64,000 nucleotides of DNA. Source: Candidatus Saccharimonadota bacterium (GTDB taxonomy: Bacteria; Patescibacteriota; Saccharimonadia; Saccharimonadales; Saccharimonadaceae). Made by a program: the position numbers and the translations under genes. The DNA lies in the NCBI GenBank assembly GCA_027492255.1, contig JAPUFB010000003.1:13889-77888 (forward strand), in the 5' to 3' direction. Each line of letters begins with the position of its first letter. The first letter of the stretch is position 1. Positions 1 through 64,000 of this stretch are shown here, piece by piece. The notes below the pieces were generated by a model. That model did not search any database. It saw only the letters and a list, made by a program, of their open reading frames with translations, and was not told where the DNA came from.

Positions 1-319
1 GGTGCGTGTCGAGTGTCGCGCTGATGTTGGTCAGCACACCGAGGTTCCGGTAGATGAACTCTACCAGACGCCTCGCGTCATCGACTGCACCAGCGCCGGA
101 CATGCCACCGACGTACAGCTCGCCGTTCGGGTCACAGAAGGTGTTCTGGACATCGATCGCGAGCAGGCCAACGCGGAACTTGTCCGTGGCAGCCGCCTTG
201 ATGTCGTGGCGCGTACGGAAGTTGTTGGCTTCCGCCTGAAGCGCTCCGTAGTCGATCCAACGGTCGGATACGACGTTCTTCGGGTCGTAGAAGTAGGGAT
301 TGGACAGGTTGGTGGTCAT
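1..319 (-). CDS. isochorismatase/nicotinamidase-family hydrolase, N-terminal 106 codons (continues beyond window start)
   Basis: Edge-truncated and absent from the ORF track. Reverse complement from ATG (319..317) reads MTTNLSNPYFYDPKN...KFRVGLLAIDVQNTFCDPNGELYVGG...NISATLDTH. The hhhDxQNxF strand with catalytic Asp is typical of the PncA/isochorismatase fold. AAAGGA lies 7 nt upstream. ORF 2..406(+) is its antisense shadow. Confidence 0.6.
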   Translation of the reverse strand, partial: MTTNLSNPYFYDPKNVVSDRWIDYGALQAEANNFRTRHDIKAAATDKFRVGLLAIDVQNTFCDPNGELYVGGMSGAGAVDDARRLVEFIYRNLGVLTNISATLDTH

Positions 320-333
320 GATCGGATCCTTTC

Positions 334-2199
334 TCATCTGATCTCAAGGAGTGTGATTTCCTTGCTGGAAACCACATGGATACCACCTGGTCCTGGGACC
401 AAGTAGCTGTGGCTGTCGACGAAGGGTTCTGTATCCGGGAACTCACGTTCCGTAACGATACTTCCTCCATCAATCGCCAAGCGGACAATACCGTCATCAG
501 TTGCCGTGAAAAGCGCTTCACCAAGTGCAAGATGTCCGCGAATTTCGCGACCAAGCCAGGAATCGCTTCCCTGCTCCGCCGTTTCACTCGTCAGAAGATG
601 GCCATTGGAATCGAAGATGTAGCAACGATTCATAAGCCGTGTCTTCTCTTGGGACGCAGTAAAGAACCACGCCTTGTTGTCGCCAAAGTAACACGTTGCG
701 TCAGTGAGCTGACCTTGCAACGCGGGTAGTTCGACTCTGTCGTTCAAACCAGATTTCCCGGGCTCGAACATGAATGCTCGAGTCAAGTTATGTGCCTGGT
801 AAAACCCAAAGCCAAATCGCTTACCTACCCAGAATAGAGTCTGGCCAGGCAAAACATCGCCGATATAGCGAGGTTGCAGTTGACCGCTTTCAAGCAGTTG
901 ACCGTTTGCCTCCCAAAACACATTGCTTGCATTGGCATCGAACACTGGCAGTCGATCGCGGTACATCCCGAGGAGCGTCTTACTGACAGAACCGTCAGCT
1001 TCAGCACCCAGTAGGGTTGTACCTTGTCCGATTAGTGTCGTGTCGCCCTGAATCCGAAACCGAAGTCCTGGACTCAGATCGGCAGACATCAGACGACGGC
1101 CGCCTTCACGGTAGAGCGCGCCAGATTCCTCATAGAGGAACCGTAATGTCCCGCCATGATTGACCGCTTGCAGGATTCGTCCGGTAGTACGGAAGATACG
1201 CCGGGCAGTTACCTGACCGCGAATCGTCACAACTTGACGGACAACCCCAGGAGTACTGCACTGCGGGCACACGTTGCGAGCGTGAAGCGTACCGCAACTA
1301 CTACACACAGTAAAGCGCAGTGTGTTCAATAGACGCTCAGGAAAATCTTCCCGCTTGTTGTGCTTGAACACCTGGTCAATATAGGCAAGCCACTCATCCG
1401 GCAACGCGCCGAAGTGAAGCGCTGGCTTCGGGTAGATCACATCCGTATCAAGAAACGTGACGCGCTGAAGCACGCGGGCGTCTTGTGTGAGACGTTTTCC
1501 AACCTTCGGCCTATGAACCCCGCCGTACGGACCCACATAAAGCAGCGACTGGAGCAGCATCACAAAGTATGCGTACCAATCACTCTGCTCGTTATGGGGA
1601 CGAATGAGCGTTAACGCATCAGGTCGAGCAATCAGCGGATCAATGAAACGGTTCGTGTAGGTATGACACTGAAAAGCGCCAAATTGCATACTATCCGCAT
1701 CAATCAACCGAACGTCCGTGTTATTTGTCATAACATTAAGATCATTGAAGTCACCGATCACTGCATGAGCTCCGTGAATACGATCCACAACACTCCGCAG
1801 CTTTCGAAATACTTCAACTACCATGTTGTTATCGACATTAGCCGTCTCGCGATACGACCGGTTACCAAGATTCATCAGCACATCCATACCATTTACAAAC
1901 GGCATCGTGTAGCCAACGATCCTTCCTCCGGGAGTATCATATGCGAGTGCGGCGGGTGCGATCACTTCAGGTGGCAACGATTTCGGAAATGCCAACAGCT
2001 TACGCTGCTGCTCATCAAGCCGGAATTGCGCCCCCTGCTGAGCAATTACATCACCCGCAAAATCCGGATGAGTCGGCTCCTTGTATCGCTTAAGTACGGT
2101 ATGAGCATCGATCTTGTAGATCTCAGCTTCACCGCCAACGCCTACTAGCATCCCCGCATTCAGGCGGAGAGATTTACCATCCACAATTGCCTTGGCCAT
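334..2199 (-). CDS. atypical Ser/Thr protein kinase (YegI-like) with zinc ribbon and beta-rich C-terminal half
   Basis: ORF 334..2214; GGAGG sits 4 nt before the ATG at 2199 (MAKAIVDG...). Motifs: VGGEAEIYK, HAVIGDFNDLNV (HxDxxxxN catalytic loop), LIDADS (DFG-equivalent), CSSCG...CPQC. Layout resembles E. coli YegI-type kinases. TGA stop. Confidence 0.6.
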   Translation of the reverse strand: MAKAIVDGKSLRLNAGMLVGVGGEAEIYKIDAHTVLKRYKEPTHPDFAGDVIAQQGAQFRLDEQQRKLLAFPKSLPPEVIAPAALAYDTPGGRIVGYTMPFVNGMDVLMNLGNRSYRETANVDNNMVVEVFRKLRSVVDRIHGAHAVIGDFNDLNVMTNNTDVRLIDADSMQFGAFQCHTYTNRFIDPLIARPDALTLIRPHNEQSDWYAYFVMLLQSLLYVGPYGGVHRPKVGKRLTQDARVLQRVTFLDTDVIYPKPALHFGALPDEWLAYIDQVFKHNKREDFPERLLNTLRFTVCSSCGTLHARNVCPQCSTPGVVRQVVTIRGQVTARRIFRTTGRILQAVNHGGTLRFLYEESGALYREGGRRLMSADLSPGLRFRIQGDTTLIGQGTTLLGAEADGSVSKTLLGMYRDRLPVFDANASNVFWEANGQLLESGQLQPRYIGDVLPGQTLFWVGKRFGFGFYQAHNLTRAFMFEPGKSGLNDRVELPALQGQLTDATCYFGDNKAWFFTASQEKTRLMNRCYIFDSNGHLLTSETAEQGSDSWLGREIRGHLALGEALFTATDDGIVRLAIDGGSIVTEREFPDTEPFVDSHSYLVPGPGGIHVVSSKEITLLEIR

Positions 2200-2218
2200 C
2201 ACTCCTCCTTTCATTGGC

Positions 2219-3007
2219 CTAGGATGCGCGTCGTCCCACGATGATTGTTGTATCGTCGCTCAGTAATCCGTGCTCTGGATTGTTATGGGGAAAATCGCGC
2301 CCAGCAAGTCTCAACTGACGACTGACAAGATCAGGGTTACCCTTGAAATATCTGTCATCCAGCCAAAACTGGCTCAGTGGTCCGATGTTGCGGTCAAGTC
2401 CTGGCATCGTCTTGTCTTGATGCTTCACGAAATCATCGACTCCGTCAGTACCAATCAAGAACGAGTTCAGCTCTTCATTCGCAACCTCCATGAACGGCAG
2501 CAGTTTAATCCCAGAAGGATCAATGCGCAGTTCATTTTCGAGCAATCCATACGCAAGGTACGGCGGTCTATTTTCGGGATATGGTCCAAGTGGCCATTGT
2601 TCGCCATTGATAACAGCTGTGCCGTCACCGCAGGCAAAGAAGGTTGCAGTCTCAGGAGTCAAAATAACACCGATGATCGTGAAGAGAAAATATTCCTCAA
2701 CGACCTTACGATAATCGCCACCCAAACTCTGAGCAAGAATATCCAGTTGTGAAAGTACATGACGCTGAGTCTTTTGCCAATCGATTCTTCGATAGGCGCC
2801 GTACTGTCGCGCAATCTGTTCCGCAACCATTCTCACGCCAAGCTGAGCACCGACCTCCGTTTTCGCACCGCTTCCGCAGCCATCTGAAACTACCGCTACT
2901 GTCAATCCGGTGTATTGCAGGATCGTATAAGCATCCTGATTATTCCGGTTAACGACGCGATGGTCACGTCCGACCATGCTTCCGCCTGCGAGCTGGAAAT
3001 CCGTCAT
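2219..3007 (-). CDS. PP2C-family Ser/Thr protein phosphatase
   Basis: ORF 2219..3118, but GGAGGT lies 7 nt before the ATG at 3007 (MTDFQLAGGSMVGRDHR...). VVSDGCGSG and LIGTDGVDD are PP2C metal-binding Asp motifs. The stop is 19 nt before the kinase start, so they form an operon. Confidence 0.7.
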   Translation of the reverse strand: MTDFQLAGGSMVGRDHRVVNRNNQDAYTILQYTGLTVAVVSDGCGSGAKTEVGAQLGVRMVAEQIARQYGAYRRIDWQKTQRHVLSQLDILAQSLGGDYRKVVEEYFLFTIIGVILTPETATFFACGDGTAVINGEQWPLGPYPENRPPYLAYGLLENELRIDPSGIKLLPFMEVANEELNSFLIGTDGVDDFVKHQDKTMPGLDRNIGPLSQFWLDDRYFKGNPDLVSRQLRLAGRDFPHNNPEHGLLSDDTTIIVGRRAS

Positions 3008-3140
3008 TACACCTACCTCCATAGCTCTAGTGATACAAATTGTTAAGGATGCGAGGAGCGATTTCGGGCTCACTTGGCTCCGTCCGTCTCGACCTGCATA
3101 GTGGCAGGGAGGCTTCAATCATCACTTCCGTAATGCTTGA

Positions 3141-3159
3141 TAGTGTTAATATAACACTA
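3141..3159. promoter_or_regulatory. perfect palindrome TAGTGTTA-ATA-TAACACTA upstream of the PP2C-kinase operon (candidate operator)
   Basis: 8-bp arms with a 3-nt spacer in an AT-rich 100-nt spacer. The same half-site (TTAGTGTT/AACACTAA) recurs as inverted pairs at 5694-5704/5752-5762 and 21845-21856/21903-21914. Confidence 0.35.
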
Positions 3160-3221
3160 AGTAATATTTAAAGTAAATAGTTTTTGTAAATATTACAATA
3201 ACTATTGTGTTTCAAAAGAAA

Positions 3222-4772
3222 TTAAGGCTTAGCTGCAATAAGTAATGTATTTGTCACAGGCTGTTCAACTGGTACGAGCGTATCGTTCTGCCTCTCATAC
3301 ACGTCGGCAGCTACTGCAAACCGATTGTCGATAAGCCATTGATTCCGAATAGCACGAGTCCCCTGCTGTATCTCAAAACCAACCGCACGAAGTGCCTGCT
3401 GCCATTGTTCGTGACTGAAGAAACAAAACCGTTCATGCATTTCGCTTTTCCAACTATTGAGGTAGTCTTTCTTCGCGAGAAAATCACAGAGATCACCATG
3501 ACGAAGAGAAATATATTCCTGGTCTCCAATAATAACTGTTTCACTCTGAATCTGATCGCCTTCAGTCGCGCGAAAGTCCCGCGCAAAGCGTTTGAAACGA
3601 CTGGCGCTCGAAAGAGTTCTGAGGAAATCGGCAAGTTCAGAACCCTCAAGTTCCCAATGCAAATCTTCCGGATTATCTCCGTCTTCGTGATTAAACCGAA
3701 CAAACACCTGCTTGTCCGGATCATCAGGCCCGACAACATCGTAATTGATATAGACGCCACTTTTTTTAAGCATCGTGAACGCACGGACCAAGAACTTCTC
3801 AAGCTCAGGACGCCCCAGGTAGGATTCTATCTCGTGCGTAAGCGCCATTGTGAGCACGGTCGACATAGAATTCTCGACAAATAAATCGCTTTGCATAATA
3901 TTGCGCTGATAGAAGAATACGTTGGCATCACCGAATTCTGAGTTGTGCTGACGCTGCCGGCAAATATCATAGAGCGGGCGGGCGACTTCAACCCCATAAA
4001 AATCCGACTCAAAAAACTCTGGCCGCTCAGCAAGCAATTTGATTGTCTGCCCAGTCGCACATCCGACATCGACGATTCGGCCAGGCTTCACATAGTCAAC
4101 AAAATCCGCTACTTTCCGCCAGGCATTGTCCTCGAACGAAGCTCGGTACGTCGCATAATCTCGAGAGACAGTGATATCACCGTCATCAGTCGAAACAAGC
4201 GGGTCAGCAAACACTGTCTGGATAGATTCAGCCATTTTGTAGCGATCATAGTACGTTCGGCAAGCGGGATCGATTGTACTAGCTACCATATCATCGCTTG
4301 CCCACTCTTTCCCAGTTTGAACGATTCGCTCAACAACATTCCACGGCTTGGGTGCCCCTGTTTCCAACTCGTTCTTTTTGACAGTAAACCCGAGCGCCTC
4401 ATACAGCTCAATCACACCCTCTGTCGAGCAGATGACGAGCGTATTATCAGGAGTACATACTATCTCGCCGTTCGATTGGATGCGAATATCTTCGATGAGA
4501 TAATGTGAAAAATCCTTTTTATATTGACGGTTCGGAATCATAAATACCATCGATGGGAGATTGTTGACACCTACTACATACTCGATCATCCCAAGGCGGC
4601 GTGAGCCCCTCAGTGGATTGCGGAGTGTACCGGTATGATCTGCTGAGGTAACAGCCCACACTATTATCGCCTCAGGAAATTCTTCTAAAAGAGTTTTTAG
4701 ATATGCAATCTCAGCCGAAGTTACGAGATGATGCCTTCCAGGTATAAGCAGATAGCGCATAGTACTTCTCAC
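3222..4772 (-). CDS. two-domain protein: nucleotidyltransferase-like N-terminus fused to class I SAM-dependent methyltransferase
   Basis: 516-aa ORF starting at GTG 4772; ATG at 4760 gives MRYLLIPGRHH. LIPGRHHLVT sits where adenylyl/cytidylyltransferase folds carry the HxGH motif, and is degenerate here. IVDVGCATGQ is SAM motif I. Confidence 0.5.
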   Translation of the reverse strand: MRSTMRYLLIPGRHHLVTSAEIAYLKTLLEEFPEAIIVWAVTSADHTGTLRNPLRGSRRLGMIEYVVGVNNLPSMVFMIPNRQYKKDFSHYLIEDIRIQSNGEIVCTPDNTLVICSTEGVIELYEALGFTVKKNELETGAPKPWNVVERIVQTGKEWASDDMVASTIDPACRTYYDRYKMAESIQTVFADPLVSTDDGDITVSRDYATYRASFEDNAWRKVADFVDYVKPGRIVDVGCATGQTIKLLAERPEFFESDFYGVEVARPLYDICRQRQHNSEFGDANVFFYQRNIMQSDLFVENSMSTVLTMALTHEIESYLGRPELEKFLVRAFTMLKKSGVYINYDVVGPDDPDKQVFVRFNHEDGDNPEDLHWELEGSELADFLRTLSSASRFKRFARDFRATEGDQIQSETVIIGDQEYISLRHGDLCDFLAKKDYLNSWKSEMHERFCFFSHEQWQQALRAVGFEIQQGTRAIRNQWLIDNRFAVAADVYERQNDTLVPVEQPVTNTLLIAAKP

Positions 4773-4826
4773 TATAGCAGATAGACGGTGGTTATATCAG
4801 TACAAAAAATACCTGAAGAAGCCTTC

Positions 4827-5648
4827 TTATGAACCGAGAATACGCGGACTATGTTCGGCTTGATGAAGCAATTCCTTGCCGCTATAGCGTCGTCGTTCTT
4901 TTAGTTCAACCCATTCACCACTATATGGCGAGCGCTCAAGATCAACAGGATTTGTATAACGACGCCAGTGTATCCTATCCCTCACGTCATGTGCGTCCTT
5001 AGGATTTACCCTCGTATACTCTAAAATCATGCAGTTCTTAAAACTGAGCGCTCCGTCACGATCAACTTCTTCCCATTCTTCTGGTGTCATGCGCTCAATG
5101 CCGTACCGTGCAGCATTCATAAAGTCGCCGTGCGTCACGATGATAACGCGTTTTCCATCTTGTTCCCTGTGCAACGTTCCTTGAAAATCACGAAACCGAG
5201 CATACACATCCAGCATACTTTCTCCGCCATCAAGACGAATATACCAAGGGTTAAGGGATTTTTCTTTTGCAGTCAGAGGATACTTTTCACTCTGCTCCTC
5301 GCGGCTTAATTTCCCGTACACCCCCCATCCGCGCTCAGCCAAACGATCGTCGATCGTCCATCCAGTTGTCTTATTACCTCCGACATAGGCAGCTGTTTCC
5401 CTGGTTCTATAAAATGGTGAAACATACAGTGCATCAAAATCTGCCACAGGACCAATATGCTCCGTAAACCATGCACCCGCGATAACCGCTTGTTCGACGC
5501 CGAGACTCGTGAGGCGATGTTGCCAATCAGGACGGTCAAAAATCTGCTTTACGAGCGTTGCCTTGACACCGTGCTGGCCATCTTTTTGCACAACATTTGC
5601 CTCGGACTGTCCATGGCGGATAAATATGACATGATTCGGCATACTCAT
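4827..5648 (-). CDS. histidine phosphatase (phosphoglycerate-mutase-like) family protein
   Basis: VIFIRHGQSEAN (RHG catalytic motif), SPFYRTRETA, IIVTHGDF. GAGGAG precedes the ATG. Confidence 0.7.
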   Translation of the reverse strand: MSMPNHVIFIRHGQSEANVVQKDGQHGVKATLVKQIFDRPDWQHRLTSLGVEQAVIAGAWFTEHIGPVADFDALYVSPFYRTRETAAYVGGNKTTGWTIDDRLAERGWGVYGKLSREEQSEKYPLTAKEKSLNPWYIRLDGGESMLDVYARFRDFQGTLHREQDGKRVIIVTHGDFMNAARYGIERMTPEEWEEVDRDGALSFKNCMILEYTRVNPKDAHDVRDRIHWRRYTNPVDLERSPYSGEWVELKERRRYSGKELLHQAEHSPRILGS

Positions 5649-5702
5649 AGTATTGTTTCTCCTCTTTGTAGTTTCTAGTGTATCACAAATCTATAGTTAG
5701 TG

Positions 5703-5731
5703 TTGACATTACATTAAGTAGCGTATACACT
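5703..5731 (+). promoter_or_regulatory. sigma70-type promoter for pncB (TTGACA-17 nt-TACACT)
   Basis: TTGACA at 5703-5708 and TACACT at 5726-5731, about 45 nt upstream of the AGGAG/ATG of pncB. Confidence 0.4.
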
Positions 5732-5777
5732 GTAGGTATTGGTGTATATATAACACTAACTAATACAGGAGTCTACT

Positions 5778-7067
5778 ATGAACAATTATCTTACCGAAAA
5801 CCCAGAACGCGACACTTTCCTGTCCCAAGGACTTGATTACTACAAGGCGACCATGAGCCAGGTTGAATATGAAAAACACCCGGATACAATCGTTACGTTT
5901 GAGATGAAAAATCGCGGCAAAAACCGCCTTTCCGAATACGTATCCCCTACTGAACTTGAAGCTCGGCTGGCTGAACTTGAAAAGGGTTGGAGTCCCGAGG
6001 AAATAGCCTATCTCGCAAGCTTGCAAAACCAAGACGGCAAAGGACAATTCTCGGAAGAGTTTCTTGATTATCTTATCGATAACCCCCTGCCTCCTATCGA
6101 CATCTCTCTTGACGATGCGGGTGAATTAGCGGTTCAAACTACTGGACCATGGCCGCTAGTAACCTTCTGGGAAACGGTTGCGATGAGTGAAATAAATGAG
6201 ATTTACTTTGCAAATAAATTGAATAGTGAAGGTAAAGATCTCGATGACCTGTACCGCGAAGGTGATCGCCGGCTTGATGAAAAAATTGCGCGCTTGAAAG
6301 CTCGTCCTGATATCAAATTTTCAGACTTCGGAACCCGCAGACGCTTCAGTTATGATTGGCAGGAACATGTGGTAACTCGAATCGCAACTGAGCTACCCGA
6401 TAACTTTCTCGGTACCTCCAATATATTTCTTGCGCATAAGCTAGGATTAAAGCCAATTGGCACGTTCGCTCATGAACTGTTAATGGTCTATGCTGCACTT
6501 GAAGACAAGGCAGGCAATGATCCATTAACGGGACAGAGAAAGGTTTTTCAAGATTGGAATGAAGTATATAGAGGTGACCTTTCGACTGCTCTCACGGATA
6601 CATTCACGACGCCGTTCTTCTTTGCAGATTTCACCCCGGAACAAGCTCGAGCATGGAAAAGCCTCCGTCATGACTCTGGCGATCCGTTTGATTTCGGCGA
6701 CGAAGTGATTGAGTTTTACGAATCGCTCGGTATAAATCCGCTGGAAAAGACAATTGTCTTCAGCGACAATCTCGACATCGATAAGATCTTTGAACTGGCA
6801 GATTATTTCCAGGGCAAGATTAATATCATCTTCGGCTGGGGCACGACGCTCATGAACGACCTCGGTATTGAGACAAACAATTTCGTGATGAAAGCTGTTC
6901 GAGCGGACGGCCAAGATGCAGTGAAATTAAGCGACGCTAAAGGCAAACATACCGGCAACGAAGCCGATGTTGTGCGCTACGAATCGTTCGCGGAACGTCA
7001 CATTGCTGCCCGGGCTCTGAGAAAAACTGTCGTCCTGAGCCCTGAACGACAGCTTGTTGCCGCATAG
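5778..7067 (+). CDS. pncB: nicotinate phosphoribosyltransferase
   Basis: 429 aa with DYYKATMSQV and SDFGTRRRFS (PncB signature), HELLMV, IFGWGT. AGGAG lies 7 nt upstream. Confidence 0.85.
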   Translation: MNNYLTENPERDTFLSQGLDYYKATMSQVEYEKHPDTIVTFEMKNRGKNRLSEYVSPTELEARLAELEKGWSPEEIAYLASLQNQDGKGQFSEEFLDYLIDNPLPPIDISLDDAGELAVQTTGPWPLVTFWETVAMSEINEIYFANKLNSEGKDLDDLYREGDRRLDEKIARLKARPDIKFSDFGTRRRFSYDWQEHVVTRIATELPDNFLGTSNIFLAHKLGLKPIGTFAHELLMVYAALEDKAGNDPLTGQRKVFQDWNEVYRGDLSTALTDTFTTPFFFADFTPEQARAWKSLRHDSGDPFDFGDEVIEFYESLGINPLEKTIVFSDNLDIDKIFELADYFQGKINIIFGWGTTLMNDLGIETNNFVMKAVRADGQDAVKLSDAKGKHTGNEADVVRYESFAERHIAARALRKTVVLSPERQLVAA

Positions 7068-7079
7068 GAAAAATGCTAT

Positions 7080-8906
7080 TTACTCTGAGAGTTCACTTTC
7101 ATGGAGCTGAGATTCGAACATGCGATAATAACGACCCTTCTTGGCTATAAGTTCTTTGTGAGTTCCCTGTTCGGTCAATTCGCCCTCTTCGAGCATATAG
7201 ATCACATCGGCTTTCTCGACCGTCGTCAAACGGTGGCTAATTGTGATAATCGTCTTGTCTTTGCGCCCGAGCAGTTTCTTAAAAATCCTTGATTCCGCAA
7301 GCGCATCGATTGCACTGGTTGGTTCGTCGAGGATGATAATCGGTGCATCGCGGTAAAAATTCCTAGCGAGCGCCAATCGTTGCCACTGACCACCGGAAAG
7401 CTCGACTCCTTTCGTCCCCTCATCATCCTGCATCCAGTTATCGACATGAGTATCTTCACCCTTCGGCAGTTTCTTGACGAATTCTTCCGCTTCAGCATCA
7501 CGTAGCGCCCGGTCGAGGAGCTCGCGGCTATTTTTGTCGACATCACCGAAGAGGACATTGTCTTTAGCCGTTGCAAACCAGTACTTGGCAAAATCCTGAC
7601 CCAAAACCGCCAGCTGCTTGTGCCACTGGTCAGTTTTTACGTCAAACAACAGCATACCATCAACCAACACCTCACCTTTCGTCGGATTGTAGACTCCGGA
7701 TAGGAGCTTTATGAGTGTTGTTTTACCGGCACCATTTTCACCAACAATTGCGATATGCTGCCCGCGTATTATCGAGAAACTAATCCCTTTCAGGACATCG
7801 CTATCTTGTCCGTGGTAGCGAAACCACACGTCTTTAAATTCAATTTTTTCAGGCATATCTTTAAGCGCAATAGTTCCTACTTTTCCCTGAGCCAACTCCA
7901 TGAATTTTTGATATTCAAATAGATTAGCGACATCTTCGTCGATACTACTGAGCTCGGAGATAAAGCCGTTTGACCCGCTGAGCGCACGTTGCACGATCTG
8001 CTGCACGTACACAAATTGACCAATTGGCTGCGTACGGCTAATCACCTGCAATGTCACCCAAATGAGTGATCCAAGTTCGGCTATTGCCTGTAATGCGTCT
8101 GCTAAGAGCCGCTTTGAAACATATTTGCGCTCGAACTCTATACGCGCTTTTTCATCTTTATCCCGCAGTGTTGAACGGAGATCAAGCAGATAGCGAACAA
8201 TACCGTAAAGCCTGAGCTCAACAATAATACCCGGCTGCAGAAGATTCCACTCTATCAAGCTTTTAGCACGACGGGTTTCAACATTTTTATTCCAATGTTC
8301 GACCTGCTGCCGTGTCAGCCTGAACTGCAAATAGGTACCTGGAATAATTGCAATAAGCACAAACAATGCCATCCAGACATTCACCGTGACCAGAGCCACA
8401 ACACCAGCAATCATTGTAATTAACTGTGAGATAATCGACGCGAGCCGATCAAATATCCAGGCGAAAAACTGCGAAAATTTCTGGGCTTTATCGTAAAGAT
8501 CGGCCGTCTCTTTATCGTCATATCGCCAAAACTCAAGTCGCAGAAACTGTTCATACATCCGATCTGATACTTTCGACTCAACAATAAAGCGCATCTTTGC
8601 CTGTACGTATTGATCAATACTACTCCAAACTAGTGAAAAGAGGCCAAGTACCGACGTGATGATGATATATACAAGTACTTGCTGTTTTGCCTGCTCACTA
8701 CCTCCATAGGCGGCAACGAGTGCGGTTGTCGTCAGTGCTGCAAAGTAGGCGGTCGCAAACGGAACTAACGAGCTGACGAGTGCCCCGGCCAGCTTAAATA
8801 GGACAGCGCCGGGCGCGATCGAGAAACTTAACTTAGCAACACTAAAAATTGCTGCCGCTTGTTCGCGCAGTGTCATCTTTTTACTCCTATTAAATCGAGA
8901 CCTCAT
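7080..8906 (-). CDS. ABC transporter, fused permease/ATP-binding exporter (MsbA-like type)
   Basis: 608 aa. N-terminal half has 6 TM segments. Walker A GENGAGKTT, signature LSGGQWQRLALAR, Walker B IIILDEPTS. Confidence 0.85.
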   Translation of the reverse strand: MRSRFNRSKKMTLREQAAAIFSVAKLSFSIAPGAVLFKLAGALVSSLVPFATAYFAALTTTALVAAYGGSEQAKQQVLVYIIITSVLGLFSLVWSSIDQYVQAKMRFIVESKVSDRMYEQFLRLEFWRYDDKETADLYDKAQKFSQFFAWIFDRLASIISQLITMIAGVVALVTVNVWMALFVLIAIIPGTYLQFRLTRQQVEHWNKNVETRRAKSLIEWNLLQPGIIVELRLYGIVRYLLDLRSTLRDKDEKARIEFERKYVSKRLLADALQAIAELGSLIWVTLQVISRTQPIGQFVYVQQIVQRALSGSNGFISELSSIDEDVANLFEYQKFMELAQGKVGTIALKDMPEKIEFKDVWFRYHGQDSDVLKGISFSIIRGQHIAIVGENGAGKTTLIKLLSGVYNPTKGEVLVDGMLLFDVKTDQWHKQLAVLGQDFAKYWFATAKDNVLFGDVDKNSRELLDRALRDAEAEEFVKKLPKGEDTHVDNWMQDDEGTKGVELSGGQWQRLALARNFYRDAPIIILDEPTSAIDALAESRIFKKLLGRKDKTIITISHRLTTVEKADVIYMLEEGELTEQGTHKELIAKKGRYYRMFESQLHESELSE

Positions 8907-8927
8907 AGCAGGTGCTATTGTAACGGT

Positions 8928-9176
8928 TTAAGATAGCTTTTCAAAACGCTGGCGCGTCATACCGCCGATTGCTACCGTGGCCGTAAAATCTTTGTATGTC
9001 CGCACCCAAACATCTGGTGTCTCTCCGGTGTCGTAGAGTGCACGATACACCACAAGCCATTCATGCGTTGCTTTGTTCATCGCCAGTGTCAACACTTCAT
9101 ATTCCCCGCCTTTATAGTGACGGTATTTCCCTATCTCAAGCTCAGGCCGTGGAGTAAAGCTGTCGCGATCAGGCAT
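8928..9176 (-). CDS. DUF1653-like small protein
   Basis: 82 aa; YRHYKGGEYEVL...WLVVYRALYD...WVRTYKDF matches the DUF1653 pattern. Overlaps the upstream gene by 8 nt. Confidence 0.6.
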   Translation of the reverse strand: MPDRDSFTPRPELEIGKYRHYKGGEYEVLTLAMNKATHEWLVVYRALYDTGETPDVWVRTYKDFTATVAIGGMTRQRFEKLS

Positions 9177-10006
9177 TGTCTCGCCTTATAAGATCAACTT
9201 TATGTTCTACGATCATCTTCTGATATTCATTCAATAGCATATGAATTCCTGCCTCAGATGTAGTCCACTCGTCTCGCCTGAGCGCCTCACTGAGATTTTG
9301 CTCATCAGAACTAATCGCAATTGTTTTGATCGAATATGGCGAAAATTTGTACCACTCCATTTTTGCCCGTGCAAGTACATAAGTAGAAGCCACGATAATG
9401 AGTTTTTCGGGATGCCAGTCCATATCATCAAACATATCAAGTGTGCGTTTCACATTATCGGGGAGTGTCACTGCCCGGTCTTCCGTGATAATCGCATCAG
9501 CCGGTACACCTTGTTCCATGGCATAGCGTTTTAGCACTTCAGCTTCAATTGGCAGATGTGGCGCGTAGTATGGCCCACGTCCGCTGATTATTAGTTTTGG
9601 AGCGTATCCATCTTTATAAAGTTGGACCGCTTTTTTAATCCTTGCGTTGCTTTGTGAACCGAATACAAAAATAGCGTCAGCATTTTCAAGCTCATCCTCC
9701 TGGCTTAGTGAGTCAAACAGTTTCGAATAATCATCTTTGTGTGAAAGTATGTATTCACTAAGCGTATCGTTATATTTCGTAGATTCTGACACTAATTGTT
9801 CAATTGGAAGATGCTGATAATCATCAATCCATGTATTATCTGCACCAGCCATATCACCAAGTTCACGATACGCCATGAAAAGATCAGTGTTATTTTTGAG
9901 GAAGTCATAGCGCTCAGCCTTACGCGGTGACTCTGCAGCTAGGATATCAAATAGTTCCTGAGCACCAGGTAATTGCGCACCCGATGTTCTAGGTGATTGA
10001 TTTAAT

Positions 10007-10014
<8 letters not shown>
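9169..10014 (-). CDS. YdcF/DUF218 (ElyC/SanA) family protein
   Basis: AIFVFGSQSNARIKKAVQLYKDGYAPKLIISGRG is the typical DUF218 core. Overlaps both neighbouring genes. Confidence 0.6.
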
Positions 10015-13971
<3,957 letters not shown>

Positions 13972-13972
<1 letters not shown>

Positions 13973-14850
13973 TACATCTTCCTTCCCATAGTCTCGAGTC
14001 GTGAGATACGATCCTCGAGTGGCGGATGCGTGCTAAACCAATTAGCAATCGTGCTTCCTTTGAGTGGGTTCGCAAAAAAGAGGTGGGCCGTTGATGCATT
14101 TTGACGCTGAGTCGCCGTTGAATACTCTTTGAGTTTTTCAAGAGCACTTGCAAGCCCTTCCGGATTGCGTGTTGTCATAGCCCCTGTTGCATCGGCAAGA
14201 TACTCACGCTGCCGTGAAACTGCCATCTGTACAAGCATTGCAACGAGTGGCGCAATTAACGCGGCAACAATTCCAATTACCATAAACACAGGTGAGGGAG
14301 AATCCTCTTCATCGGAATTACTGAACCACATCATGCGCATAAACATATCTGAGATAAGTCCGATTGCACTCACGAGTCCAAAAACAATCATCATGACACG
14401 AATATCATAGTTTTTTACGTGTCCGAGTTCATGAGCAATCACCCCTTCAAGCTCCGCTTTATTCATAATTTCAAGCAGTCCTGTTGTTGCTGCAATATAG
14501 GCATGCTCTGGGTCTCTGCCGGTCGCAAACGCGTTCGGTGCTGGATCATTAATCACATAGACACGAGGCATTGGCATGCCATTTGTGATCGTAAGATTTT
14601 CAACAATACGATAGAGTTCTGGCGCATCTTTTTTTGTCACTTCTTTGGCACCGTTAACCGCCAGTGCTAATTTCGCAGCTAAAAAATACTGAATTAACGC
14701 GTAGACCCCTGCTCCGATCATTGATCCCCAGAATATTCCTGTTGAACCATATACTGAAGAAAATATCCAACCGAGAATGGTAATAATCGCTATAAAAAGT
14801 CCGATGATGATATAGGTGTTGCGCTTATTTGCTGCAATCGCTGAATACAT
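13972..14850 (-). CDS. htpX: zinc metalloprotease HtpX (M48)
   Basis: HELGHVKN zinc motif, TM segments, EYLADA downstream Glu motif. Confidence 0.9.
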
Positions 14851-14917
14851 ATATAACCTCCTTAAGCCCTACTAGTTGGTACTCTGTTTTTGAAAAACAG
14901 AGTACCGCAAGAAGTTC

Positions 14918-15493
14918 CTAGAATTTTACCTCGACTGGTTTTTCAATTGATGCCATGTCTTCAACTTCGAAAAATTCTCGCTTCGTAAAGCCGAGCATGC
15001 CAGCAATCATATTTGCTGGAAACATTTGGATACGTGTATTGAGATCGCGAACTCCACCATTATAGAAACGACGGGAAGCTTGAATCTTATCTTCGGTATC
15101 AACGAGTTCGTTTTGTAGTTGTTGGAAATTCTCGCTCGCACGAAGCTGTGGATACGCCTCAGCAACAGCAAAAAGGCTTTTGAGCGCACCTTCAAATTGA
15201 TTCTCGGCTTTCGCGGTTGCAGCAGGACCTTGTGAGGTTGCACTCATAACCGCAGCGCGAGCCTCCGTAACGGCAGCAAACACACTACTTTCGTGTGCGG
15301 CATAACCCTTCACACTTTCTACAAGATTTGGAATCAGGTCGGCGCGTCGCTTGAGTTGGACGGTGATATCACTCCATGCTTCTTGTACGCGGACATTCAA
15401 TTTTACAAGACTGTTGTAGGTTGCCCAGAAAAACAAGCCGATAAGCAGTACAACGACTACTATAGCTATAAGCGCGATCATTACTGAATCCAT
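14918..15493 (-). CDS. lemA: LemA family protein
   Basis: 191 aa with an N-terminal TM. YNSLV...RRADLIPNLV...AYPQL...ENF..LQ..L..TE..I...RR.YN pattern. lemA-htpX pairing is common. Confidence 0.85.
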   Translation of the reverse strand: MDSVMIALIAIVVVVLLIGLFFWATYNSLVKLNVRVQEAWSDITVQLKRRADLIPNLVESVKGYAAHESSVFAAVTEARAAVMSATSQGPAATAKAENQFEGALKSLFAVAEAYPQLRASENFQQLQNELVDTEDKIQASRRFYNGGVRDLNTRIQMFPANMIAGMLGFTKREFFEVEDMASIEKPVEVKF

Positions 15494-15736
15494 GTGATTT
15501 ACTCCTTATACGTTTACGTCTTTATTATAACAAAAATCGCCTCAGTCGAGAGGAGATTTTTTTATATCTGATGAGATAGGACTATGCGGGACTTTGATCT
15601 ACAAATATTTTTTCTGACGGAAAAATCTCCCAGACCGCGGCTCGCCGTCTTCGCTTTTCACTTCGTTCAAACTCAGACATGGCTGCGCCCGTTCAAGTCC
15701 GTCGTGAGCAAAGCAGTTTGCTCACTGCTCCGGCAC

Positions 15737-15762
15737 AAAAAATTGACCATACAGTCAATTTT
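15737..15762 (-). terminator. intrinsic terminator after tRNA-Leu(UAA), bidirectional type
   Basis: Stem AATTGAC/GTCAATT (15741-15747/15754-15760) flanked by an A-tract and a T-tract. Confidence 0.6.
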
Positions 15763-15848
15763 TGGTGCGCGGGGCGGGACTTGAACCCGCAAGCCTTGTG
15801 GGCAAGAGATTTTAAGTCTCTCGTGTCTACCGATTCCACCACCCGCGC
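15763..15848 (-). tRNA. tRNA-Leu (anticodon UAA)
   Basis: Acceptor GCGCGGG/CCCGCGC, anticodon stem AGAGA/TCTCT, loop CTTAAAA, long variable arm, T-loop TTCAAGT. CCA is encoded; 86 nt. Confidence 0.9.
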
Positions 15849-15851
15849 AAA

Positions 15852-15925
15852 TGGAGGCACGTATGGGAGTTGCACCCATCTAAACGGTTTTGCAGACCGT
15901 CGCGTAACTGCTCCGCCAACGCGCC
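15852..15925 (-). tRNA. tRNA-Cys (anticodon GCA)
   Basis: Acceptor GGCGCGT/ACGTGCC, anticodon loop CTGCAAA, 4-nt variable loop, discriminator U73 (Cys identity). CCA is encoded; 74 nt. The T-loop TGCAACT is non-canonical (G at position 55). Confidence 0.85.
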
Positions 15926-16027
15926 ATCGAAGTTTATTATACCGTATCTTGATAAGTTCGGTACAGAGTAGCGTTTACGGAATTCATGGAGCCAACTATA
16001 GACGCCTGGATCTCTGTAAGGTATCTT

Positions 16028-16873
16028 CTATAGCTCTCCCCTGAAATCTTCCAAGTCTTCATCGCCAAGTCTTGGAACTTCAAATTGCACTTTATCGGTG
16101 CCTATTCTCCGATAAGTAATGGGCGATTTATCTGAGTAATGCCTAAAGTATTTGACTGTACCACCCTGTTTTTTCTTGTTGCGAACCTCTCCTAGAACTC
16201 CGTCACTCACTTCATCAAACACCCATACTTCGTCCGCTATCCGCACAAGATTATCATTCCCCTCATAGACTGTTTCTCTGGGTACGCTGTCTCCAATAAA
16301 GTACCGAAACATTAAAAAGGGATTGAGTGGAACCGTGTGATGCTCAAGACAAAATTGGCTGATGTGCATCTGAAGATAGAAATTATGTTTTGAATACGCA
16401 GGATAGACCAAAGGGTATTCTTTATAAAAGCGTAGTCGTGGATGCCAGCGTGAGATATCCTTGCCATCAAGCATATACTCCCACAGCCAGCTCGAGACAT
16501 CCTCAAGCGTCACATCAGACTGTTGTATCTCTGAAAACATCCCATCTCCACTGCGTCGAAAATACCTAACTGGAATCTTTCGACGGCGAGCGAGATATAC
16601 CTCAGCCAGCACTCCGTCACTCACCTCTCCAAATACCCAAAGCTCATCGGCATGAGCAATTAACGAATTATTTGCAACGCGCACGAGCGATTTATCAACA
16701 ACCCCCGATAGATTGTAGTCAAAATTCATATAGGGATTAATTGGTGTATTCCCCCCGCGCAGCACATATTGTGACACCTCTGCTCGATAGTAAAAATTTC
16801 TCTTTGAATACGAAGTGAAGATAATTTTATTTACTTGTCGCTTCTTGCTTTGATTTTTCACTACCGCACTCAT
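16028..16873 (-). CDS. hypothetical protein built from two tandem homologous ~125-aa domains
   Basis: The halves align: YSKRNFYYRAEVSQYVL..NTPINPYMNF...ADELWVFGEVSDGVLAEV...PVRYF versus YSKHNFYLQMHISQFCL..TVPLNPFLMF...ADEVWVFDEVSDGVLGEV...TVKYF. Vaguely like a nucleoside 2-deoxyribosyltransferase/DUF4406 domain (weak). Confidence 0.5.
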   Translation of the reverse strand: MSAVVKNQSKKRQVNKIIFTSYSKRNFYYRAEVSQYVLRGGNTPINPYMNFDYNLSGVVDKSLVRVANNSLIAHADELWVFGEVSDGVLAEVYLARRRKIPVRYFRRSGDGMFSEIQQSDVTLEDVSSWLWEYMLDGKDISRWHPRLRFYKEYPLVYPAYSKHNFYLQMHISQFCLEHHTVPLNPFLMFRYFIGDSVPRETVYEGNDNLVRIADEVWVFDEVSDGVLGEVRNKKKQGGTVKYFRHYSDKSPITYRRIGTDKVQFEVPRLGDEDLEDFRGEL

Positions 16874-16947
16874 AGAAATATGATATCACTATTTTTGGAC
16901 CAAGAATACTAATTTCATAATTCATAGAGGAATATAATGGAGTATTT

Positions 16948-16982
16948 AAAAAGACTGCTCTCATAGAAGCAGTCTTTTTATC
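16948..16982. terminator. bidirectional intrinsic terminator downstream of heliorhodopsin
   Basis: AAAAAGACTGCT-ctcataga-AGCAGTCTTTTT: perfect 9-bp core stem with an A-tract and a T-tract. Confidence 0.7.
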
Positions 16983-16998
16983 AAACAATATACTCAGT

Positions 16999-17766
16999 TT
17001 ATGGCCGCAATGTACCCGCGAAGACCTGCCAAGCAAGAAGTGTTTTTGCGACAAGACTGAGGATGATATAGGCTCGTTCACCGTAGAGGTAATCCTTCCA
17101 CGGGCCAACTTTTTTGTATTGAAGCACCATATTGATCGCGAAGCAGCTGAAGAATGTAAAGATTGAAACAAAGATCCAGTACACAAATGTTGGAGCTGGA
17201 CTTCCCTTTTCAGCTGAGAGCCAGAAGTAAAATGCGATCACAAGCCATGGAATTATGCCGGCAAGACATCCTATCCAATAACTAATCCAGTTTGTCTTTT
17301 TCGTCGTTTGATTGTGGATTTCCATAACGAGACCAAGAAGGTTCATGATTGCCGCAAGCGCAAATACCATTACGAGGCTCATAGAATCATAGATTCCAAC
17401 GAGCAGCGCGATAGCAACCATCATGATGCTCGCAGAGATAGAATACTCAACCCATCGCATCTTATTGATACCGATACGAAGATCTGAATTGTATTTTTTA
17501 TTGTAAAGGGTAGCTATATAGAGATGTGCAATCGCTGAGAGGAAGAAGAAGCTTGCGATAAGCAGTGGCAACGAAAGATTAAAGAGATTCGTAACTGTCG
17601 GCTCAAGACTCTTTGTTGCTGGGTTAAACGAAAGATAGTTAGCCGAGATCGGCAGGTCAAATGTACGACTAAGTACAAGAACTGCCACACCCTGTAGCCC
17701 ATGTAGCGCCGCCGCTATCAGGTTGTAGGTTTTTAGTGATTTAAAACTAATTGTTTTACTCATCAT
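16999..17766 (-). CDS. heliorhodopsin
   Basis: 255 aa, 7 TM. RWVEYSISASIMM (counterion Glu), IPW, GERAYIILSLVAKTLLAWQVFAGTLRP (retinal Schiff-base Lys). Near-collinear with the heliorhodopsin 48C12 motifs I remember. Confidence 0.85.
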   Translation of the reverse strand: MMSKTISFKSLKTYNLIAAALHGLQGVAVLVLSRTFDLPISANYLSFNPATKSLEPTVTNLFNLSLPLLIASFFFLSAIAHLYIATLYNKKYNSDLRIGINKMRWVEYSISASIMMVAIALLVGIYDSMSLVMVFALAAIMNLLGLVMEIHNQTTKKTNWISYWIGCLAGIIPWLVIAFYFWLSAEKGSPAPTFVYWIFVSIFTFFSCFAINMVLQYKKVGPWKDYLYGERAYIILSLVAKTLLAWQVFAGTLRP

Positions 17767-17842
17767 ATTCCTTTGTTATATTACTGTTCATCTGGTGTTT
17801 TTATAGTATCAGAAAAACATAATTATTTTCAAAATTATTACC

Positions 17843-17871
17843 TTGACTGTCATAGTACTGTGATATACAAT
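17843..17871 (+). promoter_or_regulatory. sigma70-type promoter TTGACT-17 nt-TACAAT, 6 nt before the padR-like ATG (leaderless-type)
   Basis: TTGACT at 17843-17848, TACAAT at 17866-17871, ATG at 17878. No Shine-Dalgarno is possible in the 6-nt gap. Confidence 0.6.
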
Positions 17872-17877
17872 GTAAAT

Positions 17878-18207
17878 ATGATCGATAACAAACTTACTTC
17901 CGACTTACTCCGTGGCCACACCGATACGATGATTTTGAAATTGCTCTCTAGTGGCGACAAATACGGCTACGAGATAACAAAACTTATCTACGAACTGTCA
18001 GGCCATGAGTACGAACTCAAAGAAGCGACCATGTACTCTAGCGTAAAGCGTCTCGAACATGACGGATACATCATGTCGTACTGGGGCGACGAGTCCCAAG
18101 GCGGCCGACGCCGTTACTACCGCATCACGGCAAGTGGCCGAGAGCTGTACGAAAGCAACCAACGCAACTGGACATATGCGAAACAACTATTAGAGAAACT
18201 TTTATAA
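17878..18207 (+). CDS. PadR family transcriptional regulator
   Basis: ORF 17773..18207; the ATG at 17878 gives MIDNKLTSDLLRGHTDTMILKLLSSGDKYGYEI...YYRIT, a typical PadR wHTH. Confidence 0.8.
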   Translation: MIDNKLTSDLLRGHTDTMILKLLSSGDKYGYEITKLIYELSGHEYELKEATMYSSVKRLEHDGYIMSYWGDESQGGRRRYYRITASGRELYESNQRNWTYAKQLLEKLL

Positions 18208-18216
18208 GGAGGGTTT

Positions 18217-19038
18217 ATGAACGACAAACTAAAGAAATTTTTGGACGACGCATTTAAACCATACGGCAACTTCCCTGCCCGCGCGGATGTGCAACAGGAA
18301 CTGCTCGCAAACTTGACCGAAAAGTATAACGACTTGAAGGCTGAAGGAAAAAGCGACAACGAAGCATACGCGCAAGTCGTCGAATCATTTGGTGACGTGT
18401 CAGAGATCATGGAAAATATCTCACACGAAAAGCCAAGTGAAAAGCCTACCAGCCCGTCACTCATGGACAGTGTAAAAAACATTTTCAAAGCTGGCGACAC
18501 GCGCTTTATGACGACCGACCTGCGCGGCTCCGACCTTGCAGACACCTCTCTCGTTAACGGCAACTTCAGCATGAGTGACCTACGCGGCACGAACTTTAAC
18601 CATGCTGACGCGACCAATGCTCGCTACAAAGCCGCCGACCTCACGAGTACTACTTTTGTTGGCGCAAACCTTTCCCGTGCTCGGTTTGATAGTAGCGATC
18701 TTTCAAAGTCAAACCTGTCCGAAGCAAATCTGACCGATGCGAAATTTGCCCGCTGTGCTTTCAAGGACTCATCACTCGCCGGCGCGACGCTCGACAACAC
18801 AACATTCAACATGTGCGACCTGAGCGATATATCATTTGACGGTCTGACGCTATGTGGCACTGTGTTCGACAAAACGTCACTCCGCGGCGCAACATTCAAA
18901 GACGCTGTGCTCGAAGACGTTTCGTTCCACCACTCCGACGCGAAAAAAGCCATCTTTGCCGGCGCAACCATGGACAAAATAACCTACGCGTTACTGAAAA
19001 GTTCAAAAGCAAACTTGGACAATGTGATAGTTAAGTAA
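18217..19038 (+). CDS. PadR-associated protein: DUF1700-like N-terminus plus pentapeptide-repeat C-terminal domain
   Basis: The N-terminus KKFLDDAFKPYG...ELLANLTEKYNDL resembles DUF1700. About 30 A(D/N)LxX-type pentapeptide repeats follow (DLRGSDLADTSLVNGNFSMSDLRGTNF...). AAGGAGGG is the SD. Confidence 0.7.
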   Translation: MNDKLKKFLDDAFKPYGNFPARADVQQELLANLTEKYNDLKAEGKSDNEAYAQVVESFGDVSEIMENISHEKPSEKPTSPSLMDSVKNIFKAGDTRFMTTDLRGSDLADTSLVNGNFSMSDLRGTNFNHADATNARYKAADLTSTTFVGANLSRARFDSSDLSKSNLSEANLTDAKFARCAFKDSSLAGATLDNTTFNMCDLSDISFDGLTLCGTVFDKTSLRGATFKDAVLEDVSFHHSDAKKAIFAGATMDKITYALLKSSKANLDNVIVK

Positions 19039-19253
19039 TTTTGCAACTTTAATACCCCCGAGACAATGTCCGGGGGTAGAGCTTCGACTTTACTCAACCT
19101 GGTTAGAGGGAGTGCGGGCTCGAAGGTGGCCGCGTGTAAAAAGCTGTATTATCTGCTGCGCGATGATGGCTGGTCCGAAGACTCCCATCTTTAGCCGTCG
19201 CGCCGGCAACACCTTGGTGGTGCTGTCCCAGATTTCGCTGGTTCGATTGTCGC

Positions 19254-19652
19254 CTAGAAGCCTACGCTTTGGGTCACGTAGACCAGGTCGGCCCCGGCAT
19301 GTGGGTCGCGGCGCAAGGCCGCGTCCCGGTTACGCCGGTTCTGACGTGCAACGAGCACGTCAGCGAGGTCAACTATCTTCTCCCCAATCTTCTCGGCCTC
19401 GGCCGAGAAGCCGTAATCCGAGGAATCACCGCTGAGGCCATATGCCCCCAGGCGGAGCGGCCCGTATCCGTCTAGCGTATGCTGGACGTCGCCCACCACG
19501 CCCAACGCCTGGTGGGCGTCGACGTAGTAGCTCCGCCACTCAACCCCGCCAGGGGTCCTTCGGATGTGGTGGAGGCCGACCTCACCTACCTCCGCTGCCA
19601 GAAATTTGGCCGCGTTGCGGATCATGCGCTTGGTGATGGTGATGGTGATCAT
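19254..19652 (-). CDS. hypothetical 132-aa protein encoded on a high-GC insert
   Basis: ORF 19254..19865, but the coding-like GC-rich part starts at ATG 19652 (MITITITKRMIRNAAKFLAAEVGEV...). AGGAG lies 7 nt upstream. No family recognised. Confidence 0.55.
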   Translation of the reverse strand: MITITITKRMIRNAAKFLAAEVGEVGLHHIRRTPGGVEWRSYYVDAHQALGVVGDVQHTLDGYGPLRLGAYGLSGDSSDYGFSAEAEKIGEKIVDLADVLVARQNRRNRDAALRRDPHAGADLVYVTQSVGF

Positions 19653-20053
19653 TTTTTTGCTCCTAGGTCTGTGCGCATTAGGCGCGAGTTTGATTTTTAC
19701 ATCTATTCGCTCAAGCGCGAGAACCAAGAGCTGCTCATGTGAGCTCTTGCCGTCCCTCGTTTGTAACAAATGAAGGATTCGCAAGAGTTCAATGCGCAAA
19801 AATGACTCTATTGCAGATAATAAAGCTGTTAATGTGCGGGGTATCCGGTCGATCATATTTGACATGAAGCTCGACGAACATCCCCGAAATAGTTCATAAA
19901 AGAAAGGGCTTTACCTTACCTATAAACCAAATCGGCGGTGTTAGTACTGGATAAATTGGCTACGTTCATGGATGAAAGTCATCCATAACTGTATAATACC
20001 ACAAGCGCAATGAAATGTCAATAGTCTCATCTCTCAAGGCTTATTTCTTTTGC

Positions 20054-20404
20054 TCAGCGAAGGATTTTCTCCATAGCTTTTCCATGAGCCAGTTCATCGA
20101 CGAGTTTGTCGAGGTAGCGGATGTTTTGCATCGTTGGTTCTTTGATATCTTCAACGCGAATACCGCAAACAACACCGGTTATCAAAGACCGGGCGGGGTT
20201 GAGCGAGGGAGCGTTAGCGAAAAACGTTTCAAGGTCGGTCTGTTTTTCAACCACCACCTCAAGTTCATGCTGGCTATAGCCCGTCAACCACCGGATGACT
20301 TCGTCAACCTCAGCCTTCGCACGCCCCTTTCGCTCCGCCTTTGCAATATAGAGCGGGTACACACTTGCAAAGCTCATGCCGTAGATGCGATGTTTCTGCT
20401 CCAT
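20054..20404 (-). CDS. DUF2200 family protein
   Basis: [37 protein letters not shown] is the DUF2200 hallmark. Confidence 0.7.
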
Positions 20405-20412
20405 GGTCGCGA

Positions 20413-20682
20413 CTACTTACTTAGGTCTTTTTTCAACTGCTCGAACTGCTCTTTATTTATCTCACCCTTGGCGTAGCGCTCGCGAACGATATCAAGTGCG
20501 TCAACGCTCTGACCATCTTCATGCGGGTGATGCATACCCATACCGTGCTGCCCTTTCGATATCCGTACCAATACTAAAATTACGAGGACAAAAACTAACG
20601 CCATAATAAGCATCATTACCCATCCTAGTCCTGAATCATAACCGTACCCATTCATTATTCGATAGCCATACATAAACGTCAC
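20413..20682 (-). CDS. SHOCT-domain membrane protein
   Basis: 89 aa with one TM segment. C-terminal [25 protein letters not shown] is the SHOCT motif. Confidence 0.7.
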
Positions 20683-20765
20683 CTCCTTCTTTATCTATAT
20701 AGTATACTCGCAAACATTAGACGAAACTCGGTAGTAGCACACGGAAAATCACAGACTGTCATCAC

Positions 20766-21362
20766 CTAGTCGTCCGAACCATGCCCGCTAGAAGAACCGG
20801 TACTGCTACCACTCGAGTTACTAGACCCACCTGTGTCATCGCTTCCACTTCCTGAAGAATTTCTAGTAGATGAATCACTATTCTTAGTGCTATCTTCACC
20901 ACTCGACCGGCCACTTGAATCATCAGCGTTCCCCGAAGTACTCGTATCATCTGAGCCACGTCTGTCGTCGTTTCCTGTTCGGTCGTCATTGGAATCGTGG
21001 TTTATTCTTTCTTGCTCCAGCTCACGCTCTTTTTCGAGCTCTTGTTTATATCCTGGTTGTACGAGTGCGCGAACATCCTCAATGCCACGTTTCAATGCAT
21101 AGAGGGGTGATCCGGGCTGAGCAAATACAGAAGCTACGACAAGTACAAGAAATAGCGCAAACGCTCCTGCAAACCCTACACGGCGTCTTGCCTTTACATG
21201 CATTGGCTTAAAACCAATCTGTTCAGCGATGCCATCCTTTGCTTCGCGGCTCAAATGCACATCACCCATGTTCAGTTCGCGTGCAACCCGCAAAAGCTCC
21301 GCACGTTCTTGTTTGCTAGCGCCAGCACGTTTCAGTTGCCACCAAAGACGAAGCTGTTTCAC
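20766..21362 (-). CDS. anti-sigma-factor-like membrane protein (DUF5667-like) with Ser/Gly/Asp-rich tail
   Basis: 4-nt overlap with the ECF sigma gene. One TM segment (FAGAFALFLVLVVASVF), GSPLYALKRGIEDV, and a low-complexity C-terminus. Confidence 0.55.
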   Translation of the reverse strand: MKQLRLWWQLKRAGASKQERAELLRVARELNMGDVHLSREAKDGIAEQIGFKPMHVKARRRVGFAGAFALFLVLVVASVFAQPGSPLYALKRGIEDVRALVQPGYKQELEKERELEQERINHDSNDDRTGNDDRRGSDDTSTSGNADDSSGRSSGEDSTKNSDSSTRNSSGSGSDDTGGSSNSSGSSTGSSSGHGSDD

Positions 21363-21838
21363 TCTAGTTCCCCTTTCAGTTTCTTAAGCGCTCTATGTTG
21401 CAGGACCCGCACGTTGACTTCTGTCATACCTAAACTATTAGCAGTTTTGCGCGCCGAATATTGCAACAAAAACCGTAACGTGACTACTGAGCGCATCATT
21501 TCGGGCAGCGAACTCACGGCTTTCACGACCCGTTCGCGAACAAGCGTCTTTTCAACCACTTCTTCAATATTTTCGTCCGACTCTTGTTCCTCGAGTGTAT
21601 CTTCCAGTACTGGCTGTTTTTTGCGCCAGTGATCATTTAACACATTCCGTGCAATGGTATAGAGCCACGGCCGTGGTTGAGCAAAATCAAAAGTATCAAT
21701 AGCTTTCCAGCCTTTCATAAACGTATCCGCTGTCAGATCTTCGGCGGTATGCGTGTCATGTACGTGAACAAGCAGATACCTGAAAATGTCGTCGGCGTAT
21801 GTGTCATACATCTTGGCAAACTTTCGCTCGTTAGTCAT
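21359..21838 (-). CDS. ECF-type RNA polymerase sigma-70 family factor
   Basis: 159 aa. Region 2 (YADDIFRYLLVHVHDTHTAEDLTADTFMKGW) and region 4 (VVTLRFLLQYSARKTANSLGMTEVNVRVLQHRALKKL). Confidence 0.85.
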   Translation of the reverse strand: MTNERKFAKMYDTYADDIFRYLLVHVHDTHTAEDLTADTFMKGWKAIDTFDFAQPRPWLYTIARNVLNDHWRKKQPVLEDTLEEQESDENIEEVVEKTLVRERVVKAVSSLPEMMRSVVTLRFLLQYSARKTANSLGMTEVNVRVLQHRALKKLKGELE

Positions 21839-21862
21839 TTATTACCTTTTAGTGTTCATAGT

Positions 21863-21894
21863 ATGTAACGTTTATATGGCTCATATCGTTACAT
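21863..21894. promoter_or_regulatory. palindromic ATGTAACG-N16-CGTTACAT: candidate bidirectional ECF-type promoter (GTAAC-17 nt-CGTT on both strands)
   Basis: Lies between the divergent sigma (start 21838) and PepSY (start 21923) genes, nested inside the 12-bp inverted repeat CCTTTTAGTGTT/AACACTAAAAGG (21845-21856/21903-21914). Confidence 0.4.
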
Positions 21895-21922
21895 ATAATG
21901 CTAACACTAAAAGGAGAACTAT

Positions 21923-22426
21923 ATGAAACGAATATTAGCAATCGCATTAATCGCCGGACTTGTGGCCGTACCAACACTAGTATCAGCACATCGCGGCACA
22001 GACGATACCAGTACAAGTACCCCAAGTGTTCAACGAGAAGACAGGGTTAATTCCTCAAACACGCAGTCAACTGTAACGATACCAAGTCAAACAACTCCTG
22101 TTCGGGTTGAGACAGAGTCGCCACAAAGCAGCACTACAATAACTGCCGAATCAGCTATTACACAGGCACTTACTGTCTTCCCAGGCAAAACAGTGGCCAA
22201 GGTTGAACTCGAGCACGAGAATACTGTACTTGTATATAGTGTCCGATTTTCAGATGGTAGTCGAGTGGATGTAAGTGCGACTGACGGTACTATTATGAGC
22301 ATACGAGATTTCACTAACCACGATAACCGAGATAACGAGCACCGCCAGAACAACCGAACCCAAGGAGACGATGATGCTAATCATACCGGCTCTGTATCGG
22401 GTCGTGATCACGCCGAAGACAACTAG
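21923..22426 (+). CDS. secreted PepSY-domain protein
   Basis: Signal peptide MKRILAIALIAGLVAVPTLVSA. PepSY core ITAESAITQALTVFPGKTVAKVELEHENTVLVYSVRFSDGSRVDVSATDGTI. AAAGGAG is the SD. Confidence 0.65.
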   Translation: MKRILAIALIAGLVAVPTLVSAHRGTDDTSTSTPSVQREDRVNSSNTQSTVTIPSQTTPVRVETESPQSSTTITAESAITQALTVFPGKTVAKVELEHENTVLVYSVRFSDGSRVDVSATDGTIMSIRDFTNHDNRDNEHRQNNRTQGDDDANHTGSVSGRDHAEDN

Positions 22427-22488
22427 ACAGCTCTGGTCTGTTACGAAAATACCCGAGATAACTCGGGTATTTTTAAGACCTCATTAAA

Positions 22489-23070
22489 CTATATTACCGC
22501 GTCCACGACATCACCTGCGAGCCTATTCTGTGCAACTACTCTCCTGACAGCAATACTCCCGACGACCAGTCCAAGAACAACCTGGGGGGCGAACGCATGT
22601 ATAAAAGCCGAGACTAGTGAAGCCCACGGGGTAGTATCGAACGGTGATCCTTGCATAAAACCAATCAACATCAGCGTCCTATGATCTGGTGAGAAGAGAC
22701 TATACGTCGACGGTATAAACAAGTCGATGCCATATACCATACCGTGCAATAAAAATGCTGACATAAAGCAGATAGCAGCGATTATCACCAGCGCTCGAGG
22801 CGTGTTTTTGAAACGTTTGCTATACAGCAGTGCCCCACAAATACAAACTGCAATAAAAAGTAACAAGTTCACGACACTCAGCAATATATAACCGGAGCGA
22901 GCCGAAAGCATCGTCATCCAACTGGAAAAATCCCATGGATTTTTTACCCCTGCCGCGGCGAGAGGCACAAATACTAGCGTAGCAACGACAAGTAATAGCG
23001 TCATAACGCCTGCAAGGCCTAAAAACACCCAAAATACTGAGCGTCGCTTGTGATTATTCATATATACCAC
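22489..23070 (-). CDS. membrane protein, unknown function
   Basis: 193-aa ORF with 5-6 hydrophobic segments; no family recognised. Confidence 0.5.
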   Translation of the reverse strand: MVYMNNHKRRSVFWVFLGLAGVMTLLLVVATLVFVPLAAAGVKNPWDFSSWMTMLSARSGYILLSVVNLLLFIAVCICGALLYSKRFKNTPRALVIIAAICFMSAFLLHGMVYGIDLFIPSTYSLFSPDHRTLMLIGFMQGSPFDTTPWASLVSAFIHAFAPQVVLGLVVGSIAVRRVVAQNRLAGDVVDAVI

Positions 23071-23245
23071 GCTGTAACATACTGCATAATACCCTGCTCG
23101 ATGCCTCTTTATACATAGTCTTTCGAGACGGCTTTAATCCAATATTTCATGTAATCTTTCTCTCTTTTATTATGTGGTTGTTCACTTTTCCTAGCTCTAT
23201 TATAACTGAGCCGAGATATTAGCATGTCTGGTATGCTAGTAACAT

Positions 23246-24115
23246 ATGGATCGTCTCAAACAACTTGCTCATAGTCTGAAACCTAGCCCAAAAATGCCCG
23301 TCCTATTTGTGGGGCATGGCAATCCGATGCATGCGATTCTTGACGATGAAATTACACGTAACTGGGCAAAAGTTGGAGGCAATTTGCCAGAGCCGCAAGC
23401 ATTCGTGGTTATTAGTGCACATTGGCAAACCAGAGGCACAAAGATTACCGACGCACCGACACAACCAATCATCTACGATATGTACGGCTTCCCTGATGAG
23501 TTATACCAAGTACAGTACCCCGCCAAGGGTGACCCCGAAATTGCCCGAGAACTCCGTGACGCATTTTTGCACTACGAAGCACAGCTCGATAACACCTGGG
23601 GATTAGACCACGGCACATGGTCAGTTTTGAAATACATGGCGCCGAAAGTAAAGGTACCGGTACTCCAAATCAGTATTGACATGACCCAGTCATTGCCGCA
23701 ACTCGTTGAAATGTTCCGCTTACTGAAGCCTCTGCGCGAAAAAGGTGTAATATTTATCGGCAGCGGCAACCTCGTACATAACCTCGGACGACTCAATTTT
23801 CACGACAATAGTATATTTGACTGGGCAATAGAATTTGACGAAAAAGCGAGCGAACAAATGAGCCTCCATAACCTCGACCTACTCACAAACCCACTCAAGA
23901 TGACGAATGCCGCCAGCCATACGTGCCCCGACTACAAACGAATACGTAACCAGTCATTAATAATTTTTTTCAATGCAATCACATTAGCATTGATGGATTC
24001 AAGAGTTGTAAATGTCATGATACCTCTTATATCAGAACTCCATTCGACCAATCCGCTCGTATCTGGCATCACTGGAGTGCCATTCTTCTCCTCTTTGCGA
24101 CGAGCACCCATATGA
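23246..24115 (+). CDS. LigB-family extradiol dioxygenase (YgiD/DODA-like), C-terminus replaced (probably truncated/decaying)
   Basis: PVLFVGHGNPMHA, VVISAHWQT, IYDMYGFPDELYQVQYPA, GSGNLVHNL. Family similarity stops near codon 228 (ASHTCPDY), exactly where the convergent gene 23932..24324 ends. The last ~60 codons are antisense read-through. Confidence 0.6.
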   Translation: MDRLKQLAHSLKPSPKMPVLFVGHGNPMHAILDDEITRNWAKVGGNLPEPQAFVVISAHWQTRGTKITDAPTQPIIYDMYGFPDELYQVQYPAKGDPEIARELRDAFLHYEAQLDNTWGLDHGTWSVLKYMAPKVKVPVLQISIDMTQSLPQLVEMFRLLKPLREKGVIFIGSGNLVHNLGRLNFHDNSIFDWAIEFDEKASEQMSLHNLDLLTNPLKMTNAASHTCPDYKRIRNQSLIIFFNAITLALMDSRVVNVMIPLISELHSTNPLVSGITGVPFFSSLRRAPI

Positions 24116-24324
24116 AGTATAAGCTTCACCGCCCCTTGTTTGTTCATGAGGTTAAATGTAATCCTGTCTTCACCATCTAGGACATAGCTAGGCGCGTTCC
24201 ATTTGATGCGTTCACTGAGTCGTGGCTCAGTCTTTAGTATCAGGTCCCGTAGTATATCAACTAGTTGTCGTTTATCTATCGGCAAGTCATCCAAAAATTC
24301 GTCTGTCGTTTTGTATTTCTGCAT
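23932..24324 (-). CDS. DUF1801 (YdhG-like) domain protein
   Basis: 130 aa; FLDDLP...ILRDLILKTEPRLSERIKWNAPSY is the DUF1801 pattern. TAAGAT hexamer lies 6 nt before the ATG. Confidence 0.6.
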   Translation of the reverse strand: MQKYKTTDEFLDDLPIDKRQLVDILRDLILKTEPRLSERIKWNAPSYVLDGEDRITFNLMNKQGAVKLILHMGARRKEEKNGTPVMPDTSGLVEWSSDIRGIMTFTTLESINANVIALKKIINDWLRIRL

Positions 24325-24424
24325 ATACCTATCTTAACAAACCTTGTGCACGACAAAAATCGACACCTATTACTATAGAGTCATTTTTAATCTATCGTGC
24401 GGCGTTGTTGATTGGTTTGATAAA

Positions 24425-24985
24425 TTATTTCTTCCAGTGTGACAATGCATTATTGATTATCGTTTTAATTTTTTCCTGAGCTTCCGTGATTGATATTTCT
24501 TTATCTTTATAAAAAACGAAATCGTCACTACTTTGTAGTAAAAACTGATGGAAATTATGACTTTTAGAGATTACGTCATCATTGGGGCTATATGTTGCAA
24601 TAATAATCATTGGATCGCCGTCGAAATCTCCGCCAATGTCTTGCCAGAAAGTAGTAATGCGGCTTGAATTATCCGGTTCACTCTCTTTCCATTCACTATT
24701 CTCAGTGTCCCATTCATCCCAAATGATGTGCTTTTCGTATCGAGTTATGATCTCTCTCTTCACATAATCAGACAATTTATAATCGCCACTAAGTCCAATG
24801 TAGATATACTTTTCTCTAGGTTGCCAGTCGTTGAATAGAATTTTCGGTAATTTGTTGATCCGACGTTTTGCAAAGGGTAGTCTGATTAAACTAAAAAATA
24901 ATGCAAAAGGCATCACTACTATCACGAGTAGAATAAATAATGGCATTAGAAGAGTATTCTTTGGTGCATTGATGTTTATGGCCAT
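24425..24985 (-). CDS. hypothetical membrane-anchored protein
   Basis: 186 aa, N-terminal TM (LLMPLFILLVIVVMPFALFF), AT-rich. TATAAT lies 7 nt before the ATG. Confidence 0.5.
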   Translation of the reverse strand: MAININAPKNTLLMPLFILLVIVVMPFALFFSLIRLPFAKRRINKLPKILFNDWQPREKYIYIGLSGDYKLSDYVKREIITRYEKHIIWDEWDTENSEWKESEPDNSSRITTFWQDIGGDFDGDPMIIIATYSPNDDVISKSHNFHQFLLQSSDDFVFYKDKEISITEAQEKIKTIINNALSHWKK

Positions 24986-25108
24986 TGTCGTAATTATATC
25001 AAAAAGAAGCCTCGCAGCCCCTTCAGCTAGAAACTATTATTCAATACCAAGAAAAATAGCCCATACGGGATGGACTACTCTTCTTAGTACGCTTTCGTAT
25101 ATAGGATC

Positions 25109-25300
25109 TTAGTAGGCTTTCGTTGCGCCGTCTTTTACTGCTTTTTCCGCATTGTCCTTAGACATCATTGCGCAAACTGTTGTTCCACATTTTTCATGCT
25201 TGCCTTTGGCCATGAAACCACCTGATTTAGTTTTGACAACTTCTGGAGCTGACAATTCAACGCCTTTTTCCTTACATTTAACGCAGTATCCTGTAACCAT
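25109..25300 (-). CDS. small zinc-ribbon protein (DUF5679-like)
   Basis: 63 aa, CVKC...x...CGTTVC. GAGGAG is the SD. Confidence 0.5.
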   Translation of the reverse strand: MVTGYCVKCKEKGVELSAPEVVKTKSGGFMAKGKHEKCGTTVCAMMSKDNAEKAVKDGATKAY

Positions 25301-25369
25301 GGCTATCTCCTCTTGAATTGATTATTACTTAACATAACGCTTGTCTAGTATATACCTTCTCATAGAAAA

Positions 25370-25807
25370 CTACGCTTGTCCATCTCGTATTGGATCAAAT
25401 TCTACTGTCCACTCAATGCCAAATTTGTCTCTAAACATTGCAAAATATGTCCCCCATGGACTCTCGCTCATAGGCATCTCAACAGCTCCTCCCACTGAAA
25501 GACCGGCAAATATTTTGTCAGCTTCTGCTTGGCTTTCCGCGGCGACCGCTATTTTAGACCTGTTTTCATCTTCGTTTACGCGTCCCATACTTTCAGGCAC
25601 ATCGTTGGCGATTAACACATTGCCGCCAATTGGCAAAACAATACGCATGATCTTATCGGCTTCGTCATCTGATACGGGAAATTCAGAGTTTTCTAAATCT
25701 TTAAAGCGCACAATGCTCGTAAACTCTCCGCCAAACACAGATTTGTAAAAGTTGAAGGCTTCTTCGGCATTTCCATTGAAATTAATTTATGGGTTGATTG
25801 TTGCCAT
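25370..25807 (-). pseudogene. VOC/PhnB-like (glyoxalase-fold) gene with in-frame TAA at codon 7
   Basis: From ATG 25807: MATINP*INFNGNAEEAFNFYKSVFGGEF... The family consensus has Tyr (I-x-P-Y-L/I-x-F-x-G-N-A) where TAA sits (25787-25789). The ORF track only finds the GTG-started remainder, 25370..25738. Confidence 0.65.
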
Positions 25808-25960
25808 GTAGATTGTCCTCCTGAGTACGAGTCTTAAACTTCTAGCCGCGCGGTCGACTTACGTCCACTGTCCTATGTCCATATTATAGCATTTTTTAGA
25901 GCATCAGTCATTACAACGCAGGTATCAAACGTTTCGGTCACAAAGGGCTATACTTAATAT

Positions 25961-26620
25961 ATGAGTGATGAGATTGAACTTGATAACGTGTATTATTTTT
26001 CTGTTAAAAAACGCCAACACCCTGAAGTTTTTAATCTAGTCCAGAATGTAATTGAAGATTCAAACCAACACAGTGGAGATAAATTGGAAATTCAGAGAAG
26101 GCTGCGACTTTTGACTACCAGCGAAGGGAATGAGCATTTAAGACAGTGTAGTAACTTTTTAGCTGAAGCTTTAGCCTTTGCGGAAATACATAATAAGGGA
26201 CAGACGCCTCATTGGGTGCCTGTAACTTCTCTGCCAACACCTGATATTAAGTATGAGGCGAGTGGTATGTTTCAACCTGTAGAAGTAAAGCACTTAAATA
26301 GTCCGAGAGAAGAACATGAGGCATTGGCGAGTGGAATGATGTACGGAGGTTCCGTGAACATGGACTATGATGCTGGACTTGTTAGGAAGATAAATGATTT
26401 TATCGTGTCTGCTAAATCAAAGTTCCTTCAATTCAATGCATCTGTTAACGAAACCGAAAGCGAGAAGGGTACTCTGTATCTGTACTTCAGCAAGTCCATC
26501 GATGCTGGTCTGACAGACGGCATAGAATGGCAGAAGACCATGAAAGAAAGAATAGCGGACATAGCAACGCCTTTATGCGGTGATGAAGTTAACTTGATAA
26601 TCGAAGATATAAACGAATAG
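25961..26620 (+). CDS. hypothetical protein with PD-(D/E)xK-like nuclease motif
   Basis: 219 aa; LPTPDIKYEASGMFQPVEVKHL reads as PD...x12...E-V-K. TATACT lies 6 nt before the ATG. Converges on the HEPN-like gene with a 14-nt gap. Confidence 0.45.
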   Translation: MSDEIELDNVYYFSVKKRQHPEVFNLVQNVIEDSNQHSGDKLEIQRRLRLLTTSEGNEHLRQCSNFLAEALAFAEIHNKGQTPHWVPVTSLPTPDIKYEASGMFQPVEVKHLNSPREEHEALASGMMYGGSVNMDYDAGLVRKINDFIVSAKSKFLQFNASVNETESEKGTLYLYFSKSIDAGLTDGIEWQKTMKERIADIATPLCGDEVNLIIEDINE

Positions 26621-26634
26621 TTCGTACAACCGAG

Positions 26635-27090
26635 TTAGTCTCTCCAACTCCACTCATTATGAATTGCTGCATGGGCTCTCTTTAGCAGTCGTACGTACAA
26701 ATCATCGACCATCGAGTTGGCATCATAATGACCAAATGTTCCTACTTTCCCGTATCTTGTTTCTATAACATTTCGGTCCTTGAATTCAGGATACTTATCG
26801 AAAAACTCATTTATCAAATCTCTTGTTACATCGTCTTTGACTATCTCAAGGGCTTTATCTTTGGTTCTACCTAACTCATGGCTGAATTTCTTCATTTGAG
26901 CTGTGGTTGAGTATTGTTTATCTATACAAATTAGTGCCTTCAATAAAAACTCTATAGAAAAACAGAATGCTACATACTTGGCTGTCGTAAATCTAGGTCG
27001 AGGGAGACTCATTCCTTCCGTAGCTAAGTCGTACCACTCCATGCTACGACTTAATAGCGATGCGGGCGTATGGTCATAATCTTTAGACAT
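26635..27090 (-). CDS. HEPN-like domain protein (third gene of orphan operon)
   Basis: 151 aa. Helical pattern AFCFSIEFLLKALICI ... KFSHELGRT ... VIETRYGK matches the classic HEPN layout (ExxLKA, sHxL, RY). 8-nt overlap with the upstream gene. Confidence 0.5.
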   Translation of the reverse strand: MSKDYDHTPASLLSRSMEWYDLATEGMSLPRPRFTTAKYVAFCFSIEFLLKALICIDKQYSTTAQMKKFSHELGRTKDKALEIVKDDVTRDLINEFFDKYPEFKDRNVIETRYGKVGTFGHYDANSMVDDLYVRLLKRAHAAIHNEWSWRD

Positions 27091-28189
27091 AATACTCCTG
27101 GCTGCTGAATAGCTCTTTCACGTATTTATTGAAATTTTCATGGTTAATACCCAAAGTATTACTGCCTGTCTCGAATATATCAAATACAGTTTTGACACTA
27201 TGGTTTTCAAACTCTAGACCATAAACGGGTACAGCAAACATATTTTTATTATCCATTACAAATCCATGCAGTTCGCCGATGAACCTCAGCGCAGATATTT
27301 CTATGCCATGTCTATTTGCATCCCTCGGCACCATTACCCACGGTATCGACTCTTTATCCAGCGCAAAGGATTGCTTATCTGCTTTTACTAATGATTCCTT
27401 CAGTTTATCAATTGCTGGACCCATGTCCCAACTGGCCTGAAAATGCACGTTTACATTGTTGGGATTGAATGAAAACATGAAATCTGATGAGTAGTCATTA
27501 TTCCGAATCATGGCACTCAAAGTCATATCTGAATATCTCGCTAAGTCTAAATCTTCTTCAAACGCTATAGCCATTTTTTCTAATGATTTATGTATTAGCT
27601 TCTTATCGGGAGTAAACACCGAAATTAATATACTTTGGTTCCTAACCAACTTTATAACACGCAGCAGTTCACTTGCAGATGCGTTCACTATATCTTCGAA
27701 ATATAGCCTGCTATTAGGAAAAGTTTTAGCGTCTGACGCAAACGGAATCTCTAATAAGTCAACATCGGCTAGCCCTTTTTGTTTTGAAGAATTAAATCCT
27801 ACTTTGATGTTTTGGTATTTATAAAAACCTCCTACAATGATTTCATTAAGAGACGAAAGCATTGGGCCAGAGTTAGGACTTAATAATCCACGTTGTAACT
27901 CAGATAAGTAATCAGGGTTTGATTTGATTTCATCTTTCAACTTACCTAGTACTGAAGCAGTGAATTTGAAATACCCATAGTCGTCTGCTGGCACACTCTG
28001 CTGCTGATGACTATAGAGATGACCATTGAATTCGTAGCTTGTATTGATAATAAACCTCATCGAAGGATTAGTAACACCAATCAGCTTGTTGGTGTATGTG
28101 CGCCTCATACATTCCTTAATAGCGTTTCTAATAGCCTCATGTCCAAAAACATCAATATATTTCTGAAGACTAATTGCTCTCTTATGCAC
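27083..28189 (-). CDS. hypothetical 368-aa protein (second gene of orphan operon)
   Basis: GTG start sharing one base with the upstream TAG. No family recognised. SLNEIIVGG...GLADVDLLEIPFASDAK could be an E...D...DxK nuclease core (weak). Confidence 0.5.
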   Translation of the reverse strand: MHKRAISLQKYIDVFGHEAIRNAIKECMRRTYTNKLIGVTNPSMRFIINTSYEFNGHLYSHQQQSVPADDYGYFKFTASVLGKLKDEIKSNPDYLSELQRGLLSPNSGPMLSSLNEIIVGGFYKYQNIKVGFNSSKQKGLADVDLLEIPFASDAKTFPNSRLYFEDIVNASASELLRVIKLVRNQSILISVFTPDKKLIHKSLEKMAIAFEEDLDLARYSDMTLSAMIRNNDYSSDFMFSFNPNNVNVHFQASWDMGPAIDKLKESLVKADKQSFALDKESIPWVMVPRDANRHGIEISALRFIGELHGFVMDNKNMFAVPVYGLEFENHSVKTVFDIFETGSNTLGINHENFNKYVKELFSSQEYYV

Positions 28190-29001
28190 TATTTCTTTAC
28201 CTGCATTAATATGTCTGACTTGAATCGTCCATTACCGTAGCTTCTATTCCACATTTCTTTGTTAGAAAAATAGAAGTGGGTTAATAGAACTTCGTTTTCC
28301 TTGGTACCTTGAGCAGTAATAATCTTTTGCATATTTTCAAGCAATGATGAAATCAACATAGATTTAATGATTACTCTTGCATGGTTAAAGGCTAGAGTAT
28401 TCTCGTATATTACGAAGTGTTTGCTATCCTTTTTCTCACGTGTGTAATAAGTTAAAGATGAATCGAATTTTGCCAACGGGAATGACTGACCATCTGAAGT
28501 TCTTACAGTATATACACTTTCATTGGTGTTGCCCCTAACTCTAAAGCCATGTTTATAAGCATTCAAAAACTGAGCATCAAGATTGTAGTCGCTCATCACT
28601 TCGCTAAGTATAGATAAATGCTCATCTAGCTTATTTTGATAATTCTTGATGGATTCTTTTTCGTTAATGCCAAAGGCGTAATGTTCCAGAATCCATTTCT
28701 TGAACTGAAGAGAGTTTTCCGTTTTCTTAACAAAATCCAAAATCTCATCACTGCGAGAGAACATCCCTTCAAGGATAGTATTCTCTCTCCCAGCGACAAT
28801 CATCATATTTATCATTAAGATTTCGCTTAATTGCATGTATGTAGCGTAAAGCTCAATCAGATGCCTTCTTTTTGTTTTGTCGGTTTTGAGCTTTTGTAAT
28901 TTATCGGCAATATGCTCGATTCTTTTAAGCCATCCTGAAAAATCTTGCTGGCTGTAGTATTCATAAAAAAAATCTTGAAGTGCATTGTCTTGGTCGACCA
29001 T
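28189..29001 (-). CDS. hypothetical 270-aa protein (first gene of orphan operon)
   Basis: ORF 28189..29055 (GTG), but GGAGGA (complement of 29012-29017) lies 10 nt before the ATG at 29001 (MVDQDNALQDFF...). No family recognised. Confidence 0.5.
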   Translation of the reverse strand: MVDQDNALQDFFYEYYSQQDFSGWLKRIEHIADKLQKLKTDKTKRRHLIELYATYMQLSEILMINMMIVAGRENTILEGMFSRSDEILDFVKKTENSLQFKKWILEHYAFGINEKESIKNYQNKLDEHLSILSEVMSDYNLDAQFLNAYKHGFRVRGNTNESVYTVRTSDGQSFPLAKFDSSLTYYTREKKDSKHFVIYENTLAFNHARVIIKSMLISSLLENMQKIITAQGTKENEVLLTHFYFSNKEMWNRSYGNGRFKSDILMQVKK

Positions 29002-29175
29002 GACAATATTATCCTCCAATCTAATCTCTTTAGCTACCAAGTATATGTAGCTCACGTCCGAAAAGCCTCACGTGCGGTCTGAGAGGTATCTCGGAGTGTC
29101 TAAGCGCGCGTATCTAAGGACGCTTTTTGCTGTAAAACGGTAAGAAAAATAGCCATATACGATGGAATACTTTCT

Positions 29176-29198
29176 TGGTGCGGGTACAGGGACTCTAA
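29176..29198 (-). repeat. displaced copy of the 3' terminal 23 nt of tRNA-Gly (att-like direct repeat)
   Basis: tggtgcgggtacagggactctaa is identical to 33356-33378. Confidence 0.8.
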
Positions 29199-29225
29199 AC
29201 CCCGAACGCCGAAGCGTTCGGGCAA

Positions 29226-29290
29226 TCACACCTGGACTATTGATTTCTTTGACGAGGTCCAGGGTTAGAGAATTACAATACATACCAAAC
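29226..29290. repeat. 65-nt repeat (copy A) containing a 20-nt sense copy of tRNA-Gly positions ~40-59
   Basis: tcacacctggactattgatttctttGACGAGGTCCAGGGTTAGAGaattacaatacataccaaa, compared with 33261-33324. Flanked by hairpins at 29203-29224 and 29296-29316. Confidence 0.75.
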
Positions 29291-29522
29291 GTAAAACCCC
29301 AACGACGAGGTTGGGGCATTACATTTGGTGCTCAACGAGCAGAAAGTTGTACACCCATTTAGCCTTGATAGCTTTGCTGTACAGAGCCTGGAAGTACAAC
29401 GGTGGCGTGATATTCTTGCTGTTCCGTATGCCAACTATAAGAGTATGTTAGTGCCTCGCTAGACTTACACACCACGCCATAGTTATGCTTGATAATAAAA
29501 ATATAAAACCTACAATAGCCTT

Positions 29523-30035
29523 ATGGACTACAAACAACAGAGTAACCAAGGCTGTCTCGTCGTAGACTTGATGTACTTATTTGGCATAGAGCCAACCAGA
29601 GACAAGGAACAGGATATTTTGAGTGATGGGCTATTTAGATTGCGTGAGAACTATACGCTAGGCTGTTTACTTGCTTTTCTCGAACGCTACGAAGATAAGT
29701 CAGTAACGCTATACGTTGACAACAAGTACTATCTGGATATTCTGAAACAATGGGTCAAGCATCCACGCATAGAGATGGTGCATAAGAAAAATGACACCAA
29801 GTTGCTAGACACTCTCGACACGCCTTTTATTGTCTACGTCGACAACAATATAACTGATGGCTGGACGCACCTACCTCACTTTATGATGGTTACAAGTGCT
29901 ACAGATAAGTTCTATAGTGTCTTTGACCCTTGGGATGGTAAGACAGTTAGGCTCTCGAAAGATAAACTACTCAACGGAATTGAGCTTTTGCGTACTCACG
30001 TTAAGGTTTGCCCGTTCATTATTCAAGCCAACTAA
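29523..30035 (+). CDS. papain-like cysteine peptidase, C39-like
   Basis: 170 aa. QQSNQGCLVVDLMYLFG (Q-x5-C) and HFMMVTSATDKFYSVFDPW (His ... DP) follow the C39 bacteriocin-processing peptidase pattern. TTGATA-16 nt-TACAAT ends 6 nt before the ATG. Confidence 0.5.
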   Translation: MDYKQQSNQGCLVVDLMYLFGIEPTRDKEQDILSDGLFRLRENYTLGCLLAFLERYEDKSVTLYVDNKYYLDILKQWVKHPRIEMVHKKNDTKLLDTLDTPFIVYVDNNITDGWTHLPHFMMVTSATDKFYSVFDPWDGKTVRLSKDKLLNGIELLRTHVKVCPFIIQAN

Positions 30036-30229
30036 GCCCCCCTACCCATCGTGCACATCATTTTTGATAAGCTTGTAAACGCACTTGTCAGCTAAAAATA
30101 TGTCGGTATCAAAAAATGGTTTGTTTTGCCATTTCACCCAACAATTACGAACAGGGGTCGGCATTAAAAAATCGCCCAACAAACAAAAATGAGCTAAACA
30201 GAGGTGAGCCGTTGGTATGCCGTTAGATA

Positions 30230-30967
30230 CTAGGCTGTTTTGTTGGGTTCAGTAGCATCTTTGAGACTATAGTGGTCAAGAACTTGCCTAATGTTATCCG
30301 CTAGTTGCAAGGGGCTTACGTTGACGAAAACTTTAAGTGGATGGTTGTCTGGCAAATTGACGAAATAGTCCTCACGACGTTCAACATCCCAGTGTTGGAT
30401 TGAGGTGCGTAGTTTATTGACCTCGTTAACTTTTTCCATAAGTTCGGTGTTGTAGATACTGGGCTTGCCTGAAAGTTGAGATGCCAATTTAGTTATCTTT
30501 GTTACAAAGCCTTTAGCGGTAAACTCGGGAAATGTCAGCTCTTTGCCGTCAATCTCTACTTTTCTTTCCTTGTTTTTGCGTATATACAATTCGTACACCA
30601 TACTTTCAAGCGAAGAATATAAACCAAGCAATCCTAAAGAGAGTAACTGGATATAGGTGTAGAAAAGCTCCTCGTCAACTAGGTGGTAGCTAGCGTTTGT
30701 TGTTGCGGTCTTCAAAGCCCGTGATTTGATGGCTTCCGCTTTTTCTAAGTCTCTTTTTGACTGGAAAAAGATAAGCTCTGCCATACTTGGTAACGATAAC
30801 GATACTTGCTGACCAGCTATATCAACAAATGCAGAACCTCTTACTACCGACCCGACTGGATGCTCTATACCGTTAGGACCCTTAAACGGCTTAGTAGTTG
30901 TTGACTCAAAGAAAACACGTGGGTCACCGTATTTGATTGACCTATATTTTCTATTGTTATTAGCCAT
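30230..30967 (-). CDS. hypothetical protein with C-terminal Rx4H (HEPN-type) motif
   Basis: 245 aa; VNEVNKLRTSIQHWD carries R-x4-H in a helical C-terminal half. 6 nt downstream of the S51-like gene. Confidence 0.4.
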   Translation of the reverse strand: MANNNRKYRSIKYGDPRVFFESTTTKPFKGPNGIEHPVGSVVRGSAFVDIAGQQVSLSLPSMAELIFFQSKRDLEKAEAIKSRALKTATTNASYHLVDEELFYTYIQLLSLGLLGLYSSLESMVYELYIRKNKERKVEIDGKELTFPEFTAKGFVTKITKLASQLSGKPSIYNTELMEKVNEVNKLRTSIQHWDVERREDYFVNLPDNHPLKVFVNVSPLQLADNIRQVLDHYSLKDATEPNKTA

Positions 30968-30973
30968 ACAGCC

Positions 30974-31570
30974 CTACTGCTCAAAGACTTTATATTCGCC
31001 CTCTTCTAGAGCGTAAATTGGTAGCGACTTATCGCCATATTCTTCAAGTTCACGCTCCGCTTGCTCCCAGTCAATACTGCCACGTGGGTCATCGTCACCA
31101 AATGCTGAGTTGTAGTGGGGTATAAACTTGATTGGCAGTATCCCAAAACCATCACCGCACTGCCTCCAGTCGCAAGTCCAGTAGTGTGTAACTAACAGAT
31201 TGGAACTAGCCGAGTTAGTTGCAACGACTTTATCCTTGAATAACTCTACTAAATCAAACTGACGCATCCAGTACTGAATTAGGTGGTCATCTCCACCGTG
31301 GAAGTAGATAATATCAGCTTCGCTACATTGTGTAGTAAAAGTATCGGGCATTGCTAAAGCAAATGATGGGCTTACGGTATCTGGCAAGTCTTCTGATATA
31401 GCGTCCGAGTAGCCTTGAAACTTTGCCTCCCAATACTCCCTACCTTGTGCGAAATTACAGAGCAGAAACTTAGGACTATCGCCTAAGTCTTTGACAAGTT
31501 CTCTATGGAACTCTCGCTTGAGATTTGGTGCGTTTTTTATACCGCCAGAGTTAATAACATATTTCGTCAT
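30974..31570 (-). CDS. peptidase S51/type-1 glutamine-amidotransferase-like protein
   Basis: 198 aa. ADIIYFHGGDDHLI and VVATNSASSNLL correspond to the dipeptidase-E family blocks. 4-nt overlap with the upstream gene. Confidence 0.5.
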   Translation of the reverse strand: MTKYVINSGGIKNAPNLKREFHRELVKDLGDSPKFLLCNFAQGREYWEAKFQGYSDAISEDLPDTVSPSFALAMPDTFTTQCSEADIIYFHGGDDHLIQYWMRQFDLVELFKDKVVATNSASSNLLVTHYWTCDWRQCGDGFGILPIKFIPHYNSAFGDDDPRGSIDWEQAERELEEYGDKSLPIYALEEGEYKVFEQ

Positions 31571-32433
31571 CTGCTTACAAAGCTCCCTATGGTTTCTGCT
31601 AGGCTATCTTCAAATCCTTTAAATCCGTGCGAAGCACCGTCCACCACGGCTATCTTAGTATTGGCATTTTTGATAGCGTTAACACGCTCTAGCCATTTGT
31701 CCATAGAACCGTCAATCTGTGTAATACCAATATCCTCAGTACCATATGGTATAAGCATTGGTAGCTCAACTCTACCGAGAAGTGAACCGCCATCACGCTC
31801 ACCGTAAATGTCCGCAGAACTACCAGCTTCACAGATAGTAGGATAGGTTTGTGCTGAAATTGGTGTTTTATCGAGCCAGCACTGAGCATCTACAAGTTCT
31901 TCTCCCTTGCCTTCAGACAAGAGTTGTTTTGCTTTGGCTAAGTATTCAGCGTGCATCGGCTCTGTGTTTGCCCAGCCTGTCATATCAGTTGGTGCTAACA
32001 AGATGACTTTCTCAACGCCGTTAACATCTTCGTTAAGTACAAAGTTAACAACTTTGGTGCATCCTAAAGAGTGACCTTGTAATATGAGCCGTGTTTTTCC
32101 GAGTGACTTCAGGTAGTCGATTGCTCCACGGATATCGTGGGCACTCTCTTCAAAAATCTCAAAACAACTCCCAGCGTGCTTCCAGCCATCACCTTGTCGA
32201 AAATCGCTAATGATACCCCGACCACGACTGTCTATAGTGAATAGTGATACGTCGTACTCAGCGTACATTGCTCGTAGATTATCAAGAAAATAGTTCTCGT
32301 AGCCGTTGCCTGACATACCGTGAATGTGCACAACAGCAATATCACTTGCCTCGTTGTTGAGCCAGCCTTGCAATTCGACATCGTCAGATGCTTTAAAGCG
32401 GACAAAATCTACAGTGCTTTTTGAGTACTCCAT
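31567..32433 (-). CDS. alpha/beta-fold hydrolase
   Basis: 288 aa. HIHGMSGN oxyanion region, nucleophile elbow GHSLGC, C-terminal DGASHGF. Confidence 0.65.
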   Translation of the reverse strand: MEYSKSTVDFVRFKASDDVELQGWLNNEASDIAVVHIHGMSGNGYENYFLDNLRAMYAEYDVSLFTIDSRGRGIISDFRQGDGWKHAGSCFEIFEESAHDIRGAIDYLKSLGKTRLILQGHSLGCTKVVNFVLNEDVNGVEKVILLAPTDMTGWANTEPMHAEYLAKAKQLLSEGKGEELVDAQCWLDKTPISAQTYPTICEAGSSADIYGERDGGSLLGRVELPMLIPYGTEDIGITQIDGSMDKWLERVNAIKNANTKIAVVDGASHGFKGFEDSLAETIGSFVSR

Positions 32434-32500
32434 AATAAGCCTATTATATACTGTTTTATATGATAGACACCCGCAATCGCTGGTTGAACGAGGACGGCTT

Positions 32501-32585
32501 GGGTTTGTATTAGGGTTTGTATTAGGGTTAGACCCTAAACAGATTTGTATCAGGGTTTGTATCAGGGTTAGACCCTAAACAGATT
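32501..32585 (+). repeat. two tandem REP-like units: 12-nt direct repeats GGGTTTGTAT(T/C)A followed by hairpin (T)TAGGGT-tag-ACCCTAA(A)CAGATT
   Basis: Unit 1 is 32501-32545 and unit 2 is 32546-32585, immediately 5' of the Y1 transposase gene. Confidence 0.75.
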
Positions 32586-32617
32586 GGTTAGTTCGGATTT
32601 TGTGATATTCTAATAAC

Positions 32618-33208
32618 ATGCCATCTCGTAATACAGTTCGTCAGTACGATGCTCCAGCATATTATCATGTGTATAATCGCGGTGCGGGCGGAAGCTATAT
32701 TTTTAGAGATGCTCAGGATAAATATAAGTTCCTATCACTCGTACAACGCTATTTGAGTCACGACTCGCAATATGAAAAATATCCTACTTTCGATATCGAG
32801 CTTATTGCCTACTGTGTCATGGGAAACCATTTTCATTTGCTACTATTCCAGGAGCATGACCTTGAAGCAATCACGAAGCTCATGAGGTCGGTCTCGACTT
32901 CTTACTCAATGTATTACAACCTCAAGTACAGGTCTCATGGCCACGTGTTTCAAAGCGTGTTTAAAGCCGCTAGGATAACTAATGAATCATACCTTGCACA
33001 TATTACACGCTATATACACTTAAACCCCGAAACATACCTGACATACAAATGGTCAAGTTTACGCTACTACATGGGCGAGCAGCCGCCGGACTGGGTAAAT
33101 CCAGCAAGATTACTTGATATGACTTCCATACAATACAAGAAATTCCTAGAGGATTATGAGGATCGAAAGAAGCTCTTAAAAGAGGTTAAGGATCAGCTGG
33201 CACTATAG
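32618..33208 (+). CDS. IS200/IS605-family Y1 (HUH) transposase, RAYT-like
   Basis: 196 aa. VMGNHFHLLLFQ (HUH motif), RYIHLNPE (catalytic Tyr helix). TGaTATTCT lies 6 nt before the ATG. Hairpin GGGTC...GACCC (33214-33236) follows the stop. Confidence 0.75.
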   Translation: MPSRNTVRQYDAPAYYHVYNRGAGGSYIFRDAQDKYKFLSLVQRYLSHDSQYEKYPTFDIELIAYCVMGNHFHLLLFQEHDLEAITKLMRSVSTSYSMYYNLKYRSHGHVFQSVFKAARITNESYLAHITRYIHLNPETYLTYKWSSLRYYMGEQPPDWVNPARLLDMTSIQYKKFLEDYEDRKKLLKEVKDQLAL

Positions 33209-33260
33209 CCATGGGTCTAGGTAGCTTGACCCAGAAACCGACGCGTTCGCGTTCGGAGAG

Positions 33261-33324
33261 TCACATTTGGACTATTGTTTTCGTTGACGAGGTCCAGGGT
33301 TAGAGAATCAAATACATACCAAAG
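33261..33324. repeat. 65-nt repeat (copy B); its 20-nt box is a perfect inverted repeat of part of the adjacent tRNA-Gly
   Basis: 33286-33305 (gacgaggtccagggttagag) is the exact reverse complement of 33373-33392 inside the tRNA gene. Confidence 0.8.
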
Positions 33325-33355
33325 AAAAAACCGACCGAATGGTCGATTCTTTCTT

Positions 33356-33432
33356 TGGTGCGGGTACAGGGACTCTAACCCTGGACCTCGTCCTTGGCAA
33401 GGACGCGCTCTAAACAACTGAGCTACACCCGC
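33356..33432 (-). tRNA. tRNA-Gly (anticodon GCC) with non-canonical D-loop/T-loop
   Basis: Acceptor GCGGGTG/TACCCGC, anticodon stem CGTCC/GGACG, loop TTGCCAA, T-arm CAGGG-TTAGAGT-CCCTG. CCA is encoded; 77 nt. D-loop AGTTGTTTA (G18 U19) and T-loop A56 replace G19/C56. Confidence 0.8.
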
Positions 33433-33505
33433 ATGATGGTGTAAAAGTATAACCGGAAGGTACAATGTGTGCATCTATAGTTGCGTCCTTGGCCTGGCAA
33501 GGATC

Positions 33506-33594
33506 GGTCACCTTCGGCGACCCCCGAACTTCGCTATTGAAAACAAGTTTTCATCGGAAGATTCGTTTCCGAACTGCCACTGGCAGTTCTCACC
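33506..33594 (-). repeat. copy X2 of an unclassified ~85-90-nt hairpin-rich element (possible structured RNA or miniature mobile element)
   Basis: Minus sense: GGTGAGAACTGCCAGTGGCAGTTCGGAAACGAATCTTCCGATGAAAACTTGTTTTCAATAGCGAAGTTCGGGGGTCGCCGAAGGTGACC. Homologous to 47891-47977. Confidence 0.6.
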
Positions 33595-33617
33595 CTAAAC
33601 AACTGAGCTACACCCGC
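33595..33617 (-). repeat. duplicate of the first 23 nt of tRNA-Gly
   Basis: ctaaacaactgagctacacccgc is identical to 33410-33432. Confidence 0.8.
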
Positions 33618-33791
33618 GCGTCGAAATCGAGGCGTTTAACTCGTGATAGAAACAAGTTTCATCACTGCGTCTTATGCCATCGCTTTCTCCTTACAATCCT
33701 CAGTATAGCCTTCGGCGTACCTCGGATTGGGAAGAGCATTAATAGTATAGATAACAGAGACGATTTTGACAAGTACTACAGCCGAGAAGCA

Positions 33792-34166
33792 CTAGTGATT
33801 TTCAAGTTCGTGGATGCGGCCGTGATCAAGTCCATAATGATGCGCAATTTCATGCCAGAGCGTGCGTTTGATACGCTCAAATAGTGAGATTTCATCGTGC
33901 GAGAGAAGTAATATTGGTTTTTTGAATAGCGTGATCTTGTCGGGCAGTACGAGGTTATACCCTGCCCCGCGTTTCGTGAGCGGAATTCCTTCATAAAGAC
34001 CGAGCAATAACTGGTTTTCCCTCACCCCTTGTTTCAGGAGTTGTTCAGGAGATGGTTCATCGGCGTATGTAATCGCAACATTGTTAAGTCCTCGAATATA
34101 CTGCTGAGGTAATTCATCCATAGCTTTGCTTATGAGGACATCAAATAGTTCATCGGATATATCCAT
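33792..34166 (-). CDS. minimal zinc metallopeptidase family protein (DUF1025/zincin-like)
   Basis: 124 aa, HEIAHHYGLDH zinc motif at the C-terminus. N-terminal FDVLISKAMDELP...ITYADEPS is typical of the family. Confidence 0.65.
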   Translation of the reverse strand: MDISDELFDVLISKAMDELPQQYIRGLNNVAITYADEPSPEQLLKQGVRENQLLLGLYEGIPLTKRGAGYNLVLPDKITLFKKPILLLSHDEISLFERIKRTLWHEIAHHYGLDHGRIHELENH

Positions 34167-34235
34167 GCATCAAGTGTACACGAAGTTAAGGGCATGAAAA
34201 GTAAAACACCCTAGGCAAGCTAGAGTGTTTTACTT

Positions 34236-34260
34236 TGGTGGCTCCTCCCAGACTTGAACT
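34236..34260 (-). repeat. displaced copy of the 3' terminal 25 nt of tRNA-Phe
   Basis: tggtggctcctcccagacttgaact is identical to 34370-34394. Followed by its own terminator hairpin at 34201-34233. Confidence 0.8.
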
Positions 34261-34369
34261 AGAGGGACAGAGCCCTCAGCAAAAACCATCGCTCTTCAAG
34301 GCCACGCCTGAAGAGCCTTGTGAATAAGTACCAAAGAAAAAAGACCAGCTCTTACTGATCTTCATTCTT

Positions 34370-34445
34370 TGGTGGCTCCTCCCAGACTTGAACTGGGGAC
34401 ACAAGGCTCTTCAGGCCTCTGCTCTACCAACTGAGCTAAAGAGCC
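34370..34445 (-). tRNA. tRNA-Phe (anticodon GAA)
   Basis: Acceptor GGCTCTT/AGGAGCC, D-loop AGTTGGTA, anticodon loop CTGAAGA, T-loop TTCAAGT. CCA is encoded; 76 nt. TGaTATAAT (complement of 34469-34477) lies 24 nt upstream. Confidence 0.9.
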
Positions 34446-34516
34446 GCAATCAGTGATTTCGTTAACATATTATATCACGCAACCTCCTATAACATATCAT
34501 CTCATCTATGACTCAC

Positions 34517-34553
34517 TAAAAATCACCCCGGTACTTACCGAGGTGATTTTTTT
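34517..34553. terminator. bidirectional intrinsic terminator after the DUF378 gene
   Basis: AAAAATCACC-C-CGGTA-ct-TACCG-A-GGTGATTTTTTT. Confidence 0.65.
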
Positions 34554-34570
34554 ATTTTTCCTACAACTGT

Positions 34571-34783
34571 TTATACTTCAACTTCTTTTTTACTTGAGCG
34601 CATAGCCCAGTCGGCAAGCACCCACAGTGCTGCAAGTCCTACGACTGCGTACACGACTCGTGCAAGAGTTGATCCTGCACCGAAGATACTATCAACGAGA
34701 TTGTAGTCGAAGAATCCGACCAAACCCCAGTTAATACCTCCTATTACAACTAATACTAATGCTGTTGCGCCTAGAAACTTCAT
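34571..34783 (-). CDS. DUF378 family membrane protein
   Basis: 70 aa; GGINWGLVGFFDYNLVDSIFG...RVVYAVVGLAAL is the DUF378 signature. Confidence 0.75.
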   Translation of the reverse strand: MKFLGATALVLVVIGGINWGLVGFFDYNLVDSIFGAGSTLARVVYAVVGLAALWVLADWAMRSSKKEVEV

Positions 34784-34862
34784 GTTCAGACCCTCCTTAG
34801 TTAGTACGCTTAGTATAAGCTTAAGCTAACCGAAAAACAAGATACTAATAACAGAGGTCGCA

Positions 34863-35552
34863 CTATGAAATTGTTGTCCCGAACAAATGCCCCACAAGGA
34901 ATGTCGCCGCCATAGCGAGAACACCACCTATGACAACACGGAATATTGCTCGCGAACGTGAGGCGCCACCGACTGTCGCGCTATAATAACCTGTCAATGT
35001 AAGCGCGATTACCACTGCAACCAATGTGACCCAGATTCGCCAGTGCGCTGGTGCAAAAACCACACTAAGAAGTGGGATAAGCGCACCTGCAGTAAACGAC
35101 AACAGTGATGCTACTGCCGCATGCATAGGATTTGTCAGCTCATCTTCATCAAGCCCTAGCTCAGCCTGAAGATGCGCTCGTATTGGATCTTTTTCCGTCA
35201 ATTCGGTTGCAAACTGAAGGGCGGTCGCATGATTCACACCATTTTTGACAAATGTATTCGCAAGCTCTTCAAGTTGCTCGTGCGGATATTGTTTCAGAAG
35301 CTGTTTTTCTTTCTCGATATAGGCGCGTTCCGTATCGCGTTGCGTACTCACAGAAACATACTCACCAACACCCATCGACAATGCACCAGCTACAAGACCA
35401 GCGAGTCCTGCCATAAAAATTGTTCCACCATCGCTCGTAGCTCCAGCTACACCAAATATAAGACTCGCCGTGCTAACGATACCATCATTAGCACCAAGGA
35501 CTGCCGCACGCAATTTATTTAGCATTGCGCTGTTTGAACTCGTATCAGCCAC
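34863..35552 (-). CDS. VIT1/CCC1-family iron/manganese transporter
   Basis: LRAAVLGANDGIVSTASLIFGVAGA, central acidic helical domain, 5 TM segments. Confidence 0.75.
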   Translation of the reverse strand: MADTSSNSAMLNKLRAAVLGANDGIVSTASLIFGVAGATSDGGTIFMAGLAGLVAGALSMGVGEYVSVSTQRDTERAYIEKEKQLLKQYPHEQLEELANTFVKNGVNHATALQFATELTEKDPIRAHLQAELGLDEDELTNPMHAAVASLLSFTAGALIPLLSVVFAPAHWRIWVTLVAVVIALTLTGYYSATVGGASRSRAIFRVVIGGVLAMAATFLVGHLFGTTIS

Positions 35553-35555
35553 TGC

Positions 35556-35804
35556 TTATTTTCGCTCTACAATAATTTTACATTCAGTCACTAGCGCCGC
35601 AATTGCCCCAACCGCTGCAAGAACCGGTGCTAGCGCAATACCAACCACGCCGATCGTCAAAGGAAGTTCAATAAGCGTTTCATCTTTTGAGTTTTTTATG
35701 ATGACACGGCGAACATTACCTTCTGCGATAAGTTCTTTCACTTTTGCGATTAAACTTTCACCCGTAATAACAAACTCTTCTGTATTCTTTTTTTCTTCTG
35801 ACAT
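35556..35804 (-). CDS. DUF4342 family protein
   Basis: EEFVITGESLIAKVKELIAEGNVRRVIIKN...PLTIGVVGIALAPVLAAVGAIAALVTECKIIVER. Confidence 0.7.
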   Translation of the reverse strand: MSEEKKNTEEFVITGESLIAKVKELIAEGNVRRVIIKNSKDETLIELPLTIGVVGIALAPVLAAVGAIAALVTECKIIVERK

Positions 35805-36220
35805 TATTTTTCTCCTTGTGAGACACTAAGCCCCCAGATGTATGCAGCCATAACACCTACAAAGCCTACTGACATTAAAAATGTATACCAATCGTTTTGA
35901 GTAGAGACGAATCGTTCACCGCTCCCTAATGCAATAAGCATAAAGACTAGCCCTGTCCAGCCGGCAATTTTCCATGTGCGTTTTTGCTGTTTATGAGCGG
36001 ATATTACCAATGAAATCGCGCCTACTACAAGTAGTGCACCTAAGATGGCATGCAAGAATACCGACCACTGCGAAAAACTAAAGTCCCAAAGCTGGCTCGA
36101 AGAACTGTCTTCGGGGAATTTAACAAATAAGCCCGCCCAAACACCAAGCAAGAACTCAACGCCAAGCAACCCTAAAAGCCCTTCTGCGTGCTCTTTCAAG
36201 GTGCCATGTCTCATTGTCAT
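35804..36220 (-). CDS. small 4-TM membrane protein, unknown function
   Basis: 138-aa ORF sharing 1-nt stop/start overlaps with both neighbours. Confidence 0.5.
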   Translation of the reverse strand: MTMRHGTLKEHAEGLLGLLGVEFLLGVWAGLFVKFPEDSSSSQLWDFSFSQWSVFLHAILGALLVVGAISLVISAHKQQKRTWKIAGWTGLVFMLIALGSGERFVSTQNDWYTFLMSVGFVGVMAAYIWGLSVSQGEK

Positions 36221-36990
36221 TATTTTATCTCCTTCGCCATGAACTGCTTAACACTATCGACGGTGTCCATAAACTGTGACGGGAAGATAATTGTTGAATT
36301 CTTCTCTACGGCAATCTCTGTTAACACTTGTAGATTTCGGAGTTGCAATGCGATTGGATGCGAAGCGATAATATCTGCTGCTTCACCGAGTTTCGTTGCG
36401 CTCATCTGCTCACCTTCTGCGGCAATAATTTTCGCACGGCGTTCACGTTCAGCTTCAGCCTGCTTCGCCATCGCTCGTTTCATATCTTGCGGAAGTTCAA
36501 TGTTCTGTACTTTCACATTTTCAACATCGATACCCCATTTGTCGGTTTCGCTGTCGACGATCTCTTTAATCTTTTCAGAAATTGCCTCACGACTTGATAA
36601 TAACTCGTCGAGTTCGGCGCCACCTGTTACATCACGAAGCGCAGCTTGTGCGAACTGACTTGTTGCATATACGTAATTAGTTGTTTCAAGTACAGCTTTT
36701 GCCGGATCAACAACCCGCAAGTACACCACTGCATCCACGGCAGCGGTCACGTTGTCCTTAGTGATAACTTCCTGCTTTGGGACATCGATAGGCATACTAC
36801 GTACATCAACTTTGATCATCCGCTGGAAAATCGGCACGACAACCCGCAAACCTGGCGCTCGTATACCGGAAAACTTACCGAGGGTTAGTACGACGCCCCG
36901 CTCATATTGATTAACAATTTTAAGGCCACTCAAGATGAGAATTAGCACCGCTACTAGTACGGGCACTGTTAAACCTGCAAATATTTCCAT
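36220..36990 (-). CDS. SPFH/band-7 (stomatin-like) protein
   Basis: N-terminal TM, ERGVVLTLGKF, PxQEVITKDNV, Ala/Glu-rich coiled region AMAKQAEAERERRAKII. Confidence 0.85.
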   Translation of the reverse strand: MEIFAGLTVPVLVAVLILILSGLKIVNQYERGVVLTLGKFSGIRAPGLRVVVPIFQRMIKVDVRSMPIDVPKQEVITKDNVTAAVDAVVYLRVVDPAKAVLETTNYVYATSQFAQAALRDVTGGAELDELLSSREAISEKIKEIVDSETDKWGIDVENVKVQNIELPQDMKRAMAKQAEAERERRAKIIAAEGEQMSATKLGEAADIIASHPIALQLRNLQVLTEIAVEKNSTIIFPSQFMDTVDSVKQFMAKEIK

Positions 36991-37015
36991 ACATCCTCCT
37001 TAGGGGTTATGTTAT

Positions 37016-38026
37016 TTATTGTACCGCTAAAGTGATGAGCTTATCAATCAACTCTTTACTGCTTAGCCCAGCTTCTTGCCAAAGTTTCGGATACATACTG
37101 ATATTCGTGAAACCAGGGAGCGCATTTACCTCAATGACATGCGGCACATCATCCTCGAGCATGTAATCGATACGCGCCATGCCCGTACATCCAAGTACCT
37201 CAAATGCTTTATGTGATATACCGCGAATCTTCTGTTCGATTTCGGGATCGAGGTCAGCGTGTGATACTACTTGCGATGTACTATTGGGTGAATACTTGTC
37301 GTCATAATCATAAAATTCTGCACCGCTAATAATCTCACCTATTCCGCTGACGAGATGTTCGGGTGGATTGCCAAGTACGGCCGTTTCAAGTTCACGACCA
37401 CTCACGGCTCGCTCAATTAATACGCGGTCATCATGTTCAAGCGCTCCTTTGATTGCGGGAAGAAATTCAGATTTATCATGCACCTTGCTTACGCCAACTG
37501 AACTCCCAGATCGTGCGGGTTTCACGAACAGTATTCTCCCAAGTGTTTCTGAAACATCTTTATAGTCCGGTAACTGATTACCTTGACGATGGACGATATG
37601 CTCAACAGTCCTAATACCATTTGCTTCGAGTATCTGCTTCGTAAGCACCTTGTCCATACAGACAGCGCTCGCAGTGTTATCGCAACCAACAATAGGAATA
37701 TGTAGTAGATCAGCCATACCCTGTACCGTGCCGTCTTCGCCATTTTTGCCGTGCAGAACTGGAAAGATAACATCAACCACAATCTCACGTTTTGTCTTGC
37801 TAGTGAGAAATTTCCTTTGACCTAAGACAGGCATCAGCTCTTCACTATTGTCTTGATCGTCGCTCACGCGATCCGTGAGCCAACATCGTCCATCACGATC
37901 TATATAGCAACGCGTAATATCATATTTTGCAGTATCAAGCGCTGCACTCACATTTGTCGCACTCTTTATCGAAATTTCATGCTCAGTTGACTCGCCGCCA
38001 AAGACTAATAGGACTCGTTTATTCAT
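37016..38026 (-). CDS. ddl: D-alanine--D-alanine ligase
   Basis: ORF 37016..38089 (GTG); the ATG at 38026 gives MNKRVLLVFGGESTEHEISI..., the typical Ddl N-terminus. ATP-grasp motifs (FVKPARSGSSVGVSKV, EVNALPGFT). Confidence 0.9.
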   Translation of the reverse strand: MNKRVLLVFGGESTEHEISIKSATNVSAALDTAKYDITRCYIDRDGRCWLTDRVSDDQDNSEELMPVLGQRKFLTSKTKREIVVDVIFPVLHGKNGEDGTVQGMADLLHIPIVGCDNTASAVCMDKVLTKQILEANGIRTVEHIVHRQGNQLPDYKDVSETLGRILFVKPARSGSSVGVSKVHDKSEFLPAIKGALEHDDRVLIERAVSGRELETAVLGNPPEHLVSGIGEIISGAEFYDYDDKYSPNSTSQVVSHADLDPEIEQKIRGISHKAFEVLGCTGMARIDYMLEDDVPHVIEVNALPGFTNISMYPKLWQEAGLSSKELIDKLITLAVQ

Positions 38027-38032
38027 AGTACT

Positions 38033-38040
38033 AGTATACT
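38033..38040. promoter_or_regulatory. palindrome AGTATACT supplying overlapping TATACT -10 boxes for divergent ddl and rarA, each 6 nt from its ATG
   Basis: Plus strand: TATACT at 38035-38040, then 6 nt, then ATG at 38047. Minus strand: TATACT (complement of 38033-38038), then 6 nt, then ATG at 38026. The whole intergenic spacer is 20 bp. Confidence 0.5.
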
Positions 38041-38046
38041 GTATGT

Positions 38047-39207
38047 ATGAATAGCGTGCCGCTTGCGGAGGAGATGAGACCACAGACACTACACGAGGTG
38101 ATTGGACAAAGTCACCTGCTTGCCGATGGGGAGATCTTGAAACAAATCGTCGCCCGAAAAGAACCGGTTAGCCTTATTCTTTGGGGGCCTCCCGGCACTG
38201 GCAAAACAACTCTTGCCCGAATCATTGCCAGCGAGGTTAACGCTGATTTCGTCGAACTCTCAGCTGTCACAGCCGGCAAAAAGGATGTTTTGAAGGTGGT
38301 TGAACATGCACGCCAGAATTGGAACCTTGGTGTCCGAACGATATTATTCGTCGATGAAATCCATCGTTTTAATAAGGCGCAGCAAGATGCATTTTTGCCC
38401 CATGTTGAATCAGGGCTTATCACACTCATCGGTGCAACCACAGAAAATCCAAGCTTTGAAATCATCTCACCACTCCTTAGTCGTTCACGAGTACTTGTCC
38501 TGCAACCACTGGCGAAAATAGAGATTATTGAAGTCATAAAGCGTGCACTTAAACATTTGAAGCAGACGAAAAATGTCACGCCAAAAGCACTGGATTATCT
38601 CGCAGAACTCTCAGGTGGGGATGCCCGTGTCGCCCTTGGTAATCTCGAGCTAGCCCTCAGCCTCGGCGAAAAAGTAACCCCGGAAATTGTCAAAGTCGCC
38701 GCACAAAAACGCGTGCCGGGCTATGACAAAAAAGGTGACATGCATTATGACGTTATATCGGCATTTATTAAAAGTATGCGGGGCAGCGATGTGACCGCAA
38801 CACTCTACTACCTGAGTCGTATGATCGATGCGGGTGAGGATCCGAAATTTATCGCCCGTCGTATGGTTATCTTTGCTAGTGAAGACATCGGACTAGCTGG
38901 CAATGGCGCATTGGCACTGGCAAGTGCGACGTTTCAAGCAATCGAGCGCGTGGGACTTCCTGAGGGTAATTATAGTCTGTATCACTGCGCCACCGCTCTC
39001 GCTCGCTCCCCGAAATCCCGCGAAATAGCCAATCTTATGTTCGGTGCCAAAGAGCTTGCAAAACGTTACCCTGATTCCCGGGTTCCACTTCACCTTCGCA
39101 ATGCCCCAACAAAACTCATGAAGGATCTTGGGTACGGTAAGAATTATGAATGGAAAGCGAACTTCAAACACGCAAAAGGTTTTCTGCCTGACGATATTAC
39201 AATTTAA
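38047..39207 (+). CDS. rarA: replication-associated recombination protein A (AAA+ ATPase)
   Basis: LAEEMRPQTLHEVIGQ, Walker A GPPGTGKTT, Walker B ILFVDEIHRFNK, MgsA C-terminal block DVISAFIKSMRGSD...YYL.RM...GEDP.FIARR. Confidence 0.9.
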   Translation: MNSVPLAEEMRPQTLHEVIGQSHLLADGEILKQIVARKEPVSLILWGPPGTGKTTLARIIASEVNADFVELSAVTAGKKDVLKVVEHARQNWNLGVRTILFVDEIHRFNKAQQDAFLPHVESGLITLIGATTENPSFEIISPLLSRSRVLVLQPLAKIEIIEVIKRALKHLKQTKNVTPKALDYLAELSGGDARVALGNLELALSLGEKVTPEIVKVAAQKRVPGYDKKGDMHYDVISAFIKSMRGSDVTATLYYLSRMIDAGEDPKFIARRMVIFASEDIGLAGNGALALASATFQAIERVGLPEGNYSLYHCATALARSPKSREIANLMFGAKELAKRYPDSRVPLHLRNAPTKLMKDLGYGKNYEWKANFKHAKGFLPDDITI

Positions 39208-39746
39208 AACGAATCGATATTACGTAGCACATCAAGGACTGGCTTAAAATTATCGCTATGCATCATCGTTAAACAGTTCCCCCGCGCCGTATACACAACT
39301 GCCGTTGAGCCGTCACTCAAAACTTTTTCAAACTGTTTTTCGTAATGTTTTGTTTCATACGCTGCACTGTCCTGCCCGATCGCAATCGTGATAGGTAGCG
39401 TCGAATAACAATTCATACCTGACGCCGTGTCAGGACTACCGATGTATAAGGTACGACTAGTGCTACTTGTCATATAAATAAACTTACTCGCAACCGTACT
39501 ATCATATGGCAGGGAAACATTTACTTCCGGAAAGTACAATTTCTTTGAACCAGCGTCGAATGCAGGCCGTGCATACATCGTGTAGAGCGCTTTTGTTACC
39601 TCGCCAGTCCCGCCCTCGTTAAAGCGTTCGAGACTTTTCACTCTTGTCCATAAAATTAATGAGACTACGGTAAGCGCAAGCACCGCAACGAGCATCAAGA
39701 AATTAAACATGCTCAGTGTAGGACGAATTGATTGTGATTTTGCCAA
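39204..39746 (-). CDS. membrane-anchored hypothetical protein
   Basis: 180 aa, TTG start 7 nt after AAGGAG, one N-terminal TM segment. Confidence 0.5.
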   Translation of the reverse strand: MAKSQSIRPTLSMFNFLMLVAVLALTVVSLILWTRVKSLERFNEGGTGEVTKALYTMYARPAFDAGSKKLYFPEVNVSLPYDSTVASKFIYMTSSTSRTLYIGSPDTASGMNCYSTLPITIAIGQDSAAYETKHYEKQFEKVLSDGSTAVVYTARGNCLTMMHSDNFKPVLDVLRNIDSF

Positions 39747-39788
39747 GAAGGTTCTCCTTAATTTATAATGTTATTGCTTACTATACGC

Positions 39789-41345
39789 TTATTTGACGCT
39801 GATAACGATACCTTCATATGGCGCGAGATGAATTTTTTCTTGGTGCGTGCGAATTCGTGATCGAGTGGAAAATAGAACCGGGTATGAGCCGTGATGAATC
39901 ATCCGATACTCACTCGAAAAATTCAATATAATTCGATAGGTTTTGTTCTGAAGTGTCCGCTCATACATCAACACATCATCGTCATGGGATACGAGTGCAA
40001 ATGCACCGCTACGCAGAGTTTCCTCGTTCGCGCGCAGGGTAAATAATTTCTTATACAAAGCCCAAAATGACCGCTGGCTCTTCTGTTCATTTTTGGCATT
40101 GAACCGTTTATACGTTTTGCCAATTGGCAACCAGGATTCTACTTCACTAAACCCGGCATGAGCCGATGCATCCCATTGCATAGGCGTCCGTTCTGGGTCT
40201 CGCCCGCCCATATCACTGCCTTCACTAAACCCATCTTTCCTGACCTTGATCGGTACATTGCGCATACCGATTTCTTCGCCGTAATACACACTTGGAATTC
40301 CCGGTAACGTCAGTTGCAGCATAGCGATAAGCCTGGATTGCTTGTAACCAAACCGGCTAATGATACGCGGTTGATCGTGATTCCCAAAACAAAATATTGG
40401 CAATGCGCCCATAGGCAGGACGGCGAGATATTCTTCGATTTTCTTACCAAAGTTTTCAGCGCCCCATTCGGTATGAAGTCCTTCGAAATAGAACGGTGAG
40501 GCAAACTTTGGACTTACTTCATGAATCATCTTGAGCTGGTCATTCATATTACCGAGCATGCCGTCGGGATAATACTCAAAGGCCACGAAACGATCCGTAT
40601 ACTCGGCAGCGACACTGGCGATATCGCTCAAATACTCTTTAAGTCGTGGACCATTTTTAGAATTTGAATGCACGTAAGCACCGAATTCATCAGGTGAACC
40701 GTGGTGCTCAGGATTTGTTGGATCATCGATCAAGTCTGGATGTTTCGAAAGTACCCACACTGCATCGACTCTAAACCCGTCAACGCCCATATCAAACCAA
40801 AATCGCATCACATCTTTGATCTCGGCTCGGACTTTGGGGTTTTCCCAATTGAGATCTGGTTGTGAATCCATAAACGAGTGGAGGAAATATTGCTTGGTCG
40901 TCTCATCGTACATCCACGATGAACCTCCGGCCAAACTCACCCAATTGTTCGGTTGGTCACGCCACACATAATAGTCACGCTTCGAATTAGTCTTCGAACT
41001 ACGGGCTTCTTTGAACCACTCATGCTGGTCGGAGGTATGGTTCGGTACGAGGTCGATCATCACCTTTATGCCGCATGCATGCGCGCGCGACAACATGTTT
41101 TGAAAGATTTTGAGTGACCCATACACTGGATCAATATCTCGATAATCGCTAATATCATAGCCAAAATCTTTTTGTGGAGAGGGATAAAATGGCGACAACC
41201 ATACGACGTCAACACCAAGTTTTTGTAAGTATGGCAATCGGCGTGTGATACCTTTTAAGTCACCAATACCATCATGATTGGTATCCTGAAAACTGCGCGG
41301 ATAAATCTGATAAATTGCCGAAACATCACGCCATGTTTTTGTCAT
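39789..41345 (-). CDS. GH13 alpha-glucosidase / oligo-1,6-glucosidase family (paralog 2)
   Basis: IYQIYPRSFQDTN.DGIGDL, DLVPNHTS, GFRVDAV, YFEG, FGNHDQPR: the four GH13 conserved regions. Confidence 0.85.
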   Translation of the reverse strand: MTKTWRDVSAIYQIYPRSFQDTNHDGIGDLKGITRRLPYLQKLGVDVVWLSPFYPSPQKDFGYDISDYRDIDPVYGSLKIFQNMLSRAHACGIKVMIDLVPNHTSDQHEWFKEARSSKTNSKRDYYVWRDQPNNWVSLAGGSSWMYDETTKQYFLHSFMDSQPDLNWENPKVRAEIKDVMRFWFDMGVDGFRVDAVWVLSKHPDLIDDPTNPEHHGSPDEFGAYVHSNSKNGPRLKEYLSDIASVAAEYTDRFVAFEYYPDGMLGNMNDQLKMIHEVSPKFASPFYFEGLHTEWGAENFGKKIEEYLAVLPMGALPIFCFGNHDQPRIISRFGYKQSRLIAMLQLTLPGIPSVYYGEEIGMRNVPIKVRKDGFSEGSDMGGRDPERTPMQWDASAHAGFSEVESWLPIGKTYKRFNAKNEQKSQRSFWALYKKLFTLRANEETLRSGAFALVSHDDDVLMYERTLQNKTYRIILNFSSEYRMIHHGSYPVLFSTRSRIRTHQEKIHLAPYEGIVISVK

Positions 41346-42946
41346 AGTGCGATAACTACTCCCTCATACGGCCCAAGTACAATACCCGTTACCGGTGCTT
41401 TTACCGGCTTGCGTGAGGGTGCAGTGAAACAAATTATTTCTGAATTTTTTGGTACTTTGACCGTACGATACCAGCGGGAAAAATTGAGCGCCACCATGTA
41501 ACGACCGTCTGCATGGCGACGCTCGTATACGAGTACGTCACGGCGTCCGTCATTGCTAATTTCTTGGTAGTCACCCTTAATCATCGTTTCGTCTTTATTA
41601 CGGAGTGTTAATAACTGTCGATACAGGTTATACATAGAATTCTTATTCTTCATCTGCGCCTCAACATTGTAGCGGCGATAGTTCTTTGAAAGAGGCAGCC
41701 ACGGCTCAGCAGGCGTAAACCCTCCGTGCTTCTTTGCATTCCACTGCATCGGTGTCCGCTCAGGATCACGTCCACCCATCGGATTTTCAGCACTAGCTGG
41801 GTCCTGTCGTTTCTCTGGTGGAATATGAACATTTTCCATAGCGATCTCGTCACCGTAATAAATCGCTGGAATACCCGGAAGTGTGAGAAGTAGCATTGCG
41901 ATAAGCCGCGCTTGTTTGCGACCAAAACGCGAAACGATGCGTGACTGGTCATGATTTGAAAAACAATATGCAGGACGATCGCCTGTACGAAGCATGTCCT
42001 GAAAATTTCGTACATAATCACCCATCGGTTTTGCGCCCCATGGAAGGAACATTCCTCCAAAGTTAAAGGGCAGTCCAATACGAGCGTTCACATCGTACAT
42101 GGAATAAAATTGGTCGTTGATAGATAGTCCAATTTCACCGTCCGGCATAAGCTCGTAAAACATTATCTTGTCTGGATAATTTTCGACTGTATTCGTTAAT
42201 TCACGCAAATAGTCGTGCATGTTTGGAAGCAACTTACTATATTTGCGAATACATGAATCATAGGTTCCTGGAGGTCCGATGTAATTTGGATTCGCTGGTT
42301 CATCAGGAAATGTATAGTCTTTGCCAAGATGACTAACTGCATCAACCCTAAATCCGTCAACGCCAAGATCAAGCCAAAACTCGAGTGATTTTTTCATTTC
42401 TTCGCGCACAGCTGGGTTTTCCCAATTTAAGTCAGGTTGCTCCTTGAGGAATGTGTGGCAGTAGTATTGGCCACTTTTTTGGTCATATTCCCACATAGAG
42501 CCACCAAATATACTTACCCAGTTATTTGGAACTCCGCCGTCCTTCGGATCATGCCAGATATAAAAATCGCGGTATTTACTATCCCGACCTTTTAGAGCGT
42601 CTTGAAACCATGGATGCTGATCTGATGTGTGATTGGGGACGAAATCGATCACAACTTTAAGACCGTGGTCATGGGCATTATCAAGTACTTCTTTAAACTC
42701 TTCGAGCGTTCCGAAGAGTGGATGGATATTGTTATAGTCACTAACATCATAGCCAAAATCCGCCATTGGCGAGGGGTAAAATGGCGAGATCCATACCGCG
42801 TCAACACCGAGCGCTTTGTGACGGCCGCGCAAATATTCAATCTGCTGTGCGATACCCTTAAGATCACCGACGCCATCTCCGTCTGTATCTTTAAAACTTC
42901 GTGGATAAATCTGGTAGAGTGCGTTGACGTTGGCCCAAGTTTTCAT
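41342..42946 (-). CDS. GH13 alpha-glucosidase / oligo-1,6-glucosidase family (paralog 1)
   Basis: LYQIYPRSFKDTDGDGVGDL, DFVPNHTS, GFRVDAV, FSNHDQSR. 4-nt overlap with paralog 2. Confidence 0.85.
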   Translation of the reverse strand: MKTWANVNALYQIYPRSFKDTDGDGVGDLKGIAQQIEYLRGRHKALGVDAVWISPFYPSPMADFGYDVSDYNNIHPLFGTLEEFKEVLDNAHDHGLKVVIDFVPNHTSDQHPWFQDALKGRDSKYRDFYIWHDPKDGGVPNNWVSIFGGSMWEYDQKSGQYYCHTFLKEQPDLNWENPAVREEMKKSLEFWLDLGVDGFRVDAVSHLGKDYTFPDEPANPNYIGPPGTYDSCIRKYSKLLPNMHDYLRELTNTVENYPDKIMFYELMPDGEIGLSINDQFYSMYDVNARIGLPFNFGGMFLPWGAKPMGDYVRNFQDMLRTGDRPAYCFSNHDQSRIVSRFGRKQARLIAMLLLTLPGIPAIYYGDEIAMENVHIPPEKRQDPASAENPMGGRDPERTPMQWNAKKHGGFTPAEPWLPLSKNYRRYNVEAQMKNKNSMYNLYRQLLTLRNKDETMIKGDYQEISNDGRRDVLVYERRHADGRYMVALNFSRWYRTVKVPKNSEIICFTAPSRKPVKAPVTGIVLGPYEGVVIAL

Positions 42947-43064
42947 GTATTACCCTCATTTTGCTGTTTGTCTATATACTATTTACTAAAAGTATACAGT
43001 ATCGCTAGGGGGAAATATAGCTAAAATTTCAGCTCGCCACATCCGTATTATTGCCAAATTATTA

Positions 43065-43787
43065 TTGGTGATATTTGTTGCGCTTGTTGGTATGACAGAG
43101 CTACAGCAATCCCAGCTTAATAAGAGTGATGACTCGTATAGCAACTTACCGAACGCAGGGTCGTCTAAGGCTGCGGAGGCACTCGCGCAACTACCTATAA
43201 AAGGGCGTGCACCAAAGACTGGATATACGCGTAGTCAATTTTCAGAAGGATGGGATTCGGTACCAGGCTGTGATATTCGCAACCTAGTGCTTGCCCGTGA
43301 TCTGACGCAGGTTACCTTTTTGCAAGGTACGTGTAAGGTAACCAAGGGGCTTCTGCAGGATCCCTATACTGGAGTCGAAATTAGTTTCCTACGAGGGCAA
43401 AATACGAGTGATACTATCCAGATAGATCATGTTGTTGCGCTTAGTGATGCCTGGCAAAAGGGAGCTCAACTACTGTCGTATGAACGTCGTCACGCGCTCG
43501 CGAATGACGAACTAGATTTATTAGCCGTCGATGGTACGGCAAACAATATTAAGGGCGATGGCGATGCGGCAACCTGGCTGCCAAAAAATAAAATATTCCG
43601 CTGTGCCTATGTCGCACGACAGATTGCTGTAAAGAAAAAATATTCCCTCTGGGTCACGCGAAGTGAATACGATGCAATAGCAAACGTACTAAACGCTTGT
43701 CCTGACCAGCCGCTTCCTGACGACGGCGCCGCAATTCTTGCGCCACATGCGCTTCAAACCCAAATACCAGGAAGCGTCACCAATTAA
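43065..43787 (+). CDS. extracytoplasmic HNH/DUF1524-type nuclease
   Basis: IQIDHVVALSDAWQKGA ... DGTANNIKGDGDAATWLP. The TTG start is uncertain; the reading frame is open from 42990 and encodes more of a hydrophobic anchor. Confidence 0.6.
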   Translation: MVIFVALVGMTELQQSQLNKSDDSYSNLPNAGSSKAAEALAQLPIKGRAPKTGYTRSQFSEGWDSVPGCDIRNLVLARDLTQVTFLQGTCKVTKGLLQDPYTGVEISFLRGQNTSDTIQIDHVVALSDAWQKGAQLLSYERRHALANDELDLLAVDGTANNIKGDGDAATWLPKNKIFRCAYVARQIAVKKKYSLWVTRSEYDAIANVLNACPDQPLPDDGAAILAPHALQTQIPGSVTN

Positions 43788-44466
43788 TGGTCAGGGATTT
43801 ATAAAAGAAGCCTGTATACTCCTCTACGGCTTGTATAATCTCGCGTGTTCCCGGAGATAATACGAGACTAGGAATTTCATCGAGATCTATCCATTGTACT
43901 TTTGTGTGCGTCACATCATTGGGTTTCATATCAACTTTAAATATATGCGCAAGAGTGTGTGACGCCGTTTGGCCATCAATTTCTGCTATAAATTCAATCA
44001 CTCCGCAGTGTTCTATAGCTTGGGGAGGTTTATCACTCAGGTACCCTGCCTCTCTCAGCGCTGCCGCTTCAACCGATACGTCATCATAGTGAACCTTCCC
44101 GCTCGGTAGTGACCATGATCCGATGAATGGCTGTTTATATTTTGGCCATAACCATATATGGTTATCGTTGATAATTATAAGCATTGTTAATAGCTTTGGT
44201 TGCCAGCGTGGTTCAAATGTCTCAAGACTCACATGATCAACAAACCTCATACCAGCAGCACTCAGTCTGTATCCCCTCGCGGGATCGTGCTCAATATATT
44301 CTTCTTTCACGAGTCGTTTAAGATGATAATTATATAAATTACTATCAACATTTTCTGGCCTCATTTTGCTAAATTTTACCCACTCCGCATAGGTAAGAAC
44401 ACGTAATATATGCTTTCGAATAAAATGCATGTCAGGCGTTAATTTCATATCATCAGTATAAATCAA
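43777..44466 (-). CDS. winged-helix plus NUDIX-fold protein (Nudix box degenerate)
   Basis: WSLPSGKVHYDDVSVEAAALREAGY approximates Gx5Ex7REUxEExGU but lacks the EE pair. The N-terminal ~90 aa look like a wHTH. Confidence 0.45.
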   Translation of the reverse strand: MIYTDDMKLTPDMHFIRKHILRVLTYAEWVKFSKMRPENVDSNLYNYHLKRLVKEEYIEHDPARGYRLSAAGMRFVDHVSLETFEPRWQPKLLTMLIIINDNHIWLWPKYKQPFIGSWSLPSGKVHYDDVSVEAAALREAGYLSDKPPQAIEHCGVIEFIAEIDGQTASHTLAHIFKVDMKPNDVTHTKVQWIDLDEIPSLVLSPGTREIIQAVEEYTGFFYKSLTINW

Positions 44467-44556
44467 TTTGAGTCAAAACATACTCACTATTTATTGGTTA
44501 CCATTGCCAATATACTGCTAGTGTAATCTTAAAAGGCTCGAAAGGAGCAGTCTGCA

Positions 44557-45264
44557 ATGAGCGTACAACATAGTCCGCATAGTGCTGAATTTGACCAAAT
44601 ATATCGTCATGAGACAGCTCACGAAACTGCGTTCAAAATTGAGCGCGATGCTATCAATCTAGCTGATGTCGCCATGCGTTTCGCTGCAATAGATCGTATC
44701 CCCCGCTACTCAGCTGAAACACGAGAAAATGATGCTGAACACAGTTTCATGTTAGGACTTGTTGCACAGGAAGTCGCAACAGCATATTTTCCAGAGTTAG
44801 ATTCGGGGCTCGTTGCTCGCTTTGCGCTCGTGCATGATTTAGTTGAACTTGAAGTCGGTGATGTCGCCACGTTTGCTATTACCGCCTCCGAACTAAGGGA
44901 TAAGAGGGTTGCCGAATATACCGCTCTCGAAGCCTTGTGTGAGCGATTACCTAAGCATACGGCATTACTACTGCGTGCATATGAAGAACAAGATATACCA
45001 GAAGCGCGTTTCGTACGATTCGTCGATAAGATGATGCCTGTACTTGTTGACATTCTCGGCCACGGGTGTCAAGTCATGCATGAAGATTATGCAACTTTTA
45101 CTCACGAGCAACTATCGGAGGCACAAGACGCATTAAAGACTCGTTTCGAACAAATGTTTCCAGAACCAGAACTTGCATCAATCCATCTGGCACGCAATGG
45201 TCTTGCTCGTCGTTTCAGGGAATGTTTTACTCCTCTAGTTGAGGAACAAGATACGTTATTCTAG
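44557..45264 (+). CDS. HD-domain phosphohydrolase (YfbR-like)
   Basis: ENDAEHSFML ... LVHDLVELEVGD gives the H...HD...D pattern. AAAGGAG is the SD. Confidence 0.6.
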   Translation: MSVQHSPHSAEFDQIYRHETAHETAFKIERDAINLADVAMRFAAIDRIPRYSAETRENDAEHSFMLGLVAQEVATAYFPELDSGLVARFALVHDLVELEVGDVATFAITASELRDKRVAEYTALEALCERLPKHTALLLRAYEEQDIPEARFVRFVDKMMPVLVDILGHGCQVMHEDYATFTHEQLSEAQDALKTRFEQMFPEPELASIHLARNGLARRFRECFTPLVEEQDTLF

Positions 45265-47078
45265 TTCTTGGCGCGTTTTCGCTCGGTTGGATCAAGGTAG
45301 CGCTTGCGGAGACGAAGATTTTTCGGCGTCACTTCAAGCAGTTCATCGTCATTCAAAAAGTCGATACATTGTTCAAGGCTATAGTTCGTGAACGGCGTGA
45401 GCTGAACAACACCATCGCTTGAGCTGCTGCGCATATTCGTAAGATGTTTTGCCTTACAGACATTAATTTCCATATCTTCTTGGCGACGATTAATGCCGAT
45501 GATCATGCCGGCATAGACTTCAACGCCTGGACCAACGAGAAGCTCTCCACGACTCTCGGTGTTTTCGAGTGCATATGGCGTCGTTGTACCAGCTTCAAAT
45601 GATATCAGTGCACCATTTCGTGTCGACGCAAGACGCGGACCCAGTGCTTGGTACCCGTGCGGCAAGCTGTGCATAATAATCGTTCCCTTAGTGTCAGTCA
45701 AAAGCGAGTTTCGAAGCCCGATAAGTGCCCTGGTCGTAATAATGTAGAGCATACGGGAAAGTCCGGCACTTGTTTGTTCCTGTTTTACAAGTTCCGCTCG
45801 ACGAAGACCAAGTTCTTGACTAACAACACCGACAAATTCCGGCGCGATTTCAATAAGCAGTTCTTCAACAGGCTCTTTCTCTTGCCCATCTTCAGTGATA
45901 GTTACGACCTGTGGTCGACCAACTTCAAATTCATAGCCTTCACGGCGCATTTCCTCGATAAGTACAGAAAGATGAAGTTCACCGCGACCAGAAATAACGA
46001 ATCCAATACCCTCATCACGAACTGTCAGGGCAACATTTGTCTCAAGCTCGCGCTGCAATCGGTCACTCAGCTGGCGTGAGGTACTAAAATCACCCTCTCG
46101 ACCCTTCATCGGGCTTGTATTAGGACCAAGATACATACTAATGGTTGGTGCTTCAACCTTGATAACAGGTAGTGCCTCAGGATTCTCTCGCCCTGCAACC
46201 GTATCGCCAATATGAGCTTGTGCGATACCAGTCAGCGCAACAATATCGCCACTCCCCGCATCTTCGACTTCTTCACGGCCAAGTCCGCGTGAACTAAAGA
46301 CTTTATCAATTTTTGAATTAATCAAACTTCCGTCTGCTTTCATGAGAACGATTGGCATATTTTTAGCGACCGAGCCGCGTTCGATACGGCCAATTGCATA
46401 CTTGCCGAGGAAACTGTCGTGCTGAAGCGCAGCAACGACCAATTGCAAACTACCCTCTTTGGCAATTGGCGGATCAATATCGGTAGTAATCGCTTCGAAG
46501 ATAGGTGTAAGATCGGCTGCTTTATCGACGTTCTCTGGCATTTCTTTCCACGCCTTTCCTTCGCGGGCAATGGCAAAGTAGACAGGATAGTGTAGTTGGC
46601 TTTCATGGGTTGCGAGCTCAAGGAATAGATCGGCTAACTCATCTTCTACCTCATCGATACGGCGGGCAGGCTTGTCGATTTTATTAATAACCACTACCGG
46701 GCGAAGACCTAGTTCAAGTGCTTTACTGAGGACAAATTTTGTCTGAGGCATCGGTCCTTCCTGAGCATCAACGACGAGCAAGACACCGTCCGCCATATTG
46801 AGCGTGCGTTCAACCTCACCACTAAAGTCGGCGTGTCCTGGAGTATCAATAATATTAATTTTAAAATCATTCCAGAAAATCGTTGTCTGCTTGGCAGTGA
46901 TCGTGATACCACGCTCTCGCTCCTGATCACCACTATCCATGATAAGTGTCTGCCCCATCTCGGCTTGATTATCACGAAAAGTATTTGACTGTTTTAAAAG
47001 ACCGTCCACCAAGGTTGTCTTACCGTGGTCGACGTGAGCAATAATTGCAATATTTCGGATTCTACTTGTATCTGTCAT
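45261..47078 (-). CDS. typA: translational GTPase TypA/BipA
   Basis: [32 protein letters not shown]; 605 aa with an EF-G-like domain order. Confidence 0.95.
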
Positions 47079-47157
47079 AAAAAATAAGCCGTATTTGTGG
47101 CTTCCTCTTGTATGAATTATAGCATGGAGTAGTATTCTTCGCTAGTAGCAGGGAGAG

Positions 47158-47352
47158 TTAAGTTCTTTGTGATTTTATTTTCACAAATGCAAGTCTTGCA
47201 AGTTGACGCCTACGTAAGCGTGGACTAGGAATTAATCTTCCCTCTCCTGCTGTTTCCATTAAAAATGCATTTTCCTCAATTGCCCTATCTCGAGCATTGT
47301 CGGCTTCTCTGTTACGCTGTTCTTGGGCTGAAATGTCGATAGGTTTATTCAT
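47158..47352 (-). CDS. small hypothetical protein (64 aa)
   Basis: ORF 47158..47403 runs into the tRNA. The ATG at 47352, 7 nt after AAAGGA, gives MNKPIDISAQEQRNREADNARDRAIEEN...; charged and helical. Confidence 0.35.
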   Translation of the reverse strand: MNKPIDISAQEQRNREADNARDRAIEENAFLMETAGEGRLIPSPRLRRRQLARLAFVKIKSQRT

Positions 47353-47367
47353 TTGAAATCCTTTATT

Positions 47368-47444
47368 TGGTGGGGAATACAGGGCTTGAACCTGTGACCT
47401 CACGAATGTGAATCGTGCGCTCTAGCCAACTGAGCTAATTCCCC
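47368..47444 (-). tRNA. tRNA-Val (anticodon CAC)
   Basis: Acceptor GGGGAAT/ATTCCCC, anticodon stem CACGA/TCGTG, loop TTCACAT, T-loop TTCAAGC. CCA is encoded; 77 nt. Confidence 0.9.
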
Positions 47445-47533
47445 GTGGCTGATATAGATAGAGGGTGCGATATGCGGTATTAGCTTAAAGCGAAGCTGGC
47501 TAGAGCGTGCGCGCTTTATTCGCTGAAGGCTCT

Positions 47534-47552
47534 CCAACTGAGCTAATTCCCC
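47534..47552 (-). repeat. duplicate of the first 19 nt of tRNA-Val(CAC)
   Basis: ccaactgagctaattcccc is identical to 47426-47444. TATATT box lies just upstream in minus sense. Confidence 0.75.
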
Positions 47553-47580
47553 GCAATTACAATATATGATTGTAGCGATG

Positions 47581-47609
47581 TTGTGTTCAGTGTGCAACAT
47601 CGGTATAAT
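47581..47609 (+). promoter_or_regulatory. promoter of the tRNA-Leu(CAG)/tRNA-Val(UAC) pair (TTGTGT-17 nt-TATAAT)
   Basis: TATAAT at 47604-47609, 19 nt before the tRNA 5' end. Confidence 0.55.
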
Positions 47610-47628
47610 AGTCATCGTCCCAAGCTAC

Positions 47629-47715
47629 GCGGATGTGGCGGAATTGGTAGACGCGCTAGCTTCAGGTGCTAGTGTTCGCAAGGACGTGGAGGTTCAAGTC
47701 CTCTCATCCGCACCA
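47629..47715 (+). tRNA. tRNA-Leu (anticodon CAG)
   Basis: Acceptor GCGGATG/CATCCGC, anticodon stem CTAGC/GCTAG, loop TTCAGGT, long variable arm, T-loop TTCAAGT. CCA is encoded; 87 nt. Confidence 0.9.
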
Positions 47716-47727
47716 TACGCAGGATAA

Positions 47728-47804
47728 GGGCGCTTAGCTCAGTTGGCTAGAGCATCTCGTTTACACCGAGAGGGTCGGGGGTTCGAGCCCCTCAGCGCCC
47801 ACCA
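47728..47804 (+). tRNA. tRNA-Val (anticodon UAC)
   Basis: Acceptor GGGCGCT/AGCGCCC, anticodon stem TCTCG/CGAGA, loop TTTACAC, T-loop TTCGAGC. CCA is encoded; 77 nt. Confidence 0.9.
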
Positions 47805-47811
47805 AAATAAG

Positions 47812-47839
47812 AAGGTCACGAAAGTGGCCTTTTTGTTTT
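47812..47839 (+). terminator. intrinsic terminator after tRNA-Val(UAC)
   Basis: AAGGTCAC-gaaa-GTGGCCTT followed by TTTTGTTTT. Confidence 0.7.
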
Positions 47840-47892
47840 GGTGAATAATTGTGGACTCAAACAGCCGACCCTCTCTGGCGGAGGGGTCGGGG

Positions 47893-47977
47893 TGAGAATT
47901 GCCCGTGGCAATTCGCAAGGAAACCTTCTCTTGAAAACTTGTTTTCAAAGATGAAGTTTCGGGCCAGCCGAAGGTAG
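47893..47977 (+). repeat. copy X1 of the unclassified hairpin-rich element, inserted in a partial tRNA-Val(UAC) 3' half
   Basis: TGAGAATTGCCCGTGGCAATTCGCAAGGAAACCTTCTCTTGAAAACTTGTTTTCAAAGATGAAGTTTCGGGCCAGCCGAAGGTAG. Preceded by GAGGGGTCGGGG and followed by GTCGAGCCCCTCAGCGCCCACCA. Confidence 0.6.
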
Positions 47978-47978
47978 G

Positions 47979-48000
47979 TCGAGCCCCTCAGCGCCCACCA
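47979..48000 (+). repeat. displaced copy of the 3' terminal 22 nt of tRNA-Val(UAC)
   Basis: tcgagcccctcagcgcccacca is identical to 47783-47804. Confidence 0.8.
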
Positions 48001-48037
48001 AAGTAAAAACCGGTCACGACGACCGGTTTTTACTTTT
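48001..48037. terminator. bidirectional terminator (perfect 15-bp stem) shared by the tRNA fragment and the convergent oxidase gene
   Basis: AAGTAAAAACCGGTC-acgac-GACCGGTTTTTACTT. Confidence 0.7.
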
Positions 48038-48042
48038 AGATA

Positions 48043-49686
48043 TTAGTTTCTAGGTAAATGCTCGGCAAGATGCGCGAGTGAGTATTCATGACGGAGCATG
48101 CCCACTACATCCTTGAGGTCGGTTCCAAGCTTCACACCAGGATTAAGTACATTGTAGGGATCACAGCCATCTTTTATGCGCTGGAAAAGAGCAAGCACCT
48201 CTTCACCTACCTGCATTTTCACGTATGGCGCACGTAAACGACCGTCGTTGTGCTCGGCAGCAATGCTTCCACCCATCTTAAGAACGAGGTGATAATACTC
48301 GTCCATAAGCTTGAATACCTTCTGACGATCCGGTACTTTACTAAGATCAAGTAGTGGCTGGATATGAAGATTAGCGTCTCCAGCATGCCCCCACACAGCT
48401 GAGTCGAGATGATGCCGCTCGAACAAGTCATAAATACTCTCAATAAATTGTTGCAAATTTTCTGGTGGTACAACTCCGTCTTCAATAATCGGCAATGATG
48501 CTTTTCCACCTTCATCGTAATTAGTGACAGTTGCGGCAGAATGGCGAATTGCCCATAATTTCTCCTGCTCTAGTGGATCCGTCGTATAGTCGATATTCTC
48601 AGTAACGGTTCGTAGTAATTTGAGTGCACGCTTCACGATTTTTGAACGTGCACGTTTCACCTTATCGTCAAATTCAATAAACAAGATTGCGGCTGGTGTA
48701 TTGTTTGGTGGAACAAGCTCCTCTGAAAATATATAATCGCTATGTTTTTTTGCAAAATCGATAAGGTGACGATCCACGAGCTCAAGTGCACTCGGATGAA
48801 GATCGCGAAGCTGATCGAGGATATCCGACATTGTCTCGAGAGTATCGAAGCCGGCGACAATTAGATCATTGTGCGGATTGTAAGGCTCCAGCTTAAGGAT
48901 AGCTTCAGTCACGACACCAAGCGTTCCTTGCGAGCCAACAAAAAGCGGCGTAAGATCAAACGATCCATCACGTTTCTGAACCTGTTCGAGTTGGTATCCG
49001 ATACTATTTTTAGTCACTTTTATGGTATCAAAATAGGTATCGATGAGTTCAGGATTGTCATTGAGTACGCCATCAACCGCACGATACAATTCGCCTTCAA
49101 GCGTTGCTAGTCCTTTTTTCTTCTGTAATTCTTTACGACTAATCCTACCTGTTTGAATTACCTCGCCGTTCGCAAGCACTACTTCAAGCTTATCCACCCA
49201 CTCGAGCATTGAACCATATTTCACCGATTTTTCACCTGCCGAATTATTCGCAATTGCCCCGCCGATAGTTGAATACTGGTATGACGCAGGATATGGAGGA
49301 AGAAAGAGGCCGTGAGTATACAGTGTTTCCTGGAGTGATTTAAAATTGACGCCCGGCTGAACGCGTACCAATTTTTGCTGCGTATCAAGTTCAAGAATTC
49401 GATTGAGGTGGGCAGGAAAAACTAACATAATTCCCTTACCAATAGCAGCTCCTGTCTGATCAGTGCCACTCCCCCTGGCGGTAATTGGTAGAACATGGCC
49501 TTTTTCAGCAAGCTGCCAGGCAAATCGAGCTACTTTTCGTACATCAGAGGTCGAGCGCGGATAGACGATAAATGACGGCTTCACCGACAAAACACTCGCA
49601 TCAGTCGAAAAAAAATCCCGAGCTTTCTCGCTGACTAACACCTCACCACTGAGATGAGTTTGTAGATAACTAGCAACTTTGTTCAT
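48043..49686 (-). CDS. FAD-linked oxidase (GlcD/D-lactate dehydrogenase family)
   Basis: ORF extends to 49758; the ATG at 49686 follows AAGGGGAG (MNKVASYLQTHL...). FAD-binding PCMH domain (PITARGSGTDQTGAAIG) and a C-terminal oxidase domain (GGSIAAEHNDGRLR). Confidence 0.75.
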   Translation of the reverse strand: MNKVASYLQTHLSGEVLVSEKARDFFSTDASVLSVKPSFIVYPRSTSDVRKVARFAWQLAEKGHVLPITARGSGTDQTGAAIGKGIMLVFPAHLNRILELDTQQKLVRVQPGVNFKSLQETLYTHGLFLPPYPASYQYSTIGGAIANNSAGEKSVKYGSMLEWVDKLEVVLANGEVIQTGRISRKELQKKKGLATLEGELYRAVDGVLNDNPELIDTYFDTIKVTKNSIGYQLEQVQKRDGSFDLTPLFVGSQGTLGVVTEAILKLEPYNPHNDLIVAGFDTLETMSDILDQLRDLHPSALELVDRHLIDFAKKHSDYIFSEELVPPNNTPAAILFIEFDDKVKRARSKIVKRALKLLRTVTENIDYTTDPLEQEKLWAIRHSAATVTNYDEGGKASLPIIEDGVVPPENLQQFIESIYDLFERHHLDSAVWGHAGDANLHIQPLLDLSKVPDRQKVFKLMDEYYHLVLKMGGSIAAEHNDGRLRAPYVKMQVGEEVLALFQRIKDGCDPYNVLNPGVKLGTDLKDVVGMLRHEYSLAHLAEHLPRN

Positions 49687-49846
49687 ACTCCCCTTTTCCT
49701 GTTGAATTTCAAGAGATATTTCACTATACATTCTAGCATAAGCGTTTTTAAGCACCACTATCTGCTATTTATTTTTGGATTCTATGATAAATCAAGGTAT
49801 AATACCTGATGTCTAACGTATAGAACCTCACGCACTTTACACATTT

Positions 49847-49855
49847 TGGTATAAT
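49847..49855 (+). promoter_or_regulatory. extended -10 promoter (TGgTATAAT) for tRNA-Leu(GAG)
   Basis: 14 nt upstream of the tRNA 5' end. Confidence 0.5.
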
Positions 49856-49869
49856 TTTTTATACATTAC

Positions 49870-49957
49870 GCGGACGTGGCGGAATTGGTAGACGCGTCAG
49901 CTTGAGGGGCTGGTGAGCATTGCGCTCGTGGAGGTTCAAGTCCTCTCGTCCGCACCA
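49870..49957 (+). tRNA. tRNA-Leu (anticodon GAG)
   Basis: Acceptor GCGGACG/CGTCCGC, anticodon loop TTGAGGG, long variable arm, T-loop TTCAAGT. CCA is encoded; 88 nt. Confidence 0.9.
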
Positions 49958-49994
49958 ACAAAAATTGGGGTCGTATGACCCCTGTTTTTGTTGG
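49958..49994 (+). terminator. intrinsic terminator whose outer stem pairs with the tRNA CCA end
   Basis: Core GGGGTC-gtat-GACCCC plus T-run. The outer 10 nt ccaacaaaaa (49955-49964) are complementary to tttttgttgg (49985-49994). Confidence 0.7.
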
Positions 49995-50018
49995 TTTTAA
50001 AATATACCTCTTTATTCC

Positions 50019-51815
50019 CTATGGTGTTGTATACACTTGAGTCTGTTCAACGGTCCAGTATTCTATAGATCGATAGCGGTCAATAGGATCAGCAAGCGTC
50101 GAGCGTGAGACAAGCGAGCGAGTAGTATCCGTTGTGACGTAATTAGCAAGCGGCCGATAAAGGGCGACTGCTGGGGCATCTTTTATCCACTCGTCCACAA
50201 AAGTTTTGTATTTACTATCTCGCAAATCAGTTTCTCTTCGTGAACGAGCACTAATGAGCAAATCATCAACACGGCCCGACTTATAGTTAGCAAAGTTAAG
50301 GCCTCGTGGTTTTGCTTGTGATGAATGCCAGTATGCATACACATCAGGATCAGCGCCGAGTGCAAGCTCAAATACCAGTGCATCATACTGACGACTCTGA
50401 AGATAATTCGGAGCAATCTTATCAGGATCGATCGCCTCTGCCTTAACGGTCGCGCCAAGCAGTTTCCATTGACGCGCAAGTTCATTGATGACAAGCGAAT
50501 AATCCCCCGAACGTGGAGCAATTAAAGAAATCTCTAACTTTTTACCATCTTTTACTCGTACATTTCCTTCAATTTTCCAGCCAGCGGCATCAAGTTTCTG
50601 ATTTGCAGCCGTAAGGTCATACTTTGCCTGTTCTGAAAGTGTCATATTGACCTGTTCCGGTAAAATTGGACCACCGAGCGACACCACATTGTGCCCTAGT
50701 AATGCCAATAGCCCTAGGCGATCAGTACCCTGAACAAATGCTTGACGCACGGCAGTATCTTGAAAGACTGGGCTATCATTTTTTAGGAGCGCATAGACTC
50801 CATTCTCAACTTTGATGTCATTGTCTGAAACGGTTGGAATATCTTTCCTGATCGACGATACATCCGTAGGTGTTAATCCGTATGCAGCATTTACTTCATG
50901 AGAGACAAAACCTCTTCGAAGTGCGTCATTATTTGCATACGTATGAAGCTGAAATTTCTCTAGTTTTGGGTCCCCGCGATAAAAATCTTTGTTCGCGTCG
51001 AACTGTACAACAAGCCTGTCTTTATTTGGATCAATAACCTGCAGGCTCACAAATTTAAAGGGGCCTGAACCGATAGGACGACGATTATAACTGTTTTCGC
51101 GAAGCTGTGATGGTGAAATATCCTTAAGAAGGTGCTGCGGGAGGATGCCAAACGTTAGCGCATGTGCAAATGGCGCGTACTGACTCGGAAGTATAAATTG
51201 CACTTCATTTTTGGCTGTCTTTTTAGCAGTTACGCCCGCCCAGCTTGAATACCATGGCGATTTTACTCGATTATCCTTCATGAGACCAACGGTAAATATA
51301 ACATCATCAACAGTTAGCGGTTCACCATCATGCCAGCGTATACCATTGCGCAGCACGATTGAGTACGTCTTACCGTCATCGCTTACTTTCCAGCTTTCAG
51401 CCGCTTCACCACGAAGTGTATTGAGACGATCATATCCTAGGAGGCCAACAAAAAGTAGTTTACTTGCTGATTTTTCCGCACTTGTCGTTGCAAATAATGG
51501 ATTCATGGTATCAAGCTTACCGACAACCCCTTCCGCATACGTCCCGCCTTTATCAGCCGCCATCTCAGAGTAACTCTCTTGTTGCCAGAAGATTTGTAGG
51601 GTAGCAAGACCAATCAATAGTCCAACAAAAAACAACCAGGCAAGCGCATGGCGACGAACATCACGAATATTATCCCATCGTTTTACGATAAATTTATGGG
51701 CATGCTTCAAGGTTGATGTCTCGATTCGCCGAGCATGGCGGCGAAGAGTCGATTGACTAAATCTGAGACGCTTCAACTGCTGCCACGGTTTCAGCGGACG
51801 TCCACTATCGTCCAT
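50019..51815 (-). CDS. ABC transporter substrate-binding protein, family 5 (peptide/nickel type), membrane-anchored
   Basis: 598 aa. Basic N-terminus plus TM segment, then SBP_bac_5-like blocks (WKVSDDGKTYSIVLRNGIRWHDGEPLTVDDVIFT). Confidence 0.7.
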   Translation of the reverse strand: MDDSGRPLKPWQQLKRLRFSQSTLRRHARRIETSTLKHAHKFIVKRWDNIRDVRRHALAWLFFVGLLIGLATLQIFWQQESYSEMAADKGGTYAEGVVGKLDTMNPLFATTSAEKSASKLLFVGLLGYDRLNTLRGEAAESWKVSDDGKTYSIVLRNGIRWHDGEPLTVDDVIFTVGLMKDNRVKSPWYSSWAGVTAKKTAKNEVQFILPSQYAPFAHALTFGILPQHLLKDISPSQLRENSYNRRPIGSGPFKFVSLQVIDPNKDRLVVQFDANKDFYRGDPKLEKFQLHTYANNDALRRGFVSHEVNAAYGLTPTDVSSIRKDIPTVSDNDIKVENGVYALLKNDSPVFQDTAVRQAFVQGTDRLGLLALLGHNVVSLGGPILPEQVNMTLSEQAKYDLTAANQKLDAAGWKIEGNVRVKDGKKLEISLIAPRSGDYSLVINELARQWKLLGATVKAEAIDPDKIAPNYLQSRQYDALVFELALGADPDVYAYWHSSQAKPRGLNFANYKSGRVDDLLISARSRRETDLRDSKYKTFVDEWIKDAPAVALYRPLANYVTTDTTRSLVSRSTLADPIDRYRSIEYWTVEQTQVYTTP

Positions 51816-51825
51816 CTACTGTCCT

Positions 51826-52050
51826 TTACGCTAAAATTAGGTTAACTAAGATTGAAAGAATAAAAATAACAACTAGAATGATCGTTGCCTCATGAAGATT
51901 CTTATCGAGACCACGCCTCGTCGTAAATAATTCCCCTGATGCACCAAAGCCCGCCCCAAGACTCGCACCGCGGGCTTGAAGTAGGATTGCTAATGCTAAT
52001 AGAATTGCTGAAACAATTGTAGTGATCTGAAGTATATAGGACAGTGTCAT
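51826..52050 (-). CDS. secG: preprotein translocase subunit SecG
   Basis: 74 aa, two TM segments separated by the Gly-rich loop ARGASLGAGFGASGELF. Confidence 0.75.
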   Translation of the reverse strand: MTLSYILQITTIVSAILLALAILLQARGASLGAGFGASGELFTTRRGLDKNLHEATIILVVIFILSILVNLILA

Positions 52051-52439
52051 GATCTTACCGTCTCCTCGTCGTAATGTTCTTTATAATCTATTATACCGGT
52101 TATAGCGTAATTTATGACACTGATTATGATGCCGGTTATAACTGCACCCCAAAAGGTGACGTCCACCCCAGGTGCCAACTTCAACGCAACATAGACCATA
52201 AAGCCATTCACGATCAACATAAAGAGACCAAGTGTTAATAAAATAGCCGGCAAGGCCAGCACGACGACGATTGGCTTCAAAAGAGTATTTGCAAGCGATA
52301 GCAACAGGCCCGCCACGAGAAAGGTTGATGTTGTTGCTCCAGTATCATTAAAACTACTGCTTAGCACACGACTTGCTATCCATAGACCGAAGCTCATCAA
52401 AATCCAGCGCAGCAAAAAACCAAGAAATTGTTTCTTCAT
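52047..52439 (-). CDS. phage-holin-4_2/DUF360-like membrane protein
   Basis: 130 aa, 4 TM segments; LLSLANTLLKPIVVVLALPAILLTLGLFMLIVNGFMV is the family pattern. Confidence 0.55.
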   Translation of the reverse strand: MKKQFLGFLLRWILMSFGLWIASRVLSSSFNDTGATTSTFLVAGLLLSLANTLLKPIVVVLALPAILLTLGLFMLIVNGFMVYVALKLAPGVDVTFWGAVITGIIISVINYAITGIIDYKEHYDEETVRS

Positions 52440-52462
52440 ATTTACTCTTTAGTATAGCAAAC

Positions 52463-53977
52463 TTACACTGGAATATCTTTTTTACCATTAAGCCAAACGT
52501 ATACTTGGGCACCTTTTTTAGGTCCAAGCGCAGAAATCAATTCATCTCGCGATGCTTTTTTGACTCCGAGCCCACTCCCGAAAAGCCTCACGAGCTTTTT
52601 GCGCGTCACAGGTCCAACATTTGGAATATCATCAAGAATACTGTGAGTTGCCTGCGACCGCTTAAGGACTGTATGATAGCTAACCGCAAAACGATGTGAC
52701 TCGTCACGAATTCGCTGGAGTAGTTTTACGAGATTACTTGAATGCGGCACGTTTACAAGTATAAAATCGTCGGTTTCAGTAAAAAAACCTCCGAGAGATT
52801 GGAGCGAGGATGCATTAAGCCATACCTTGCTGCCATCTTCTGTTTTTTTGATAACAATCTGTTCTTCGCGTTTCGCAAGTCCGATCATTGGAATATCATA
52901 GCCCTGCTCATTACGGGCAGAAAGCGCCGCATCAAGTTGTCCTTTCCCGCCGTCGATCAAGAAGAGATCCGGCCTTCCCCAGCGCTTAATATTTTTTTCG
53001 CTCAATCGACGCATGAGTGTTTCGCGCATATTGGCAAAGTCGTTATTCTGATCGGTTGTAGTCTTAAACTTGCGATATTCTCCTTTATCGCTAACTCCGT
53101 TGGTGAATACAACCATACTTGCAACAACATTTGTTCCACTCATGTGTGAAATATCATACCCTTCAATCCGTCGTGGTGCCGTCGGGAGACTAAGAAGATC
53201 GATAAGCTCATTAAGCGCATGATCTTTACTGATGTCAAGAAACTCCTTGTCTGAAAATATCACGTGTTTGCTGAGTGATCGAAGCGCAAGAAGCTGATTG
53301 CGGATTTTACCGGCTTGCTCAAACTGCTGTAATCTTGCTGCTTCTTGCATATCGCGCTGTAGTTCTTTTTCGATCGTTTTTTTCTTGCCCTCGATGACAC
53401 TCATAAGCTTTCGTAAGTTTGCCCGATAATCCTCAATGCTTGTCTTCCCACCCTCAAGACCAGGATCAAGTCCTAGATGATATTGTAAATTCTCACGCTT
53501 CTGGCCTCCTAGCTGACGAGTTGCATACGGAAAAATCCTTCTCAGTAATTTAAGCGCTTCTTTTGTGCTACTTGCTGAAAAATACGGTCCAAAATATTTT
53601 GCACCGTCATCAAGCGGACGACGCGTCATGCCAACTGTCGGATACGCACTATCGTAGTCGATACGGATATAACTCAATGATTTATCATCCCGCAGCAATA
53701 TATTGTAACGAGGCATATAGCGACGGATCATTTCAGCTTCAAGAAATAGCGCCTCAAGCTCACTCTCAACTACCATCCAATCAGTATCGGCAATCTCGGT
53801 AACAAGCGCCTCTGTCTTCAGGTCACGACTACGTGAAGCTTGGAAATACTGCCGTACTCGATTACGTAGTACTGCGGCCTTACCGACATAGATAATTTCA
53901 CCGTCGCTGCTTTTATGAAAATAAACTCCGGGTTCTTTTGGAAGTTGTTTCAGCTTATCCTGTAATACGTCGTTCAT
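52463..53977 (-). CDS. uvrC: excinuclease ABC subunit C
   Basis: GIY-YIG N-terminus (PGVYFHKSSDGEIIYVGKA...LRNRVRQY), RNase H-like endonuclease domain, C-terminal HhH (IPNVGPVTRKKLVRLFGS). Short form, 504 aa. Confidence 0.9.
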   Translation of the reverse strand: MNDVLQDKLKQLPKEPGVYFHKSSDGEIIYVGKAAVLRNRVRQYFQASRSRDLKTEALVTEIADTDWMVVESELEALFLEAEMIRRYMPRYNILLRDDKSLSYIRIDYDSAYPTVGMTRRPLDDGAKYFGPYFSASSTKEALKLLRRIFPYATRQLGGQKRENLQYHLGLDPGLEGGKTSIEDYRANLRKLMSVIEGKKKTIEKELQRDMQEAARLQQFEQAGKIRNQLLALRSLSKHVIFSDKEFLDISKDHALNELIDLLSLPTAPRRIEGYDISHMSGTNVVASMVVFTNGVSDKGEYRKFKTTTDQNNDFANMRETLMRRLSEKNIKRWGRPDLFLIDGGKGQLDAALSARNEQGYDIPMIGLAKREEQIVIKKTEDGSKVWLNASSLQSLGGFFTETDDFILVNVPHSSNLVKLLQRIRDESHRFAVSYHTVLKRSQATHSILDDIPNVGPVTRKKLVRLFGSGLGVKKASRDELISALGPKKGAQVYVWLNGKKDIPV

Positions 53978-53983
53978 TACCTA

Positions 53984-54493
53984 CTATTGTACAGTGTGTC
54001 GTGGGAAAATATTTCCAAGATTCAGTGTGGTAATAATATCAAGAATCAGCTGCTTATAGTGCGGATCTGTCGCATATTTCACCTCACGCCCAACAAGGAC
54101 ATCAAGATACTTCTCGTCATCATCGGGGTATGCTAACGCTTCTGAAAAATATGGACTCTGCTGTATAAAATCAACATAGTCTGCGAAAGAATCAACAAGC
54201 GTTGCATACACCCTAAAAAATGCCCCCTCATTAACGACATATCCTTTTATCACTTCTTGCGTGTCGAGATTCACCTTATCACCCCTCCACTGTGTGCCCG
54301 CTTTAATCCCAAAGAGATTGCGGTATTCATGTGCAAGACGACTCTCACCCCAGCCTGATTCAAGAATCGCCTGCGCTGTGATAACACGTGGATTTATAGT
54401 ATTATTCTGTTGTTGCAAATCTTTTACATTAACAACAATTTTACTCAAGAAATCTTTTTGTTTTGGTGTAATATTGAGCGTATTAATTCCCAC
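53984..54493 (-). CDS. glucosaminidase-domain peptidoglycan hydrolase
   Basis: ITAQAILESGWGESRLAHEYRNLFGIKA (mannosyl-glycoprotein endo-beta-N-acetylglucosaminidase block). ORF opens at 54610 but overlaps trx there; the GTG at 54493 is the likelier start (uncertain). Confidence 0.6.
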   Translation of the reverse strand: MGINTLNITPKQKDFLSKIVVNVKDLQQQNNTINPRVITAQAILESGWGESRLAHEYRNLFGIKAGTQWRGDKVNLDTQEVIKGYVVNEGAFFRVYATLVDSFADYVDFIQQSPYFSEALAYPDDDEKYLDVLVGREVKYATDPHYKQLILDIITTLNLGNIFPRHTVQ

Positions 54494-54821
54494 TCTGTAG
54501 CGCTTTCGCGATTTCTTGACGCAGTACACTTTCAGGTCGAGCGCCAATAAGTTCATCAAGCACTTTCCCATTTTTGTACAGCTGCATATTTGGGATACCC
54601 TGCACGCCATGTTCGCCCGCTAATCGAGAATTATCCGCCGAAGCCTCAACATCTACTTTTACGATATCAATCTCATCATCTGCTGCAATTTTCTCTAGTA
54701 TAGGCGCCATCATGCGGCACGGAGGGCACCATGTTGCCCAAAAATCAACGAGGACAAGCTTATTATTCTTCTGAACCTTTTCTTCAAATTCTTGCTGAGT
54801 TGTGGTTATATAAAGTGCCAT
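54483..54821 (-). CDS. trxA: thioredoxin (active site WCPPC)
   Basis: 112 aa; LVDFWATWCPPCRMMAP. CPPC replaces the canonical CGPC. Confidence 0.85.
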   Translation of the reverse strand: MALYITTTQQEFEEKVQKNNKLVLVDFWATWCPPCRMMAPILEKIAADDEIDIVKVDVEASADNSRLAGEHGVQGIPNMQLYKNGKVLDELIGARPESVLRQEIAKALQSGN

Positions 54822-54822
54822 A

Positions 54823-55218
54823 TTATTTCTCCTTATTATTCATACAATCGTGACATGATCCCGAGACCGTAAGGGGACCGCTTATGAGGCAATTTCCGAG
54901 CTCCTTCTCAAGCAACAGACGATGCGCTGAGGGAATAATGATATCCTTCAGCCGATCACAATCCTCGCAGAGAAAGTGATCATGCGAACGAACTTTTGCA
55001 TCATATCGCACCGATCCATCACCAGCCTTCGGACCAAGGCTCAACTCATTATCCTCGTACATGCGAGCCGTTATCCTATGTACCGTTGTGTCGCTAATAT
55101 CGGGATATAATTTCCGCATATATTGAGTAATTTGAGCATTCGTACTATGCCCCATTTCCCCGATAATCCTTCGGATATGCTTTTTGTAGGGTGTCTCTCT
55201 TCTTTTTATAGTAAACAT
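54823..55218 (-). CDS. Fur-family metalloregulator
   Basis: 131 aa; wHTH, HDHFLCEDC...x...CHDC metal sites. Confidence 0.8.
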   Translation of the reverse strand: MFTIKRRETPYKKHIRRIIGEMGHSTNAQITQYMRKLYPDISDTTVHRITARMYEDNELSLGPKAGDGSVRYDAKVRSHDHFLCEDCDRLKDIIIPSAHRLLLEKELGNCLISGPLTVSGSCHDCMNNKEK

Positions 55219-55283
55219 AATACTATTGTAAATGATTTACTTTTTATGTAAAGTGTTCATAGATAAACTATGCAAGGAGGGGT

Positions 55284-55661
55284 ATGAGAATTTGGATTCT
55301 AGTCGTCGCATTGGTTGTAGTTGCAGTAGGTGTTACGGTATTGACGCGAACTAACGATGCTACCGCGCCCCCTGCATCCAAAACTCAGCAGCAGCTCACA
55401 AGTGGTACGAAAATTATTGATGTGCGCACTAAGGAGGAGTATGCCGTCTCACACGTCAAGGGTGCTCAACTATTCCCCCTGCAAGACATGCAAAATAATC
55501 AAGTTCCCGATATAGCAAAAGACACGCCAATCGCTATCTATTGCCGATCGGGAAATCGTTCTTCACAGGCATACACTATTCTTAAGAATTCTGGATTCAC
55601 GAATGTTACGGATCTTGGCGGGCTTACTATGCTTGCCCGCTATGGTCTGAAGGTTGAATAG
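55284..55661 (+). CDS. membrane-anchored rhodanese-domain sulfurtransferase
   Basis: N-terminal TM segment, IIDVRTKEEY, active-site loop IYCRSGNRS. AAGGAGGGG is the SD. Confidence 0.8.
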   Translation: MRIWILVVALVVVAVGVTVLTRTNDATAPPASKTQQQLTSGTKIIDVRTKEEYAVSHVKGAQLFPLQDMQNNQVPDIAKDTPIAIYCRSGNRSSQAYTILKNSGFTNVTDLGGLTMLARYGLKVE

Positions 55662-55664
55662 AAA

Positions 55665-56369
55665 CTAAAGAGTTGAGCGACCAAAAGCAGTCAGTCCACG
55701 CTCTCCTTCACGTAGATCATTGGTACGAATCTGCAAAATTCCTCTGTCGGTTTCATTTCCGCCGATTGTTACGAGAGTATCATTCTTTACATCAAGAACT
55801 AGCGCAACATGTTCGCGGCTTTTGCCATCAGGCGTTTCTCCGAAGTAAAATGCAACATCACCAAACTTTGGCGTATAACTACCAACCATAACGTACGCGT
55901 CACTAGCTGCGTAGTAGTCTTTTAATGACACGACACCTGGTATCCTCCAGTAGTCTGTATCTTCACTTATATAAGGACGCCCTGCTTCCATCCTCACCCA
56001 GCTAATAAAATCAGCACACCAAGATTCTTCAAAGCCTTCGGTATACTTCATAACATTATCGTCATACGATTCTGGCTGTAAGAGATATTCCTGTGTAATA
56101 ATTTCTAGTAATCTTTTCTGAGCAATTGTAAATGACGTAGTATCTAGTGACGGAAATGGAGTTTGTGATTTCTTCACAGAAACCGTCGCGGCTTTTACTT
56201 GTTTATCAGGAACTGTAGTTGACTGCGTTTCCGCACCTGCTGGACGGAAGAGAACAGCTACTATGATCAATAAAAAACCTACGAAAAATACTAGTTCTTT
56301 ACTTACGCGAAACGATCGTTTTTTTGACACCGCAGGACGAACTAATGGTTTATTTCTTCTGTTATGCAT
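55665..56369 (-). CDS. CHAP-domain cell-wall amidase/peptidase, membrane-anchored
   Basis: ORF extends to 56438; the ATG at 56369 (MHNRRNK...) avoids overlap with the upstream gene. CADFISWV (Cys) and REHVALVL (His) are the CHAP catalytic blocks. Confidence 0.6.
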   Translation of the reverse strand: MHNRRNKPLVRPAVSKKRSFRVSKELVFFVGFLLIIVAVLFRPAGAETQSTTVPDKQVKAATVSVKKSQTPFPSLDTTSFTIAQKRLLEIITQEYLLQPESYDDNVMKYTEGFEESWCADFISWVRMEAGRPYISEDTDYWRIPGVVSLKDYYAASDAYVMVGSYTPKFGDVAFYFGETPDGKSREHVALVLDVKNDTLVTIGGNETDRGILQIRTNDLREGERGLTAFGRSTL

Positions 56370-56418
56370 GTTTGTTTTGGTGGTTGTTCTTATAAGTATA
56401 TCATGGAGATATTGGGTA

Positions 56419-56952
56419 TTAAAGCTCGTGGCCAACAAGCTCAGCTAGTTTCCGAGCCGTTGTGACATTACGTACAGTCATTCGCTGGTAGAGGGGAGTT
56501 CCCATGATCTTAAGGATACTGCTCTTTGGCTGGTTTTTGCGCGTCACGTTCGTAATAAGTGCTCCCTGAGTATAGAGAATTGTCTCAAATTCTGGACGAT
56601 AGCCAATTTGCTTAACAAGGTCCGGTTCATCAACATCACCGAAGAGATACAGTACGTCAGATTTTTGCTCCTTATCGTTGAGCCATGTCTCGGGGATTGT
56701 TTCTGCAATCCGCCTTACACTCTCAGCGCCTAATATAAGCAGATCCAGATTAAATCCGAAATACGCTTCGAGATGCGTCTGAACTTTAACTGGATCCGGT
56801 TTCTCCTCAGATGAAAAGATTACATTGCCGGAATTAATATACGTTATAACATCACTAAAGCCCATTTCGGTGAATAACCTCCTGAGCTCGGCCATCGGTA
56901 CACGGCGACCAATACCGACATTAATCCCACGTAGTAATAAAACGTATTTCAT
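56419..56952 (-). CDS. DUF1697 family protein
   Basis: MKYVLLLRGINVGIGRRVPMAELRRLFTEMGFSDVITYINSGNVIF. Confidence 0.7.
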   Translation of the reverse strand: MKYVLLLRGINVGIGRRVPMAELRRLFTEMGFSDVITYINSGNVIFSSEEKPDPVKVQTHLEAYFGFNLDLLILGAESVRRIAETIPETWLNDKEQKSDVLYLFGDVDEPDLVKQIGYRPEFETILYTQGALITNVTRKNQPKSSILKIMGTPLYQRMTVRNVTTARKLAELVGHEL

Positions 56953-56980
56953 AAATCTATTGTACGCTAAAGTCTTATTA

Positions 56981-58183
56981 TTACGGATTTACCGCCGATC
57001 CAAGTTCGTGAGCGGTGGTTGCGGCTGCTCCACTACCCCATACGTTCCCTGACCAGACATTGCCTGAACCGGTCAACCAATTTGAAACTACACCCCAATA
57101 CCCACATTCAGGAAAATATTTACGCCCAAACGTATTGCTTATGACACGCATAGTATTTCCAGATGCTGCGCCCTGCTCAAATCCAGCCTTAAGACAATAT
57201 CCGGCAGAATTTATAAGATTATTCTGAATCAATACATCCGAGAAAGCACCAAAATCGTCGTAATTTGCGATGCCGCCCGATGTGCAGTCACCTGGTAATA
57301 GATCAATATTATTATGAATCATCTGAATATTTGTCGCACCCCCATTAGTGCCGATTCCCGATTGATGATCCGGAGGATTACACGCATTGTCGTGAATGTA
57401 AGAATTCTGAACGACTGTATTAGATCCCATCATAGCCGCCTTACCCGTAAATGCGTGTGAATCGACTCTATTCCACGAATACCCACTTCCCTTCATCTGA
57501 ACGGCTGAACCAACTAGCTCGACATCCTGGAGCTGTACATTTGTACTCACATTAAAGTCCCCTAGCCTAAATAAGTAATCACAGGAACCGGTTACTCGAG
57601 AACGCTTTACGGTGACTGTTTGTACACCGACGGTATTATCGATATAGACACACCCATGAATATCAAGACTATCCAATACGGCTCCATCACCTGTAATCTT
57701 TACGTAGTTGAACGGTGAACCCTCCCAAGACCATCCCGTCCCACTCGTTACTTGTTCTGGCACAGACCGAAGCGTTACGCCAGTATGTCGCCAGCCGGTA
57801 CATTCACTATTTGGAACTGACGGGTATGCGCCGCAATAGGTTGAAGCAGGGGGAATTACAGGCGTAGCAGGAGGTGTTGTTTGTGTCGGCGGCGTTGACC
57901 CAGGATTTGTAGCCGTCGCAGTAGAAGATGGTGTGGCGTTTTTTGTAGCAGAGGCAGGCTTATCGGTGCTTGTAGATTTATTCGAATCAGCAGATACATC
58001 AGTAGAACTAGATGGAGATGATGGTGTCGTCGACTGAGTTTCAGCGGTTTTATTTTTCCCAGAATCTAGAGAAACAACACCACCTATATCTAATTTCAGT
58101 AATATTACGCCAACAGTTATAACCCCAAGGACAATCAAGATGAGGACTTTATACCGTACAATAATCTTTAACAGTGTTTTCAT
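56981..58183 (-). CDS. secreted/anchored protein with Ser/Thr/Pro-rich linker and parallel beta-helix-like domain
   Basis: 400 aa. N-terminal TM segment, about 90 aa of S/T/P low complexity, then repetitive N/G/V-rich turns (IHNNIDL, IQNNLIN) typical of right-handed beta-helix repeats. Confidence 0.5.
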   Translation of the reverse strand: MKTLLKIIVRYKVLILIVLGVITVGVILLKLDIGGVVSLDSGKNKTAETQSTTPSSPSSSTDVSADSNKSTSTDKPASATKNATPSSTATATNPGSTPPTQTTPPATPVIPPASTYCGAYPSVPNSECTGWRHTGVTLRSVPEQVTSGTGWSWEGSPFNYVKITGDGAVLDSLDIHGCVYIDNTVGVQTVTVKRSRVTGSCDYLFRLGDFNVSTNVQLQDVELVGSAVQMKGSGYSWNRVDSHAFTGKAAMMGSNTVVQNSYIHDNACNPPDHQSGIGTNGGATNIQMIHNNIDLLPGDCTSGGIANYDDFGAFSDVLIQNNLINSAGYCLKAGFEQGAASGNTMRVISNTFGRKYFPECGYWGVVSNWLTGSGNVWSGNVWGSGAAATTAHELGSAVNP

Positions 58184-58312
58184 ATTTTTGATTTTAGCTA
58201 TTAGTATCCTTTACTATAATTATACCTCTTTTTTTGTGGATAGGAAAGTATTACAACACTCAACCCACAAAGATGATAGCCTAGCATATTTCATGAATTT
58301 GGTGTCGAAACG

Positions 58313-59635
58313 TTACTGTTTCGCTTCTGCGTATTCTTTACTGATCACTCCATAGGCTTTCGAGCGAAACGCGATAATAGTGAGAGTGAGCATGATAAGT
58401 GATGCACATATAAAAATCAAAGCGATACCGCGCATCTCACCTGCTCCAAGTAGCCATTTAAAATCCTGTTCGCCCCGCTCTCTCATATATGGAATAACCA
58501 TAAATTGTGCAACTGGACCTATTATGAATGCTGTTATAGGAGCTGCAGCAGCTTCCATACTCTGCTTCAAGCCAAAAACGCGTCCTTGTTTTGCAAGAGG
58601 CACGATTCGCTGCATGACTACCTGTTCTGAGGCCTGTGCAACAGGCATGAAACACATATATAGAAATATCCCGAGCACATAAACCCACGCTAATTCACGA
58701 ATAGTGAAGAACAAACCAACGAACGACGTTATAATGTTCACGATCAACAAGGTTCTTAGCGGACTTTTTCCAAGTCCTGTCTTTGAAACAACTAGGCCAC
58801 CGATGATAAACCCGACACTGGTAATTGCAAGCATAATTCCCCAGATCTGTACACTAAATAACGTTAAACCATACGGATCCATGAGCGCCATGAATACACC
58901 ACCAATAAGATTATTCAATACAGCGAAGAGCATTAGCTTCCAAAGGCCTGGTATCTCAGAAATAGCTTTTACAGCGCCCTTTAGGTCCATATGCTTACCG
59001 ACAAGATTTGGGTCGTGGACAATTTTTTCTTCAGAAATCGTTACGGTGGTGAGATGTAGAAGCGCAAGCACCGTCAAGGCGATTGCCACAACGAGTGTCC
59101 AGCCAAGTCCGAGATACCCAATTGATAAGCCGCTTAATACCGACGTGACGAGAAAAGCTACTCCGCTCACTGATCCGATGAGACCATTTGCTTTATCACG
59201 TTGACTCTTAGGCACCATAATCGTCACTGTTGTTGAGAGTGCGATATTACGTAAATTCTCGACGACCGCCCCTATCAGAATAATCGCCGCAAACAACCAA
59301 AGCCATGGTGATAAAAGATCGGCTAGTTGACGCTCGCCTACAATCAAATATACAACCCCGGCCAGTACGTATGCCGTGGTACTTATAGCCGAGGACCACA
59401 TCATGACATATTTTTTGTAATTCTTATCAACGAATGTCCCAAAGAGTAATCCGCAAAAAGCCACAAGGAGCATATACAAGCCACCCACTACTGCTGTCGC
59501 GAGTACTGATTTGGTTTCAATATAGAGCCAAAATGTTAACGCAAACCACAGATAACTTGTCGTAACATTCGCAATAAGCGTGTTTATAAGTAAACGGTAG
59601 AAATGTTTCATCAATACACTAACCAGCATTCTCAA
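58313..59635 (-). CDS. MFS transporter
   Basis: 440 aa, 12 predicted TM segments, loop motif KSQRDKANGL between TM2 and TM3. Confidence 0.75.
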   Translation of the reverse strand: MRMLVSVLMKHFYRLLINTLIANVTTSYLWFALTFWLYIETKSVLATAVVGGLYMLLVAFCGLLFGTFVDKNYKKYVMMWSSAISTTAYVLAGVVYLIVGERQLADLLSPWLWLFAAIILIGAVVENLRNIALSTTVTIMVPKSQRDKANGLIGSVSGVAFLVTSVLSGLSIGYLGLGWTLVVAIALTVLALLHLTTVTISEEKIVHDPNLVGKHMDLKGAVKAISEIPGLWKLMLFAVLNNLIGGVFMALMDPYGLTLFSVQIWGIMLAITSVGFIIGGLVVSKTGLGKSPLRTLLIVNIITSFVGLFFTIRELAWVYVLGIFLYMCFMPVAQASEQVVMQRIVPLAKQGRVFGLKQSMEAAAAPITAFIIGPVAQFMVIPYMRERGEQDFKWLLGAGEMRGIALIFICASLIMLTLTIIAFRSKAYGVISKEYAEAKQ

Positions 59636-60083
59636 GGTCAGTGATAATAATCTTCTTCATCTGCATCATGGCTTGAACTTGTGCGGGTGTTTTCATCATA
59701 TCACCCATATTTTCCGGAATAATCTGCCAACTAATTCCGAATGAATCCTTACACCATCCACACTGTTCATTCTCGGGATGAGCAGATAACTTTTCCCAAT
59801 AATAATCAATCTCGGTCTGATCTTTGCATGTCACCGTAAAAGACACGGCTTCATTGAACTTGAACAGCGGACCACCATCAAGACAAAGAAAATTTATACC
59901 ATCAAGCGTAAAACTACCATTAATAACCTTGCCACCCATACCCTTAAAGTGTTCGTCAAGAGATTCGCTGGGATACCGTTCTATATGATTCACTGATGAG
60001 TTCGGAAAAACTGTACAGTAGTAGTTCATCGCCTCCTCTGCGTTATTATCAAACCATAGACTTGGAGTAATCTTTTGCATCAT
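59619..60083 (-). CDS. VOC-superfamily protein (PhnB/3-demethylubiquinone-9 3-methyltransferase-like domain)
   Basis: KITPSLWFDNNAEEAMNYYCTVFPNS...DSFGISWQI. Confidence 0.65.
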   Translation of the reverse strand: MMQKITPSLWFDNNAEEAMNYYCTVFPNSSVNHIERYPSESLDEHFKGMGGKVINGSFTLDGINFLCLDGGPLFKFNEAVSFTVTCKDQTEIDYYWEKLSAHPENEQCGWCKDSFGISWQIIPENMGDMMKTPAQVQAMMQMKKIIITDLENAG

Positions 60084-60100
60084 ATCATCCTCTTTTTACT

Positions 60101-60523
60101 TTATTGTAGCCAACTAATAATCGCAGCCGCGGCCATGTAGCATACAAATGCACCACCGGCCATAATCGCAATTTTCTTCACAATCCACCGAGGTTCAGTT
60201 CCTCCGAATAATACAGCTGATACTTGTGTTGGCAATGCAAATCCTACCCACATCAAACCTGCGAGTAGGTACGGAGACTGACTCGGTAATGCTGCAACAA
60301 TATACGCAAGCACGAACGCATTAAGTCCCACCATGAGGAACTGCATAACGAGGAGTGGCATCATTTGTCGTCGCATCTCTGTCTGTTCTTCTTGACTGTG
60401 CTTCTCAAATCCATGTATTTTCCCCCATACTCGCCCAAAAAGTGGTGTATACCAGATTGCTCCGACAATAAATTGTGTTATTGTCGCAACTAGAACAGCT
60501 ATGCCATTTATATGTTCATTCAT
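60101..60523 (-). CDS. DUF1761 family membrane protein
   Basis: 140 aa, 4 TM segments, FIVGAIWYTPLFGRVW. Confidence 0.6.
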   Translation of the reverse strand: MNEHINGIAVLVATITQFIVGAIWYTPLFGRVWGKIHGFEKHSQEEQTEMRRQMMPLLVMQFLMVGLNAFVLAYIVAALPSQSPYLLAGLMWVGFALPTQVSAVLFGGTEPRWIVKKIAIMAGGAFVCYMAAAAIISWLQ

Positions 60524-60532
60524 ATTTTCTCC

Positions 60533-60868
60533 TTATTGTATGTTCTGTATTCTATACTTTATTACTCGTTCAATAAGCGAAATCGGAAGTGATTCAGAGA
60601 GGGGAAACTGCACTGATCCTTTACCTTGCTTGTAGTGAGAAAATTCATCGCGAAACGCCTCGTGTCCATTTGGCGTTGCATAAAATCCTATATGATTTTT
60701 GTAGCCCGCGAAATACACAAGCGGCTTGCCTTTAAGTTTATACGCAGGCATACCATACGCCATAGCCTCCTCAGCCTCAGGGGCAGTCTCACGTATAACC
60801 TTACGCATCACCCTTAATCGTTGCTCGACTTCGCCATCAAATCTAGTAATATACTTATCAACGTCCAT
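60533..60868 (-). CDS. DUF1801 (YdhG-like) protein
   Basis: 111 aa, YGMPAYKLKGKPLVYFAGYKNHIGFYATP. Confidence 0.65.
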   Translation of the reverse strand: MDVDKYITRFDGEVEQRLRVMRKVIRETAPEAEEAMAYGMPAYKLKGKPLVYFAGYKNHIGFYATPNGHEAFRDEFSHYKQGKGSVQFPLSESLPISLIERVIKYRIQNIQ

Positions 60869-60944
60869 AATTGATCTTCGTATCCGGCCCTTTGGGCGCT
60901 AGTCCTTTCTATTTATTCGTGCAGTATATAGTATCTGCTTGTTG

Positions 60945-61865
60945 TTATTCTGTAATTATATTCACTGTTTTATTTTTAGATATCACTTTTTTTCTACAGC
61001 TATCACTATGGAATAGTTTCTCAGGCTTTAGTTTGCAATCATCACATATAAGTACCAGTTCATTACATTCAGGTTCAGCGCAATTTTCATAATTGCTTGT
61101 TTTATGGCCGCAATGAATACACTGTCCAATCACTTTCGTGTGGTCGGAAAAATCAACGCCCATGCGACCGTCAAAGACATATAACTGTCCTTCCCATAGT
61201 CCATCATCACCAAAGGCTTCGCCGTATTTTACGATGCCGCCATCAATTTGATAGACATCAGTAAACCCACGCTGCTTCATCATTGCACTCAGGAGCTCGC
61301 AGCGTACTCCGCCCGTACAATAACTAATCACTTTCTTATCTTTGATACTATCGTACTTGCCGCTCTCAAGTTCTCGCTTGAAGTCCCGACTTGTCCGTGT
61401 ATCTGGCACGATCGCATGTTTGAACCGGCCAACCCTTGCCTCATACTGATTGCGCCCATCAAAGAACACGACCTCATCACCGTACTTTTCAACCATCTCA
61501 TTCACCTCGTGGGGCTTCAGGTGTGTACCACTTCCAACTACCCCATTCTCATCTACGGTAATTTCGTCATAACTTTCAAAGGCGACAAGTTCTTTCTTAA
61601 CCTTCACGCTCATGCGCGGAAAATTCTCGCGACCACCCTCGCTCCATTTCCAAAGGATGTCTTTAAAACCTGGAAACTCTTTTGTTGCCTTGATGTATGC
61701 CTTAAGATCGTCAAGATCGCCCCCAACCGTCCCGTTAATTCCCTGGACACTCACAAGTATTCTTCCTTTTAGATTTAAGGAATCGCAAAGAGTTTTCTGC
61801 CACAGCTTCAGTATCTGTGGGTCTTTAACGGGAGTGAATTTGTAATACAGAAGAATTTTTTGCAT
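60945..61865 (-). CDS. trhO: rhodanese-related tRNA uridine(34) hydroxylase (UPF0176/YceA)
   Basis: YYKF...LKGRILVSVQGINGTVGG, rhodanese loop YCTGGVRCE, C-terminal Cys cluster CIHCG...CAEPEC...CDDC. Confidence 0.8.
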   Translation of the reverse strand: MQKILLYYKFTPVKDPQILKLWQKTLCDSLNLKGRILVSVQGINGTVGGDLDDLKAYIKATKEFPGFKDILWKWSEGGRENFPRMSVKVKKELVAFESYDEITVDENGVVGSGTHLKPHEVNEMVEKYGDEVVFFDGRNQYEARVGRFKHAIVPDTRTSRDFKRELESGKYDSIKDKKVISYCTGGVRCELLSAMMKQRGFTDVYQIDGGIVKYGEAFGDDGLWEGQLYVFDGRMGVDFSDHTKVIGQCIHCGHKTSNYENCAEPECNELVLICDDCKLKPEKLFHSDSCRKKVISKNKTVNIITE

Positions 61866-61868
61866 ATG

Positions 61869-62372
61869 CTACCGTACTATTTTCTCTTCCTTCAACTTTT
61901 GCCATTCGCCGTACACGAGCCAGATAATAATTGCATCAAGCAGTGAGAACAAGAACATACTGACACTTGGGTGCATGATAAATACATACACCTGGTAGAT
62001 GAAAAACATCCCTAGTACCACTAGGGCGTACGGGTATGCCCAAATTATTTCCTTCAGCAGACAATACACGAGCGCGAGTTTAACAACGCCATGCGTAATT
62101 AGGAAAAGTATCACAATCAATAATCCACCCTTCGCCAGGTCTTGATCGATATGTGCCACGTTCTCCGCCATAAACTGCATAAAGCGGCTATGGTGTTGTA
62201 CAAGCTCACCAAAAATCCCCTGCAAGAGTGCGTGAAGTGTAGCTGGAGCGATAAGCAACCATAACCCTGCCAACAGTTCGACGAGCCCGTCAAACCCCTT
62301 AACACCTACACTTATCTTGTAGGCTGTTTCGTACCACGTGCTCCTGCGAATTCTTTCAAGTAGTTCAGACAT
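61869..62372 (-). CDS. DUF2127-like membrane protein
   Basis: 167 aa, 4 TM segments, N-terminal KISVGVKGFDGLVELLAGLWLL. Confidence 0.5.
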   Translation of the reverse strand: MSELLERIRRSTWYETAYKISVGVKGFDGLVELLAGLWLLIAPATLHALLQGIFGELVQHHSRFMQFMAENVAHIDQDLAKGGLLIVILFLITHGVVKLALVYCLLKEIIWAYPYALVVLGMFFIYQVYVFIMHPSVSMFLFSLLDAIIIWLVYGEWQKLKEEKIVR

Positions 62373-62490
62373 TACTCCTATTATAATCTACCCAGTCTTT
62401 ACCCCCTATATAAATAGATATTCATCACATAATAAAAGTAACTGCCGGGTTTGCCGACAGTTACTTACTTTTGAATGCGTCAGATTATTC

Positions 62491-63222
62491 TTACTTTTCG
62501 CCTTCTTTTGCTCCGACCTCAGCTGTTGTGGCTTCTGCGCCGTTGTCGGCTGCAACTTCGCTCACATCTTCGCCTGAACCAGCAGTAGCTTCATTCTGAG
62601 CCTGGAGGGCACTTGGCTCCCAAACACTCGCGACCTGAAGATCAAAGATACTTGGCCTCTCTTCCTCATCATCCTCTTCTTCATCTCGACCATCCGTATG
62701 TTCGACTAGTTCGACATTTGCAGGCAATTTGATGTCGCCGACAAGAACTCGTTCGCCAGCTTCTTTCAGTGCGCGAATATCGACTTCAAGTGCTTCAGGA
62801 AGATCCATTGGCAGCGCCTTTACTTCAAGTTCATCGATATTCTGTAGGATGATAAGTCCGGCTTTCTCAGCTTCGCTCTCGCCTTCACCAATGAGATGTA
62901 CTGGCACCATTGCTTCAACGGGTTGGTTCGCCTTCACTGCATGAAAAGCAACGTGATTAATACGATTCTTTGCTGGATCAAAATTAACTTCCTTCACCAT
63001 TGCAATACGCTTCTTGTCTCCAAGGGTAATATGTACTGGAGCGTGAGTACCGGCAGCGCGAACAACTTTCTCAATCTCCTGGATAGTTGCTTGTGCTGAC
63101 TGTGGTGCCATCTCAGCCCCGTACACAACAACAGGAATTAAGCCCTCTGCGCGTAATTTTGCAACTTTTTTACCGTGGACCGTACGGCCACTCAAACTAA
63201 GTGTGATTTTATTGTCTCCCAT
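62491..63222 (-). CDS. rplY: 50S ribosomal protein L25/general stress protein Ctc (long form, acidic tail)
   Basis: LRAEGLIPVVVYG ... ITLGDKKRIAMVKEVNFDP ... HVAFHAV. Confidence 0.9.
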   Translation of the reverse strand: MGDNKITLSLSGRTVHGKKVAKLRAEGLIPVVVYGAEMAPQSAQATIQEIEKVVRAAGTHAPVHITLGDKKRIAMVKEVNFDPAKNRINHVAFHAVKANQPVEAMVPVHLIGEGESEAEKAGLIILQNIDELEVKALPMDLPEALEVDIRALKEAGERVLVGDIKLPANVELVEHTDGRDEEEDDEEERPSIFDLQVASVWEPSALQAQNEATAGSGEDVSEVAADNGAEATTAEVGAKEGEK

Positions 63223-63296
63223 TTCTTTCCTTTCTTCGGATACTCGTTCGGAGAACGTCTAATTGTAGTTAGATTATTATACCACAGTTTTTAAAA

Positions 63297-64000
63297 TTAT
63301 CTAAATGAGTTAGTCAATCGTGCTCGACGATTTCTCAAAAATAAGCAGCTACCTGTGATGATAACAAACGCAACTCCAATAACACCGTACATATTAATAC
63401 CAGTAGCAGCAAGATTTGGTGAGTTCGTACGCAAATACGCGTCGAGTTGAGCAGCCGTTATTCCATCACCAAGCACCTCGCCACGAGTTACTTCGACTGC
63501 GCCAATATCATAGGACCGCAACAGCGAGCGTGCTTGGCCTCGTTGATCTGTTTCAATACCAACATCCCCCGCGCTATCGATAAGCGGACTGCCCCATTGA
63601 GGCCTTAGCGTCAACGGATAACCACCAGATTGGTTGTAGCCAATAACTGCTTTTCCTCCATTGTCCACTAAGGGTGCAAGGAGAAAAGATGCAACCTGAC
63701 GAAATGCAGATCGGAGAAAAACAGGTCCGGAAAAAGCGGTTGTTGTGATGTTATTTGTCGCCGAAGTCGCCCCCGAAACAGAGAAATCACCAGTAAGTGC
63801 ACTACCCTCTAGGGCATTGTTTTGTAACGTAATATTTTTAAGTATTGTCCCATCCATGATCGCAAGATCAGAGAACACTCCAAGCGTGTTTCCGGCAAAT
63901 GTATTATGCTGCAAAAGTACGGTGGTATTGGTCGTAAGCGATTGCAGCGGACAGCTTGGGTTCAGTGTCGAATCTAGAGAGATTACTGCGGCAGGTGAGC
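63297..64000 (-). CDS. cell-surface protein, C-terminal part (beta-helix / choice-of-anchor-Q-like) with LAATG sortase-type sorting signal; continues beyond window end
   Basis: The reading frame stays open upstream of the listed TTG (63914) to position 64000. DQRGQARS...YDIGAVE, then NLAATG plus a 20-aa hydrophobic stretch plus RNRRAR. Confidence 0.6.
   Translation of the reverse strand, partial: SPAAVISLDSTLNPSCPLQSLTTNTTVLLQHNTFAGNTLGVFSDLAIMDGTILKNITLQNNALEGSALTGDFSVSGATSATNNITTTAFSGPVFLRSAFRQVASFLLAPLVDNGGKAVIGYNQSGGYPLTLRPQWGSPLIDSAGDVGIETDQRGQARSLLRSYDIGAVEVTRGEVLGDGITAAQLDAYLRTNSPNLAATGINMYGVIGVAFVIITGSCLFLRNRRARLTNSFR

Follow-up and report, generated by a model that had tools for sequence, protein, structure and literature searches.

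The element X is an uncatalogued family of small structured elements, about 90 nt long (88–91 nt), found across the Saccharibacteria. Its members occupy essential tRNA genes without breaking them: almost every X lies in a superfluous, incomplete duplicate of a tRNA gene, next to the intact one. On balance, we lean towards reading X as a non-autonomous, strand-specific mobile element that resides in redundant partial tRNA copies. These copies would probably stem from insertion-linked template switching, with an IS200-like Y1 transposase as a plausible driver.

Two copies of X in one 64-kb window

Two copies, X1 and X2, lie in the window, by which we mean the whole 64-kb stretch of DNA analysed here (Table 1). 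An earlier note on this DNA had described them as homologous hairpin-rich elements, each embedded in a tRNA fragment and belonging to no RNA family that could be named. The homology is confirmed and lies far beyond chance. A covariance model finds both elements where the note had placed them, and their shared blocks align over about 88 nt without large gaps, with a mean column identity of 76% across the compared 146-nt stretches, flanks included. The identical 16-nt core that the note had pointed out, GAAAACTTGTTTTCAA, occurs exactly twice in the 64 kb. The reverse complements of X1 and X2 score far lower with the same covariance model, at 20 bits and 12.9 bits respectively. There is no third copy in the 64-kb window, where the next best model match reaches 10.7 bits (E 0.63). 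X2 is a member of a subfamily with CGGAAACGAAT...TTCGGGGG in the outer part of stem P2, and at the outer P2 pairs 35-79 and 36-78 both sides differ between X2 and X1.

The lack of an assignable RNA family also holds. At the Rfam gathering cut-off only tRNAs pass in the window (n = 8) and X matches no Rfam 15 family; with E values up to 10, nothing credible appears over X1 or X2.

Table 1. Positions of the features around X1 and X2 in the 64-kb window
Feature	Position	Strand	Evidence or remark
Y1 (HUH) transposase gene, IS200-like / RAYT-like	32618-33208	+	300 nt from X2
Intact tRNA-Gly(gcc)	33356-33432	-	begins 50 nt past the fold-back junction
Short direct anticodon-arm piece, then its inverted complement (GATCCTTGCC A GGCCAAGGACGC)	33483-33505	-	
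X2, full element	33505-33595	-	covariance model match, 101.4 bits
Copy of tRNA-Gly(gcc) positions 1-23, 5' side of X2	33595-33617	-	
Intact tRNA-Val(tac), 3' part duplicated around X1	47728-47804	+	ARAGORN; Rfam tRNA 66.8 bits
Terminator-like hairpin after tRNA-Val, extended to palindrome CACCAAAATAAGAAGGTCAC / GTGGCCTTTTTGTTTTGGTG; pivot of the inverted copy	47800-47843	+	
Degenerate inverted copy of tRNA-Val positions ~41-77	47839-47875	+	repeat search, local alignment
Direct copy of variable loop and T-stem 5' strand (GAGGGGTCGGGG), abuts X1 5' end	47881-47892	+	
X1, full element	47890-47980	+	covariance model match, 106.1 bits
X1 P1	47896-47903 with 47907-47914	+	structure counted on 97 copies
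X1 P2	47920-47937 with 47942-47960; CUUG loop 47938-47941	+	
X1 P3	47963-47969 with 47973-47979	+	
Direct copy of T-loop 3' part, T-stem 3' strand, acceptor 3' strand and CCA	47979-48000	+	
Second terminator-like hairpin, closing the X1 module	48000-48036	+	inverted repeat, 16 nt, 100% complementary

Both copies are indeed embedded in tRNA fragments. The sequence that abuts and overlaps the 3' end of X1 is identical to tRNA-Val(tac) at 22 of 22 positions and belongs to a direct repeat of 31 nt (47783-47813 / 47979-48009, 94%) that contains the last 22 nt of the tRNA. The palindrome through the tRNA-Val terminator pairs 47800-47819 with 47824-47843 as an inverted repeat of 20 nt (85% complementary). 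The inverted copy of tRNA-Val, for which this palindrome is the pivot, begins TGGTG, spans the X insertion point without X, and is recovered as the inverted repeat 47768-47790 / 47853-47875 (83%). At X2, the first 23 nt of tRNA-Gly recur as a direct repeat (33410-33432 / 33595-33617, 23 nt, 100%), and the direct and inverted anticodon-arm pieces form a fold-back junction 3' of the element.

The 571-aa ORF adjoining X1 was considered as a recombinase and rejected; by eye it reads as FAD-linked oxidase-like. A BipA-like protein is also encoded as a neighbour of X; a search for strain variants by way of this protein recovered no polymorphism.

An uncatalogued family across Saccharibacteria

We scanned the pattern GGTGAGAA-N(25-55)-GAAAACTTGTTTTC over 185,579 species genomes and obtained 101 loci, nearly all of them in MAGs of Candidatus Saccharibacteria or Saccharimonadales, with several genomes supplying two contigs each. 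The pattern matches in loci L060 and L072 are due to chance. Gathering the loci by an exact pattern means that neither the 5' motif nor the five apical pairs could vary among them. A covariance model built from an alignment of 97 distinct X copies (alignment A2) detected about 125 copies in 100 Saccharibacteria loci (genome fragments), of which about 25 had escaped the exact pattern. Two such copies, in L006 and L082, carry compensating changes in the apical stem. Homologues beyond the two initial copies, which the earlier note had proposed to seek in this and other CPR/Patescibacteria genomes, are numerous and come nearly all from Saccharibacteria, so that the note's placement of the organism among the CPR/Patescibacteria was right.

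Searches of viral, phage and plasmid sequences and of existing catalogues returned nothing that belongs to X. A scan of viral contigs with a 17-mer core yielded 27 loci, none with the X pattern, and these are chance matches; the X1 module had no BLAST match among phage or plasmid records. Rfam, scanned over 18 loci, reported rRNA, tRNAs and two group I introns, the latter away from X. In the literature, we found no description of the X element or of its locus architecture.

Covariation defines three hairpins on the tRNA strand

The three-hairpin fold of X is strongly supported by covariation. Counting the pairs of this structure in the 97 copies of alignment A2 revealed standard pairs in 96.6% of 3103 cells, compared with 82.1% in shuffles. 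Both sides have changed in 18 of 32 pairs, and the cells changed on both sides number 415 versus 128 in shuffles. The covariation score measures 0.398, against 0.138 in shuffles and only 0.03-0.05 when partners were slid.

The double change from T:A to C:G that had been noted in stem 1 proved to be one of many: across the family, pair 10-26 reads CG in 45 copies, AU in 29, UA in 11 and GC in 9. The 3' hairpin with changed outer pairs is likewise real, as the P3 pairs 83-97, 84-96 and 88-92 are each switched in more than 40 copies. P2 is a long 17-pair stem closing on GAAGTTTC, with a conserved palindrome at its tip. The local second hairpin of the earlier description (AAGG-aaa-CCTT), by contrast, shows no covariation, with 84.8% of cells paired versus 84.6% in shuffles and a score of 0.128 versus 0.142; the stretch forms the outer 5' strand of P2 instead.

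Several pairs are fixed as G-U. Pair 86-94 is GU in 84 of the 97 copies and 82-98 in 45, while 39-75 is UG in 37 copies and 7-29 is GU in 20. These conserved G-U pairs assign the fold to the given strand, which is the strand in the tRNA's direction.

X lies in partial tRNA copies beside the intact gene

Wherever an intact matching tRNA gene is present beside X, it lies on the same strand as X. Two arrangements occur. Class B comprises the majority of loci, including X1, and its intact tRNA ends 62-87 nt upstream of X. The tRNA is followed by a terminator-like hairpin, a degenerate inverted copy of its 3' part (positions ~42-76, beginning TGG) and a few bases. Next, the variable loop and the 5' strand of the T-stem recur as a direct copy and X follows; behind X lie a fragment that runs from the T-loop 3' part through the 3' strands of the T-stem and acceptor stem to CCA, and a second terminator. 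Class A, to which X2 belongs, begins with a tRNA 5' fragment (from +1 or up to 22 nt upstream), followed by X, about 9 tRNA bases, an inverted copy of about 12 bases, and ~20-30 nt that include a -10-like box. The intact tRNA comes last, its start about 130 nt beyond that of X.

The usual insertion point is the T-loop, between T54 and T55, as X is preceded there by GG(T) and followed by (T/C)C-R-A. Sites in the D arm (X2, L019, L056, L091) and in the anticodon stem/loop (L048, L089, L090, L070) also occur, and there, too, X follows GG in the tRNA. At least 35 tRNA/site (tRNA/class) combinations are occupied. One target is not a tRNA: about 400 nt upstream of dprA, arrays of X sit in the loop of the hairpin AAGAGCCTACAGAG-GGGGTGGGCACC-GCTGTAGGCTC, with an intact hairpin after the last copy. 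Tandem X-X pairs exist and are direct, not inverted. In L007, L020, L069 and L078, X is found antisense as a simple insertion between TGGTAGCGG and GGCCAGGAC, and the tRNA-Met fragment that X has entered in L020 already bears another element in its acceptor strand.

A direct-inverted-direct architecture

Systematic alignment detected the inverted tRNA piece in nearly all class B loci (43 of 45; mean score 24.2, compared with 13.7 in shuffled flanks) and in most class A loci (18 of 23). The piece covers roughly positions 42-65 and hence spans the insertion point without X. The direct 3' fragments of 21-24 nt are almost always identical to the tRNA, whereas the flanking duplicated sequence has diverged; such identity amid diverged neighbours could mean functional selection rather than youth.

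Of 132 tRNAs counted in the loci, 58 (44%) have their last 14 nt repeated downstream. Most of these copies break off in the T-loop (47 of 58) and some a few bases nearer the 3' end (8 of 58). Among the 47 T-loop breaks, 32 have the X 5' motif just upstream and 15 have other sequence, and those of the 15 that were read hold other small elements. An uninterrupted run across the T-loop occurs in only 1 or 2 of the 58 copies. The rarity of insert-free fragments argues that fragment formation and T-loop filling are linked, or that only filled fragments persist. Within the window, tRNA-Phe displays the architecture without X (fragment 34236-34302, inverted piece 34306-34335, ~20-nt filler), and tRNA-Val(cac) (47495-47552) likewise has only a ~20-nt filler and no X. 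As duplication without X and X without new duplication both exist, the coupling of the two is unproven.

Some duplications run 15-70 nt past CCA, pass through the terminator, or take in the -10 box upstream of +1, and those that include a terminator or -10 box speak for DNA as the template that was copied. In inverted triplications of the ODIRA type (PMC11790251), replication that switches template between short inverted repeats yields a direct-inverted-direct order. The order seen here is the same, and its junctions, at the terminator hairpin and the arms of the tRNA, lie where this process would place them. A perfect palindrome formed in this way would be unstable, which would account for an inverted copy that is degenerate in every case next to a direct fragment that is almost always identical to the tRNA.

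Site occupancy varies between genomes

The T-loop slot of the 3' fragments is not reserved for X; it also holds unrelated or partly related small structured sequences. These are element W (L021), element Z (L014, L094), element V (L054, L012, L014, L004, L020), element Y (L012) and element Q, which sits in the tRNA-Gly module of the window. Several of these slot elements have the 5' module of X, GG(Y)GAGAA-hairpin-TTCG. Occupancy of a given tRNA also differs: tRNA-Val(tac) carries X in the window and in L017, L021, L082, L095 and L098, has another element in L014, and is empty, with no module, in L036.

X copies at the same site are hardly more alike (identity 0.798) than copies at different sites (0.778), and 3 of 50 nearest neighbours share the tRNA site. 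Pairs within one genome range from 0.72 (X1 versus X2) to 0.98 identity. That the similarity of X copies does not follow their site points to recurrent insertion or turnover, rather than to a fixed orthologous gene.

A Y1 transposase tied to T-arm-like DNA

The product of the Y1 gene near X2 matches Pfam PF01797 (Y1_Tnp) with 31.6 bits (cut-off 23) and the NCBIfam REP-associated tyrosine transposase (REP_Tyr_transpos) with 40 bits, below the cut-off of 80. It has 3350 homologues, the closest of which are 56-100% identical and all ~196-200 aa long. Where the source names an organism, they come from Saccharibacteria or Saccharimonadales, and some are named RayT by JGI. The neighbourhoods of the gene differ even among relatives at 79-86% identity, so that the unit itself must move. 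The Y1 relatives provided no orthologous empty site for X2, and close relatives are not syntenic.

The Y1 gene has flanking hairpins of its own (AGGGTTAGACCCTAAACAGAT and variants), which are inverted on both sides in L132-L134. In several genomes these hairpins (AGGGTTAGACCCT) look like a T arm, and behind the gene lies a module with a tRNA 3' fragment; the T arm to which they can be likened is that of tRNA-Gly, CAGGGTTAGAGTCCCTG. The 3' flank of the gene consists of a class-B-type tRNA-Gly module with element Q in the window and in L135, and of a tRNA-3'-like piece, a terminator and TGGTG in L130-L132 and L139. In the window, two copies of the ~165-nt tRNA-Gly module, at 29.17-29.34 kb and 33.2-33.36 kb, flank a 3.9-kb segment that bears the Y1 gene. 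The Y1 enzyme is itself tied to tRNA T-arm-like DNA.

The flanking hairpins show no similarity to P1 or P3 of X. The covariance model finds no X beside Y1 in L129-L134, with one distant match 5.5 kb away in L132, and the Y1 gene is present in only one other of the 100 X loci. Y1 as the trans-acting enzyme for X is a candidate on grounds of plausibility, the link being unproven.

No reverse transcriptase or integrase gene recurs next to the X loci. An apparent cluster of serine recombinases near X (15 loci) was rejected as an artefact: it arose from spurious ORFs running through X in the antisense direction. Real recombinase genes occur at only three loci (L044, L011 and L001), where large serine recombinases abut tRNA genes.

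How X may spread

The GC skew is negative across the whole window and shows no sign change. Since one replichore carries both X1 (+) and X2 (-), insertion specific to the lagging strand is rejected, and the orientation of X follows the tRNA gene and not the replication strand. This would fit a target defined by sense-strand sequence or structure, either single-stranded DNA exposed in heavy transcription or, equally well, RNA.

The earlier note had left three options for the element. That of a structured element stands, with strand specificity added, and so does the link to a tRNA-like target, which now extends to at least 35 combinations in about 100 genomes; a ribozyme finds no support, as no ribozyme family in Rfam matches X at E values up to 10.

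In the reading that we favour, the three hairpins would be the part of X that selection keeps. X would enter exposed sense-strand loops of tRNA genes after GG(T), most often between T54 and T55, and less frequently the D arm, the anticodon loop and, in one case, the loop of a hairpin that is not a tRNA. An X that landed in an essential tRNA gene with no second copy would kill the cell, which would be why nearly every surviving X lies in a partial tandem duplicate. In such a duplicate the tRNA piece is complete on one side of X; on the other it stops about 10 nt away at the fold-back junction, which the intact tRNA gene adjoins. Template switching during replication, at the hairpins of the tRNA and at its terminator, would generate the duplicate as a miniature inverted triplication, at or near the time of insertion. 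We favour a single-stranded DNA intermediate, which may be handled in trans by the IS200-like Y1 (HUH) transposase of the lineage. The data show the family, its fold and strand, its target sites, the make-up of the loci and their changing occupancy, and from these we infer movement, its coupling to duplication, the intermediate and the enzyme.

A broader version of this hypothesis is tentative, and we put less trust in it. X and at least four other families (V, W, Y and Z) may form a class that colonises essential tRNA genes by self-healing insertion, in which entry into a loop would be coupled to a hairpin-guided template switch that rebuilds the intact tRNA. Such a process may be driven by Y1 with its T-arm-like end hairpins.

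We consider it unlikely that X is instead a small RNA module of the host or a component of some tRNA-linked RNA. As such it would share the transcript of the tRNA or use the old tRNA promoter, giving a chimera with a tRNA end. Selection would then keep the tRNA piece identical, for instance for processing, stability, mimicry or pairing with the tRNA. Structure is conserved rather than sequence, the G-U pairs suit an RNA on the tRNA strand, and the orientation tracks the tRNA and not the replichore. The modules could also be transcribed as such a model would have it, since those of class B close with their own terminator-like hairpin and those of class A keep an upstream -10-like box. The 3' fragments, almost always identical to the tRNA over 21-24 nt despite their diverged flanks, and the presence of a downstream fragment at 44% of the tRNAs in the loci would likewise be in line with a function in the host. 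A host gene is, however, hard to reconcile with occupied tRNAs that vary by genome, some having none, with unrelated elements filling the same slot, and with a similarity among X copies that is independent of site. Nor does it account for X antisense in a tRNA-Met fragment, for the tandem X-X pairs and the arrays at a non-tRNA hairpin, or for the decay of the inverted copy.

Movement through RNA in a SINE-like manner, whereby a chimeric tRNA-X transcript is reverse-transcribed and template jumps make the inverted and direct pieces, we regard as improbable. X is strand-specific in the transcribed sense and sits in highly transcribed genes, and the inverted and direct segments look like twin priming or template jumping. 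In most class B loci, moreover, the mature CCA or a position a few bases from it marks the end of the duplicated segment, and in many class A loci the segment starts at +1. Duplications that continue beyond CCA, run through the terminator or include the -10 box nevertheless fit DNA copying. X has no A-tail and no variable 5' truncation, and no reverse transcriptase gene was seen in the window or near X.

We attach very little probability to the modules being decayed att sites of integrase elements in tRNA genes, with X as an arm left after loss of the interior. A direct repeat of the tRNA 3' part from the T-loop is a hallmark of T-loop-targeting integrases, and such a repeat is found at both ends in the window (47783-47813 / 47979-48009) and in ~45 class B loci. 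The three large serine recombinase genes that abut tRNA genes (L044, L011, L001) and the 3.9-kb window segment between the ~165-nt tRNA-Gly module repeats could also be read in this way. What speaks against it is that one and the same ~90-nt X occupies no fewer than 35 different tRNA sites, each time with flanks that match the site, that the distance from tRNA to X is constant at 62-87 nt with no remnant genes between, and that the ~175-200 bp between the repeats contain no ORF and no integrase gene. Class A loci, in addition, duplicate the tRNA 5' part, and X also resides in D arms, anticodon arms and a non-tRNA hairpin.

The idea that tRNA genes carry X as an intron or other intervening sequence, to be removed from the transcript, has next to no likelihood, for all the structure of X, its position in tRNA loops and its sense orientation. 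When X was removed in silico with many boundary choices, ARAGORN predicted a tRNA across the junction for only 2 of 98 copies, and both of these are doubtful. The same tRNA is always present intact next to X, and the group I model RF00028 has no match at X, although it does match elsewhere in L007 and L069.

Implications

Transposon insertion into tRNA loci is lethal, and these loci are normally closed to transposons. If our favoured reading of X as a mobile element in redundant tRNA copies is true, the tiny genomes of Saccharibacteria host small structured elements in nearly half their tRNA loci, and the constant direct-inverted-direct architecture would point to a specific route of target rebuilding. 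This bears on the persistence of mobile DNA in reduced genomes, on the substrates of IS200-like Y1 enzymes, and on the origin of tRNA gene fragments and the confusion that they bring to annotation and assembly. Should self-healing insertion also hold, it would be a new way for transposons to use essential conserved genes as safe, universal landing sites. X is, in any case, a new structured motif with ample covariation and fit for curation, and its modules offer concrete targets for transcript mapping in cultured TM7 strains.

Comparison with known systems

In its general kind, X resembles MITEs, REPINs and IS200/IS605-derived hairpin elements, and would thus belong with the small mobile elements that are defined by hairpins; its habitat and its target-restoring architecture are unusual.

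REP and REPIN sequences are thought to be mobilised in trans by a single-copy RAYT (Y1 HUH) transposase. X is reminiscent of them as a short non-coding hairpin-defined element, of the sort that occurs in tens of copies per genome with strand-specific structure, and a Y1 transposase gene is present in this window. Whereas a REP is a palindrome of 20-40 nt or an inverted doublet of it, X forms one unit of 88-91 nt with three distinct hairpins. RAYT genes are flanked by their own repeat in inverted orientation, but the Y1 gene here is flanked by other hairpins. X also lies inside tRNA fragments and is accompanied by a partial duplication of its target, while REPs are found in ordinary spaces after genes.

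IS200/IS605 elements and their non-autonomous derivatives (PATEs) share with X the hairpins near both ends, orientation-specific insertion next to a short motif and the lack of a classical short target-site duplication. Their substrate is single-stranded DNA, a route that for X is a proposal. In contrast to these elements, no full-length IS with X ends was found, the orientation of X follows the tRNA gene and not the replichore, and the target of X is a structured loop of an RNA gene.

Integrative elements whose tyrosine integrases recognise tRNA genes likewise break the gene in the T-loop or anticodon loop, leave a displaced partial tRNA copy at the far end and regenerate an intact tRNA gene. 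The X 'island', however, measures only ~175-200 bp and lacks an integrase, and its junction includes an inverted tRNA piece. A single X family serves at least 35 tRNA sites, and tRNA 5' parts are duplicated too.

Rickettsia palindromic elements and comparable small elements are also structured non-coding elements tolerated in genes, including RNA genes, of reduced genomes. Those elements stay in functional genes, whereas X resides in a non-functional partial copy next to the restored gene.

Finally, the X loci and the inverted triplications of ODIRA (PMC11790251) have in common the direct-inverted-direct order and junctions at hairpins that were already there, in this case the terminator and the arms of the tRNA. 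ODIRA is known mainly from yeast and involves kilobases; at X, where no replication origin is apparent, the scale is tens of bases and the third copy carries the inserted element.

Placements of X and of other small inserts

X, a structured element of about 90 nt, is not the only occupant of its position in partial tRNA gene copies: at least four more insert families (W, Z, V and Y), likewise small and structured, are found there, and several of them carry the 5' module of X, GG(Y)GAGAA-hairpin-TTCG. At L012, two fragments follow in succession, each with a different insert. In four loci, X lies antisense in a tRNA-Met fragment, as a simple insertion into the 3' strand of the acceptor stem and without new duplication; at L020, the fragment so entered already contained element V. 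In the tandem X-X pairs, the second unit is X-like and divergent, and begins where hairpin P3 of the first X is expected. A single tRNA-Val(tac) gene carries X both upstream, next to a 5' fragment (class A), and downstream, in a 3' fragment (class B).

X also forms arrays, of two to four copies each, in the loop of a conserved non-tRNA hairpin, AAGAGCCTACAGAG GGGGTGGGCACC GCTGTAGGCTC, and each array is followed by an intact copy of that hairpin. A possible pseudoknot partner, ACACCCTTCAACCCACC, lies downstream of it, about 400 nt upstream of dprA. Rfam gives no match for this hairpin region, which may represent an unknown RNA or leader.

Features at tRNA loci and related sites (plain coordinates, window; L numbers, loci from other genome fragments, mostly of Saccharibacteria)
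Feature	Position	Strand or orientation	Remark
W, Z, V and Y inserts	L021, L014, L094, L012, L054, L004, L061		T-loop slot of 3' tRNA fragments
Antisense X in tRNA-Met fragment	L020 3585-3675; L007 7351-7442; L069 4898-4988; L078 4660-4750	antisense	
Tandem X-X pairs	L004 7101-7265; L029 28-191; L065 7728-7883		
X on both sides of tRNA-Val(tac)	L017 3629-3719 and 3909-3999		
X arrays in hairpin loop	L093 7218-7576; L099 2095-2377; L088 4686-4912; L009 297-388		
tRNA-Val(cac) partial duplicate, class A-type, without X	47495-47552	-	upstream of tRNA-Val(cac) 47368-47444
tRNA-Phe partial duplicate	34236-34335	-	downstream of tRNA-Phe 34370-34445
Hairpin units ahead of Y1 gene	32480-32590		two tandem copies of GTTTGTATYAGGGTTAGACCCTAAACAGATT
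IS200-like Y1 transposase gene	32618-33208	+	preceded by tandem hairpin units
Direct repeats, ~165 nt	29170-29345 and 33200-33365		flank 3.9-kb segment
Large serine recombinase genes	L044 1778-3460; L011 4429-6018; L001 100-1476		
Group I introns	L069 4421-4677; L007 5901-6104		Rfam RF00028, 75 and 68 bits

Partial tRNA duplicates without X

The tRNA-Phe locus of the window shows the same direct-inverted-direct layout as the X loci, but X is absent. The terminator is followed by 17 nt of the anticodon arm, copied perfectly in inverted orientation (34306-34322 versus 34400-34416), then by a direct copy of tRNA positions ~27-76 holding a 22-nt filler, gatggtttttgctgagggctct, and its own terminator. 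At tRNA-Val(cac), a 5' fragment (positions 1 to ~24, 20 nt identical) is succeeded by a short filler, after which positions ~15-31 are repeated in inverted orientation, about 50 nt ahead of the intact gene.

Transposase and recombinase genes and group I introns

Both ~165-nt repeats contain a 3' fragment of tRNA-Gly, the 50-nt hairpin element Q, a T-arm copy in inverted orientation, a terminator and TGGTG; their mean column identity is 77% in an alignment with L135 as third row. Besides the Y1 gene, four further ORFs lie between them. Because the short-read assembly contig L129 spans this intervening segment, its assembly probably broke at the repeats. Within the window, the hairpin unit is confined to the site ahead of the Y1 gene, and its stem-loop is similar to the T arm of the tRNA-Gly nearby.

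The group I intron of L007 adjoins a tRNA match. The serine recombinase genes of L044 and L011 each cross a tRNA gene in antisense at their 3' ends, which suggests that these genes belong to separate integrase-type elements at tRNA loci.
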